Part shown: positions 1-64,000 of the stretch, in pieces
How positions within the stretch are numbered: position 1 is the first letter of the stretch
Layout: each line of letters starts with the position of its first letter
From: Escherichia coli
Lineage (GTDB): Bacteria; Pseudomonadota; Gammaproteobacteria; Enterobacterales; Enterobacteriaceae
DNA: 64,000 nucleotides
Strand: one strand, 5' to 3'
Assembly: GCF_003019035.1 (NCBI RefSeq)
Contig: NZ_CP027447.1
Made by a program: the position numbers and the translations under genes
Notes under the pieces: model-generated
Database searches by the model: none
Told to the model about the DNA's origin: nothing
The model's input: the letters and a program-made list of their open reading frames with translations, nothing else

Positions 1-336
1 TGGCTGGCGTGGAAAATCGCTACCAGTCCAACAAAGGAAGATGGGCTTCAGACAAAACCAATCAGTTTTTGGGCCAGCTTTGCTTTGCAGTTTGTGAACG
101 TCAAAATCATTTTGTATGGCATTACAGCACTGTCGACGTTTGTCCTGCCGCAAACGCAGGCGCTAAGCTGGATAATTGGCGTCAGCGTTTTGCTGGCGAT
201 GATTGGGACGTTTGGCAATGTGTGCTGGGCGCTGGCGGGGCACCTGTTTCAGCGATTGTTTCGCCAGTATGGTCGCCAGTTAAATATCGTGCTCGCGCTG
301 CTGCTGGTCTATTGCGCGATACGCATTTTCTATTAA
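1..336 (+). CDS. eamB: Cysteine/O-acetylserine exporter EamB (YfiK), C-terminal part; gene starts upstream of the window
   Basis: Frame-1 translation from base 1 reads ...WLAWKIATSPTKEDGLQ...FQRLFRQYGRQLNIVLALLLVYCAIRIFY, matching the recalled EamB C-terminus (LysE/RhtB family); stop at 334-336. Confidence 0.85.
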   Translation, partial: WLAWKIATSPTKEDGLQTKPISFWASFALQFVNVKIILYGITALSTFVLPQTQALSWIIGVSVLLAMIGTFGNVCWALAGHLFQRLFRQYGRQLNIVLALLLVYCAIRIFY

Positions 337-338
337 TG

Positions 339-372
339 AAAAAAGCGGAAGAGGTCGCCCTCTTCCGCTTAG
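339..372. terminator. Bidirectional rho-independent terminator between convergent eamB and grcA
   Basis: Hairpin aagcggaagagg-tcgc-cctcttccgctt flanked by A-run upstream and T/A downstream. Confidence 0.6.
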
Positions 373-390
373 TAACTTGCTACTTAAGCC

Positions 391-774
391 TTACAGGCTT
401 TCAGTAAAGGTACGAGCGATAACGTCGCGCTGCTGTTCCGGAGTCAGAGAGTTAAAGCGAACTGCATAACCGGATACACGGATGGTCAGCTGCGGATATT
501 TTTCCGGATGCTTAACTGCATCTTCCAGAGTTTCACGACGCAGAACGTTTACGTTCAGGTGTTGACCACCTTCAACGCGAACTTCTGGTTTCACTTCTAC
601 TGGAACTTCACGGTACTCAATGTCACCCAGTTTGCTTACTGCAACCACTTCGTCTTCTGCAAAACCTGCTTTCGCAACGATGCAACGCGCTTCGCCTTTT
701 TCGCTGTCCAGCAGCCAGAAAGAGTTCAGCAGATCGTCGTTAGCGGCTTTAGTAATCTGGATACCTGTAATCAT
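391..774 (-). CDS. grcA: Autonomous glycyl radical cofactor GrcA (YfiD)
   Basis: ORF translation contains [22 protein letters not shown]...[29 protein letters not shown]; start trimmed to the MITGIQ Met (127 aa). Confidence 0.93.
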
Positions 775-881
775 GTGATGCCTCCCCGGCAAAATTATTT
801 GATTTGTTCAGCCTGTCGCGGCCAATTGGTAAAACCATTGTTGCTTGAGTGTATATATACTCCTCAAACACCCTTGATTCT

Positions 882-895
882 TTGATTTAAATCAA
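882..895. promoter_or_regulatory. FNR-type binding site (TTGAT-N4-ATCAA) in the grcA upstream region
   Basis: Perfect palindrome ttgatttaaatcaa about 110 bp upstream of the grcA start; grcA is an anaerobically induced gene. Confidence 0.6.
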
Positions 896-1078
896 TAAAA
901 ACCACATATCGAATGTGGTCACAAATGGATTTTATTGTTTTACATCAACTTATGCAGGTGTGAAATTTTACCAATTTACATTTTTTTGCATGTCTTTTTG
1001 TCTATAAAATGAGCATGATTTTGTTCTGTAGAAAGAAGCAGTTAAGCTAGGCGGATTGAAGATTCGCAGGAGAGCGAG

Positions 1079-1768
1079 ATGGCTAACGAATTAACCTGGC
1101 ATGATGTGCTGGCTGAAGAGAAGCAGCAACCCTATTTTCTTAATACCCTACAGACCGTCGCCAGCGAGCGGCAGTCCGGCGTCACTATCTATCCGCCACA
1201 AAAAGATGTCTTTAACGCGTTCCGCTTTACAGAGTTGGGTGACGTTAAAGTGGTGATTCTCGGCCAGGATCCTTATCACGGACCGGGACAGGCGCATGGT
1301 CTGGCATTTTCCGTTCGCCCCGGCATTGCGACACCGCCGTCACTGCTGAATATGTATAAAGAGCTGGAAAATACTATTCCCGGTTTCACCCGCCCTAATC
1401 ATGGTTATCTTGAAAGCTGGGCGCGTCAGGGCGTTCTGCTACTCAATACTGTGTTGACGGTACGCGCAGGTCAGGCGCATTCCCACGCCAGCCTCGGCTG
1501 GGAAACCTTCACCGATAAAGTGATCAGCCTGATTAACCAGCATCGCGAAGGCGTGGTGTTTTTGTTGTGGGGATCGCATGCGCAAAAGAAAGGGGCGATT
1601 ATAGATAAGCAACGCCATCATGTACTGAAAGCACCGCATCCGTCGCCGCTTTCGGCGCATCGTGGATTCTTTGGCTGCAACCATTTTGTGCTGGCAAATC
1701 AGTGGCTGGAACAACGTGGCGAGACGCCGATTGACTGGATGCCAGTATTACCGGCAGAGAGTGAGTAA
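1079..1768 (+). CDS. ung: Uracil-DNA glycosylase
   Basis: 229-aa [23 protein letters not shown]...[18 protein letters not shown]; canonical Ung family sequence. Confidence 0.97.
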
Positions 1769-1815
1769 ATTTGCGGGAAAATGCCGGATGGCAGAGTTGC
1801 CACCCGGCTGATTTA

Positions 1816-2853
1816 TCAGGCTTTATTCTGACGCCACCATTCGCCAAGAAGAACGCCGGTTGCAACAGAGATATTTAGCCCGGCAACGTTGCCAGTACCA
1901 TCAATCTTCACGCGCAAATCGTTCGGATCGCGTGCGGCATCCGGTAACCCTTCATATTCCTGACCCAGCACCAGTACCATTTTCGCTGGCAGACTGGTTT
2001 TGAACAGCGGTTTCCCCTGCTCGCTGGAAGTGGTCACTACGGTGTAACCTGCCTGACGGAAATCATCCAGCACGTTAACAATGTTGTCGCCAGTAATCGG
2101 CTGAACGTGCTCTGCGCCGCCTTCTGCGGTACGGATAGCCGCACCCGACTCCAGCAGTGCCGCATCCTGCACCACAACGCCTTTCACGCCGAAGTGCGCG
2201 CAGCTGCGCATCATGCCACCCAGGTTATGCGGGTTAGATTCGTTTTCCAGCGCCAGTACACAATCCTGCGCGCCTGCCTGGCTTACCCACTGCTGCACGG
2301 TTGTACCGTTACGCTTTTTGATCAGGAAGCAAACGCCGCCGTGATGTTCCGTGCCTGACGCTTTTGTCAGTTCCGCTTCATCTACCACATGGTACGCTTT
2401 GCGATTTGCTGCCATCCAGCGCAAGGCTTCTTTAAAACGCGGCGTTACACTCTGGATAAACCAGGCGCGAACAATCGCTTCCGGACGGCTCTGGAACAGT
2501 GCCTGACAGGCGTTTTCTCCGTAGACGCGGGTTTCTTCCGCACGCTGACGACGCAAAACTTCCGGATCAATAAAACTTTTACCACTGATGCCACCGTGAT
2601 CGGCCTTTTCCGGCGTCTCATCACCCGGCGCGCGGGAAACCGTGCGCCACGGCGAATCTTCCCACTTGCGGTCACGGTGCTGACTCTGTTTGTCATCGCG
2701 GGCGGGGCGACGGCCACCGTCAGCACGAGATTTTCCTGGACGCCCGCCCCCTTTCCCGGTACGCGGGTTGTGGGTACGTTTATCAGAATCATCATCACTG
2801 CGGACATACATCACTTTGACCTTGCCGCTTTTACCTTTCATTTCATCGTTCAT
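1816..2853 (-). CDS. yfiF: SpoU/TrmH-family tRNA/rRNA methyltransferase YfiF
   Basis: ORF matches YfiF; start trimmed to internal [14 protein letters not shown] (345 aa); basic Gly/Arg-rich N-terminal region then SpoU methylase domain. Confidence 0.85.
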
Positions 2854-3059
2854 GCTTTTCTCCACCAGCGCTGCGCGAAGCGCGCAGATTACCCGAAGTC
2901 CGCGCGGTTCGCCATGATTTCGTTCCAAAGCCTGTGTCTATCATACCCATTGAATAAAACAGATTGTTGTCTGGAACAATGTCCCCGATAATATGTAACA
3001 TATTAGAAACATACCGGCGTCGTTGCCGATAAGTCTCCTTACTCATCCCGAGGTTAGTT

Positions 3060-3479
3060 ATGAATACCGTTTGTACCCATTGTCAGGCCATCAATCGCAT
3101 TCCCGACGATCGGATCGAAGATGCGGCAAAATGCGGACGCTGCGGTCACGACTTGTTTGACGGAGAGGTGATTAATGCGACCGGTGAAACGCTCGACAAA
3201 TTGCTGAAAGATGATCTACCTGTGGTGATCGACTTCTGGGCACCGTGGTGCGGCCCCTGCCGTAATTTCGCGCCAATTTTTGAAGATGTCGCGCAAGAGC
3301 GTAGCGGTAAAGTGCGCTTTGTGAAAGTGAATACCGAAGCTGAACGTGAATTGAGCAGTCGCTTTGGAATTCGTAGTATACCGACGATCATGATTTTCAA
3401 AAACGGTCAGGTTGTCGACATGCTTAATGGCGCAGTACCGAAAGCGCCGTTTGATAGCTGGCTGAACGAATCTCTTTAA
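3060..3479 (+). CDS. trxC: Thioredoxin 2
   Basis: 139 aa; N-terminal Zn-finger CxxC...CxxC followed by the WCGPC thioredoxin active site. Confidence 0.96.
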
Positions 3480-3485
3480 TCTTAC

Positions 3486-3510
3486 CGGGGCGCATCTTGT
3501 GCCCCGTTTT
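3486..3510 (+). terminator. Rho-independent terminator downstream of trxC
   Basis: cggggcgcatcttgtgccccg hairpin followed by ttttct. Confidence 0.6.
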
Positions 3511-3547
3511 CTCCTCTGCGACAATGGCGTTTTTTCGACGCTCTCTT

Positions 3548-4246
3548 ATGACCGAAAACGCTGTTCTCCAGTTACGCGCCGAGCGTATTGCGCGCGCAAC
3601 ACGTCCTTTTCTTGCCCGCGGTAATCGCGTTCGTCGCTGCCAACGCTGTCTTTTGCCAGAGAAATTATGTCTCTGTTCGACAATTACCCCAGCACAAGCA
3701 AAAAGTCGCTTCTGTTTGCTGATGTTCGACACCGAGCCAATGAAGCCCAGTAATACCGGGCGTCTGATTGCTGATATTTTGCCTGATACCGTTGCGTTTC
3801 AATGGTCGCGTACCGAACCCTCGCTAGATTTGCTGGATCTGGTACAAAACCCGGACTATCAGCCAATGGTGGTCTTTCCCGCCTCGTATGCTGATGAGCA
3901 ACGGGAAGTGATCTTCACACCACCTGCCGGTAAGCCTCCGCTATTTATCATGCTCGATGGTACCTGGCCGGAAGCTCGCAAGATGTTTCGTAAAAGTCCG
4001 TATCTGGATAATCTTCCCGTCATTTCCGTCGATCTTTCCCGGCTTTCTGCCTATCGCCTGCGTGAAGCCCAGGCTGAAGGCCAATATTGTACTGCCGAGG
4101 TAGCCATCGCACTGTTAGATATGGTCGGCGATACCGGGGCGGCGGCAGGGTTAGGCGAGCATTTTACCCGCTTTAAAACACGCTATCTGGCAGGAAAAAC
4201 GCAACATCTGGGTAGCATCACAGCAGAACAGTTAGAAAGCGTTTAA
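3548..4246 (+). CDS. yfiP: tRNA-uridine aminocarboxypropyltransferase (DTW domain protein YfiP/TapT)
   Basis: ORF 3497-4246 trimmed to MTENAVLQLRAERIAR (232 aa); CxxC cysteines and a DGTW-type motif (LDGTWPEARKMF). Confidence 0.85.
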   Translation: MTENAVLQLRAERIARATRPFLARGNRVRRCQRCLLPEKLCLCSTITPAQAKSRFCLLMFDTEPMKPSNTGRLIADILPDTVAFQWSRTEPSLDLLDLVQNPDYQPMVVFPASYADEQREVIFTPPAGKPPLFIMLDGTWPEARKMFRKSPYLDNLPVISVDLSRLSAYRLREAQAEGQYCTAEVAIALLDMVGDTGAAAGLGEHFTRFKTRYLAGKTQHLGSITAEQLESV

Positions 4247-4277
4247 AATCATTCGGTCACTTCTGCGGGAGACCGGT

Positions 4278-6938
4278 ATGAGTCAGCGAGGACTGGAAGC
4301 ACTATTGCGACCAAAATCGATTGCGGTAATTGGCGCATCGATGAAACCCAATCGCGCAGGTTACCTGATGATGCGTAACCTGCTGGCGGGAGGCTTTAAC
4401 GGACCGGTACTCCCGGTGACGCCAGCCTGGAAAGCGGTGTTGGGTGTGTTGGCCTGGCCGGATATTGCCAGCTTGCCCTTTACACCCGACCTTGCGGTTT
4501 TATGTACCAATGCCAGCCGTAATCTTGCTCTTCTGGAAGAGCTCGGCGAGAAAGGCTGTAAAACCTGCATTATTCTTTCCGCCCCGGCATCGCAACACGA
4601 AGATCTCCGCGCCTGCGCCCTGCGCCATAACATGCGCCTGCTTGGACCAAACAGTCTGGGGTTACTGGCCCCCTGGCAAGGCCTGAATGCCAGCTTTTCG
4701 CCTGTGCCGATTAAACGCGGCAAGCTGGCGTTTATTTCGCAATCGGCTGCTGTCTCCAACACCATCCTCGACTGGGCGCAACAGCGTGAGATGGGCTTTT
4801 CCTACTTTATTGCGCTCGGCGACAGCCTGGATATCGACGTTGATGAATTGCTCGACTATCTGGCGCGCGACAGTAAAACCAGCGCCATCCTGCTCTATCT
4901 CGAACAGTTAAGCGACGCGCGACGCTTTGTTTCGGCGGCCCGTAGTGCCTCTCGCAATAAACCGATTCTGGTGATTAAAAGCGGACGTAGCCCGGCGGCT
5001 CAACGTCTGTTGAACACCACGGCAGGAATGGATCCAGCGTGGGATGCGGCTATTCAGCGTGCCGGTTTGTTGCGGGTACAGGACACCCACGAACTGTTTT
5101 CGGCGGTGGAAACCCTTAGCCATATGCGCCCGCTGCGTGGTGACCGGTTGATGATTATCAGCAACGGTGCTGCGCCTGCCGCGCTGGCGCTGGATGCCTT
5201 ATGGTCACGCAATGGCAAGCTGGCAACGCTAAGCGAAGAAACCTGCCAGAAACTGCGCGATGCACTGCCAGGACATGTGGCAATCTCTAACCCGCTCGAT
5301 CTGCGCGATGACGCCAGCAGCGAGCATTATGTCAAAACGCTGGACATTCTGCTCCACAGCCAGGATTTTGATGCGCTGATGGTTATTCATTCGCCCAGCG
5401 CCGCTGCTCCCGCAACAGAAAGCGCGCAAGTATTAATTGAAGCGGTAAAGCATCATCCCCGCAGCAAGTATGTTTCTCTGCTGACGAACTGGTGTGGCGA
5501 ACACTCCTCGCAAGAGGCACGACGTTTATTCAGCGAAGCCGGGCTGCCGACCTACCGTACTCCGGAAGGAACCATCACTGCTTTTATGCATATGGTCGAG
5601 TACCGGCGTAATCAGAAGCAACTACGCGAAACGCCGGCGTTGCCCAGCAATCTGACTTCCAATACCGCAGAAGCGCATCTTCTGTTGCAACAGGCGATTG
5701 CCGAAGGGGCTACGTCGCTCGATACCCATGAAGTTCAGCCCATCCTGCAAGCGTATGGTATGAATACTCTCCCTACCTGGATTGCCAGTGATAGCACCGA
5801 AGCGGTACATATTGCCGAACAGATTGGCTATCCGGTGGCACTGAAATTGCGCTCGCCGGATATTCCTCATAAATCGGAAGTTCAGGGCGTCATGCTGTAC
5901 CTGCGTACAGCCAATGAAGTCCAGCAAGCGGCAAACGCTATTTTCGATCGCGTAAAAATGGCCTGGCCGCAGGCGCGGGTCCACGGCCTGTTGGTGCAAA
6001 GTATGGCTAACCGTGCTGGCGCTCAGGAATTGCGGGTTGTGGTTGAGTACGATCCGGTTTTCGGGCCGTTGATCATGCTGGGCGAAGGCGGTGTGGAGTG
6101 GCGTCCTGAAGATCAAGCCGTCGTCGCACTGCCGCCGCTGAACATGAACCTGGCCCGCTATCTGGTTATTCAGGGGATCAAAAGTAAAAAGATTCGTGCA
6201 CGCAGTGCGCTACGCCCCTTGGATGTTGCAGGCTTGAGCCAGCTTCTGGTGCAGGTTTCCAACTTGATTGTCGATTGTCCGGAAATTCAACGTCTGGATA
6301 TTCATCCTTTGCTGGCTTCTGGCAGTGAATTTACCGCGCTGGATGTCACGCTGGATATCGCGCCGTTTGAAGGCGATAACGAGAGCCGGCTGGCAGTGCG
6401 CCCTTATCCGCATCAGCTGGAAGAGTGGGTAGAATTGAAAAACGGTGAACGCTGCTTGTTCCGCCCGATTTTGCCAGAAGATGAGCCACAACTTCAGCAA
6501 TTCATTTCGCGAGTCACCAAAGAAGATCTTTATTACCGCTACTTTAGCGAGATCAACGAATTTACCCATGAAGATTTAGCCAACATGACGCAGATCGACT
6601 ACGATCGGGAAATGGCATTTGTAGCGGTACGACGTCTTGATCAAACGGAAGAGATCCTCGGCGTCACGCGTGCGATCTCCGACCCTGATAACATCGATGC
6701 CGAATTTGCCGTGCTGGTTCGCTCGGATCTCAAAGGGTTAGGCTTAGGTCGACGCTTAATGGAAAAGTTGATTACCTATACGCGAGATCACGGACTGCAA
6801 CGTCTGAATGGTATTACGATGCCAAACAATCGTGGCATGGTGGCGCTGGCCCGCAAGCTCGGGTTTAACGTTGATATCCAGCTCGAAGAGGGGATCGTTG
6901 GGCTTACGCTAAGTCTTGCCCAGCGCGAGGAATCATGA
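4278..6938 (+). CDS. patZ: Protein lysine acetyltransferase PatZ/Pka (YfiQ): CoA-binding/NDP-forming acyl-CoA synthetase-like domain plus C-terminal GNAT
   Basis: 886-aa ORF MSQRGLEALLRPKSIAVIGAS...; C-terminal GNAT region; length and sequence match recalled PatZ. Confidence 0.93.
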   Translation: MSQRGLEALLRPKSIAVIGASMKPNRAGYLMMRNLLAGGFNGPVLPVTPAWKAVLGVLAWPDIASLPFTPDLAVLCTNASRNLALLEELGEKGCKTCIILSAPASQHEDLRACALRHNMRLLGPNSLGLLAPWQGLNASFSPVPIKRGKLAFISQSAAVSNTILDWAQQREMGFSYFIALGDSLDIDVDELLDYLARDSKTSAILLYLEQLSDARRFVSAARSASRNKPILVIKSGRSPAAQRLLNTTAGMDPAWDAAIQRAGLLRVQDTHELFSAVETLSHMRPLRGDRLMIISNGAAPAALALDALWSRNGKLATLSEETCQKLRDALPGHVAISNPLDLRDDASSEHYVKTLDILLHSQDFDALMVIHSPSAAAPATESAQVLIEAVKHHPRSKYVSLLTNWCGEHSSQEARRLFSEAGLPTYRTPEGTITAFMHMVEYRRNQKQLRETPALPSNLTSNTAEAHLLLQQAIAEGATSLDTHEVQPILQAYGMNTLPTWIASDSTEAVHIAEQIGYPVALKLRSPDIPHKSEVQGVMLYLRTANEVQQAANAIFDRVKMAWPQARVHGLLVQSMANRAGAQELRVVVEYDPVFGPLIMLGEGGVEWRPEDQAVVALPPLNMNLARYLVIQGIKSKKIRARSALRPLDVAGLSQLLVQVSNLIVDCPEIQRLDIHPLLASGSEFTALDVTLDIAPFEGDNESRLAVRPYPHQLEEWVELKNGERCLFRPILPEDEPQLQQFISRVTKEDLYYRYFSEINEFTHEDLANMTQIDYDREMAFVAVRRLDQTEEILGVTRAISDPDNIDAEFAVLVRSDLKGLGLGRRLMEKLITYTRDHGLQRLNGITMPNNRGMVALARKLGFNVDIQLEEGIVGLTLSLAQREES

Positions 6939-7051
6939 GTAAGGTACTGGAAATGTTGACCACTTAATCGGGACTGGTGTTATTATTGCCCGCTTATGTC
7001 GTCTGCATTGCACAGAGGACCCTTCAATGAACAGAGAAGAAATGCACTGTG

Positions 7052-8407
7052 ATGTTGTCAAAATTTAAGCGTAATAAACATCAACAACACCTTGCCCAAC
7101 TACCCAAGATTTCTCAATCAGTTGATGATGTCGATTTCTTTTACGCTCCCGCCGACTTCCGGGAGACGTTGCTGGAAAAAATAGCCAGCGCGAAGCAGCG
7201 CATTTGCATTGTTGCCCTGTATCTCGAACAGGATGACGGTGGCAAAGGCATTCTGAACGCGTTGTATGAGGCTAAAAGGCAGCGTCCGGAACTGGATGTG
7301 CGGGTGCTGGTCGACTGGCATCGTGCACAACGTGGACGCATTGGCGCTGCGGCATCTAACACTAACGCTGACTGGTACTGCCGCATGGCGCAGGAAAATC
7401 CGGGCGTAGATGTTCCGGTTTATGGCGTTCCAATCAATACCCGTGAAGCCCTTGGTGTTCTGCACTTTAAAGGCTTTATCATCGACGATAGCGTACTTTA
7501 TAGCGGTGCCAGCCTGAACGATGTTTACCTGCATCAGCACGATAAATATCGCTACGACCGTTATCATCTTATCCGTAACCGTAAGATGTCAGACATTATG
7601 TTTGAATGGGTTACACAGAATATTATGAATGGCCGCGGCGTTAATCGTCTGGATGATGTTAATCGGCCAAAAAGCCCGGAAATCAAGAACGATATTCGTC
7701 TGTTCCGCCAGGAGCTGCGTGATGCCGCTTATCATTTCCAGGGCGATGCCGACAACGATCAGCTTTCCGTAACGCCGTTGGTAGGTCTGGGGAAATCGAG
7801 TCTGTTGAACAAGACCATTTTCCATCTTATGCCTTGTGCCGAGCAGAAACTAACCATCTGCACACCATACTTCAACCTGCCAGCAATCCTTGTGCGCAAT
7901 ATCATCCAGTTACTGCGCGAAGGGAAAAAGGTCGAAATTATTGTTGGTGATAAAACCGCGAATGACTTCTACATTCCGGAAGATGAACCTTTCAAGATAA
8001 TTGGCGCATTGCCTTATCTCTATGAGATCAATCTGCGTCGTTTCCTGAGCCGTTTACAGTATTACGTCAACACTGACCAGTTAGTGGTTCGGTTATGGAA
8101 AGATGACGACAACACCTATCACCTGAAAGGGATGTGGGTTGATGATAAGTGGATGTTGATCACCGGTAATAACCTGAACCCGCGCGCCTGGCGTCTGGAT
8201 CTGGAAAACGCCATTTTGATCCACGATCCGCAACTGGAGCTTGCGCCACAGCGAGAGAAAGAACTGGAGCTGATCCGCGAGCATACCACCATCGTTAAGC
8301 ACTATCGCGATCTGCAAAGTATTGCCGATTATCCGGTGAAGGTTCGTAAACTCATCCGCCGTTTGCGCCGTATCCGCATCGACCGATTAATTAGCCGCAT
8401 CCTGTAA
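7052..8407 (+). CDS. pssA: Phosphatidylserine synthase (CDP-diacylglycerol--serine O-phosphatidyltransferase)
   Basis: ORF begins MMLSKFKRNKHQQHLAQLPK; trimmed to second Met (451 aa); PLD-like HKD motif context (HFKGFIIDD). Confidence 0.93.
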   Translation: MLSKFKRNKHQQHLAQLPKISQSVDDVDFFYAPADFRETLLEKIASAKQRICIVALYLEQDDGGKGILNALYEAKRQRPELDVRVLVDWHRAQRGRIGAAASNTNADWYCRMAQENPGVDVPVYGVPINTREALGVLHFKGFIIDDSVLYSGASLNDVYLHQHDKYRYDRYHLIRNRKMSDIMFEWVTQNIMNGRGVNRLDDVNRPKSPEIKNDIRLFRQELRDAAYHFQGDADNDQLSVTPLVGLGKSSLLNKTIFHLMPCAEQKLTICTPYFNLPAILVRNIIQLLREGKKVEIIVGDKTANDFYIPEDEPFKIIGALPYLYEINLRRFLSRLQYYVNTDQLVVRLWKDDDNTYHLKGMWVDDKWMLITGNNLNPRAWRLDLENAILIHDPQLELAPQREKELELIREHTTIVKHYRDLQSIADYPVKVRKLIRRLRRIRIDRLISRIL

Positions 8408-8411
8408 TCAC

Positions 8412-8440
8412 AACCCCGTCCTGTACGGGGTTTGTTTTGT
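8412..8440 (+). terminator. Rho-independent terminator after pssA
   Basis: ccccgtcctgtacgggg hairpin followed by tttgttttg. Confidence 0.6.
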
Positions 8441-8452
8441 GGAGGCCACGTT

Positions 8453-8776
8453 TTGCGTATTCTTTTTGTCTGTTCGCTATTGTTACTTTCTGGATGCAGC
8501 CATATGGCTAACGATAGCTGGAGCGGGCAGGATAAAGCTCAACACTTTATCGCCTCGGCAATGCTTTCCGCCGCCGGAAATGAATATTCACAGCATCAGG
8601 GGATGAGCCGGGATCGCAGTGCCATGTTTGGATTGATGTTCTCTGTCAGTCTGGGGGCGTCAAAAGAGCTTTGGGATAGCCGCCCTGAGGGGAGCGGCTG
8701 GAGCTGGAAGGATTTGGCCTGGGATGTCGCAGGTGCAAGCACCGGCTATACCGTCTGGCAACTGACCCGTCACTAA
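8453..8776 (+). CDS. yfiM: Lipoprotein YfiM
   Basis: Signal peptide with lipobox LLSGC; ggagg RBS 7 nt before a TTG at 8453 giving [15 protein letters not shown] (107 aa). The ORF track starts at an upstream TTG (8432), so start codon choice is uncertain. Confidence 0.75.
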
Positions 8777-10071
8777 AGACGCATCCCCTTCCCTTTGCGA
8801 TGTAGCATCAAAGAAACCAGAAACGCCACCACGGCCATCAAGGTCACATACCAGAAGAAGGCTGTTTCCATTCCTATTGATTTCAGCGACAACGCTACGT
8901 ACTCCGCCGAACCACCAAATATAGCATTAGCGACCGCATATGACAGACCAACGCCTAATGCGCGAACCTGTGCCGGGAACATCTCAGCCTTCAGTATTCC
9001 ACTGATTGATGTATAAAAACTCACTATCAGCAGGGCACACATCACCAGACCAAAAGCGGCATAAGGCGAGGAAACGTTTTGCAATGCTGAGAGAATAGGA
9101 ACGGTAAAAATGGCTGCCAGCGAACCGAAACATAACATTGAGGTACGGCGACCAATCTTATCCGACAGCGCGCCAATGAGTGGTTGAATAAGCATGAATA
9201 CAAACAATGCGGCAGTCATAATGCCACTCGCCACGTTGGCATGCATTCCCGCAGTATTTACCAGATACTTCTGCATATAAGTGGTGAAGGTATAGAAACA
9301 AAGGGAGCCCGCAGCGGTAAAACCGAGAACCATGATGAATGCACGGCGATTGCGCCATAATCCTTTCAGAGATCCAGCTTCTTTTAAAGCGCGCGTTTCT
9401 TGTTGTGAAGTTTCATCTAACTGACGACGTAACCACAACGCCACAACAGCTAACACAGCTCCTAACGCGAAAGGAATACGCCATCCCCACTCTCTGAGTG
9501 CAGCGTCTTCCATTGTGTGTTGTAAAACCACGACAACCAGTAGAGCTAGCAGTTGCCCGCCGATCAACGTCACATACTGAAATGATGCGTAAAAACCTTT
9601 GCGCCCTTCAACGGCAACTTCACTCATATAGGTGGCGCTGGTGCCATATTCTCCGCCAACGGATAATCCCTGGAATAAACGAGCAAGAAGCAATAATGCC
9701 GGAGCCCAGGTACCGATTGTTTCGTAGCCTGGCAAACAGGCGATAACCAGTGAGCCGAAACACATCATACACACCGATAATAGCATCGATTTTTTGCGAC
9801 CATGTTTATCGGCTATGCGGCCAAATAGCCAACCGCCTATTGGGCGCATCAGAAATCCCGCAGCAAAAACACCTGCTGTTTGTAGTAGTTGAGTCGTCGT
9901 GTTCCCGGAAGGGAAGAAGATGTGGGCAAAGTAGAGTGAACAGAACGAGTAGACATAGAAATCGAACCACTCGACCAGATTACCTGAAGAGGCCCCCACA
10001 ATCGCCCAAATGCGGCGACGAGTATCACTACTTGTCAGTTTGCTGTCTGCCGTTACAGTACTTTCAGCCAT
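8773..10071 (-). CDS. kgtP: Alpha-ketoglutarate:H+ symporter (MFS transporter)
   Basis: 432-aa [46 protein letters not shown]...; MFS sugar-transporter signature; 3' end overlaps yfiM by 4 bp convergently. Confidence 0.95.
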
Positions 10072-10354
10072 GCCATTATGTCTCCTGCCGTAATCCGATG
10101 CTTTTGTCGGTCGCTGTTGTTTATTTTTTTGGTAAAGAAAATGTTATACATTTGTTGCGTATCATTATGCAACCTTAACCATGAATTTAGTTAGCAGGAA
10201 AATGGTTATTGAGGAGCTTAAGGATAAATTTCTGGTAAGGAGGACACGTATGGAAGTAGGCAAGTTGGGGAAACCGTATCCGTTGCTGAATCTGGCATAT
10301 GTGGGAGTATAAGACGCGCAGCATCGCATCAGGCATTTTTTTCTGCACCAATGC

Positions 10355-10380
10355 AAAAAGGCCATCCTGACGGATGGCCT
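10355..10380 (-). terminator. rrn operon terminator downstream of 5S rRNA
   Basis: On the minus strand: ggccatccgtcaggatggcc hairpin followed by ttttt. Confidence 0.7.
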
Positions 10381-10393
10381 TCTGCTTAATTTG

Positions 10394-10513
10394 ATGCCTG
10401 GCAGTTCCCTACTCTCGCATGGGGAGACCCCACACTACCATCGGCGCTACGGCGTTTCACTTCTGAGTTCGGCATGGGGTCAGGTGGGACCACCGCGCTA
10501 AGGCCGCCAGGCA
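10394..10513 (-). rRNA. rrfG: 5S ribosomal RNA
   Basis: Reverse complement of 10394-10513 reads TGCCTGGCGGCC...GGGAACTGCCAGGCAT, a 120-nt E. coli 5S rRNA. Confidence 0.97.
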
Positions 10514-10606
10514 AATTCTGTTTCATCAGACCGCTTCTGCGTTCTGATTTAATCTGTATCAGGCTGAAAATCTTTCTCTCATCCGCCAAAACACCTTCGG
10601 CGTTGT

Positions 10607-13510
<2,904 letters not shown>

Positions 13511-13733
13511 TCACAACCCGAAGATGTTTCACTTCAGAGTTGCGAGAATTTGAGAGACTCACGAACAACTTTCGTTGTTCAGTGTTTCAATTTTCAGCTT
13601 GATCCAGATTTTTAAAGAGCAAATATCTCAAACGTCACCCGAAGATGAGTTTTGAGATATTAAGGCAGGTGACTTTCACTCACAAACCAGCAAGTGGCGT
13701 CCCCTGGGAGGTTTGACCTCATCAGTTAACGCT

Positions 13734-13809
13734 TGGCGTCCCCTAGGGGATTCGAACCCCTGTTACCGCCGTGAAAGGGCGGTGTCCTGGGCCTCTAGAC
13801 GAAGGGGAC
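13734..13809 (-). tRNA. gltW: tRNA-Glu (UUC) in the 16S-23S spacer
   Basis: Reverse complement GTCCCCTTCGTCTAGAGGCCCAGGACACCGCCCTTTCACGGCGGTAACAGGGGTTCGAATCCCCTAGGGGACGCCA, 76 nt. Confidence 0.96.
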
Positions 13810-13894
13810 GTATCAGTCTGCTTCGCAAGACGCCTTGCTTTTCACTTTCTATCAGACAATCTGTGTGAGCACTGCAAAGTACGCTTCTTTAAGG

Positions 13895-15436
<1,542 letters not shown>

Positions 15437-15562
15437 AAAAGTTTGATGCTCAAAGAATTAAACTTCGTAATGAATTACGTGTTCACTCTTGAGACTTGGT
15501 ATTCATTTTTCGTCTTGCGACGTTAAGAATCCGTATCTTCGAGTGCCCACACAGATTGTCTG

Positions 15563-15581
15563 ATAAATTGTTAAAGAGCAG
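15563..15581 (-). promoter_or_regulatory. rrn leader boxA antitermination element
   Basis: Reverse complement TGCTCTTTAACAATTTATC equals the E. coli rrn boxA consensus. Confidence 0.85.
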
Positions 15582-15599
15582 TGCCGCTTCGCTTTTTCT

Positions 15600-15640
15600 C
15601 AGCGGCGCGGGGTGTGCATAATACGCTTTCCCGCTACAGA
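15600..15640 (-). promoter_or_regulatory. rrn P2 promoter
   Basis: Reverse complement contains TTGACT ... TATTAT with appropriate spacing, about 120 bp downstream of P1. Confidence 0.6.
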
Positions 15641-15727
15641 GTCAAGCATTTTTTTGCTTTTCTCTGTTGAGATTCTCAGAAGAACCCCGCTGACCCGGCG
15701 GCGTGTTTGCCGTTGTTCCGTGTCAGT

Positions 15728-15850
15728 GGTGGCGCATTATAGGGAGTTATTCCGGCCTGACAAGCGAAAAATATAAAAACTTTATCGTTCGCTCATTTTT
15801 CAGGCAAAACATCTTAAATATAGTCTTTTCCGTCTAACTTATAGACAAAA
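15728..15850 (-). promoter_or_regulatory. rrn P1 promoter with GC-rich discriminator plus upstream AT-rich UP element/FIS region
   Basis: Reverse complement TTGTCAGGCCGGAATAACTCCCTATAATGCGCCACC (classic rrn P1 -35/-10 with GCGC discriminator); AT-rich tract immediately upstream. Confidence 0.85.
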
Positions 15851-15875
15851 ACGAGCCCCGAAGGGCTCGTTTTAT
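15848..15875 (-). terminator. Rho-independent terminator of clpB
   Basis: Minus-strand transcript AAAACGAGCCCTTCGGGGCTCGTTTTTG directly after the clpB stop. Confidence 0.8.
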
Positions 15876-15877
15876 CA

Positions 15878-18451
15878 TTACTGGACGGCGACAATCCGGT
15901 CTTCATTAACTTCCAGGCGAATAACTTTACCCGGAACCAATTCACCAGACAGTATTTGCTGTGCCAACGGGTTTTCGATCTGCTGCTGGATAGCACGTTT
16001 CAAAGGACGTGCACCATAGACTGGATCGTAACCGTTCTCGCTCAGCAGTTTCAGCGCCTCGTCAGAAATGTGGATTTCATAACCACGTTCTTCCAGACGT
16101 TTGTACAGACGTTTCAACTGAATCTGCGCAATCGAGGCAATGTGCTGTTCGCCCAGCGGATGGAAGACCACCACTTCATCGATACGGTTAATGAACTCCG
16201 GACGGAAGTTATGGCTTACCACACCGAGCACCAGCTCTTTCATATGCGCATAATCCAGTTCACCGAAGCGTTCCTGAATCAAATCGGAACCGAGGTTAGA
16301 GGTCATAATGACAACCGTATTACGGAAGTCGACCGTTCTCCCCTGCCCGTCAGTCAGACGCCCATCATCCAATACCTGCAACAGAATGTTGAAGACATCC
16401 GGATGCGCTTTTTCCACTTCATCCAGCAGGATAACGGAATACGGACGACGACGCACCGCTTCGGTCAGGTAGCCACCTTCTTCATAACCAACATATCCCG
16501 GAGGCGCACCAACCAGACGAGACACCGAGTGTTTCTCCATAAACTCGGACATATCGATACGGACCATCGCCTCGTCGCTATCAAACATAAAGTTCGCCAG
16601 CGCCTTACAAAGCTCAGTTTTCCCCACACCCGTTGGGCCGAGGAACAGGAATGAACCAATCGGGCGATTTGGATCCGCCAGCCCCGCACGGCTACGACGA
16701 ATAGCGTTAGATACCGCATCAACCGCTTCGTTCTGACCAATAACGCGATGGTGCAGTTCTTGCTCCATACGCAGCAGTTTTTCGCGCTCGCTTTCCATCA
16801 TGCGAGAAACCGGAATCCCCGTCCAACGCGCCAGCACTTCAGCAATTTCGGCATCGGTCACTTTATTACGCAACAGACGCATAGTTTTGCCTTCGAGCTG
16901 CGTTGCGGCTTCCAGTTGCTTTTCCAGTTCCGGGATTTTGCCGTATTGCAGTTCAGACATCCGCGCCAGGTCACCCACACGGCGAGCCTGTTCAATAGCG
17001 ATTTTCGCCTGTTCCAGTTCCGCTTTAATGGTCTGCGTACCAGAAAGCGATGCTTTCTCTGCTTTCCACTCTTCTTCTAACTCGGAGTACTGACGTTCTT
17101 TGTCGCTCAGTTCTTCGTTGAGCATATCCAGGCGTTTTTTACTGGCTTCATCAGACTCTTTCATTAACGCCTGTTGTTCCAGTTTGAGCTGGATGATACG
17201 GCGATCGAGTCGGTCGAGTTCTTCTGGTTTTGAGTCAATCTGCATACGAATGCTGGATGCTGCCTCATCGATCAGGTCGATGGCTTTATCTGGCAGCTGG
17301 CGGTCAGCAATGTAGCGATGAGACAACGTCGCCGCTGCAACAATTGCCGGGTCAGTAATTTGCACATGGTGGTGCAGCTCGTAACGTTCTTTCAGGCCAC
17401 GTAGAATCGCAATGGTATCTTCAACAGAAGGCTCGGCAACAAACACTTTCTGGAAACGACGTTCCAGCGCAGCATCTTTTTCGATGTACTGGCGATATTC
17501 GTCAAGCGTCGTGGCACCTACGCAGTGCAATTCACCACGCGCCAGCGCCGGTTTCAGCATGTTTCCGGCGTCCATTGCGCCATCGGCTTTACCCGCGCCG
17601 ACCATGGTATGTAATTCGTCGATAAACAGGATGACGTTGCCTTCCTGTTTGGCAAGATCGTTAAGTACGCCTTTTAAACGTTCTTCAAACTCACCGCGAT
17701 ATTTCGCCCCAGCCACCAGCGCGCCCATATCCAGCGCCAGTACGCGGCGGCCTTTCAACCCTTCGGGCACTTCGCCGTTGATAATACGCTGCGCCAGACC
17801 TTCAACGATGGCAGTCTTACCGACGCCTGGTTCACCAATCAGTACCGGGTTATTTTTAGTACGACGTTGCAGCACCTGAATGGTACGGCGAATTTCTTCA
17901 TCACGACCAATCACCGGATCGAGTTTACCCTGTTCGGCTCGTTCGGTAAGGTCGATGGTATATTTTTTCAAAGCCTGACGTTGGTCTTCAGCACCTTGAT
18001 CGTTCACGCTTTCACCTCCACGCATTTGTTCAATCGCTTGAGTAATGTTGGCGGTGGTCGCCCCTGCTGCTTTCAGGATGTCGGCCAGCGTGCCGCGAGA
18101 CTCAAGTGCCGCCAGAACGAACAGTTCTGACGAGATAAAGTTATCACCACGTTTTTGCGCCAGCTTGTCGCAAAGATTAAGAACGCGCACCAGATCCTGT
18201 GATGGCTGGACATCACCACCAGTACCTTCAACCTGCGGTAAACGATTTAATGCCTGATTGATATCTGTGCGCAACTGGCCAGCATTTATGCCAGCGGATG
18301 TTAATAAAGGACTAACCGAACCCCCTTCCTGATTCAGCAGGGCGCTCATTAAATGAAGTGGTTCGATGAATTGGTTGTCGTGCCCGAGTGCAAGTGATTG
18401 GGCATCGGCAAGAGCAAGCTGGAATTTATTAGTAAGACGATCCAGACGCAT
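15878..18451 (-). CDS. clpB: Hsp100 disaggregase chaperone ClpB
   Basis: ORF trimmed to [18 protein letters not shown] (857 aa); two AAA+ modules with Walker A motifs GEPGVGKT and GPTGVGKT and a long coiled-coil middle domain. Confidence 0.97.
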
Positions 18452-18487
18452 AACTCCTCCCATAACGGATCAAAGTTGCTACTGGAG

Positions 18488-18520
18488 ATTAAATGAGGTC
18501 ATCCCTCAATTATTCAAGGT
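18488..18520 (-). promoter_or_regulatory. Sigma-32 heat-shock promoter of clpB
   Basis: Minus strand reads CTTGAA-N14-CCTCATTTA upstream of the clpB start, resembling the sigma-32 consensus CTTGAAA/CCCCATNT. Confidence 0.6.
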
Positions 18521-18580
18521 TATTGACCAGATTAATGTGAAAAGAAAATCACGCGTACCGGATCGTCTTGATTCTTTAGG

Positions 18581-19312
18581 TTATATCAGCCAAATGAAAC
18601 TTGCCATACGACCGGTGGTCTTGTCGCGACGATAAGAGAAGAAAGTCTCATTTTCCGTATATGTACAACGGTCGCCGCCGAAAATTTGTTCAACACCAAC
18701 GCTCGCCAGACGCTGCCGGGCAAGCTGATAAATGTCCGCCAGATACTTATCACCATGCTGAATGAAAGCTGTACTCGCTTCGGCGTCTACTGCCATAAAC
18801 GCCTCGCGAACCTCCGCCCCCACTTCAAACGCGCGTGGACCAATTGCCGGCCCTAACCAGGCGAGAATATTTTCTGGATTATCAGCAAAACAGGAAACTG
18901 TCTCTTCCAGCACGCCTGCGCACAGTCCACGCCAGCCAGCATGAGCGGCGGCGACTTCCGTTCCCGCTCGATTGCAAAACAGCACAGGGAGGCAGTCGGC
19001 AGTCATCACTGCGCAAACCGTGCCGGGCGTATTGCTATAAGAGGCATCTGCTCGTTTTGAGGCATAAGGTTCGCCAGTAAGCTTAAGCACATCTTTGCCG
19101 TGTACCTGCTCAAGCCAGACCGGTTTAGAAGGCAAATTGCCCGCAGCAAAAAGTCGCTTGCGATTCTCCTCAACGTGATCCGGGTTATCGCCACAATGGG
19201 CACCGAGGTTGAGCGAGTCATACGGGGGCAAGCTCACGCCGCCGATACGAGTAGAGCTACAGGCCGCAACACCTTTTGGCAGCGGCCACTGCGGGACAAT
19301 CAGCTTACTCAT
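18581..19312 (-). CDS. pgeF: Purine nucleoside phosphorylase/polyphenol oxidase-like protein YfiH (PgeF)
   Basis: 243-aa ORF MSKLIVPQWPLPKGVAACSSTRIGGVS...; DUF152/YfiH family. Confidence 0.92.
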   Translation of the reverse strand: MSKLIVPQWPLPKGVAACSSTRIGGVSLPPYDSLNLGAHCGDNPDHVEENRKRLFAAGNLPSKPVWLEQVHGKDVLKLTGEPYASKRADASYSNTPGTVCAVMTADCLPVLFCNRAGTEVAAAHAGWRGLCAGVLEETVSCFADNPENILAWLGPAIGPRAFEVGAEVREAFMAVDAEASTAFIQHGDKYLADIYQLARQRLASVGVEQIFGGDRCTYTENETFFSYRRDKTTGRMASFIWLI

Positions 19313-20289
19313 AACCAGTCCACTTCATCTTTATGCTCTTCGAAATCGGCGCGCATCACCTCAATCAGCTCCACCATATCTTGTGGAATAGGCGCATGCC
19401 ATTCCATTTCGATACCGGAGATCGGGTGATAAAGACGCAGCATGGTTGCATGAAGCGCCTGGCGGTCAAATTTACGCAGCGTGGAGATAAACGCTTCCGA
19501 AGCACCTTTTGGCGGACGCGGACGGCCACCATAAACCGGATCGCCCACCAGCGGATGAGTGATATGGGCCATATGCACGCGGATCTGGTGCGTACGTCCA
19601 GTTTCCAGACGCAACCGCAGACGCGTGTGCACACGGAAGTGTTCCATGATGCGATAGTGAGTCACCGCTGGTTTGCCCATCGGATGCACCGCCATATGGG
19701 TACGTTTGGTCGGGTGGCGGCTGATTGGTTCATCTACTGTACCGCCAGCGGTCATATGACCAATTGCCACCGCTTCATACTCACGAGTAATTTCACGCCT
19801 TTGCAAAGATTCGACTAAACGCGTCTGAGCCGGAACGGTTTTTGCCACAACCATCAGGCCAGTGGTGTCTTTATCCAGACGATGGACGATGCCTGCACGC
19901 GGTACATCGGCAATGGGCGGATAATAATGAAGCAATGCATTCAGTACCGTGCCATCCGGGTTACCCGCGCCAGGATGTACCACCAGGTCGCGCGGTTTAT
20001 TAATGACGATGATATCGTCATCTTCATAGACGATATCCAGCGGGATATCCTGCGGTTCAAAACGCGCTTCTTCTTCAATCTCAGCGTTGATGGCAACCTG
20101 CTCGCCACCCAATACTTTTTCTTTCGGCTTATCACAAACTTTGCCGTTAACCAGCACGCGCTGGTCGAGGATCCATTCTTTTATCCGCGAACGTGAATAA
20201 TCCGGGAACATTTCGGCCAAAGCCTGATCTAAGCGTTGACCGAGTTGGTTTTCGGACACCGTTGCAGTGAGCTGTACTCGTTGTGCCAT
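19309..20289 (-). CDS. rluD: 23S rRNA pseudouridine(1911/1915/1917) synthase RluD
   Basis: 326-aa ORF with S4 domain N-terminus and RluA-family catalytic motif (HRLDKDTTGLMVVAKT); 4-bp overlap with yfiH. Confidence 0.95.
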   Translation of the reverse strand: MAQRVQLTATVSENQLGQRLDQALAEMFPDYSRSRIKEWILDQRVLVNGKVCDKPKEKVLGGEQVAINAEIEEEARFEPQDIPLDIVYEDDDIIVINKPRDLVVHPGAGNPDGTVLNALLHYYPPIADVPRAGIVHRLDKDTTGLMVVAKTVPAQTRLVESLQRREITREYEAVAIGHMTAGGTVDEPISRHPTKRTHMAVHPMGKPAVTHYRIMEHFRVHTRLRLRLETGRTHQIRVHMAHITHPLVGDPVYGGRPRPPKGASEAFISTLRKFDRQALHATMLRLYHPISGIEMEWHAPIPQDMVELIEVMRADFEEHKDEVDWL

Positions 20290-20423
20290 ATATACTGCTT
20301 CTTCGTTTATCGTTGGGGTTTTACGGCTTTGCCGTTTAATATAGTGTGCTATTGTAGCTGGTCTTAACCGGGAGCAGGAACAGAGAATCTCCCGTATTAC
20401 ATTTTGAGGAAAGTCAAAACGTC

Positions 20424-21161
20424 ATGACGCGCATGAAATATCTGGTGGCAGCCGCCACACTAAGCCTGTTTTTGGCGGGTTGCTCGGGGTCAAAGGAAGA
20501 AGTACCTGATAATCCGCCAAATGAAATTTACGCGACTGCACAACAAAAGCTGCAGGACGGTAACTGGAGACAGGCAATAACGCAACTGGAAGCGTTAGAT
20601 AATCGCTATCCGTTTGGTCCGTATTCGCAGCAGGTGCAGCTGGATCTCATCTACGCCTACTATAAAAACGCCGATTTGCCGTTAGCACAGGCTGCCATCG
20701 ATCGTTTTATTCGCCTTAACCCGACCCATCCGAATATCGATTATGTCATGTACATGCGTGGCCTGACCAATATGGCGCTGGATGACAGTGCGCTGCAAGG
20801 GTTCTTTGGCGTTGACCGTAGCGATCGCGATCCTCAACATGCACGAGCTGCGTTTAGTGACTTTTCCAAACTGGTGCGCGGCTATCCGAACAGTCAGTAC
20901 ACCACCGATGCCACCAAACGTCTGGTATTCCTGAAAGATCGTCTGGCGAAATATGAATACTCCGTTGCCGAGTACTATACAGAACGTGGTGCATGGGTTG
21001 CCGTCGTTAACCGCGTAGAAGGCATGTTGCGCGACTACCCGGATACCCAGGCTACGCGTGATGCGCTGCCGCTGATGGAAAATGCATACCGTCAGATGCA
21101 GATGAATGCGCAAGCTGAAAAAGTAGCGAAAATCATCGCTGCAAACAGCAGCAATACATAA
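20424..21161 (+). CDS. bamD: Outer membrane protein assembly factor BamD (YfiO), TPR lipoprotein
   Basis: 245 aa, lipobox LAGCSG, TPR-like repeats; matches BamD. Confidence 0.95.
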
Positions 21162-21180
21162 CAAAAACCTGAAACACAAA

Positions 21181-21208
21181 ACGGCAGCCCTTGAGCTGCC
21201 GTTTTTTT
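21181..21208 (+). terminator. Rho-independent terminator after bamD
   Basis: cggcagcccttgagctgccg hairpin followed by ttttttt. Confidence 0.8.
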
Positions 21209-21377
21209 ATTCTGTTAGTTGTGAAACTGAAGCGATTTAGTCACTATCGATCTCATCAAATATGGCTCGCTTTGAGATATTCCTCAAGTAAAAAAACACC
21301 TCTTCCTGCGATTTCTCACAAAAAAGATTCGTTGACAAAAAGTGACAAAATTATGAGATTCCCATCACACATTTTGA

Positions 21378-21773
<396 letters not shown>

Positions 21774-21796
21774 TCCTTTATATTGAGTGTATCGCC

Positions 21797-21821
21797 AACG
21801 CGCCTTCGGGCGCGTTTTTTG
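21797..21821 (+). terminator. Rho-independent terminator after raiA
   Basis: aacgcgccttcgggcgcgtt hairpin followed by tttttg. Confidence 0.8.
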
Positions 21822-21876
21822 TTGACAGCGTGAAAACAGTACGGGTACTGTGCTAAAGTCACTTAAGGAAACAAAC

Positions 21877-21924
21877 ATGAAACACACACCGTTTTTCTTC
21901 GCATTCTTTTTTACCTTCCCCTGA
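21877..21924 (+). CDS. pheL: pheA leader peptide (Phe-rich attenuation peptide)
   Basis: atg aaa cac aca ccg ttt ttc ttc gca ttc ttt ttt acc ttc ccc tga = MKHTPFFFAFFFTFP, 7 Phe in 15 codons. Confidence 0.9.
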   Translation: MKHTPFFFAFFFTFP

Positions 21925-21971
21925 ATGGGAGGCGTTTCGTCGTGTGAAACAGAATGCGAAGACGAACAATA

Positions 21972-21999
21972 AGGCCTCCCAAATCGGGGGGCCTTTTTT
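21972..21999 (+). terminator. pheA attenuator terminator
   Basis: aggcctcccaaatcggggggcct hairpin followed by tttttt between pheL and pheA. Confidence 0.85.
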
Positions 22000-22022
22000 A
22001 TTGATAACAAAAAGGCAACACT

Positions 22023-23183
22023 ATGACATCGGAAAACCCGTTACTGGCGCTGCGAGAGAAAATCAGCGCGCTGGATGAAAAATTATTAGCATTACTGGCA
22101 GAGCGACGCGAACTGGCCGTCGAGGTGGGAAAAGCCAAACTGCTCTCGCATCGCCCGGTACGTGATATTGATCGTGAACGCGATTTGCTGGAAAGATTAA
22201 TTACGCTCGGTAAAGCGCACCATCTGGACGCCCATTACATTACTCGCCTGTTCCAGCTCATCATTGAAGATTCCGTATTAACTCAGCAGGCTTTGCTCCA
22301 GCAACATCTCAATAAAATTAATCCGCACTCAGCACGCATCGCTTTTCTCGGCCCCAAAGGTTCTTATTCCCATCTTGCGGCGCGCCAGTATGCTGCCCGT
22401 CACTTTGAGCAATTCATTGAAAGTGGCTGCGCCAAATTTGCCGATATTTTTAATCAGGTGGAAACCGGCCAGGCCGACTATGCCGTCGTACCGATTGAAA
22501 ATACCAGCTCCGGTGCCATAAACGACGTTTACGATCTGCTGCAACATACCAGTTTGTCGATTGTTGGCGAGATGACGTTAACTATCGATCATTGTTTGTT
22601 GGTCTCCGGCACTACTGATTTATCCACCATCAATACGGTCTACAGCCATCCGCAGCCATTCCAGCAATGCAGCAAATTCCTTAATCGTTATCCGCACTGG
22701 AAGATTGAATATACCGAAAGTACGTCTGCGGCAATGGAAAAGGTTGCACAGGCAAAATCACCGCATGTTGCTGCGTTGGGAAGCGAAGCTGGCGGCACTT
22801 TGTACGGTTTGCAGGTACTGGAGCGTATTGAAGCGAATCAGCGACAAAACTTCACCCGATTTGTGGTGTTGGCACGTAAAGCCATTAACGTTTCTGACCA
22901 GGTTCCGGCGAAAACGACGTTGTTAATGGCGACCGGACAACAAGCTGGTGCACTGGTTGAAGCGTTGCTGGTACTGCGCAACCACAGTCTAATTATGACC
23001 CGTCTGGAATCACGTCCGATTCACGGTAATCCGTGGGAAGAGATGTTTTATCTGGATATTCAGGCCAATCTTGAATCAGCGGAAATGCAAAAAGCATTGA
23101 AAGAGTTAGGGGAAATCACCCGTTCGATGAAGGTATTGGGCTGTTACCCAAGTGAGAACGTAGTGCCTGTTGATCCAACCTGA
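22023..23183 (+). CDS. pheA: Bifunctional chorismate mutase/prephenate dehydratase (P-protein)
   Basis: 386 aa [39 protein letters not shown]... with C-terminal ACT regulatory region. Confidence 0.96.
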
Positions 23184-23191
23184 TGAAAAAG

Positions 23192-23219
23192 TGCCGGATG
23201 ATGTGAATCATCCGGCACT
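23192..23219. terminator. Bidirectional terminator between convergent pheA and tyrA
   Basis: gccggatgatgtgaatcatccggc hairpin. Confidence 0.7.
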
Positions 23220-23225
23220 GGATTA

Positions 23226-24347
23226 TTACTGGCGATTGTCATTCGCCTGACGCAATAACACGCGGCTTTCACTCTGAAAACGCTGTGCGTAATCGCCGAA
23301 CCAGTGCTCCACCTTGCGGAAACTGTCAATAAACGCCTGCTTATCGCCCTGCTCCAGCAACTCAATCGCCTCGCCGAAACGCTTATAGTAACGTTTGATT
23401 AACGCCAGATTACGCTCTGACGACATAATAATGTCGGCATACAGTTGCGGATCCTGGGCAAACAGTCGCCCAACCATCGCCAGCTCAAGGCGGTAAATCG
23501 GCGAAGAAAGCGCCAGAAGTTGCTCAAGCTGAACATTTTCTTCTGCCAGGTGCAGCCCATAAGCAAAAGTAGCAAAGTGGCGCAGTGCCTGAATAAACGC
23601 CATATTCTGATCGTGCTCGACAGCGCTAATACGATGCAGCCGAGCGCCCCAGACCTGAATTTGCTCCAGAAACCATTGGTATGCTTCCGGCTTACGTCCA
23701 TCACACCAGACCACAACTTGTTTTGCCAGGCTACCGCTGTCCGGGCCGAACATCGGGTGTAACCCCAGCACCGGACCATCATGCGCCGCCAGCATGGCCT
23801 GTAATGGCCCATTTTTCACTGATGCCAGATCGACCAGAATACAATCTTTCGGTAAAGGCGGTAATTTGCCGATAACTTGCTCAGTAACGTGGATTGGCAC
23901 ACTAACAATCACCATTCCGGCATCGGCAACAATATCAGCCGCTCGATCCCAGTCATGTTGCTCCAGAATCCGCACCTGATAACCCGAGAGTGCCAGCATC
24001 TTCTCGAACAGACGTCCCATCTGACCGCCACCACCGACGATAACCACCGGACGCAGTGACGGACAAAGCGTTTTAAATCCTTTGTCGTTTTCACTGGAGT
24101 AAGATTCACGCATCACCCGACGCAAAACATCCTCAATCAGATCTGGCGGTACACCCAGAGCTTCCGCCTCTGCACGCCGCGAGGCCAGCATAGATGCCTC
24201 GCGCTCCGGAACATAAATAGGCAGTCCAAAGCGGCTTTTCACCTCGCCAACTTCAGCAACCAGTTCCAGACGCTTCGCTAATAAATTCAGCAGCGCTTTA
24301 TCGACTTCATCAATTTGATCGCGTAATGCGGTCAATTCAGCAACCAT
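23226..24347 (-). CDS. tyrA: Bifunctional chorismate mutase/prephenate dehydrogenase (T-protein)
   Basis: 373 aa [37 protein letters not shown]... Confidence 0.96.
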
Positions 24348-24357
24348 AATAAACCTC

Positions 24358-25428
24358 TTAAGCCACGCGAGCCGTCAGCTGCCCGTTCAGATCCTGATGA
24401 ATTTCACGCAGCAAGGCATCGGTCATTTCCCAACTAATGCAGGCATCGGTTACGGATACACCGTATTTCATTTCACTGCGCGGTTGCTCGGAAGACTGAT
24501 TGCCCTCGTGGATATTACTTTCGATCATCAGACCAATAATTGAGCGATTGCCATCTTTGATTTGAGCAACCACGGATTCTGCCACCGCAGGCTGACGGCG
24601 ATAATCTTTATTGGAATTACCGTGGCTGCAATCTACCATCAGAGACGGGCGCAGTCCCGCCTGTTCCATCTCTTTTTCACATTGCGCAACATCCGCAGGG
24701 CTATAGTTCGGCGCTTTACCACCGCGCAGGATCACATGCCCGTCCGGATTTCCCTGAGTTTGTAGTAACGCAACCTGCCCTGCCTGGTTAATGCCAACAA
24801 AACGGTGCGGCTGCGCGGCGGCGCGCATAGCGTTAATTGCCGTTGCCAGACTGCCATCGGTGCCGTTTTTAAAACCAACCGGCATGGAAAGCCCGGAGGC
24901 CATTTCACGGTGAGTTTGCGATTCCGTTGTACGAGCACCAATTGCTGACCAGCTAAACAGATCGCCCAGGTATTGCGGGCTATTAGGATCTAACGCTTCC
25001 GTCGCCAGTGGCAGTCCCATATTCACCAGCTCAAGCAGCAATTTACGCGCGATCTGCAGCCCGGCTTCTACATCAAAAGAGCCATCCATATGGGGATCGT
25101 TAATCAACCCTTTCCAACCGACAGTGGTACGGGGTTTTTCAAAATAGACGCGCATTACCAGATAGAGGCTATCGCTGACCTCTGCGGCAAGGGCTTTAAA
25201 TCGACGAGCATATTCCAGAGCAGTTTCCGGATCATGAATGGAACAAGGACCACATACTACCAACAGACGAGGATCGCGCCCGGCGATAATATCTGAAATG
25301 GTTTTACGCGAGTCAGCAATCTGGGCTTCCTGTTGCAGGCTTAATGGAAAAGCGGCCTTCAGTTGTTCCGGAGTCATTAAAACTTGTTCGTCGGTAATAT
25401 GTACGTTATTCAGCGCGTCTTTTTGCAT
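24358..25428 (-). CDS. aroF: Tyr-sensitive 3-deoxy-D-arabino-heptulosonate-7-phosphate (DAHP) synthase
   Basis: ORF trimmed to [24 protein letters not shown] (356 aa); class I DAHP synthase. Confidence 0.95.
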
Positions 25429-25519
25429 GATGGCGATCCTGTTTATGCTCGTTTGCGATAGTTGATCCTCAGCGAGGATGACGTAACGATAACACATAAA
25501 GTAAAGTTTTCAATCCATA

Positions 25520-25545
25520 TTTCGTACATTTTTCTTTACACAAGC
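25520..25545 (-). promoter_or_regulatory. Candidate TyrR box upstream of aroF
   Basis: Minus strand TGTAAAGAAAAATGTACG resembles TGTAAA-N6-TTTACA; aroF-tyrA is TyrR-regulated in E. coli. Confidence 0.45.
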
Positions 25546-25637
25546 AATTTATTCGCGCTTTTAACCCTTGTTTATGTATAAATAAATTTACACCACCTTT
25601 GAAAACAATCCGCTATGCTTTGAAAAAGGAGAAAGAA

Positions 25638-26003
25638 ATGATGAAAAAGTTTATCGCCCCCTTGTTGGCTTTACTGGTTAGCGGATGTCAGATTGATCCT
25701 TATACTCACGCGCCAACCTTGACCAGCACCGACTGGTATGATGTTGGTATGGAAGATGCGATATCGGGCAACGCCATAAAAGATGACGATGCATTTAGCG
25801 ATTCACAGGCGGATCGCGGTCTATACCTTAAAGGATATGCCGAAGGACAAAAGAAAACTTGCCAGACCGATTTTACTTATGCCCGAGGACTTTCCGGTAA
25901 AAGCTTTCCTGCCAGCTGCAACAATGTTGAAAATGCCAGCCAACTGCATGAAGTATGGCAAAAAGGGGCTGATGAAAATGCCAGCACAATACGATTAAAT
26001 TAA
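25638..26003 (+). CDS. yfiL: Lipoprotein YfiL
   Basis: Start chosen at MMKKFIAPLLALLVSGCQ (lipobox LVSGC) after an aggag-like RBS; 121 aa. Confidence 0.8.
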   Translation: MMKKFIAPLLALLVSGCQIDPYTHAPTLTSTDWYDVGMEDAISGNAIKDDDAFSDSQADRGLYLKGYAEGQKKTCQTDFTYARGLSGKSFPASCNNVENASQLHEVWQKGADENASTIRLN

Positions 26004-26152
26004 TTAAACCCCCACAAATAAATTAAACATGAGATTCTACTCATTGTGTTTTATTTCTCACATTGATGACGACCGCATGAAAGAATGATATTTTAATGAG
26101 CATTCTGAAAAAATATCGATGCATTTCGAGCGAAGATGGTGAGGATCCCTGA

Positions 26153-26671
26153 ATGCGTTTTTCTCACCGACTGTTCTTACTGCTGATTCTCCTGCTGACG
26201 GGAGCACCAATACTCGCTCAGGAACCTTCTGACGTTGCGAAAAACGTGCGTATGATGGTTTCCGGTATTGTCAGTTACACCCGCTGGCCTGCGCTATCAG
26301 GGCCACCAAAGTTATGTATCTTTTCATCTTCACGTTTTAGTACCGCCTTACAAGAAAATGCTGCTACATCTTTGCCTTATCTACCTGTCATCATTCACAC
26401 TCAACAAGAGGCGATGATTTCAGGCTGCAATGGTTTTTATTTTGGCAACGAGTCACCGACATTCCAGATGGAATTAACCGAACAATATCCGTCAAAGGCG
26501 TTATTATTAATTGCCGAACAAAATACCGAGTGCATTATTGGTAGCGCCTTTTGTCTAATCATCCACAATAATGACGTCAGATTTGCCGTAAACCTGGATG
26601 CCTTATCGCGTAGCGGTGTAAAGGTCAACCCGGATGTCTTAATGCTCGCACGGAAGAAAAATGATGGATAA
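26153..26671 (+). CDS. yfiR: Periplasmic repressor of diguanylate cyclase YfiN/DgcN
   Basis: 172 aa with signal peptide [23 protein letters not shown]; first gene of the yfiRNB cluster. Confidence 0.9.
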
Positions 26672-27887
26672 CGATAATTCTCTTAATAAGCGCCCCACGT
26701 TTAAAAGAGCATTACGCAACATCAGTATGACCAGCATATTTATCACTATGATGCTGATCTGGTTGCTGCTTTCCGTGACCTCGGTGCTGACCCTGAAACA
26801 GTACGCGCAAAAAAACCTGGCACTGACAGCAGCAACAATGACTTACAGTCTGGAAGCAGCGGTCGTTTTTGCCGATGGCCCTGCAGCAACTCAAACACTG
26901 GCAGCGCTGGGGAAGCAAGGGCAATTTTCAACTGCAGAAGTGCGTGATAAGCAGCAAAATATTCTGGCATCCTGGCATTACACCCGTAAGGATCCAGGCG
27001 ATACTTTCAGTAATTTCATAAGCCACTGGCTCTTCCCTGCCCCCATCATTCAGCCGATTCGTCACAATGGTGAAACCATTGGCGAAGTTCGCTTAACCGC
27101 TCGCGACAGTTCAATCAGCCATTTCATCTGGTTTTCGCTCGCTGTCCTGACCGGTTGTATTCTGCTGGCATCAGGCATCGCAATTACCCTCACCCGCCAT
27201 TTGCACAATGGTCTGGTTGAAGCGTTAAAAAACATCACCGATGTCGTACATGATGTGCGTTCCAACCGCAATTTTTCCCGACGAGTTTCGGAAGAACGTA
27301 TCGCTGAGTTTCACCGCTTCGCTCTCGACTTCAACAGTCTGCTGGATGAAATGGAAGAGTGGCAGCTTCGTTTACAGGCCAAAAATGCGCAGCTTCTACG
27401 TACCGCGCTACATGACCCATTAACCGGGCTGGCTAACCGCGCAGCGTTTCGTAGCGGCATCAACACGTTGATGAACAATTCCGATGCCCGAAAAACGTCG
27501 GCGTTACTATTTCTTGATGGCGATAATTTCAAATATATCAATGATACCTGGGGTCATGCGACGGGCGATAGAGTCTTGATTGAAATAGCAAAACGGTTAA
27601 CTGAATTTGGCGGGCTGCGACATAAAGCATACCGCCTGGGCGGCGATGAATTCGCTATGGTGCTCTATGATGTACAATCGGAATCTGAAGTGCAGCAGAT
27701 ATGCTCAGCACTGACACAAATTTTTAATCTCCCGTTTGATCTTCATAATGGCCATCAGACTACCATGACATTAAGCATTGGTTACGCGATGACCATTGAG
27801 CACGCCTCTGCGGAAAATTTACAAGAGCTTGCCGATCACAATATGTATCAGGCCAAACACCAGCGTGCCGAAAAGCTGGTGAGATAA
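26661..27887 (+). CDS. dgcN: Membrane diguanylate cyclase DgcN (YfiN) with HAMP and GGDEF domains
   Basis: 408 aa; GGDEF active-site motif RLGGDEF present; overlaps the yfiR stop. Confidence 0.93.
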
Positions 27888-27902
27888 CAAGGATATATCG
27901 AT

Positions 27903-28385
27903 ATGATAAAGCACCTGGTAGCCCCCCTGATTTTCACCTCGCTAATACTTACTGGCTGCCAGTCCCCTCAGGGAAAGTTTACTCCTGAGCAAGTCGCCGC
28001 TATGCAATCTTATGGATTTACTGAATCCGCCGGCGACTGGTCGCTGGGCTTATCAGATGCCATTCTGTTCGCAAAAAATGACTACAAATTGCTCCCGGAA
28101 AGCCAGCAACAAATCCAAACCATGGCAGCCAAATTGGCCTCGACAGGGCTAACACATGCCCGTATGGATGGACACACCGACAACTATGGTGAAGACAGTT
28201 ACAACGAAGTCTTATCATTAAAACGGGCGAATGTCGTGGCCGATGCATGGGCTATGGGTGGACAAATTCCGCGCAGCAATCTCACCACACAGGGTTTAGG
28301 AAAAAAATATCCCATAGCCAGTAACAAGACCGCCCAGGGCCGCGCCGAGAACCGCCGCGTCGCAGTGGTGATTACAACCCCTTAA
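27903..28385 (+). CDS. yfiB: OmpA-family outer-membrane lipoprotein YfiB
   Basis: 160 aa, lipobox LILTGCQ, C-terminal OmpA-like peptidoglycan-binding region (NRRVAVVI). Confidence 0.93.
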   Translation: MIKHLVAPLIFTSLILTGCQSPQGKFTPEQVAAMQSYGFTESAGDWSLGLSDAILFAKNDYKLLPESQQQIQTMAAKLASTGLTHARMDGHTDNYGEDSYNEVLSLKRANVVADAWAMGGQIPRSNLTTQGLGKKYPIASNKTAQGRAENRRVAVVITTP

Positions 28386-28460
28386 AACACGAGCAAACAG
28401 ATAAAAAAGGGCCAGCCAATTGGCCAGCCCTTCTTAACAGGATGTCGCTTAAGCGAAATC

Positions 28461-28811
<351 letters not shown>

Positions 28812-28849
28812 TTAATCTCTTATCCTGGGTAAACTGATATCTCGGGGGC

Positions 28850-29617
28850 TTACGCCATCCCATCATGTTTATGTTGCTGTTGTGCGTGTTCCGTTTTGAA
28901 CTCTGCCAGCAACCTTGCTTGCTCTTCAGTCAGAGCCAGGTTTTCCAGAAGTTCAGGTCTTCTAAGCCAGGTACGGCCCAGCGACTGTTTCAAACGCCAG
29001 CGACGTATCTCGGCATGGTTGCCCGACAGTAACACTGGCGGAACTTCCATCCCTTCTAACACCTCAGGCCGCGTATAGTGCGGGCAATCCAGCAATCCTT
29101 CAGCAAAGGAATCTTCCGTTGCCGAGGCTTCATGTCCCAGTACTCCCGGAATAAACCGGGAAACGGAGTCAATCAGCGTCATTGCTGGTAACTCACCACC
29201 ACTGAGAACGTAATCGCCGATTGACCATTCTTCGTCAATTTCGGTTTGGATCACGCGCTCATCTATACCTTCGTAGCGACCGCACACCAGAATCAATTTT
29301 TGATTCGTTGCCAGTTCGCTGACGCCCGCTTGATCAAGCTTGCGTCCCTGTGGTGACAGATAAATCACCTTTGCGCCTTCACCCGCCGCGGCTTTTGCTG
29401 CATGAATGGCGTCCCGCAAGGGTTGCACCATCATTAACATCCCCGGTCCGCCGCCGTAAGGACGATCGTCCACGGTACGGTGCCGGTCATGCGTGAAGTC
29501 GCGAGGACTCCAGCTCTGGATGCTCAGCAGGCCATTTTTAACTGCCCGGCCAGTTACCCCGTAATCGGTAATTGCGCGGAACATTTCAGGAAACAGGCTA
29601 ATTATGCCAATCCACAT
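28850..29617 (-). CDS. trmD: tRNA (guanine37-N1)-methyltransferase
   Basis: 255 aa [29 protein letters not shown]... Confidence 0.97.
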
Positions 29618-29647
29618 AGCGCCGTCTTTTACCGTTTATCCGGTGGT

Positions 29648-30196
29648 TTAAAAACCAGGATCCCAATCTACTTCGATTGAACGAGTAGTGAGATCGACTT
29701 TCTTGATAACCTGCCCATCGAGGAACGGTACGAGACGTTCCTTGATACCAAACGCATCTTTCAGGTTTGCCTTAATGACGAGAACGTCATTAGATCCGGT
29801 TTCCATCATATCGACGACTTTACCGAGATCGTAGCCTTCAGTGGTTACTACCTGGCAGCCCATCAGGTCTTTCCAGTAGTAGTCACCCTCTTCAAGCTGA
29901 GGCAACTGCGATGAATCCACGACAATTTCACAATTCGTCAGCAGGTTCGCCGCATCACGATCGTCAACGCCTTTCAGCTTGATGATCATGTCCTGATTGT
30001 GGTGCTTCCAGCTTTCCAGCTGGACTTGCTGCCACTGACCCGCCTTCTGGATAAACCAGGGCTGATAGTCAAAAATGCTTTCGGCGTCTTCGGTGGAAGA
30101 AAACACTCTGAGCCACCCACGAATACCGTAAGACGAACCCATTTTTCCCAAAACGATGGGATCAACAGGTGCTTGCGCGGTGAGTTGTTTGCTCAT
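29648..30196 (-). CDS. rimM: Ribosome maturation factor RimM
   Basis: ORF trimmed to [33 protein letters not shown] (182 aa). Confidence 0.93.
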
Positions 30197-30214
30197 CATG
30201 ACCACCGTGACAGA

Positions 30215-30541
<327 letters not shown>

Positions 30542-30599
30542 TTACTGATTTCTGGAGAAAATGCAATCAGCAGTTAATAACTCTGTCGCATAAGGTCAT

Positions 30600-31961
30600 T
30601 TAGCGACCAGGAAATCCCGGCGGCATCATCCCTTTCATGCTTCTCATCATCTTTGCCATTCCGCCCTTCTTCATTTTCTTCATCATGCGCTGCATGTCGT
30701 CGAACTGTTTCAGAAGACGGTTAACGTCCTGCACCTGCATACCGCAACCGGCAGCGATACGGCGTTTACGCGAACCTTTGATGATTTCTGGCTTAGCGCG
30801 CTCTTTCATCGTCATCGAGTTGATGATGGCTTCCATACGCACCAGCACTTTATCGTCCATCTGCGACTTGACGTTATCCGGGATCTGCCCCATGCCCGGA
30901 AGTTTGCCCATCAGGCTGGCCATGCCGCCCATATTTTTCATCTGGCGCAGCTGCTCAAGAAAGTCGTTGAGATCGAAGCCGTCGCCTTTTTTCAGCTTGC
31001 TGGCTAATTTCTCTGCCTGCGCGCGGTCAACTTTGCTTTCAATATCTTCGATCAGTGACAGTACGTCGCCCATGCCGAGAATACGCGACGCGATGCGGTC
31101 CGGATGGAACGGCTCCAGCGCCTCAGTTTTCTCGCCAACACCGAGGAACTTGATCGGTTTGCCAGTGATGTGACGAATAGAGAGCGCCGCACCGCCGCGG
31201 GCATCGCCGTCCACTTTGGTCAACACTACGCCCGTAAGCGGTAACGCTTCATTAAATGCTTTTGCCGTATTGGCCGCATCCTGACCAGTCATGGCATCAA
31301 CCACAAACAGGGTTTCAACCGGATTAATCGACGCATGGACTTGTTTGATCTCGTCCATCATCGCTTCGTCAACGTGCAGACGACCGGCGGTATCCACCAG
31401 CAGCACGTCGTAGAATTTCAGTTTGGCTTCTTTCAGCGCCGCGTTAACGATATCTACCGGCTTCTGACCAACATCAGAAGGGAAGAAATCAACGCCCACC
31501 TGCTCTGCCAGCGTCTCCAGCTGTTTGATTGCCGCCGGACGATAAACGTCGGCAGAAACCACCAACACTTTTTTCTTGTGCTTCTCACGCAGGAACTTAC
31601 CGAGCTTGCCCACGCTGGTTGTTTTACCGGCACCTTGCAGGCCCGCCATCAGTACCACCGCTGGCGGTTGCGCAGCCAGATTCAGGGTCTGGTTCTCTTC
31701 GCCCATCGCCGCAACCAGTTCGTTACGGACGATTTTGACGAACTCCTGCCCCGGCGTCAGGCTCTTATTAACTTCATGACCAACCGCTTTCTCTTTTACG
31801 CGATTGATAAACTCACGCACTACCGGCAGGGCGACGTCCGCCTCCAGCAGCGCCATGCGCACTTCGCGCAGCGTATCTTTTACGTTGTCTTCAGTGAGGC
31901 GTCCACGGCCACTGATATTGCGCAGCGTGCGCGACAAACGATCGGTTAAATTATCAAACAT
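30600..31961 (-). CDS. ffh: Signal recognition particle protein Ffh
   Basis: 453 aa; SRP54-type GTPase (GLQGAGKTT Walker A) with Met-rich C-terminal M domain. Confidence 0.97.
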   Translation of the reverse strand: MFDNLTDRLSRTLRNISGRGRLTEDNVKDTLREVRMALLEADVALPVVREFINRVKEKAVGHEVNKSLTPGQEFVKIVRNELVAAMGEENQTLNLAAQPPAVVLMAGLQGAGKTTSVGKLGKFLREKHKKKVLVVSADVYRPAAIKQLETLAEQVGVDFFPSDVGQKPVDIVNAALKEAKLKFYDVLLVDTAGRLHVDEAMMDEIKQVHASINPVETLFVVDAMTGQDAANTAKAFNEALPLTGVVLTKVDGDARGGAALSIRHITGKPIKFLGVGEKTEALEPFHPDRIASRILGMGDVLSLIEDIESKVDRAQAEKLASKLKKGDGFDLNDFLEQLRQMKNMGGMASLMGKLPGMGQIPDNVKSQMDDKVLVRMEAIINSMTMKERAKPEIIKGSRKRRIAAGCGMQVQDVNRLLKQFDDMQRMMKKMKKGGMAKMMRSMKGMMPPGFPGR

Positions 31962-32127
31962 TGTCTCTCGCCTGGGGTGGAAACGGTTGGCCGCAATCGC
32001 GACACATCATCAGTATTTTGCCGCAGTATAACATGAAGGCGTCTTTGTTGTTATGCAACGGTTGGAGCAGCGTTCACCTGACGCTATACTGCTTCTCTTT
32101 CTTATTGCTCAAACTGTCGACATCACT

Positions 32128-32919
32128 ATGCCCGTTTTTGCTCTGCTCGCGCTTGTCGCCTACTCCGTCAGTCTTGCGCTGATTGTTCCCGGTCTGCTGC
32201 AAAAAAACGGCGGCTGGCGGCGCATGGCTATTATTTCTGCGGTCATTGCGCTGGTCTGCCACGCAATCGCTCTGGAAGCCCGCATCCTGCCCGACGGTGA
32301 TAGCGGACAAAACCTCAGCCTGCTGAACGTTGGTTCATTGGTCAGTTTGATGATCTGTACGGTAATGACCATTGTGGCTTCTCGCAATCGTGGCTGGTTG
32401 CTGCTACCCATTGTCTATGCCTTTGCGCTTATCAACCTGGCGCTGGCGACCTTCATGCCCAATGAATACATAACCCATCTGGAAGCAACGCCTGGGATGC
32501 TGGTGCACATTGGCTTATCGCTCTTTTCCTATGCCACGCTAATTATCGCCGCCCTGTACGCGCTGCAACTGGCGTGGATTGATTACCAACTGAAGAACAA
32601 GAAACTGGCGTTTAACCAGGAAATGCCGCCATTGATGAGTATCGAGCGTAAAATGTTCCACATCACGCAGATTGGCGTGGTGCTGCTAACGCTCACGCTT
32701 TGCACTGGCCTGTTCTACATGCACAACTTATTTAGCATGGAAAATATCGACAAGGCCGTGCTCTCTATCGTGGCGTGGTTTGTCTATATTGTGCTGCTGT
32801 GGGGACATTATCATGAAGGATGGCGTGGACGCCGCGTCGTCTGGTTTAACGTTGCGGGTGCAGTCATTCTGACACTGGCCTACTTCGGCAGCCGAATTGT
32901 CCAGCAGTTAATCAGCTAA
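32128..32919 (+). CDS. ypjD: Cytochrome c assembly-family inner membrane protein YpjD
   Basis: ORF trimmed to MPVFALLALVAYSVSLALIVPGLL (263 aa); multiple TM helices. Confidence 0.85.
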   Translation: MPVFALLALVAYSVSLALIVPGLLQKNGGWRRMAIISAVIALVCHAIALEARILPDGDSGQNLSLLNVGSLVSLMICTVMTIVASRNRGWLLLPIVYAFALINLALATFMPNEYITHLEATPGMLVHIGLSLFSYATLIIAALYALQLAWIDYQLKNKKLAFNQEMPPLMSIERKMFHITQIGVVLLTLTLCTGLFYMHNLFSMENIDKAVLSIVAWFVYIVLLWGHYHEGWRGRRVVWFNVAGAVILTLAYFGSRIVQQLIS

Positions 32920-32939
32920 ACCCAGAAAAGGAGTTTCCC

Positions 32940-34226
32940 CTGGAACACATTTCTACTACTACGTTGATCATTATTCTGATCATCATGGTGGTCATTTCAG
33001 CCTATTTTTCCGGGTCCGAAACCGGAATGATGACCCTCAACCGCTATCGTCTGCGACATATGGCGAAACAGGGTAATCGCTCGGCCAAACGCGTCGAAAA
33101 ATTGCTGCGTAAGCCAGACCGCCTGATTAGCCTGGTGTTAATCGGCAATAACCTGGTCAATATTCTTGCCTCCGCGCTCGGCACTATTGTTGGGATGCGT
33201 TTGTACGGCGATGCGGGCGTGGCAATTGCAACTGGTGTGCTGACTTTTGTCGTACTGGTATTTGCTGAGGTATTGCCGAAAACCATTGCCGCGCTGTACC
33301 CGGAAAAAGTCGCTTATCCGAGTAGTTTTCTGCTGGCTCCGCTGCAAATTTTGATGATGCCGCTGGTCTGGTTGCTGAATGCTATCACCCGTATGCTGAT
33401 GCGCATGATGGGTATCAAAACCGATATCGTGGTTAGCGGCTCTTTGAGCAAAGAAGAGTTGCGCACCATCGTGCACGAATCGCGCTCACAAATTTCCCGT
33501 CGCAATCAGGATATGCTGCTTTCGGTACTCGATCTGGAAAAGATGACCGTCGATGACATCATGGTGCCGCGCAGTGAAATTATCGGTATTGATATCAACG
33601 ATGACTGGAAATCGATTCTGCGCCAACTCTCCCACTCACCTCACGGACGTATCGTGCTCTACCGTGACTCGCTGGACGATGCCATCAGTATGCTGCGAGT
33701 ACGTGAAGCCTGGCGACTCATGTCGGAGAAAAAAGAGTTCACCAAAGAGACGATGCTGCGTGCTGCGGACGAAATCTATTTTGTCCCGGAAGGTACGCCG
33801 CTCAGCACGCAGTTGGTGAAGTTTCAGCGCAACAAAAAGAAAGTCGGCCTGGTCGTCAACGAGTACGGAGACATTCAGGGGCTGGTGACGGTTGAAGATA
33901 TTCTGGAAGAGATTGTCGGCGATTTCACTACGTCGATGTCGCCAACACTTGCCGAAGAGGTCACGCCGCAAAACGACGGGTCGGTAATTATCGATGGCAC
34001 CGCCAACGTGCGAGAAATTAACAAAGCCTTTAACTGGCATCTACCGGAAGATGATGCTCGTACTGTTAACGGCGTCATTCTGGAAGCGCTGGAGGAGATC
34101 CCGGTAGCAGGCACCCGCGTGCGTATTGGCGAGTACGATATCGATATTCTCGACGTACAGGACAATATGATTAAGCAGGTAAAAGTTTTTCCTGTAAAAC
34201 CGCTGCGCGAGAGTGTGGCGGAGTAA
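32940..34226 (+). CDS. yfjD: CNNM/CorC-family inner membrane protein YfjD (DUF21 + CBS pair + CorC_HlyC)
   Basis: Start uncertain: aaaaggag RBS then in-frame CTG at 32940 (xEHISTTTLIIIL, 428 aa as recalled for K-12) or the ORF-track TTG at 32964 (420 aa). Confidence 0.8.
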   Translation: MEHISTTTLIIILIIMVVISAYFSGSETGMMTLNRYRLRHMAKQGNRSAKRVEKLLRKPDRLISLVLIGNNLVNILASALGTIVGMRLYGDAGVAIATGVLTFVVLVFAEVLPKTIAALYPEKVAYPSSFLLAPLQILMMPLVWLLNAITRMLMRMMGIKTDIVVSGSLSKEELRTIVHESRSQISRRNQDMLLSVLDLEKMTVDDIMVPRSEIIGIDINDDWKSILRQLSHSPHGRIVLYRDSLDDAISMLRVREAWRLMSEKKEFTKETMLRAADEIYFVPEGTPLSTQLVKFQRNKKKVGLVVNEYGDIQGLVTVEDILEEIVGDFTTSMSPTLAEEVTPQNDGSVIIDGTANVREINKAFNWHLPEDDARTVNGVILEALEEIPVAGTRVRIGEYDIDILDVQDNMIKQVKVFPVKPLRESVAE

Positions 34227-34280
34227 CGAAAACGGCCCGGCATTCGCATGCTGGGCCGTGATTTATTACGAAAGCAGAAA

Positions 34281-35876
<1,596 letters not shown>

Positions 35877-35895
35877 TTTTACGCCAGCCTCTTTA

Positions 35896-35932
35896 CTGTA
35901 TATAAAACCAGTTTATACTGTACACAATAACA
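35896..35932 (+). promoter_or_regulatory. Two LexA (SOS) boxes in the recN promoter
   Basis: CTGTATATAAAACCAG and CTGTACACAATAACAG (CTGT-N8-ACAG-type) about 30-65 bp upstream of recN. Confidence 0.8.
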
Positions 35933-35961
35933 GTAATGGTTTTTCATACAGGAAAACAACT

Positions 35962-37623
35962 ATGTTGGCACAACTGACCATCAGCAACTTTGCTATCGTT
36001 CGTGAGCTTGAGATTGATTTTCATAGCGGCATGACCGTAATAACTGGCGAGACCGGCGCGGGTAAATCTATTGCAATAGATGCCCTCGGTCTTTGTCTCG
36101 GTGGTCGCGCTGAAGCCGACATGGTGCGTACCGGCGCTGCTCGCGCTGACCTGTGCGCCCGTTTTTCTCTGAAAGATACGCCAGCGGCCCTGCGCTGGCT
36201 GGAAGAAAACCAGCTTGAAGACGGGCATGAATGTTTGCTTCGTCGCGTAATCAGCAGCGATGGTCGCTCCCGTGGTTTTATCAACGGTACAGCGGTTCCT
36301 CTTTCACAACTGCGCGAACTGGGTCAGTTGCTGATTCAGATCCATGGTCAGCACGCTCATCAGTTACTCACCAAACCCGAGCACCAAAAATTCCTGCTTG
36401 ATGGCTATGCCAATGAAACCTCTCTACTCCAGGAAATGACCGCACGTTATCAGTTGTGGCATCAAAGCTGCCGTGACCTCGCGCATCATCAACAGTTAAG
36501 TCAGGAACGCGCCGCCCGTGCAGAACTGCTGCAATACCAATTAAAAGAACTTAACGAATTTAATCCGCAGCCCGGAGAGTTTGAGCAAATCGACGAAGAG
36601 TACAAACGTCTGGCGAACAGCGGTCAATTGCTGACTACCAGCCAGAATGCATTGGCAGTAATGGCCGACGGTGAAGACGCAAACCTGCAAAGTCAGCTTT
36701 ACACGGCTAAACAACTGGTGAGCGAATTGATTGGCATGGACAGCAAACTGTCCGGCGTACTTGATATGCTGGAAGAAGCTACCATCCAGATTGCTGAAGC
36801 CAGCGATGAACTGCGCCACTACTGCGATCGTCTGGATCTCGATCCCAACCGACTGTTTGAACTTGAACAGCGCATCTCAAGACAGATTTCGCTGGCACGT
36901 AAACATCACGTCAGCCCTGAGGCATTGCCACAGTATTACCAGTCGCTACTGGAAGAACAGCAGCAACTGGACGATCAGGCCGACTCACAAGAAACGCTCG
37001 CGCTGGCGGTAACGAAACATCATCAGCAGGCACTGGAAACGGCGCGCGCGTTACACCAGCAACGCCAGCACTATGCAGAAGAACTTGCACAGCTGATCAC
37101 CGACAGTATGCATGCACTCTCTATGCCGCATGGGCAGTTTACGATCGATGTTAAATTTGACGAGCATCACCTGGGCGCTGACGGCGCTGATCGTATTGAG
37201 TTTCGGGTAACCACCAACCCAGGTCAGCCAATGCAGCCTATTGCCAAAGTCGCATCCGGTGGTGAATTGTCCCGCATCGCATTGGCAATTCAGGTCATCA
37301 CAGCGCGTAAAATGGAAACCCCGGCACTGATTTTTGATGAAGTGGATGTAGGGATTAGCGGTCCAACAGCGGCAGTTGTCGGCAAACTGCTGCGTCAACT
37401 CGGCGAATCAACTCAGGTGATGTGTGTTACCCACCTGCCACAAGTCGCGGGATGTGGTCATCAACACTATTTTGTCAGCAAAGAAACCGATGGTGCGATG
37501 ACAGAAACGCATATGGAGTCGCTGGACAAAAAAGCGCGGTTACAAGAGCTGGCGCGCCTGCTTGGTGGCAGTGAAGTCACACGTAACACACTGGCGAATG
37601 CGAAAGAACTGCTTGCGGCGTAA
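35962..37623 (+). CDS. recN: DNA repair protein RecN (SMC-like ATPase)
   Basis: 553 aa [42 protein letters not shown]...; Walker A GETGAGKS and coiled-coil centre. Confidence 0.97.
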
Positions 37624-37771
37624 ACTTTTTTCCTGCTTCACGGTCAGAGTAAACAGCAAAACGCCGTAAGACCGGAAAGCAAAAGGTTTTAAAGTGATGA
37701 AAGGTCTATTATCATCGGCATATTACAGATGAGCCACGTACTGCTCGGGCCCGAAAAGGAATCAAATCACT

Positions 37772-38113
37772 ATGCGCTGTAAAACGCTGACTGCTGCAGC
37801 AGCAGTACTATTGATGTTGACCGCAGGCTGTTCCACTCTGGAGCGAGTGGTTTACCGTCCTGACATCAACCAGGGGAACTATCTGACCGCTAACGACGTA
37901 TCCAAAATACGTGTTGGCATGACGCAACAACAAGTTGCGTACGCATTGGGTACACCGCTGATGTCCGATCCATTTGGTACGAATACCTGGTTCTATGTCT
38001 TCCGCCAGCAACCAGGTCATGAAGGTGTAACGCAGCAAACGCTGACGCTGACCTTTAATAGTAGCGGGGTGTTGACCAATATTGATAATAAACCTGCGCT
38101 GAGTGGTAACTAA
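37772..38113 (+). CDS. bamE: Outer membrane protein assembly factor BamE (SmpA) lipoprotein
   Basis: 113 aa, lipobox LTAGCS. Confidence 0.95.
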
Positions 38114-38137
38114 TAATAAAGTTGCTCTCAAAGACGT

Positions 38138-38168
38138 TAAAAAAGGTGCTCAATGAGCACCTTTTTTC
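38138..38168. terminator. Bidirectional terminator between bamE and ratB
   Basis: aaaaaggtgctcaatgagcaccttttttc hairpin with flanking A- and T-runs. Confidence 0.75.
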
Positions 38169-38174
38169 TGTCTG

Positions 38175-38465
38175 TTATTTATTCGCTGATTTTTCTGCTC
38201 GTTGCCTGCGCAGCTCTTTCGGATCGGCAATGAGAGGACGATAAATCTCCACCCGATCGCCATCATGCACGGTATCGCTCAGTTTGGCCGGACGGCTGTA
38301 AATGCCGACTTTGTTTTTAGTTAAATTGATATCGGTACGCAATTCCAGCAAGCCACTGGCACGAATAGCTTCTTCAACCGTCGCACCCTCCTGCAGCGTC
38401 ACGCGCTGCAGGTACTGCTTCTCAGGTAGCGCATAAGCCACCTCAACGGCAATTTTACCTGGCAC
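38175..38465 (-). CDS. ratB: RatB (YfjF), RnfH-family small protein
   Basis: In-frame GTG start giving [27 protein letters not shown]... (96 aa); overlaps ratA. Confidence 0.8.
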
Positions 38466-38931
38466 TGTAAACCTCTTTCGCACGAACCGTAAAAGCCTGG
38501 ACCATATTAGCCGCCAGCTCTTTAAACACGCGACCAAAGGCGAGTTCAATCAACTTATTGGTAAACTCAAAGTCGAGATGAAACTCGATACGACACGCCT
38601 CCTGGCTCAGCGGCGTAAACTTCCATCCACCGATCAATTTCTTGAACGGCCCATCTACCAGATTCATAAGAATACTTTGGTTACTGGTCAACTGGTTGCG
38701 GGTAGTAAACGTTTTGCTGATCCCAGCCTTAGAGACATCTACCGCCGCAGTCATCTGCCCAGGAGTGGACTCCAGAATCCGACTTCCGGTACAACCCGGC
38801 AAAAACTGAGGATAAGACTGAACGTCATTCACTAACTGATACATTTGCTCCGCGCTGTAGGGTACCAGTGCGGTCCGGCTAATCTGAGGCATAACAATTT
38901 CCATCAACAAAAATCCAACAAATAATATCAT
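38455..38931 (-). CDS. ratA: Ribosome association toxin RatA (YfjG), SRPBCC/polyketide cyclase-like fold
   Basis: 158 aa [47 protein letters not shown]... Confidence 0.9.
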
Positions 38932-39062
38932 TTATCCTGCTGTAAAAAAAACGCTATCCCGGCGCTGGGTAACATCGGGTTCATGCTAAGATAGAGCCTT
39001 GTCCCCCGCAGGATTGATATGGGGTGTTTTCGATTTCAGATTACCGATGATTCACGACGCTT

Positions 39063-39545
39063 ATGACGAAGAAAAAAGCACATAAACCTGGTTCAGCGAC
39101 CATCGCGCTTAACAAGCGCGCCCGGCACGAATACTTTATCGAAGAAGAGTTCGAGGCGGGACTTGCCCTGCAAGGCTGGGAGGTTAAATCCCTGCGCGCA
39201 GGAAAAGCCAATATCAGCGACAGCTACGTCCTTCTGCGTGACGGAGAGGCATTTCTGTTTGGCGCTAACATCACGCCAATGGCTGTGGCCTCCACGCATG
39301 TGGTGTGCGATCCTACCCGTACCCGCAAGTTACTTCTCAACCAGCGCGAACTGGACTCATTGTACGGTCGCGTCAATCGAGAAGGCTATACCGTAGTGGC
39401 GCTCTCCCTGTACTGGAAAAATGCCTGGTGCAAAGTGAAAATCGGCGTCGCCAAAGGTAAGAAACAGCATGATAAACGTTCAGATATCAAAGAACGCGAA
39501 TGGCAGGTGGATAAAGCGCGTATCATGAAAAACGCCCACCGTTAA
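39063..39545 (+). CDS. smpB: SsrA-binding protein SmpB
   Basis: 160 aa [48 protein letters not shown]... Confidence 0.97.
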
Positions 39546-39759
39546 ACCTGCACTCCAATTATTGACCCGCTCCTCACCGCGCCTCCCTCTCCGGCGGCGC
39601 GAATGCACATCTTATTGGCTATCACATCCGACACAAATGTTGCCATCCCATTGCTTAATCGAATAAAAATCAGGCTACATGGGTGCTAAATCTTTAACGA
39701 TAACGCCATTGAGGCTGGTCATGGCACTCATGAATCTGGTATACTTACCGTTACACATT

Positions 39760-40123
39760 GGGGCTGATTCTGGATTCGACGGGATTTGCGAAACCCAAGG
39801 TGCATGCCGAGGGGCGGTTGGCCTCGTAAAAAGCCGCAAAAAATAGTCGCAAACGACGAAAACTACGCTTTAGCAGCTTAATAACCTGCTTAGAGCCCTC
39901 TCTCCCTAGCCTCCGCTCTTAGGACGGGGATCAAGAGAGGTCAAACCCAAAAGAGATCGCGTGGAAGCCCTGCCTGGGGTTGAAGCGTTAAAACTTAATC
40001 AGGCTAGTTTGTTAGTGGCGTGTCCGTCCGCAGCTGGCAAGCGAATGTAAAGACTGACTAAGCATGTAGTACCGAGGATGTAGGAATTTCGGACGCGGGT
40101 TCAACTCCCGCCAGCTCCACCAC
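39760..40123 (+). ncRNA. ssrA: tmRNA (transfer-messenger RNA, 10Sa RNA)
   Basis: GGGGCTGATTCTGGATTCGACGGG... through the tag reading frame gcaaacgacgaaaactacgctttagcagcttaa (ANDENYALAA) to the tRNA-like 3' end GGTTCAACTCCCGCCAGCTCCACCA. Confidence 0.96.
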
Positions 40124-40156
40124 TTTTTAGTAAAATGACGTCTACTAAAGTCTACT

Positions 40157-40191
40157 AAGGCCGCATACCACAAGGGTTTGCGGCCTTTTTC
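40157..40191 (+). terminator. Rho-independent terminator downstream of ssrA, inside the island left arm
   Basis: aaggccgcataccacaagggtttgcggcc hairpin followed by ttttt. Confidence 0.75.
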
Positions 40192-40289
40192 ATGTCCAGT
40201 GAAGTCTACTGAGAATTGCTAGAAACCACTCCTTATGGCACCCTCCTATTATCCCTCGTCGATGAGGGAGTAAAAACGAGGGAGCAAAA

Positions 40290-41522
40290 ATGCCAAAGGT
40301 AGCAACAAAACTCACTGACACAGAGATCAAAAAGGCCAAGCCCACAGAGAAAGAGTTCACGCTATGGGATGGAGATGGCTTGTTCCTGCGCATCAAACCA
40401 AGTGGCAAAAAAATCTGGCACCTCGGCTATACCGTTCCATTAACCAAGAAACGGGCCAAAATGAGTCTTGGGTTCTATCCCTACCTGACACTTGCTCAAG
40501 CAAGAGCGCTACGGGATGAATACCTCTCTTTGCTTGCACAGGGTATCGATCCCCAATCCCACAATGAGCAAAAAGCCCAAGCGCTTAAAGATGCCACTGA
40601 ACACACATTCCAGACTGTAGCGAAAAAATGGCTTGATGAAAAAATTAAAACATCAGGCATATCGCAAGATCATGCTAAGGATATCTGGCGTAGCCTTGAA
40701 CGGAACATCTTTCCTACTTTAGGGGATGTTCCCATTAAAGAGATCCGCCCTAAAATGTTAAAACAACACCTTGACCCCATAGAACAAAGGGGCGTACTCG
40801 AAACCTTGCGACGTATAATTTCCCGACTTAATGAAATTTTCCGCTATGCCGCGACAGAAGAACTCATTGAGTTCAACCCCGCTGACAACCTTATCCAACG
40901 TTTTAGTAAACCCAAAAAGCAAAATATGCCTGCGTTGCCGCCAGATGAACTACCCCGTTTCATGACAGCATTATCAAACGCATCTATACGCTTAGAAACA
41001 CGTCTACTAATTGAATGGCAACTTCTTACTTGGGTTCGTCCCGGTGAAGCTGTACGCGCTCGCTGGACTGACATAGACGAAGAAAGCAAGTATTGGAACA
41101 TTCCATCCGATTTCATGAAGATGAAACGTCCTCATAAGGTTCCATTGAGCAAAGAAGCTATACGTATTCTTGAATCCATGAAACCAATCAGCGGTCATCG
41201 TGAGTGGGTTTTCCCCAGCATAAAAAATCCTTTAACACATATGCACGAGCAAACTGCCAACGCCGCATTAATCCGAATGGGCTTAGGTGGAGAACTCGTA
41301 GCACATGGCATGCGTTCTATTGCAAGAACAGCAGCAGAAGAAGCAGGAAAATTTAGGACAGAAGTTCTTGAAGCGGCTCTCGCCCACTCAAAAAAAGATG
41401 AAATCATTGCTGCTTATAACCGTACAGAATATTTAGTCGAGCGTGTCGAGTTAATGCAATGGTGGAGTGATTATCTCCAAATACAAAAATATAAGTCTTT
41501 AACAACTCTGATCGCCAGCTAA
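40290..41522 (+). CDS. P4-type (IntA/SlpA-like) tyrosine site-specific integrase
   Basis: 410 aa; N-terminal arm-binding region (KLTDTEIKKAKP...LWDGDGLFLRIKPSGKKIW) and C-terminal catalytic region with R...HxxR...Y context (VAHGMRSIARTAA...LAHS...AYNRTEY); located directly after ssrA. Confidence 0.92.
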   Translation: MPKVATKLTDTEIKKAKPTEKEFTLWDGDGLFLRIKPSGKKIWHLGYTVPLTKKRAKMSLGFYPYLTLAQARALRDEYLSLLAQGIDPQSHNEQKAQALKDATEHTFQTVAKKWLDEKIKTSGISQDHAKDIWRSLERNIFPTLGDVPIKEIRPKMLKQHLDPIEQRGVLETLRRIISRLNEIFRYAATEELIEFNPADNLIQRFSKPKKQNMPALPPDELPRFMTALSNASIRLETRLLIEWQLLTWVRPGEAVRARWTDIDEESKYWNIPSDFMKMKRPHKVPLSKEAIRILESMKPISGHREWVFPSIKNPLTHMHEQTANAALIRMGLGGELVAHGMRSIARTAAEEAGKFRTEVLEAALAHSKKDEIIAAYNRTEYLVERVELMQWWSDYLQIQKYKSLTTLIAS

Positions 41523-41679
41523 TCCTACAATCAACCCAATATCAGAAGCTGGCTTTAGTAGGGATACTTCCATTTTTCTGATATTGTATTACCATGTAGC
41601 TGAAAGTCAGATACCAAGTAGAAAAACACATTTTTATGTATGCTTTATCGAATAAAACATTAACCAAATAGGGGGACTA

Positions 41680-42399
41680 ATGGAAGATTTAGTTTGTAGT
41701 TGGTCACCAAAGCTGATCGTTGATCTTATAAAAAGTATCGCTTGGCCAGTAGTCGTCCTTCTCATCGGCTTCAGTTTTCGAACTCGAATTTTTGAAGTGG
41801 CACGTTCATTTTTTTCTAAAAACACAGTTTCAGAAATATCAGCTACAGTATCAGGTGTATCGGCAAAATTTGTGACAGCAAAGCAAACAACTGAAGTATT
41901 AGAAAGTGCTAGTACCAATGCAGCGAATTTACCAAAGAGTATGAGTATTGAGGCTATAAGAGCGCGACATGAACAGCATAAAACAGAATTCAGCGAAGAG
42001 TTATATCAATCAATAATTAAACATGCTTCCTCTTTAGATATTAATAATGATGAAAAAGTCAAAATTCTGGCACGTGAATTGTCTATTTATCAAGCTATAA
42101 TACGATATATTGACATTAATAAGATATTATTTCGCTCACAATACAATTTATTTTGTTCTATAAATAGTAATGGTGGTCAAATAAATAAAGAAGACGCCAA
42201 TCTTTTTTTTGAGGCGACCAAGAACAACAATAAAGAAGCATTCTCCGATTGGGATTGGATTAAATATATTGCCTATCCTGTTAGTAATAGCCTTATCTAT
42301 GAAGATAATAATTTTTATAAACTTACAGAGTTGGGAAGATCGTATATAGCTTTTATGTCAAAAAATCCACAACTAATCGACGAACTTGCAAAATTATAG
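41680..42399 (+). CDS. Hypothetical membrane-anchored protein (N-terminal TM helix), island cargo
   Basis: 239-aa ORF with aggggga RBS; hydrophobic segment IAWPVVVLLIGFSF; AT-rich codon usage; no recognisable family. Confidence 0.6.
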   Translation: MEDLVCSWSPKLIVDLIKSIAWPVVVLLIGFSFRTRIFEVARSFFSKNTVSEISATVSGVSAKFVTAKQTTEVLESASTNAANLPKSMSIEAIRARHEQHKTEFSEELYQSIIKHASSLDINNDEKVKILARELSIYQAIIRYIDINKILFRSQYNLFCSINSNGGQINKEDANLFFEATKNNNKEAFSDWDWIKYIAYPVSNSLIYEDNNFYKLTELGRSYIAFMSKNPQLIDELAKL

Positions 42400-42629
42400 T
42401 AGGGAATAATATTAAACCCTACTCAATGACTGTTTCAGATCTTGGTTCTGTATCCCATAAATGATCAGGTAAAGTCTAAGCGAATAGCGTTTAACAGGTG
42501 GGATGACTCACTACGTGAACCACCCACCTATAAAAAGGGTTTTTCTTCTGGTGAGTTGTCAATAAAAATGAAGGTTTCCACCTTTCATGCGGACCCTCCT
42601 TAATTTTTTTTGACAAGTTGAGATCGAGA

Positions 42630-43082
42630 CTATTTATCATTACGTTTTTTCATAAAATATTTATAACGTTCATCAGCTTCTTTTTGAAACTTTTCAGCGT
42701 CAAACGTATCAGTTTCTATTTTTATTTTTTGTTTTACCGCTTCATCTAATCTTTTATTTTCTTTCAATCTTTCTTTTTCTACTAATATAAGTTTATAGTA
42801 TTTTAGCTTAATATTAAAACTTGCTTTTGCTAACTCCTTAGCGTCAAAACCTATATTGTATTTTTTAAGAAGTTTCAATATATAATCTATAGTCATTTTT
42901 TTCACTTCCTTTTTTATTTTTTCTTCATGCGCATCTTTTTTTATACTCCCACTTTTTAACCATTGCTTAAATTTATAGCCATTATAATGCTGCCATTGAT
43001 ATATTTCAGCGGCATACATCACCGACAACATACAAACAATAAAAAATACAACCATAAAAACCACACATATTAAATAATACAT
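42630..43082 (-). CDS. Hypothetical membrane-anchored Lys/Glu-rich protein, gene 6
   Basis: 150 aa; N-terminal TM LICVVFMVVFFIVCMLSVMYAA then a charged helical region. Confidence 0.55.
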   Translation of the reverse strand: MYYLICVVFMVVFFIVCMLSVMYAAEIYQWQHYNGYKFKQWLKSGSIKKDAHEEKIKKEVKKMTIDYILKLLKKYNIGFDAKELAKASFNIKLKYYKLILVEKERLKENKRLDEAVKQKIKIETDTFDAEKFQKEADERYKYFMKKRNDK

Positions 43083-43083
43083 A

Positions 43084-43320
43084 TCAGCCCCCGCCTTTCC
43101 TTCTATATTGTTCTTTTATTAATGCTACGTGATATTTTTTTGCGTTGCTTATACTTACATCAGCAGAGTTTCTAGCAGAAGCAAAAGCACTTGAAACAAC
43201 AGAAGCAATAATGGCAACTAAGAAAGCAGCAACAAAAAAACCCATCACTGGCCCCATAAAACTAGCCCCACCGTCATCTATTGCTGGTTTTGCTTTTGCT
43301 AATAATGATAATAGGCTCAT
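43084..43320 (-). CDS. Hypothetical small membrane protein (single TM), gene 5
   Basis: 78 aa; hydrophobic core GPVMGFFVAAFLVAIIASVVSSAF followed by a basic tail. Confidence 0.55.
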   Translation of the reverse strand: MSLLSLLAKAKPAIDDGGASFMGPVMGFFVAAFLVAIIASVVSSAFASARNSADVSISNAKKYHVALIKEQYRRKGGG

Positions 43321-43730
43321 ATATTTCTCTCTTCTTCAATGTTTTTAATCGCTGTTTCTATTCTTTGTTTTACAAAGTCTCTAAACACATAACCTATTAT
43401 TCGCGCGTCTTCACATATATCTAACTCATCTTTTTTATGAAAATATAAATCAGCGCTTAAAAGCTCTTCGCTTTGAATATTTAACATTTTACTAGCAAGT
43501 GATATTCTAATAATATTTCGCACTTCTAAATCCAAGCTTGCTCTATCATGCTTATTCAAAAGCTGGAGCGGATGAAAATCTTTTTTTCTTTTCATTTCTT
43601 GCATATCATTATCAAAATCTATCATTAAAAAATGTAAGCAAGTAAAAGACGTATCATAGAAGTTTAAGCGGTTCATCATATCCGCCGTTCCCTCTTTTCG
43701 AGGGTTCGGGTTAGGTCTTAATTTATTCAT
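43317..43730 (-). CDS. Hypothetical protein, gene 4
   Basis: 137 aa; overlaps gene 3 by 8 bp and gene 5 by 4 bp. Confidence 0.55.
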   Translation of the reverse strand: MNKLRPNPNPRKEGTADMMNRLNFYDTSFTCLHFLMIDFDNDMQEMKRKKDFHPLQLLNKHDRASLDLEVRNIIRISLASKMLNIQSEELLSADLYFHKKDELDICEDARIIGYVFRDFVKQRIETAIKNIEEERNI

Positions 43731-44064
43731 CTGCTTTACTCCTTTTCTTGTTGTTTTTTAGCTTCCATTCATTCAATCTTTTATCGCCTTCAACTTTTAA
43801 GAACTCACGCTGATCGTGTATTCTTTTCAGTATTAGATTATTAGTTAACGCTCCTACTAACAAAGAAATATCATTCGCAAAATCTAATGTCTCGATGTTA
43901 TTTTCTCTAACTATTCTTATTAGTTCAGCGCCGGCTTTTATTTTACGTGTCGTATCTTTTTTCCTTTCTTCTGCCTTCATTTCTTGCTCCATTCTATTCA
44001 ATAAGTTTGCTCTTTGCTCAATTTCTTTTTTTAATTTATTATATTTTTCTATATTAAACGCCAT
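43723..44064 (-). CDS. Hypothetical basic coiled-coil protein, gene 3
   Basis: 113 aa, Lys/Glu-rich heptad-like N-terminus (EKYNKLKKEIEQRANLLNRMEQEMKAEERKK). Confidence 0.55.
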   Translation of the reverse strand: MAFNIEKYNKLKKEIEQRANLLNRMEQEMKAEERKKDTTRKIKAGAELIRIVRENNIETLDFANDISLLVGALTNNLILKRIHDQREFLKVEGDKRLNEWKLKNNKKRSKADE

Positions 44065-44383
44065 TTTCTGAACCTCTCTTTTCTTTTATCGTAATAAAAA
44101 AGGCAATCAACCCACTGATCAATAAAATTGGTAAAGTTAAAATAAACCCTACCAATAACACTAATGAAAATCCGAGCACGCCGGACATCTCATATAGATT
44201 TCCGAACAATGTGCTTTCGTTTTTATACTCAACCATATTCTGTAAAACAGACCTTTTTTCAATATCTTTTTCTTTTAAAGAATCTTCTCTATATTCATAA
44301 TCTTCACAACTCAAAGAAATTTCCACAGTGTTATCATTCAAATACTCATTATCATAATAGTCGTAATCATTATTCCCAATCAT
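44054..44383 (-). CDS. Hypothetical membrane protein (acidic Tyr/Asp-rich N-terminus, C-terminal TM segment), gene 2
   Basis: 109 aa; hydrophobic stretch GVLGFSLVLLVGFILTLPILLISGLIAFFITI; translationally coupled to neighbours. Confidence 0.55.
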   Translation of the reverse strand: MIGNNDYDYYDNEYLNDNTVEISLSCEDYEYREDSLKEKDIEKRSVLQNMVEYKNESTLFGNLYEMSGVLGFSLVLLVGFILTLPILLISGLIAFFITIKEKRGSENGV

Positions 44384-44565
44384 TCTAGATCTCCTTCTAA
44401 CGTGTCATAAACAACAGTAAAATCATTCTCATGAGAAAGAAGATTGTAAGTTATAAATAAGCTTGTCCTATAAACAATATCTGTATTTTCATCCTGTAGT
44501 TTTTGAATAATCAACTTAACAAGATCAGACGCTGCCACTTCAATTTTTTTATCAATATCATTCAT
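44380..44565 (-). CDS. Hypothetical small acidic protein, gene 1 of the six-gene island operon
   Basis: 61 aa; agagg-type RBS; stop overlaps the next gene start by 4 bp. Confidence 0.5.
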   Translation of the reverse strand: MNDIDKKIEVAASDLVKLIIQKLQDENTDIVYRTSLFITYNLLSHENDFTVVYDTLEGDLE

Positions 44566-44737
44566 GTTCCACCTCTTTTATTTTTTATGATTTCTGTTAT
44601 ATATATTAAGTAATATAATTATTTATTTAAGTAAAGCGCGATATATATTTTTTTGTTTTTAGAACGCATTTTTCAGATAAAAGGCTCACGTGCGGCGGCT
44701 ATTTTAGTTTTGCTAAAAACTACAATAGCGCACTTAT

Positions 44738-44761
44738 ACATTCTTCGAATGTGTGCGCCCC
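44738..44761 (+). promoter_or_regulatory. Candidate origin of transfer (oriT) with MobQ-type nick motif
   Basis: Inverted repeat acattc-ttc-gaatgt immediately followed by GTGCGCCCC, resembling the recalled RSF1010 oriT nick region (IR + TAAGTGCG/CCCT); lies about 115 bp upstream of the relaxase gene. Confidence 0.55.
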
Positions 44762-44874
44762 ATAAATGGGGGTTTACTAACGCAGAAAAATAAAAAGTAA
44801 TATTCGCTTTATGCTCAATATTACTTAATCGCTTTTCAAAAAAGCAAATATATTTTTATTATTTTAAAAAGTAT

Positions 44875-46203
44875 GTGTTTCAATATCAGGAGATAAAAAC
44901 AATGGCAATATTTCATATGAGCGCTCAAACAATAACACGCAGCAAGGGGTATAGTAGCGTAGCTGCGGCAGCTTATCGCCACGGCGAAAAGTTAACGGAC
45001 GAACACACAGGAGAGATCCACGACTACAGCAAAAAGAAAGGTGTTTCAGACAGTGTTATATTAATACCTGAAAGCGCAGACCGTAATTTTTTAAAGCCTG
45101 CGTATTTATGGAACATGATAGAAAAAAGCGAAAAAAGAAAAGATGCGCAGTTAGCTCGCGAGTTTAATATTGCGCTTCCTGTCGAAATGACAGATGAACA
45201 AAAAAAGGCGTTAGCAATAGATTTTTGCCAAGAGCATTTTGTAAAAAATGGAATGATTGCTGATATAGCTTTTCACAAGCTCGATAGCGACAACCCACAT
45301 TTTCATGTAATGCTAACCACCCGCAGCCTTACGCCGGACGGTTCAGAGTTCGGACATAAAGTCAGGGAATGGAACAACAAAGAGCAGCTCGAAGGCTGGC
45401 GCAAGAGCTGGGCTGACACAGCGAACGAGCACATGCAAAAGGCTGGCATCGATGCGCATATAGATCACAGATCACTGAAAGAACAAAAAGCAGAGCTTGA
45501 CGCTATCCTCCCCCCTCTCAGAACGATTGAGCAAGAGGCGCAGGCTATCAGCTTAGACAGACCGCCGACTATCCATAGAGGCCATAGCCGCAATCCAGAG
45601 CGACAAGCACGCTTTGACGTGCTCCAAGAAGTGAAAGTATCACAAGAGGAAAAAGCACTTAACCACATTGAACAGAAACAACTTAAGCCCTCGCCGCTGG
45701 CTCCAGCTTCCTCCCCTGCCGCATCTTTGCAAGATGCTACACAAGGAGGCAATGAAAACAACCCGCAAAATAGACTCGGCGAAGTTGGCGAATATCTTCA
45801 ATCTAAACTCAATAAAGAAGATAAAGCAGATCTTAATACTGATAATGAAATCAAAGTTCACACTACTAAAAATAATAGGGAAAGCAGTTCAGCAGCAGCT
45901 ATAGGTTCAACATCAAATATTAATTTAACCGATGAGAAAACAGATAAGAATCTACACTTAACAGAAGCACAAAAAGAAGAGTTAGAGGATTTAGAAAATA
46001 AAGAAGCAGCAGCGAAGAAAAAAGCTTATCTGATGAGCGGAGCTGCCGTTCCTGAACTTTCTCAAGATTACAAAACACTGTCAAAAAGTGAGTTTAAAAA
46101 TAAGCTTCATACAGCTAAACAATCAATATCATTAACTGAAAAGAGATTTAATGAAGAATGTGAAGCATATGATAACAGAAGAAAACGACCAATACCGCGC
46201 TAA
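44875..46203 (+). CDS. MobA/MobL-family (MobQ-type) conjugative relaxase, relaxase domain only
   Basis: N-terminus MAIFHMSAQTITRSKGYSSVAAAAYRHGEKL aligns with RSF1010 MobA MAIYHLTAKTGSRSGG...ADYIQREGKY (catalytic Tyr region); HFHVMLTTR matches the His motif HCHLMISER; C-terminal half is low-complexity Lys/Glu/Ser-rich with no primase domain. Confidence 0.85.
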   Translation: MFQYQEIKTMAIFHMSAQTITRSKGYSSVAAAAYRHGEKLTDEHTGEIHDYSKKKGVSDSVILIPESADRNFLKPAYLWNMIEKSEKRKDAQLAREFNIALPVEMTDEQKKALAIDFCQEHFVKNGMIADIAFHKLDSDNPHFHVMLTTRSLTPDGSEFGHKVREWNNKEQLEGWRKSWADTANEHMQKAGIDAHIDHRSLKEQKAELDAILPPLRTIEQEAQAISLDRPPTIHRGHSRNPERQARFDVLQEVKVSQEEKALNHIEQKQLKPSPLAPASSPAASLQDATQGGNENNPQNRLGEVGEYLQSKLNKEDKADLNTDNEIKVHTTKNNRESSSAAAIGSTSNINLTDEKTDKNLHLTEAQKEELEDLENKEAAAKKKAYLMSGAAVPELSQDYKTLSKSEFKNKLHTAKQSISLTEKRFNEECEAYDNRRKRPIPR

Positions 46204-46563
46204 GTATTTTGCTCATTTTTTATCCCCAATGAATGACTTAGCGTTATATTTACTTTAACTAATTGATACTATTGATTTATTTTCACCTCACGTCGTATCG
46301 TTTATATCGATCAAAATCGACAAAGTGATAGTTAACACCTATCACAACCAATTCATCGATCGATTAAAACAATTAATACACCGATCGATAAACGAGATTT
46401 AATCGTTAAAAACTATCAATATTAAATAATTGATCTGTTATAACGATCATTTTGCTTGAGAGTAGCCCTCCTCATGGTATGCTCGGAGCGTGGAAGACCG
46501 GGCTACTCACCTTGATATCTTCTTGATTAAGCAAAACTATCGCTCTATGAGGAATGAAATTTT

Positions 46564-47058
46564 ATGAAAACCGAAAACATTATTTTTCTTGTTTGGGCAG
46601 TGATTTTTATCCTGATTCTCTGCCAACTTTTTTATTTTGGCCCTAAAAAAAGAAGATACCTCAATACTTATATAGAGGTATTAGATGGTGATGTCCTCTC
46701 ATATGAATGTCAAAATACCGGCGTAGTTATTGATACTAAAAAAAACACAGTACGTATTTTCAATACATATAAGGACAGCACTTTCAAATACGACAACATC
46801 AGGGAAATAAATTATACGCTATCCGAAGCCGGAAAAATTTATAGCACAAGTAATAATCTAAACTCTATGATAAAGTCCGCTGGAGCTAACAGTAATGAAC
46901 AAATGTTAGCTAATCAGCGTTCCGGTATTTTTATACTGACAGATGATATAAAAAATCCTTCATGGAAAATCAATCTACCAATGAAAAACAAAACATCATC
47001 TACCAATCAGGAGATCTGCGATCGATGGCTTCTCATTTTTAAAAAATACGTTTTATAA
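46564..47058 (+). CDS. Hypothetical membrane-anchored protein
   Basis: 164 aa; gagga RBS; N-terminal TM IIFLVWAVIFILILCQLFYF. Confidence 0.55.
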   Translation: MKTENIIFLVWAVIFILILCQLFYFGPKKRRYLNTYIEVLDGDVLSYECQNTGVVIDTKKNTVRIFNTYKDSTFKYDNIREINYTLSEAGKIYSTSNNLNSMIKSAGANSNEQMLANQRSGIFILTDDIKNPSWKINLPMKNKTSSTNQEICDRWLLIFKKYVL

Positions 47059-47090
47059 CTTTGTTTTTTATTTTTATCTTTGGAGTTGAC

Positions 47091-47468
47091 ATGAAAAAAT
47101 TGATTGCGGCAGCATTTATTATTCTCCCTTTAGCAAGTTGTACTGTTTATGGAAACAAATCCATTAAAGACGAAACGCAGCAAAATATAGCCTCTAAAAT
47201 TATAAAAGGTAAAACTACTCAAAAAGATATCCTTCAACTTTATGGAGAACCTCAGACTAAAGAAACTAACGATGGTAAAGAAATGTGGGGATATTCCGTT
47301 ATGTCCGGTGAATCTCAGATTTCAAATTACATACCGGGATTAGCGTTATTGAAGAATAGCAGCACAGCGCACATGAAAGAACTTGAGATCTTGTTTAAAG
47401 GTGATGTAGTTGAACGCTATACCTTTAGACAAACGGCAAGCAAAGCTTCTCGCGGGTTGTTAGATTAA
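47091..47468 (+). CDS. Hypothetical lipoprotein (possible SmpA/OmlA-like fold)
   Basis: Start at MKKLIAAAFIILPLASC (lipobox LASC) preceded by ggag RBS; about 125 aa; weak pattern similarity to BamE-type lipoproteins (Q..L..YG.P.....W.Y). Confidence 0.55.
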   Translation: MKKLIAAAFIILPLASCTVYGNKSIKDETQQNIASKIIKGKTTQKDILQLYGEPQTKETNDGKEMWGYSVMSGESQISNYIPGLALLKNSSTAHMKELEILFKGDVVERYTFRQTASKASRGLLD

Positions 47469-47730
47469 TTTAAATTAAATACCATTTTATCTTTAAAAAG
47501 AAGTTGGAATAGTCCGACTTCTTTTCTATTTTATCAATAACATGCATTATTTATATTAGTGCCTTATGAAATGGCACCTTACTTTTTATATTTCCCTATC
47601 TGGGGGTTTAACCTTTGTTTTTTATTAAAAAAAATTTTGTACTAGTAGTACTAATTAATTAATTTAAAAATTTTTGGTTTTAAGGTTTTGGGGTTTGTGT
47701 TTTAGCGGGGCGGCTTTCAGCCGTAGTAGT

Positions 47731-47760
47731 TTTCCTCCGAAGGAGGAAATAGTTTTTCTT
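47731..47760. terminator. Perfect palindrome followed by T-run (terminator-like) in the island non-coding region
   Basis: tttcctccgaaggaggaaa followed by tagtttttcttt. Confidence 0.5.
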
Positions 47761-48087
47761 TAAGCATTCCCCCCCTACCCCCCACGCCAAAAAGGCTAAA
47801 AAAGAGAGATAGGAGATGCTCATTGCGTCTTGAAAATATTCAGAACGTTTCCATTCTGATACTTCCCCCACGACCCACGCAAACACAAATCATGAAACTT
47901 TCAAACAACTCTCGTTTTACTAAAGAGTCTATGCTACTGTTTGTAAATTTTTTAGATTGTGCGATTCAGGTTGGCAGCTACGCATATCCCGGTTAACCGC
48001 TGCCGCAATATTCTAAGTTTCACCAAACACTCGATGTCCTTCGTACTTAGACCTTGATACAACAAGGGTAATATTATATTGCTTTTG

Positions 48088-48223
48088 TAGATTAAATGTT
48101 TCTGGAAATGGTATTGACATTTTATCTATGTCAAAGTCGGCGAAATTTGTTTAATCATGCAGATTAGAGGCTTCTGGAAGTGGTATTTAATATTAGTTAA
48201 AAGTCGACGAAGCATTTCTAATC
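48088..48223. repeat. Tandem imperfect direct repeat of about 66-70 bp (two copies)
   Basis: Copy 1 gtagattaaatgtttctggaaatggtattgacatt...gtcaaagtcggcgaaatttgtttaatc and copy 2 gcagattagaggcttctggaagtggtatttaatatt...aaaagtcgacgaagcatttctaatc align by eye with several mismatches and a short gap. Confidence 0.6.
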
Positions 48224-48469
48224 TTTTGTATCTTTATATTATATAAATCTATATATAACACCAGTCAATAGATGAAATCAAAAATATTTTAAAAACATGA
48301 CTAGATGAAAAACAAAAAAAGACCAGATTAAACCCCAGTCTCTTTTTTACTTAATATCAGTTATGTTTTTCATATATAGTTCTAAAACGCTCTGTACGCG
48401 ATTTTGAGACGTTTTACACTGGAAGCGGCGTAATCATATAAATAATAAAATAGAATACTGTAATGATTT

Positions 48470-48673
48470 TTATGCCGCTTGATTACGCGAATAAAAAATC
48501 TTATCATCAATCCATTCGTCAACTTCACTTTCAACAAATGCGATAGTTCTTTCACCAGTCTTGATCGGAGAAGGGAAATCACCCCGGCTAATCAGCCGAT
48601 AGATCCACGCTTTACAAAAACCAGTCTTGTTTAACACTTCGGGTATGCGGATAAGTCTTTTTCTTTCGTTCAT
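48470..48673 (-). CDS. AlpA-family (HTH_17, excisionase-like) transcriptional regulator
   Basis: MNERKRLIRIPEVLNKTGFCKAWIYRLISRGDFPSPIKTGERTIAFVESEVDEWI matches the AlpA/prophage CP4-57 regulator pattern; start chosen at the Met preceded by a gagga RBS (ORF track starts 4 codons upstream). Confidence 0.8.
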   Translation of the reverse strand: MNERKRLIRIPEVLNKTGFCKAWIYRLISRGDFPSPIKTGERTIAFVESEVDEWIDDKIFYSRNQAA

Positions 48674-49133
48674 ATATTTCCTCATAGTTGTTTTGATGAG
48701 GCTATTATTCGAATATCGCTTATGACGATCAACAACTTTTTTAGCAAAAAGTGCTTTTTTAGTTGACTATTTTAAATTAACAGTCATTTAATCACCTTTG
48801 GAAGTTGAACTCATGAGTTCAACTCCTCACCGCTAGTCATGACATTCAAAATGTGCTTATTTTTTAGCCACAATACTTTTTTTATCCCTTTATTGCACCT
48901 CAATGTAAAATACAAATAATTAATATATTTAATAATCAAATGATTAAAGAGTCGATTACAGGGACGCCAGCCAATCATGATTGGACGGTGTAAGGACAAC
49001 ACTAATAAAAACAGGAAGTTAGCAGTCTCAGCAGGACACCGACCAGACGGTGAGGAGACATAAAAGGATACGCAAAGGAGCCGCGGCCCCTGGTGATATG
49101 AAAGCCCACAGATGTGGGCTTTTTCGTTGATGG

Positions 49134-64000: not shown

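What the first reader, a model, noticed from the sequence alone, without database searches (positions are those of the whole stretch)
46204..46563. Iteron-like repeat-dense intergenic region downstream of the relaxase gene
The 360-bp non-coding stretch carries at least five degenerate copies of a CGATCGAT/ATCGA(T/C)-AAAA(C) motif (for example atcgatcaaaatcgac, tcatcgatcgattaaaac, caccgatcgataaacg, taatcgttaaaaac, ataacgatcatttt) and a palindrome tgatagttaacacctatca. Such motif arrays are typical of replication origins (iterons) or of multi-site operators, which raises the question of whether the element can replicate after excision or how the downstream envelope genes are controlled.
Basis: seen in the sequence. 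Interest (0 to 1): 0.5.

Follow-up and report, generated by a model that had tools for sequence, protein, structure and literature searches.

The report
Dam/OxyR-type epigenetic switch, not iterons
The repeat-rich spacer after the relaxase gene is most likely a DNA-methylation (Dam) plus OxyR on/off switch for the two downstream envelope-protein genes, of the kind known from Salmonella opvAB and phage P22 gtr, and not a replication origin.

Summary

The repeat unit is not an iteron. It is a 15-bp dyad, ATMGnTnnnAnCKAT, which is the OxyR (LysR-type) half-site consensus. There are five good copies, starting at 46297, 46328, 46359, 46402 and 46433, spaced 31/31/43/31 bp. Five GATC (Dam) sites lie in or beside them.

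Half-sites B, C, E and F with GATC1-4 reproduce the published geometry of the Salmonella opvAB switch to within 1-2 bp. Sites A-B-C reproduce the P22 gtr triple. Site A is identical to the OxyR/Dam 15-mer of E. coli agn43.

The 200-bp core (46254-46452) is conserved in 47 sequences: the window, five E. coli loci, one Yersinia record and 40 genome loci across Enterobacterales. It is also present in 593 of 5426 complete E. coli genomes, inside ROD21-like islands and ICEs. Only the consensus 'n' positions vary. A positionally conserved promoter follows site F.

The oriT lies elsewhere, upstream of mobQ. No Rep gene, regularly spaced direct-repeat (iteron) array, conserved DnaA box or plasmid-borne copy was found.

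Verdict: a new member of a known kind. The operator reading is supported and the origin reading is not. OxyR binding and bistable expression are inferred, not shown.

The parts
44738..44761 (+). Context: candidate MOBQ oriT. It is the inverted repeat ACATTC-TTC-GAATGT followed by the nick-like GTGCGCCCC, about 140 bp upstream of mobQ.
   Evidence: Sequence. A homologous inverted-repeat-plus-G-rich block lies at the same place upstream of mobQ in the ICE and island relatives (alignment A3). The similarity to the RSF1010/pTi nick region (YGCGCCCT) is from my own knowledge.
44902..46203 (+). Context: mobQ relaxase gene (MobA/MobL domain).
   Evidence: Pfam PF03389, E 2e-63. RefSeq annotates it as 'MobQ family relaxase' in the near-identical SCU-301 island.
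46254..46276 (.). Conserved block Z (family consensus TTTAACCAATTGATAGGATT). It matches the IHF consensus WATCAANNNNTTR on the minus strand at 46256-46268. It also scores weakly (8/10) as a dyad site at 46262.
   Evidence: Almost every position is conserved in the 47 sequences, unlike the n-variable dyad sites. The IHF role is inference.
46297..46311 (.). Half-site A, ATCGTTTATATCGAT. GATC1 (46309-46312) sits at its right end.
   Evidence: Scores 10/10 on the degenerate consensus and 8/10 on the strict OxyR consensus. Identical 15-mer to the agn43 regulatory site of E. coli K-12 (L064 position 838). A at position 10 is invariant in 47/47 relatives although the search pattern did not force it.
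46328..46342 (.). Half-site B, ATAGTTAACACCTAT.
   Evidence: Scores 10/10 on the strict consensus ATAGnTnnnAnCTAT. Within the 7-nt spacer only T6 (39/47) and A10 (40/47) are conserved. It starts 31 bp after A in 39 of the 47 sequences.
46359..46373 (.). Half-site C, ATCGATTAAAACAAT. GATC2 (46358-46361) overlaps its left end.
   Evidence: Scores 9/10 degenerate and 8/10 strict. None of its columns was forced by the search pattern, yet ATCG, T6, A10 and CAAT are conserved in 43-47 of 47. B to C is 31 bp in 44/47.
46381..46389 (.). Conserved CCGATCGAT block (D') carrying GATC3 (46383-46386). Only the left half resembles a half-site.
   Evidence: GATC3 lies 24.5 bp (centre to centre) upstream of site E, the same offset as GATC1 to site B and as opvAB GATC1/3 to OBSA/C (PMC4856963).
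46402..46416 (.). Half-site E, ATCGTTAAAAACTAT, without GATC.
   Evidence: Scores 10/10 degenerate and 9/10 strict. Conserved at the consensus positions only. C to E is 42-44 bp, about four helical turns.
46433..46447 (.). Half-site F, ATCTGTTATAACGAT. GATC4 (46432-46435) and GATC5 (46445-46448) sit at its two ends, 13 bp apart.
   Evidence: Scores 9/10 degenerate and 7/10 strict. E to F is 31 bp in 38/47. The 13-bp GATC pair matches the outer half-sites of P22 gtr (PMC2909390).
46456..46483 (+). Predicted sigma-70 promoter: TTGAGA, 16 nt, TATGCT, with TG upstream of the -10. It would start transcription near 46490 and read into the DUF4755 gene.
   Evidence: Consensus scan. The same promoter is predicted at the same offset in ICE locus L003. 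A TTGnnn about 9 nt after F and a TAnnnT 16-17 nt later recur in most relatives even though the sequence between them differs. No transcription start site has been measured.
46460..46508 (+). 9-bp inverted repeat GAGTAGCCC / GGGCTACTC overlapping the promoter and 5' UTR. It is specific to this island subfamily.
   Evidence: It is broken without compensation in the 90%-identical PigCaeca_1 island and absent from other relatives.
46564..47058 (+). Predicted controlled gene 1: a DUF4755 protein with an N-terminal hydrophobic helix (homologue of the gene between SEN1982 and SEN1984 in ROD21-like islands).
   Evidence: Pfam PF15947, E 1e-11. 57% identical to the Nissle 1917 island homologue, which sits at the same position after the core.
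47091..47468 (+). Predicted controlled gene 2: a lipoprotein of the SEN1984 family (lipobox LPLASC).
   Evidence: Translation. tblastn gives 68-76% identity to the gene after the core in the ROD21-like relatives that carry it, and 38-49% in the MOBP-type elements L023 and L044. RefSeq name 'SEN1984 family lipoprotein'. PHROG 3135, E 1e-28.

Best explanation
The region is the upstream control region of the DUF4755-lipoprotein operon of a small mobilizable island inserted at ssrA. It is built as a Dam/OxyR-type epigenetic phase-variation switch.

What the sequence shows:
- There are five in-phase 15-bp dyad sites, A, B, C, E and F, that fit the OxyR half-site consensus ATAGnTnnnAnCTAT. They are spaced 31, 31, 43 and 31 bp, that is 3, 3, 4 and 3 helical turns.
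- Sites B and E fit the consensus best and lack GATC.
- Sites A, C and F are weaker and carry GATC at an end.
- GATC1 and GATC3 lie 24.5 bp upstream of B and E. GATC2 and GATC4 lie 6.5 bp upstream of the centres of C and F.

Inferred mechanism, by analogy with opvAB and gtr, where it was shown experimentally:
- Host OxyR in its reduced form binds pairs of half-sites about 31 bp apart.
- OxyR and Dam exclude each other at the GATC-bearing sites, so two methylation patterns perpetuate themselves.
- In the predicted ON state, OxyR holds B-C and E-F. GATC2, 4 and 5 stay unmethylated, GATC1 and 3 are methylated, and OxyR at F (centre about -50) recruits RNA polymerase to the promoter at 46456-46483.
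- In the predicted OFF state, OxyR sits only on the strong GATC-free sites (or on A-B). C and F are methylated and the promoter is not activated.

The expected result is a mixed population in which only some cells make the two envelope proteins. In the larger relatives (ROD21-like islands and ICEs) the same core also faces a divergent lipoprotein operon (SEN1982 family) and may control it as well.
For: 1. Motif. Five sites score at least 9/10 on the dyad consensus, against 0.14 expected. They are 5 of only 13 such sites in 64 kb.

2. Identity to a known site. Site A is the same 15-mer as the agn43 OxyR/Dam site of K-12.

3. Conservation pattern. In the 47 sequences (E. coli, Yersinia, Pectobacterium, Brenneria, Dickeya, Cedecea, Enterobacter, Pluralibacter and others) positions 1-4, 6, 10 and 12-15 are conserved. 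Positions 5, 7-9 and 11 vary, as the OxyR consensus predicts. This holds in sites C, E and F, which the search pattern did not constrain.

4. Spacing. A-B is 31 bp in 39/47, B-C 31 in 44/47 and E-F 31 in 38/47. P22 gtr measures 32/32 here. The published spacing is said to fit reduced OxyR (PMC2909390).

5. opvAB geometry. Published OBS centres are -148/-116/-75/-43 with 10/8/10/7 consensus matches. Published GATC centres are -172.5/-122.5/-99.5/-49.5 (PMC4856963). Here B/C/E/F are spaced 31/43/31 with 10/8/9/7 strict matches. The GATC-to-site offsets are 24.5/6.5/24.5/6.5, identical to opvAB.

6. GATC spacing of 49/25/49(/13) is kept in about 40 of the 47 sequences.

7. A promoter is predicted right after F and is positionally conserved.

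8. The non-coding core is 76% identical to the Nissle 1917 island copy. The adjacent DUF4755 gene is 67% identical and the relaxase domain 64%.

9. The A-B-C unit alone recurs upstream of typical phase-variable genes: a fimbrial operon in E. coli CFS3292, an ORF whose product looks like a fimbrial subunit by eye in Serratia (no Pfam hit), an inverse autotransporter in Arsenophonus, and GGDEF and EAL genes.
Against: - Nothing here shows OxyR binding, differential methylation or bistable expression. All of that is inferred from sequence geometry.
- The transcription start is only predicted. If the prediction is right, site F is centred near -50, not -43 as in opvAB.
- The core holds conserved stretches that the OxyR consensus does not explain: block Z, CCGATCGAT, and flanks such as CGATCAAAA and CAATTAA. 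Other proteins must therefore also read it.
- Columns ATCGTTT, CGATC, ATAG and CTATC of sites A and B are invariant partly by construction, because they were in the pattern used to collect 40 of the 47 sequences.
- ATC-N9-GAT is also the generic LysR-type box, so another LysR-type regulator cannot be excluded.
- In this small island the leftward operon present in relatives is missing, so part of the module may be vestigial here.
Confidence: 0.68

Rival explanations
1. Replication origin: the repeats are iterons or origin elements that let the excised island replicate, using the relaxase, a helper-encoded Rep (for example the RepL-family protein of related islands) or host DnaA.
For: - The region is AT-rich and repeat-dense, with a cluster of GATC sites as in oriC or P1 oriR.
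- Two one-mismatch DnaA-box-like strings lie at 46207 and 46220.
- GATCTGTTATAAC at 46432 loosely resembles the oriC 13-mer (my own knowledge).
- A RepL-family gene lies 0.4-5 kb downstream of the core in several relatives.
Against: - The repeats are dyad-symmetric, at 31/43-bp phasing, and in a geometry that copies transcriptional switches.
- No Rep gene is in this island.
- The DnaA-like strings lie outside the conserved core and only in this subfamily.
- The same unit sits upstream of chromosomal fimbrial and adhesin genes.
- No small plasmid in PLSDB carries it: the three matches are records of 393 kb, 502 kb and 4.8 Mb filed as plasmids. All 626 E. coli copies are chromosomal.
- Deleting the RepL-family gene SEN1990 did not change ROD21 copy number or maintenance (PMC10655114).
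Confidence: 0.04
2. An operator array for a regulator other than OxyR: another LysR-type protein, an island-encoded factor such as the RepL-like winged-helix protein or the H-NS paralogue of related islands, or plain H-NS nucleation on TCGATAAATT-like sites. Dam would play no heritable role.
For: - ATC-N9-GAT is the generic LysR-type box (my own knowledge).
- Several sites resemble the H-NS high-affinity motif (TCGATTAAAA, TCGATAAACG; my own knowledge).
- Related islands encode H-NS paralogues.
- Conserved stretches outside the OxyR consensus (block Z, CCGATCGAT) need some other reader.
- SEN1990 affects the OxyR/Dam-controlled gtr/oafB operon of SPI-17 (PMC10655114).
Against: - Sites B and E carry the OxyR-specific ATAG...CTAT ends.
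- Site A equals the agn43 OxyR site.
- The site and GATC geometry matches opvAB to within 1-2 bp (PMC4856963).
- The module is kept in an island that encodes no such regulator and across many genera, which fits a core host factor.
- H-NS alone would not impose dyad sites, 31-bp phasing and invariant GATCs.
Confidence: 0.17
3. A single-strand DNA or RNA element: a leading-region ssDNA promoter or priming site (Frpo/ssi type) used after conjugative entry, or a small RNA, formed by the four local hairpins.
For: - If the nick lies in the plus strand at about 44757, the region enters the recipient early, about 1.5 kb after oriT (inference).
- The plus and minus strands fold better than shuffles (z = -3.3 and -2.8).
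- The module always sits downstream of a relaxase gene, in MOBQ and in MOBP-type elements.
Against: - The hairpins arise from self-palindromic tetranucleotides.
- Pairs that vary mostly break rather than compensate. For example 46404-46445 is CG in 29 sequences, CA in 7 and AG in 7. Pair 46406-46443 is paired in 8/47 and pair 46308-46319 in 3/47.
- No Rfam family matches.
- The same unit occurs at non-mobile chromosomal loci.
Confidence: 0.03

Closest known systems
opvAB (STM2209-STM2208) upstream activating region of Salmonella enterica
   Same: Both have four OxyR half-sites on one helical face with alternating quality, and four GATC sites in the same positions relative to them.
- Published opvAB spacing is 32/41/32 with 10/8/10/7 consensus matches. 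Here B/C/E/F are spaced 31/43/31 with 10/8/9/7.
- The GATC-to-site offsets are 24.5, 6.5, 24.5 and 6.5 bp in both.
- GATC spacing is 50/23/50 in opvAB and 49/25/49 here.
- In both, the last site is just upstream of the -35 and the target genes encode small envelope proteins in AT-rich, horizontally acquired DNA (PMC4856963, PMC3350482).
   Different: - There is an extra upstream half-site (A) and a fifth GATC at the right end of F.
- Site F is predicted at about -50 rather than -43.
- The element lies in mobile islands and ICEs, in relatives between divergent operons.
- No experimental data exist.
gtr (P22 and Salmonella genomic gtrABC) regulatory region
   Same: Both have a triple of half-sites: an outer site with GATC, a central consensus site without GATC, and an outer site with GATC. 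Spacing measured here on P22 is 32/32. Here it is 31/31. The GATC pair 13 bp apart within a half-site (site F) is as in gtr sites A and C (PMC2909390).
   Different: - In gtr, site C overlaps the -35, so OxyR(BC) represses and OxyR(AB) activates. Here the A-B-C triple is more than 100 bp from the rightward promoter, and a further pair (E-F) abuts it.
- A and C here carry one GATC each, not two.
agn43 (flu) regulatory region of E. coli
   Same: The identical 15-mer ATCGTTTATATCGAT, with GATC at the site end, is the core of the agn43 OxyR/Dam site.
   Different: agn43 has one compact OxyR site with three GATCs downstream of the promoter, where OxyR acts purely as a repressor. Here the sites form an extended upstream array.
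Iteron-type plasmid origins (for example pSC101, R6K, P1 oriR)
   Same: Repeat-dense, AT-rich, non-coding DNA with clustered GATC sites next to mobility genes.
   Different: There are no direct repeats at regular iteron spacing, no adjacent Rep gene, no conserved DnaA box and no occurrence on plasmids.

Membership tests
Dam/OxyR epigenetic phase-variation switch (opvAB / gtr / agn43 kind) | Two or more sites matching the OxyR half-site consensus ATAGnTnnnAnCTAT at 7 or more of the 10 specified positions. | tested here: met
   Strict scores are A 8, B 10, C 8, E 9 and F 7. Five sites reach 9/10 on the degenerate consensus against 0.14 expected. Relatives vary only at the n positions.
Dam/OxyR epigenetic phase-variation switch (opvAB / gtr / agn43 kind) | Half-sites spaced about 32 bp centre to centre (the extended, reduced-OxyR mode) and all on one helical face. 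| tested here: met
   Spacings are 31/31/43/31 bp. They are conserved in 38-44 of the 47 sequences. P22 gtr measures 32/32. opvAB is 32/41/32 (PMC4856963).
Dam/OxyR epigenetic phase-variation switch (opvAB / gtr / agn43 kind) | GATC sites inside or beside some half-sites but not others, so that alternative occupancy gives alternative methylation patterns. | tested here: met
   GATC is present at A, C, D' and F (twice) and absent from B and E. Offsets to B/C/E/F are 24.5/6.5/24.5/6.5 bp, as in opvAB (PMC4856963). The spacing is conserved.
Dam/OxyR epigenetic phase-variation switch (opvAB / gtr / agn43 kind) | A promoter next to or overlapping the proximal half-site. | tested here: inconclusive
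   A consensus promoter lies at 46456-46483 and is positionally conserved in most relatives. No transcription start has been measured, and the offset differs from opvAB by about 7 bp.
Dam/OxyR epigenetic phase-variation switch (opvAB / gtr / agn43 kind) | OxyR binds the region, and binding is blocked by Dam methylation. | not testable with these tools
   Needs a gel-shift or footprint assay with OxyR(C199S) on methylated and unmethylated DNA.
Dam/OxyR epigenetic phase-variation switch (opvAB / gtr / agn43 kind) | Heritable ON and OFF subpopulations with opposite GATC methylation patterns, abolished in dam and oxyR mutants. | not testable with these tools
   Needs reporter fusions and single-molecule 6mA data.
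Iteron-type replication origin | Array of direct repeats (about 17-22 bp) at regular spacing. | tested here: not met
   The repeats are 15-bp dyads at 31/43 bp. Direct-repeat families are 2-3 copies at spacings of 105, 31 and 25 bp.
Iteron-type replication origin | Cognate Rep initiator gene in the element. | tested here: not met
   No Rep family hit in Pfam for any island ORF scanned, nor in the subsets scanned against NCBIfam, PHROGs and PADLOC. No RepL remnant by tblastn.
Iteron-type replication origin | Conserved DnaA boxes or an AT-rich unwinding element, and occurrence on autonomously replicating plasmids. | tested here: not met
   DnaA-like strings occur only outside the conserved core. 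No small plasmid in PLSDB carries the region: the only three matches are records of 393 kb, 502 kb and 4.8 Mb filed as plasmids. None of the 626 E. coli places is on a plasmid.
MOBQ origin of transfer | Inverted repeat followed by a nick region next to the relaxase gene. | tested here: not met
   Such a block lies at 44738-44761, upstream of mobQ, and is homologous in relatives. Nothing comparable is in 46204-46563.
pap-type Lrp/Dam switch | Two GATC boxes 102-103 bp apart within Lrp sites, with PapI/PapB-like regulators. | tested here: not met
   Adjacent GATC sites are 49, 25, 49 and 13 bp apart, and no two sites are 102-103 bp apart. No such regulators are in the island. The defining features are from my own knowledge.
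Leading-region ssDNA promoter / priming site or structured RNA | Secondary structure maintained by compensatory changes. | tested here: not met
   Variable pairs break rather than compensate. No Rfam match.

The most novel reading that the evidence does not exclude
The switch is a device specific to mobile elements. Conjugative entry delivers one methylated strand, and its complement is made unmethylated. Every transfer would therefore open a window in which OxyR can capture the GATC-bearing sites. Transconjugants would then start in a defined (ON) state for envelope proteins that act in establishment or exclusion, and later drift to a mixed population.

In addition, the roughly 75-bp A-B-C unit may itself be a portable cassette that has been exchanged among unrelated surface-protein loci. 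These include fimbriae, inverse autotransporters, LPS modification genes, c-di-GMP enzymes, and the envelope genes of MOBQ and MOBP islands across Enterobacterales. That would explain identities at 'free' positions: site B of Proteus myxofaciens equals site B here.
Probability: 0.15. Interest if true: 0.7.

Novelty: new member of a known kind. Interest (0 to 1): 0.45.

Why it matters
If correct, a whole family of mobile islands carries an unreported epigenetic on/off switch for envelope lipoprotein genes. The family comprises the ROD21-like islands of Salmonella, the tcpC island of uropathogenic E. coli and Nissle 1917, related ICEs with type IVB transfer genes, and small mobilizable islands like this one. 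It is present in about 11% of complete E. coli genomes.

SEN1982, the lipoprotein gene on the other side of the core in ROD21, has been linked to organ colonisation (cited in PMC10655114).

Phase variation would explain heterogeneous expression of these genes. It would also add several new loci to the short list of Dam/OxyR switches. The prediction can be checked at once in existing PacBio or nanopore data from well-studied strains.

It also removes a tempting but unsupported idea, that this island has its own replication origin.

Tried and rejected
- **oriT.** Considered because the core is shared between an island and ICEs that have related relaxases. Rejected because a homologous inverted repeat with a nick-like block lies upstream of mobQ in all of them.
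- **Structured RNA or ssDNA element.** Rfam at gathering and at E-value thresholds gave nothing. RNA and DNA folds were better than shuffles, but 47 sequences give no compensatory support.
- **Small conserved ORF in the core.** A 25-codon frame in the window is stopped early in relatives (by eye on alignment A1).
- **Phage connection.** A distant BLAST against 50,697 phage records gave only chance-level matches. P22 gtr is too diverged for BLAST but matches in architecture.
- **Plasmid origin.** The only three PLSDB matches are very large 'plasmid' records that carry the chromosomal island.
- **pap/Lrp-type switch.** The spacings do not fit.
- **Function of the controlled genes and of the island's small ORFs.** Pfam, NCBIfam, PADLOC and PHROGs gave only DUF4755 and an unnamed PHROG.
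- **Exact attR repeat of the ssrA end.** None with 3 or fewer mismatches. Only a 10-mer, GTTCAACTCC, at 48817.
- **Literature.** Nothing in the searchable library describes this intergenic region of ROD21-like islands or phase variation of SEN1982-1984.
- **opvAB sequence.** It could not be fetched, so that comparison rests on coordinates printed in PMC4856963.
Full report
**Setting.** The window is E. coli chromosome: rRNA operon, Phe leader, and tmRNA at 39760-40122. Directly after ssrA lies an island of about 8.7 kb with 28-39% G+C. It carries:
- a P4-type integrase (40290-41522);
- an unknown 239-aa gene;
- six small minus-strand ORFs;
- a MobQ relaxase (44902-46203);
- the finding region;
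- a DUF4755 gene (46564-47058);
- a lipoprotein gene (47091-47468);
- an AlpA-family gene (48470-48685, minus strand).

The core gene ypjA follows. The island is an integrative mobilizable element. Only 4 of 5426 complete E. coli genomes carry this exact type.

ATCGAT occurs 4 times against 0.45 in dinucleotide-preserving shuffles (p about 4e-4). ATCG/CGAT occurs 14 times against 5.8. There are five GATC sites within 140 bp.

**Conservation.** A distant BLAST of the 360 bp found the central 200 bp (46254-46452) at 72-77% identity in 593 of 5426 E. coli genomes, always on the chromosome. These copies lie in much larger elements that carry a MobQ relaxase, TraD, type IV pilus genes with a PilV shufflon and, in several, DotA/TraY-type transfer genes. 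Examples are the Nissle 1917 tcpC island and a Yersinia element.

RefSeq names the flanking genes 'SEN1982 family' and 'SEN1984 family' lipoproteins. This places the elements in the ROD21-like (EARL) island family of Enterobacteriaceae (PMC6035254, PMC10655114).

One exact-pattern scan of 100,044 species genomes returned 56 loci from many Enterobacterales. Forty of these loci, together with the window, five E. coli loci and the Yersinia record, make 47 sequences that share the whole 200-bp core. Conservation collapses immediately after 46455.

The core is 76% identical to the Nissle copy. The adjacent DUF4755 gene is 67% identical and the relaxase domain 64% (protein identities 57% and 41-47%). 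The non-coding core is therefore under selection at least as strong as that on its neighbours. It keeps one orientation relative to mobQ and to the downstream genes.

**What the repeats are.** The low-identity loci from the scan share only a unit of about 77 bp: ATCGTTTATAnCGATC, 16 nt, ATAG-N7-CTAT, 16 nt, then GATCGnTnnnAnCGAT. This is three dyad sites of the form ATMGnTnnnAnCKAT.

That form is the OxyR half-site consensus ATAGnTnnnAnCTAT, as quoted in PMC2909390 and PMC4856963 from Toledano et al. 1994. It is also the generic LysR-type ATC-N9-GAT box (my own knowledge).

In the window there are five strong sites:

| Site | Start | Sequence | Strict score (of 10) |
|---|---|---|---|
| A | 46297 | ATCGTTTATATCGAT | 8 |
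| B | 46328 | ATAGTTAACACCTAT | 10 |
| C | 46359 | ATCGATTAAAACAAT | 8 |
| E | 46402 | ATCGTTAAAAACTAT | 9 |
| F | 46433 | ATCTGTTATAACGAT | 7 |

Five such sites in 150 bp compare with 0.14 expected from shuffles and with 8 in the other 63.8 kb of the window.

Across the 47 sequences the consensus positions are kept and the n positions vary. This includes T6 and A10 inside the spacers, and it holds in sites C, E and F, which my search pattern did not constrain. Spacings are held at 31/31/42-44/31 bp, that is 3, 3, 4 and 3 helical turns.

**Match to known switches.**
- *agn43.* I fetched the K-12 agn43 (flu) regulatory region. Its OxyR/Dam site contains the identical 15-mer of site A.
- *gtr.* I fetched the P22 gtr control region. 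It has sites ATCGGTAACAACGAT, ATAGATAAAAACTAT and ATCGCTTGTATCGAT at 32/32-bp spacing, with GATC pairs 13 bp apart. [quoted passage not shown] The window's A-B-C triple and the 13-bp GATC pair on F copy this.
- *opvAB.* PMC4856963 gives half-site centres at -148, -116, -75 and -43 (10, 8, 10 and 7 consensus matches) and GATC centres at -172.5, -122.5, -99.5 and -49.5. In the window B, C, E and F are centred at 46335, 46366, 46409 and 46440 (10, 8, 9 and 7 matches). GATC1-4 are centred at 46310.5, 46359.5, 46384.5 and 46433.5. The offsets of each GATC to its site are 24.5, 6.5, 24.5 and 6.5 bp in both systems. The inter-site distances differ by 1-2 bp. The GATC spacing 49/25/49(/13) is kept in about 40 of the 47 sequences, and one has 50/23/50 exactly as in opvAB.

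**Promoter.** The scan predicts TTGAGA-16-TATGCT, with an upstream TG, at 46456-46483. The same promoter sits at the same offset in an ICE relative. In most relatives a TTGnnn lies about 9 nt after site F and a TAnnnT 16-17 nt later, although the sequence between them differs between subfamilies. Site F would then be centred near -50. An RBS (GAGGAA, 46549-46554) and the ATG (46564) of the DUF4755 gene follow.

**Mechanism.**
- *Shown:* the site, spacing and GATC geometry and its conservation.
- *Established for opvAB, gtr and agn43* (PMC4856963, PMC2909390, PMC3350482): OxyR and Dam compete at GATC-bearing half-sites, which gives heritable alternative methylation patterns and ON and OFF lineages independent of the redox state of OxyR.
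- *Inferred here:*
  - In the ON state OxyR holds B-C and E-F. GATC2, 4 and 5 are unmethylated and GATC1 and 3 are methylated. OxyR at F recruits RNA polymerase.
  - In the OFF state OxyR sits on the strong GATC-free sites (B and E, or A-B), and C and F are methylated and unoccupied.
  - Block Z (46254-46276), which matches the IHF consensus on the minus strand, and the CCGATCGAT block point to further factors. SeqA and HU are ancillary at opvAB (PMC4856963).
  - In ROD21-like relatives the core also faces a divergent SEN1982-family lipoprotein operon, which this small island lacks.

**Wider pattern.** The A-B-C unit alone lies upstream of several kinds of gene:
- a fimbrial operon in E. coli CFS3292;
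- an ORF in Serratia whose product looks like a fimbrial subunit by eye (no Pfam hit);
- an inverse autotransporter with a lipoprotein gene in Arsenophonus;
- lipoprotein genes in Proteus;
- EAL and GGDEF genes.

In a second family of mobilizable islands it sits directly after a MobA/VirD2-type (Pfam PF03432) relaxase gene and before a membrane-protein gene; a lipoprotein-gene match follows in L023 and L044, the two loci whose sequence extends that far. These are the kinds of genes that phase-vary.

**Rivals.**
- *Origin of replication.* No Rep gene, no regularly spaced direct-repeat array, DnaA-like strings only outside the conserved core, no plasmid-borne copy, and the published finding that the RepL-family gene of ROD21 is dispensable for replication and maintenance of the excised island (PMC10655114).
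- *oriT.* It lies upstream of mobQ.
- *ssDNA or RNA element.* No covariation and no Rfam match.
- *Another regulator or H-NS.* This cannot be excluded without experiments, but it explains the geometry less well.

**Verdict.** The origin reading is not supported and the operator reading is supported. The region is best described as a previously undescribed member of the Dam/OxyR phase-variation switch family. It is borne by ROD21-like islands, ICEs and small mobilizable islands, and it awaits experimental test. I found nothing on it in the searchable literature.

Noticed in passing
window 44738-44761: Candidate MOBQ oriT: the inverted repeat ACATTC-TTC-GAATGT followed by GTGCGCCCC, about 140 bp upstream of mobQ. 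A homologous block (ACACTGC-TAC-GCAGTGT followed by GTGGGGTCTA) lies at the same place in the ROD21-like islands and ICEs. The oriT of ROD21 is described as still unidentified in PMC10655114.
   Followed up: partly
window 57112-57147: Two OxyR-like half-sites, ATAGTTATCATCGAT (10/10) and ATAGTTTGTAATGAT (9/10), lie 21 bp apart, close to the canonical compact OxyR spacing. One carries a CGAT end. They are about 330 bp upstream of an alpha-amylase-family ORF (57481-59733) and next to a tRNA gene with anticodon CAT.
   Followed up: partly
window 48715-48729: A single dyad site, ATCGCTTATGACGAT (9/10), with a GATC at its right end, lies about 30 bp upstream of the alpA start codon (48685, minus strand). 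This hints that excision control might also be sensitive to Dam or OxyR. No partner site was seen at 31 bp to either side.
   Followed up: partly
window 40123-48826: Island borders. The left end abuts the 3' end of ssrA. No repeat of the ssrA end with 3 or fewer mismatches exists downstream. Only a 10-mer, GTTCAACTCC, at 48817-48826, inside a palindrome, is found. attR is therefore degenerate and excision may be impaired.
   Followed up: partly
window 41680-42399; L002 3702-5300; L005 3482-6019; L006 3142-4947: Variable genes in these islands hold different cargo in different relatives. Next to the integrase, this island has an unknown 239-aa protein where the PigCaeca_1 island has a reverse-transcriptase-domain protein. 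Downstream of mobQ, the Nissle island has TcpC, TIR and macro-domain proteins and the RIVM island has the HEPN protein ApeA. Several of these are defence-type genes. The window's protein has no hit in Pfam, NCBIfam, PADLOC or PHROGs.
   Followed up: partly
window 47469-48469: About 1 kb without a convincing gene between the lipoprotein gene and alpA, including a G+C-rich patch near 47680-47800. Relatives carry a RepL-family gene and others in this interval. No RepL remnant was found by tblastn.
   Followed up: partly
window 46460-46508: A 9-bp perfect inverted repeat (GAGTAGCCC / GGGCTACTC, 31-nt loop) overlaps the predicted -35/-10 and the 5' UTR. It extends to an outer stem (46439-46457 / 46529-46547) and folds with z = -2.5. 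It is specific to this island subfamily and is not compensated in the 90%-identical relative.
   Followed up: partly
window 46207-46228: Two one-mismatch DnaA-box-like strings (TTTTGCTCA and TTATCCCCA) lie just after the mobQ stop codon. They are outside the conserved core and occur only in this island subfamily.
   Followed up: yes
L001 9465-9877 (E. coli SCU-301): In the 99.3%-identical island of strain SCU-301 the DUF4755 gene is annotated as split, a short CDS plus a pseudogene. The window's copy is intact (164 aa).
   Followed up: no
L032 2524-2600 (Proteus myxofaciens): Here the A-B-C unit is an almost perfect 77-bp palindrome. Its central site is identical to the window's site B at all 15 positions, including the 'free' ones. 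This suggests common descent of these cassettes rather than convergence.
   Followed up: partly
literature: PMC10655114 versus the core of the ROD21-like loci (e.g. L005 7000-7198): The RepL-family winged-helix protein of ROD21 (SEN1990) was reported to affect only the SPI-17 gtr/oafB operon, which is itself an OxyR/Dam switch. ROD21-like islands carry a similar switch a few kb from that gene. A shared binding region is conceivable but untested.
   Followed up: no

What the first reader, a model, noticed from the sequence alone, without database searches (positions are those of the whole stretch)
46564..47468. Pair of small envelope proteins (membrane-anchored protein plus lipoprotein) downstream of the relaxase
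The two genes are separated by only 2 bp. The first (164 aa) has an N-terminal TM anchor; the second has a signal peptide with lipobox LASC and a weak BamE/SmpA-OmlA-like pattern. On mobilizable elements, envelope-protein pairs often mediate entry exclusion or protect against the element's own or competitors' effectors.
Basis: inference. Interest (0 to 1): 0.45.

Follow-up and report, generated by a model that had tools for sequence, protein, structure and literature searches.

The report
PH-domain protein and BamE-like lipoprotein operon
Two small co-transcribed genes on a mobilizable island (an inner-membrane protein whose PH-like domain faces the cytoplasm, and an outer-membrane BamE-like lipoprotein that prophages also carry next to their repressor) form a widespread, uncharacterised module that probably changes the cell envelope to the element's benefit, for example by excluding incoming DNA; this is untested.

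The parts
39760..40122 (+). ssrA (tmRNA) gene; the island's integration site lies at its 3' end
   Evidence: Rfam tmRNA 295.8 bits; ARAGORN; same arrangement annotated in E. coli SCU-301
40290..41522 (+). Tyrosine integrase of the island
   Evidence: Pfam Arm-DNA-bind_3, Phage_int_M, Phage_integrase
44728..44770 (+). Candidate oriT: inverted repeat (GCGCAC..ACATTC / GAATGT..GTGCGC) followed by GTGCGCCCC, just upstream of mobQ
   Evidence: Read from the sequence. The motif was not found in the mobQ-upstream regions of related islands. Resemblance to RSF1010-type MOBQ nic sites is from memory, so this is inference only.
44875..46203 (+). MobQ-family relaxase
   Evidence: NCBIfam MobQ 6.9e-76, above cut-off; Pfam MobA_MobL 2.1e-63
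46261..46453 (.). Conserved ~195-bp non-coding element with 5 GATC sites, 13 CGAT/ATCG tetramers and several palindromes (ATCGTT..AACGAT, TGATAG-n7-CTATCA, TCGATCGA twice, ATCAAT-n8-ATTGAT); probable control region of the operon
   Evidence: Alignment of 10 loci with many invariant columns, including all GATC sites. nhmmer E 1e-42 to 1e-53 in all 31 island-type locus records then in hand, and absent from phage loci; found again in the nine island loci fetched later, E 1e-39 to 1e-49. Median nt identity 77% versus 67% and 72% for the two CDSs; GATC 26/kb versus 3.4/kb. Present in 592 of 5426 complete E. coli genomes.
46456..46483 (+). Sigma-70-like promoter (TTGAGA-16-TGgTATGCT, extended -10) immediately 3' of the element
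   Evidence: Consensus scan. The TGGTATGCT block is conserved in part of the alignment. Not shown to be functional.
46564..47058 (+). ORF-A: DUF4755 protein, 164 aa; N-out/C-in single-pass inner-membrane protein with a cytoplasmic PH-like domain
47091..47468 (+). ORF-B: 125-aa lipoprotein precursor (lipobox LASC, Cys17, Thr at +2) with a BamE/OsmE-like fold; phrog_3135
47496..47525 (+). Intrinsic-terminator-like hairpin with a T-run, ending the two-gene operon
   Evidence: Consensus scan: 13-pair stem
48470..48685 (-). AlpA-family regulator or excisionase-like gene near the island's right side
   Evidence: Pfam Phage_AlpA 5.3e-18

Best explanation
ORF-A and ORF-B are the promoter-proximal two-gene operon of a conserved module found in a family of MobQ-type integrative islands of Enterobacterales. 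This family includes small mobilizable islands like this 8.6-kb ssrA island and larger islands with type IV pilus genes, such as the E. coli tcpC/serU island. The operon is driven from a promoter that abuts a highly conserved ~195-bp GATC- and palindrome-rich control region. ORF-B is exported, lipidated at Cys17 and, lacking a Lol-avoidance Asp at +2, sorted to the inner leaflet of the outer membrane. There its BamE/OsmE-like domain most likely binds an envelope protein. Its phage paralogues sit in the cI-adjacent slot that is expressed in lysogens. The most likely role is therefore a resident-state envelope conversion that hinders entry of competing DNA: superinfecting phage or conjugative transfer. 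It would work as T5 Llp, phi80 Cor, F TraT or IncC Sfx do, by masking or allosterically altering an outer-membrane component. ORF-A is a separate function: a PH-like protein-binding domain held at the cytoplasmic face of the inner membrane. It may act there on incoming DNA or protein (as SXT Eex does), or on the island's own maintenance or regulation. Shown: gene reality, architecture, folds, predicted topology, conserved linkage, the control element, and phage, plasmid and island distribution. Inferred: localisation, co-transcription, any exclusion activity, and any partner.
For: Pair adjacency in 15 distinct intact island loci, plus 3 in which one gene is a pseudogene. The pair is retained in minimal 8-11-kb islands with different relaxase families (MobA_MobL here; PF03432 Relaxase in L005). 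Purifying selection on both genes. Lipobox and +2 Thr. BamE/OsmE/BLIP/T6SS-immunity-like fold. Phage paralogues (33-43% identity) lie directly downstream of a CI-type HTH+S24 repressor on the same strand in at least 42 of 76 loci, with Cro and replication O divergent; this is the lambda rexAB position. Others lie in a tail-region moron slot. A conserved control element and promoter precede the operon. DUF4755 is a PH-like fold with cytoplasmic orientation. Precedents: outer-membrane lipoprotein Sfx causes surface exclusion and is also encoded by mobilizable islands; ColE1 mbeD; Eex determinants are cytoplasmic (PMC11493245). The T5 Llp-FhuA complex exists as PDB 8a60.
Against: There is no sequence or profile similarity to TraT, TraS, TrbK, MbeD, Eex, Sfx, Llp or Cor. 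The only Llp match is the signal peptide. PADLOC gives nothing. The BamE-like fold is generic and also serves housekeeping roles. On plasmids the lipoprotein is an isolated accessory gene, not part of tra operons. The lipoprotein is very conserved (about 70% identity across genera) and shows no obvious hypervariable specificity patch of the kind seen in TraT or Eex. The two genes are separable and each decays independently, so they need not share a function. The island lacks its own T4SS, so what it would exclude is unclear. Localisation and topology rest on rules of thumb, not on dedicated predictors or experiment.
Confidence: 0.4

Rival explanations
1. The two genes are not a functional pair. 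DUF4755 is a cytoplasmic backbone factor of the island family, for example a regulator, a maintenance or replication accessory, or an adaptor acting with the 195-bp element. The lipoprotein is independent cargo that happens to share the transcript.
For: TM-less DUF4755 variants occupy the same first position after the element but are followed by different genes: a 156-158-aa coiled-coil protein plus a third small ORF, with or without the lipoprotein. A distant DUF4755 lies in an int-RepL-HTH-MobA_MobL element with no lipoprotein. The lipoprotein is solo in 76 phage loci, on plasmids, and in Dickeya and Pectobacterium islands that keep the element. Each gene is independently frameshifted in some E. 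coli. The domains lie in different compartments, so direct contact is unlikely.
Against: In every locus with a TM-type DUF4755 the lipoprotein follows within about 10-50 bp on the same strand, across about 50-100% protein identity and two relaxase families. Minimal islands keep both genes.
Confidence: 0.3
2. ORF-B is an envelope-homeostasis or fitness factor: a BamE/OsmE paralogue that modulates BAM or outer-membrane stress tolerance, or gives serum resistance as Bor and TraT do. It would benefit the host rather than exclude DNA.
For: Best structural matches are BamE and OsmE. hhalign to E. coli BamE gives 66% probability over the N-terminal half. Several sources name homologues BamE or SmpA/OmlA. 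The module lies in pathogenicity-type islands (tcpC island).
Against: No Pfam SmpA_OmlA hit; the OsmE score of 15.6 bits is far below the cut-off of 65. The host already has bamE 9 kb away. The long low-confidence beta-hairpin insert at residues 70-95 is absent from BamE. The prophage position behind cI is more typical of exclusion or defence genes (general knowledge of lambda rexAB and P22 sieB).
Confidence: 0.2
3. ORF-B is an orphan immunity or inhibitor protein against a periplasm-acting toxin or enzyme, such as a T6SS effector, bacteriocin, lysozyme or beta-lactamase-like target.
Confidence: 0.1
4. The operon is an anti-phage abortive-infection or defence system, with the membrane protein as effector.
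For: The surrounding slots in related islands hold defence-like cargo: TIR, macro, ApeA, pP_pnuc, DUF4238 and AAA_15/21 ATPases. The phage paralogues sit in the rexAB slot.
Against: No PADLOC hit for either protein. Neither protein has an enzymatic or pore-forming signature. ORF-A has a single TM helix and TM-less variants exist.
Confidence: 0.08

Closest known systems
BamE / OsmE (SmpA_OmlA) outer-membrane lipoproteins
   Different: Below all family HMM thresholds. Has an extra N-terminal strand and a long beta-hairpin insert. Encoded on phages, plasmids and islands rather than in the core genome. No evidence of BAM association.
Phage superinfection-exclusion lipoproteins (T5 Llp; phi80/N15/HK022 Cor)
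   Same: Small outer-membrane lipoproteins made by the resident element. The phage paralogues of ORF-B are moron or immunity-region genes. Llp acts by binding the outer-membrane receptor FhuA (PDB 8a60, listed; mechanism from own knowledge).
   Different: No homology beyond the signal peptide, a different fold, and an unknown target.
Conjugative exclusion factors: F TraS/TraT, IncC Sfx, RP4 TrbK, ColE1 MbeD, SXT Eex
   Same: Inner-membrane protein next to an outer-membrane lipoprotein, as in F traS-traT. Lipoprotein exclusion factors are also found on mobilizable elements (Sfx, MbeD), and Eex specificity determinants are cytoplasmic (PMC11493245).
   Different: No sequence similarity to any of them. 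This island has no T4SS of its own. On plasmids the lipoprotein is not linked to tra genes. No activity has been shown.
Bacterial PH-like (bPH) domain membrane proteins
   Same: TM helix or helices followed by a seven-stranded PH-like sandwich capped by a C-terminal helix. One family member weakly matches Pfam bPH_3.
   Different: DUF4755 is a separate Pfam family with an inserted long helix (residues 99-119). It is small (172 clusters at 50% identity) and, where context could be examined, linked to mobile elements.
Lambda rexAB slot (genes co-transcribed with cI in lysogens)
   Same: Phage paralogues of ORF-B lie 4-200 bp downstream of cI on the same strand.
   Different: A single lipoprotein gene rather than a cytoplasmic sensor plus membrane channel. 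The island copy is not linked to a repressor.

Membership tests
Pfam DUF4755 (PF15947) | HMM score above the gathering threshold | tested here: met
   45.3 bits versus cut-off 27, residues 41-160; all 52 aligned relatives match
PH-like fold superfamily | Seven-stranded beta-sandwich capped by a C-terminal helix | tested here: met
Bacterial lipoproteins (signal peptidase II substrates) | n-h regions followed by lipobox [LVI][ASTVIG][GAS]C with an invariant Cys | tested here: met
   LASC at residues 14-17; Cys invariant; lipobox in 129 of 131 homologues; Pfam LPAM_1 15.7 bits, below cut-off 20. No SignalP or LipoP available.
Bacterial lipoproteins (signal peptidase II substrates) | Outer-membrane sorting (no Asp at +2) | tested here: met
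   +2 is Thr in 126 of 129, Ser or Ala in the rest. This is a rule of thumb for Enterobacterales; localisation was not measured.
BamE / SmpA_OmlA (PF04355) and OsmE | Family HMM match above threshold | tested here: not met
   No Pfam SmpA_OmlA hit at E<=1; NCBIfam OsmE 15.6 bits versus cut-off 65
BamE / SmpA_OmlA (PF04355) and OsmE | alpha-alpha-beta-beta-beta fold | tested here: met
BamE / SmpA_OmlA (PF04355) and OsmE | Association with the BamABCDE complex | not testable with these tools
   Needs co-purification or genetics
PHROG phrog_3135 | Full-length HMM match | tested here: met
   1.1e-28, residues 1-121 of 125; family function unknown
Known exclusion factors (TraT, TraS, TrbK, MbeD/MobD, Eex, Sfx) | Sequence or profile homology | tested here: not met
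   No such family among Pfam or NCBIfam hits at E<=1 for either protein. Sfx has no HMM in these libraries, so it was not tested directly.
Known exclusion factors (TraT, TraS, TrbK, MbeD/MobD, Eex, Sfx) | Reduces DNA entry when expressed in the recipient | not testable with these tools
   Needs mating or phage assays
T5 Llp / Cor | Homology of the mature domain | tested here: not met
   The PDB profile hit to 8a60_B covers only residues 1-29, the signal peptide
Known anti-phage defence systems (PADLOC 2.0) | HMM match | tested here: not met
   0 families for both proteins
Integrative mobilizable element (context of the pair) | Integrase next to a tRNA-like gene, relaxase with oriT, and no mating-pore genes | tested here: met
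   ssrA; integrase and AlpA; MobQ; no T4SS-sized ORFs between 40.1 and 48.9 kb. The oriT is only a candidate, and no attR repeat was found.

The most novel reading that the evidence does not exclude
The ~195-bp element with five invariant GATC sites is a Dam/SeqA- or H-NS-sensitive switch. It fires the operon transiently when the island enters a new cell (hemimethylated state) or in a phase-variable way. This would install a two-layer barrier made of two new protein families. The first is a BamE-mimicking outer-membrane lipoprotein that disables an outer-membrane receptor or a BAM-dependent step used by phages or mating adhesins. The second is a PH-like domain at the cytoplasmic face of the inner membrane that blocks incoming DNA or relaxase, that is, a new class of entry-exclusion factor encoded by mobilizable islands.
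Probability: 0.1. Interest if true: 0.7.

Novelty: new variant of a known kind. Interest (0 to 1): 0.4.

Why it matters
If the module excludes phage or conjugative DNA, it would add two unrelated protein families (DUF4755 and phrog_3135) to the short list of exclusion factors. It would also extend exclusion by mobilizable islands, so far shown only for Sfx-carrying islands (PMC11493245). The conserved element that precedes the module is present in about 11% of complete E. coli genomes, including the tcpC/serU island of uropathogenic strains and Nissle 1917; in the loci sampled it is usually followed by this module. The module is also found in Salmonella, Klebsiella, Pectobacterium and Dickeya islands and in many lambdoid prophages. 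A function would therefore annotate thousands of 'hypothetical' genes. The conserved GATC-rich element is a tractable candidate for a regulatory site or origin of this island family. If the module turns out to be an ordinary accessory lipoprotein plus a membrane protein of unknown role, the finding is of modest interest.

Tried and rejected
1. TTG 47061 as the start of ORF-B was rejected in favour of ATG 47091.
2. A periplasmic DUF4755 domain with a Cys49-Cys152 disulfide was rejected. The cysteines are invariant only in the close clade, are not conserved family-wide, and the topology evidence points to the cytoplasm.
3. PDB sequence searches gave only a signal-peptide match to Llp and chance hits.
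4. PADLOC gave no hit, and PHROGs gave nothing for ORF-A.
5. No phage carries DUF4755.
6. No paper mentions DUF4755. The searches for 'BamE prophage superinfection exclusion lipoprotein' and 'PhiR26' found nothing relevant.
7. The search for related loci with the diverse alignment A3 failed. The genome scan with A1 returned only 4 species-representative loci.
8. The afdb50 fold library was unavailable.
9. The 195-bp element as a known RNA: Rfam gave only a chance snoRNA hit, E 0.85.
10. The element as the MobQ oriT is unlikely. A better oriT-like site lies upstream of mobQ, and the element also occurs in islands with a different relaxase family.
11. The element as a single-strand (Frpo-like) promoter was not pursued. 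The hairpins are short local palindromes with invariant arms, consistent with protein-binding sites, and the strand polarity is uncertain.
12. Search for an attR copy of the ssrA 3' end found none, and direct-repeat scans were uninformative.
13. Several distant DUF4755 members lie on contigs too short to give context.

Full report
**Setting**

The window is E. coli chromosome. A tmRNA gene (39760-40122) is followed by an AT-rich (~32% GC) island of ~8.6 kb. The island carries:
- a tyrosine integrase (40290-41522);
- several small ORFs with no family match;
- a MobQ relaxase (44875-46203);
- the two ORFs of the finding;
- an AlpA-family gene (48470-48685).

The conserved ypjA/EhaD autotransporter follows. 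There are no mating-pore genes, so this is a small integrative mobilizable element. A near-identical island occurs in only 4 of 5426 complete E. coli genomes. In one of them (SCU-301) the DUF4755 gene is frameshifted.

**Checking the observation**

ORF-A (46564-47058, 164 aa) is as described. ORF-B ends at 47468, but the TTG start at 47061 is only the longest mechanical ORF. Every homologue is 125 aa and begins MKK. GGAG lies 5 nt upstream of ATG 47091. The spacer is therefore 32 bp, not 2 bp.

A promoter-like site (46456-46483) precedes ORF-A. No terminator separates the genes, and a 13-pair hairpin with a T-run follows ORF-B (47496-47525). A two-gene transcript is likely but not shown. Median dN/dS is 0.12 for ORF-A and 0.08 for ORF-B, over the pairs among 14 related loci that passed the dS filter. 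Both are real genes.

**ORF-B**

- It has a classic lipoprotein signal (LASC, invariant Cys17).
- A lipobox is present in 129 of 131 full-length homologues, with Thr at +2 in 126. By the enterobacterial sorting rule this predicts outer-membrane anchoring.
- It matches phrog_3135 over its full length (1.1e-28) but no Pfam family above threshold.
- hhalign against the host's own BamE gives 66% probability over the N-terminal half.

Family membership by HMM is not met.

**ORF-A**

- It is Pfam DUF4755 (45.3 bits versus 27). The family is small: 172 clusters at 50% identity in 1.84 billion proteins. No paper in the library mentions it.
- The AF2 model is confident (pLDDT 90.5). It shows a TM helix at 3-24 followed by a beta-sandwich with an inserted helix and a C-terminal helix.
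- Topology: across 52 family members the single-TM forms have 0-1 Lys/Arg before the helix and 2-6 after it. Two-TM hairpin forms and TM-less forms exist. Some members (P0204, P0227) end in zinc ribbons.

All of this places the PH-like domain in the cytoplasm.

**Linkage**

In every locus holding a close TM-type DUF4755, the lipoprotein follows on the same strand within about 10-50 bp. This covers 15 distinct intact loci plus three in which one gene is a pseudogene. These loci are of two kinds:
- minimal integrase-relaxase-AlpA islands. One metagenomic family uses a PF03432 relaxase with MobC instead of MobA_MobL and adds a Replicase/PriCT gene;
- larger islands with type IV pilin genes, TraD, MobQ, DUF4756 and H-NS paralogues in Klebsiella, Salmonella, Brenneria and E. 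coli.

In Nissle 1917 the module lies in the island that carries tcpC, which the literature calls the serU island (PMC5521745). There ORF-A is 57% identical to the window's copy and the lipoprotein is frameshifted. In strain AR13438 both genes are intact and the lipoprotein is 73% identical.

**Separability**

The lipoprotein occurs without DUF4755 in four settings:
- Pectobacterium atrosepticum, Dickeya and two IMG/VR loci that keep the upstream element;
- 134 plasmids, mostly Burkholderia, as an isolated accessory gene;
- all 76 phage-type loci examined (33-43% identity);
- within those phage loci, at least 42 of 76 have it directly downstream of a CI-type HTH+S24 repressor on the same strand, with Cro and replication O divergent. 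This is the position of rexAB in lambda. Others have it in a tail-gene moron slot.

Conversely, a distant DUF4755 sits in an int-RepL-HTH-MobA_MobL element with no lipoprotein. In some E. coli and Enterobacteriaceae islands the gene after the element is a TM-less divergent DUF4755 (113-149 aa, E 6e-10 to 1e-13). It is followed by a 156-158-aa coiled-coil protein and a third small ORF, with or without the lipoprotein. The pairing is frequent and conserved but not obligatory. Because the two domains lie in different compartments, direct contact is unlikely.

**An unexpected cis element**

The 360-bp spacer between mobQ and ORF-A contains a ~195-bp segment (46261-46453) that is better conserved than the genes it precedes. 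Median pairwise nucleotide identity is 77%, against 67% for ORF-A and 72% for ORF-B.
- It has five GATC sites, all invariant or nearly so in ten loci (26 per kb against 3.4 per kb in the window).
- It has 10-15 CGAT/ATCG tetramers and several palindromes with invariant arms.
- nhmmer finds it upstream of the operon in all 31 island-type locus records then in hand, including those that lost DUF4755, and in no phage locus. It was found again in the nine island loci fetched later.
- blastn finds it in 592 of 5426 complete E. coli genomes.
- It matches no Rfam family.
- It is probably not the MobQ oriT. An inverted repeat followed by GTGCGCCCC lies upstream of mobQ, and the element also accompanies a different relaxase family.

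I read it as the operator and promoter region of the operon, possibly sensitive to Dam, SeqA or H-NS. An origin or partition site is not excluded. This is unexplained and may be the most interesting by-product of the analysis.

**Mechanism**

The best-supported reading has four parts.
1. The island expresses, from a tightly conserved control region, an outer-membrane BamE-fold lipoprotein that binds an envelope component.
2. Its prophage paralogues occupy the slot co-transcribed with the repressor in lysogens, and minimal mobilizable islands retain it. It therefore most likely serves the resident element by hindering entry of competing DNA.
3. It would work like T5 Llp (PDB 8a60), Cor, F TraT or IncC Sfx. 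Sfx is an outer-membrane lipoprotein that is also encoded by mobilizable islands (PMC11493245).
4. ORF-A presents a PH-like interaction domain at the cytoplasmic face of the inner membrane. It could act like SXT Eex, whose determinants are cytoplasmic (cited in PMC11493245). Given the TM-less variants, it could equally be an island maintenance or regulatory factor.

None of this is demonstrated. Neither protein resembles any known exclusion, immunity or defence factor. I give the exclusion or conversion reading about 0.4. The main rival, that the two genes are functionally independent, gets about 0.3. It overlaps the exclusion reading rather than excluding it. Envelope homeostasis, orphan immunity and abortive infection are less likely.

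**Verdict**

The module is real, conserved and associated with mobile elements, and the lipoprotein has the context of an exclusion or lysogenic-conversion gene. It is not a pair of envelope proteins, and the exclusion function is conjecture. It belongs to annotated but uncharacterised families, so it is best filed as a new variant of a known kind of mobile-element accessory module. Interest is moderate (0.4), raised somewhat by its wide distribution (the tcpC/serU island, many prophages) and by the conserved GATC-rich element.

Noticed in passing
window 46261-46453: A ~195-bp non-coding element with five invariant GATC sites and several palindromes. It is more conserved than the flanking genes, lies upstream of the operon in all 31 island-type locus records then in hand, and occurs in 592 of 5426 complete E. 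coli genomes. Its function is unknown; it may be an operator, a Dam/SeqA/H-NS site, an origin or a partition site.
   Followed up: partly
L124:5384-6972; L128:2765-4242; L129:2762-4155: An alternative operon lies behind the same element. It has a TM-less divergent DUF4755 (113-149 aa), a conserved 156-158-aa coiled-coil protein and a third small ORF. The lipoprotein follows in L124 but not in L128 or L129.
   Followed up: partly
L127 (E. coli Nissle, NZ_CP035486.1 2158117-2176311): The tcpC island is annotated with a MobQ relaxase, TraD, type IV pilin/PilV shufflon adhesin and RepL. PMC5521745 states that the serU island carries neither mobilization nor transfer genes. The island may be a decayed or mobilizable relative of the elements studied here.
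   Followed up: no
L009:5222-6621, L015:4072-5055, L127:5482-8019, L118:2559-4900, L129:1-447, and similar: In the larger islands, the stretch between mobQ and the conserved element is a variable hotspot filled with defence-like cargo: TcpC/TIR, macro domain, ApeA, pP_pnuc, GIY-YIG, DUF4238, AAA_15/21 ATPase. In the window this stretch is empty, and mobQ is followed directly by the element.
   Followed up: no
window 44728-44770: An inverted repeat followed by GTGCGCCCC lies just upstream of mobQ and is a candidate oriT or nic site. The exact motif is absent from the mobQ-upstream regions of related islands.
   Followed up: partly
window 46461-46509: A 9-bp perfect inverted repeat (GAGTAGCCC ... 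GGGCTACTC) overlaps the predicted -10 and the 5' UTR of ORF-A. It is seen only in the window and in its closest relative in the alignment (L023); other island loci have a 12-nt deletion or different sequence there.
   Followed up: no
window 47530-48470: About 1 kb with no ORF longer than 68 aa lies between the lipoprotein terminator and alpA. It contains G-run and C-run tracts and two further terminator-like hairpins (47710-47749). Related islands carry a Replicase/PriCT gene at this position (L005). It may be a decayed remnant.
   Followed up: no
window 40123-49130: No direct repeat of the ssrA 3' end was found to mark the right end (attR) of the island. The AT-rich stretch ends near 48.9 kb, just before ypjA. 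The island may be fixed or partly decayed.
   Followed up: partly
window 37772-38113: The host's own bamE gene lies only about 9 kb upstream of the BamE-like island lipoprotein. This is probably coincidence, because ssrA is a common integration site next to smpB-ratA-bamE.
   Followed up: no
L009:7036-7566, L013:5812-6366, L127:8365-8895 (minus strand): In the larger islands a second, unrelated 176-184-aa lipoprotein gene is transcribed divergently from the other side of the conserved element. The element may therefore be a bidirectional control region.
   Followed up: no
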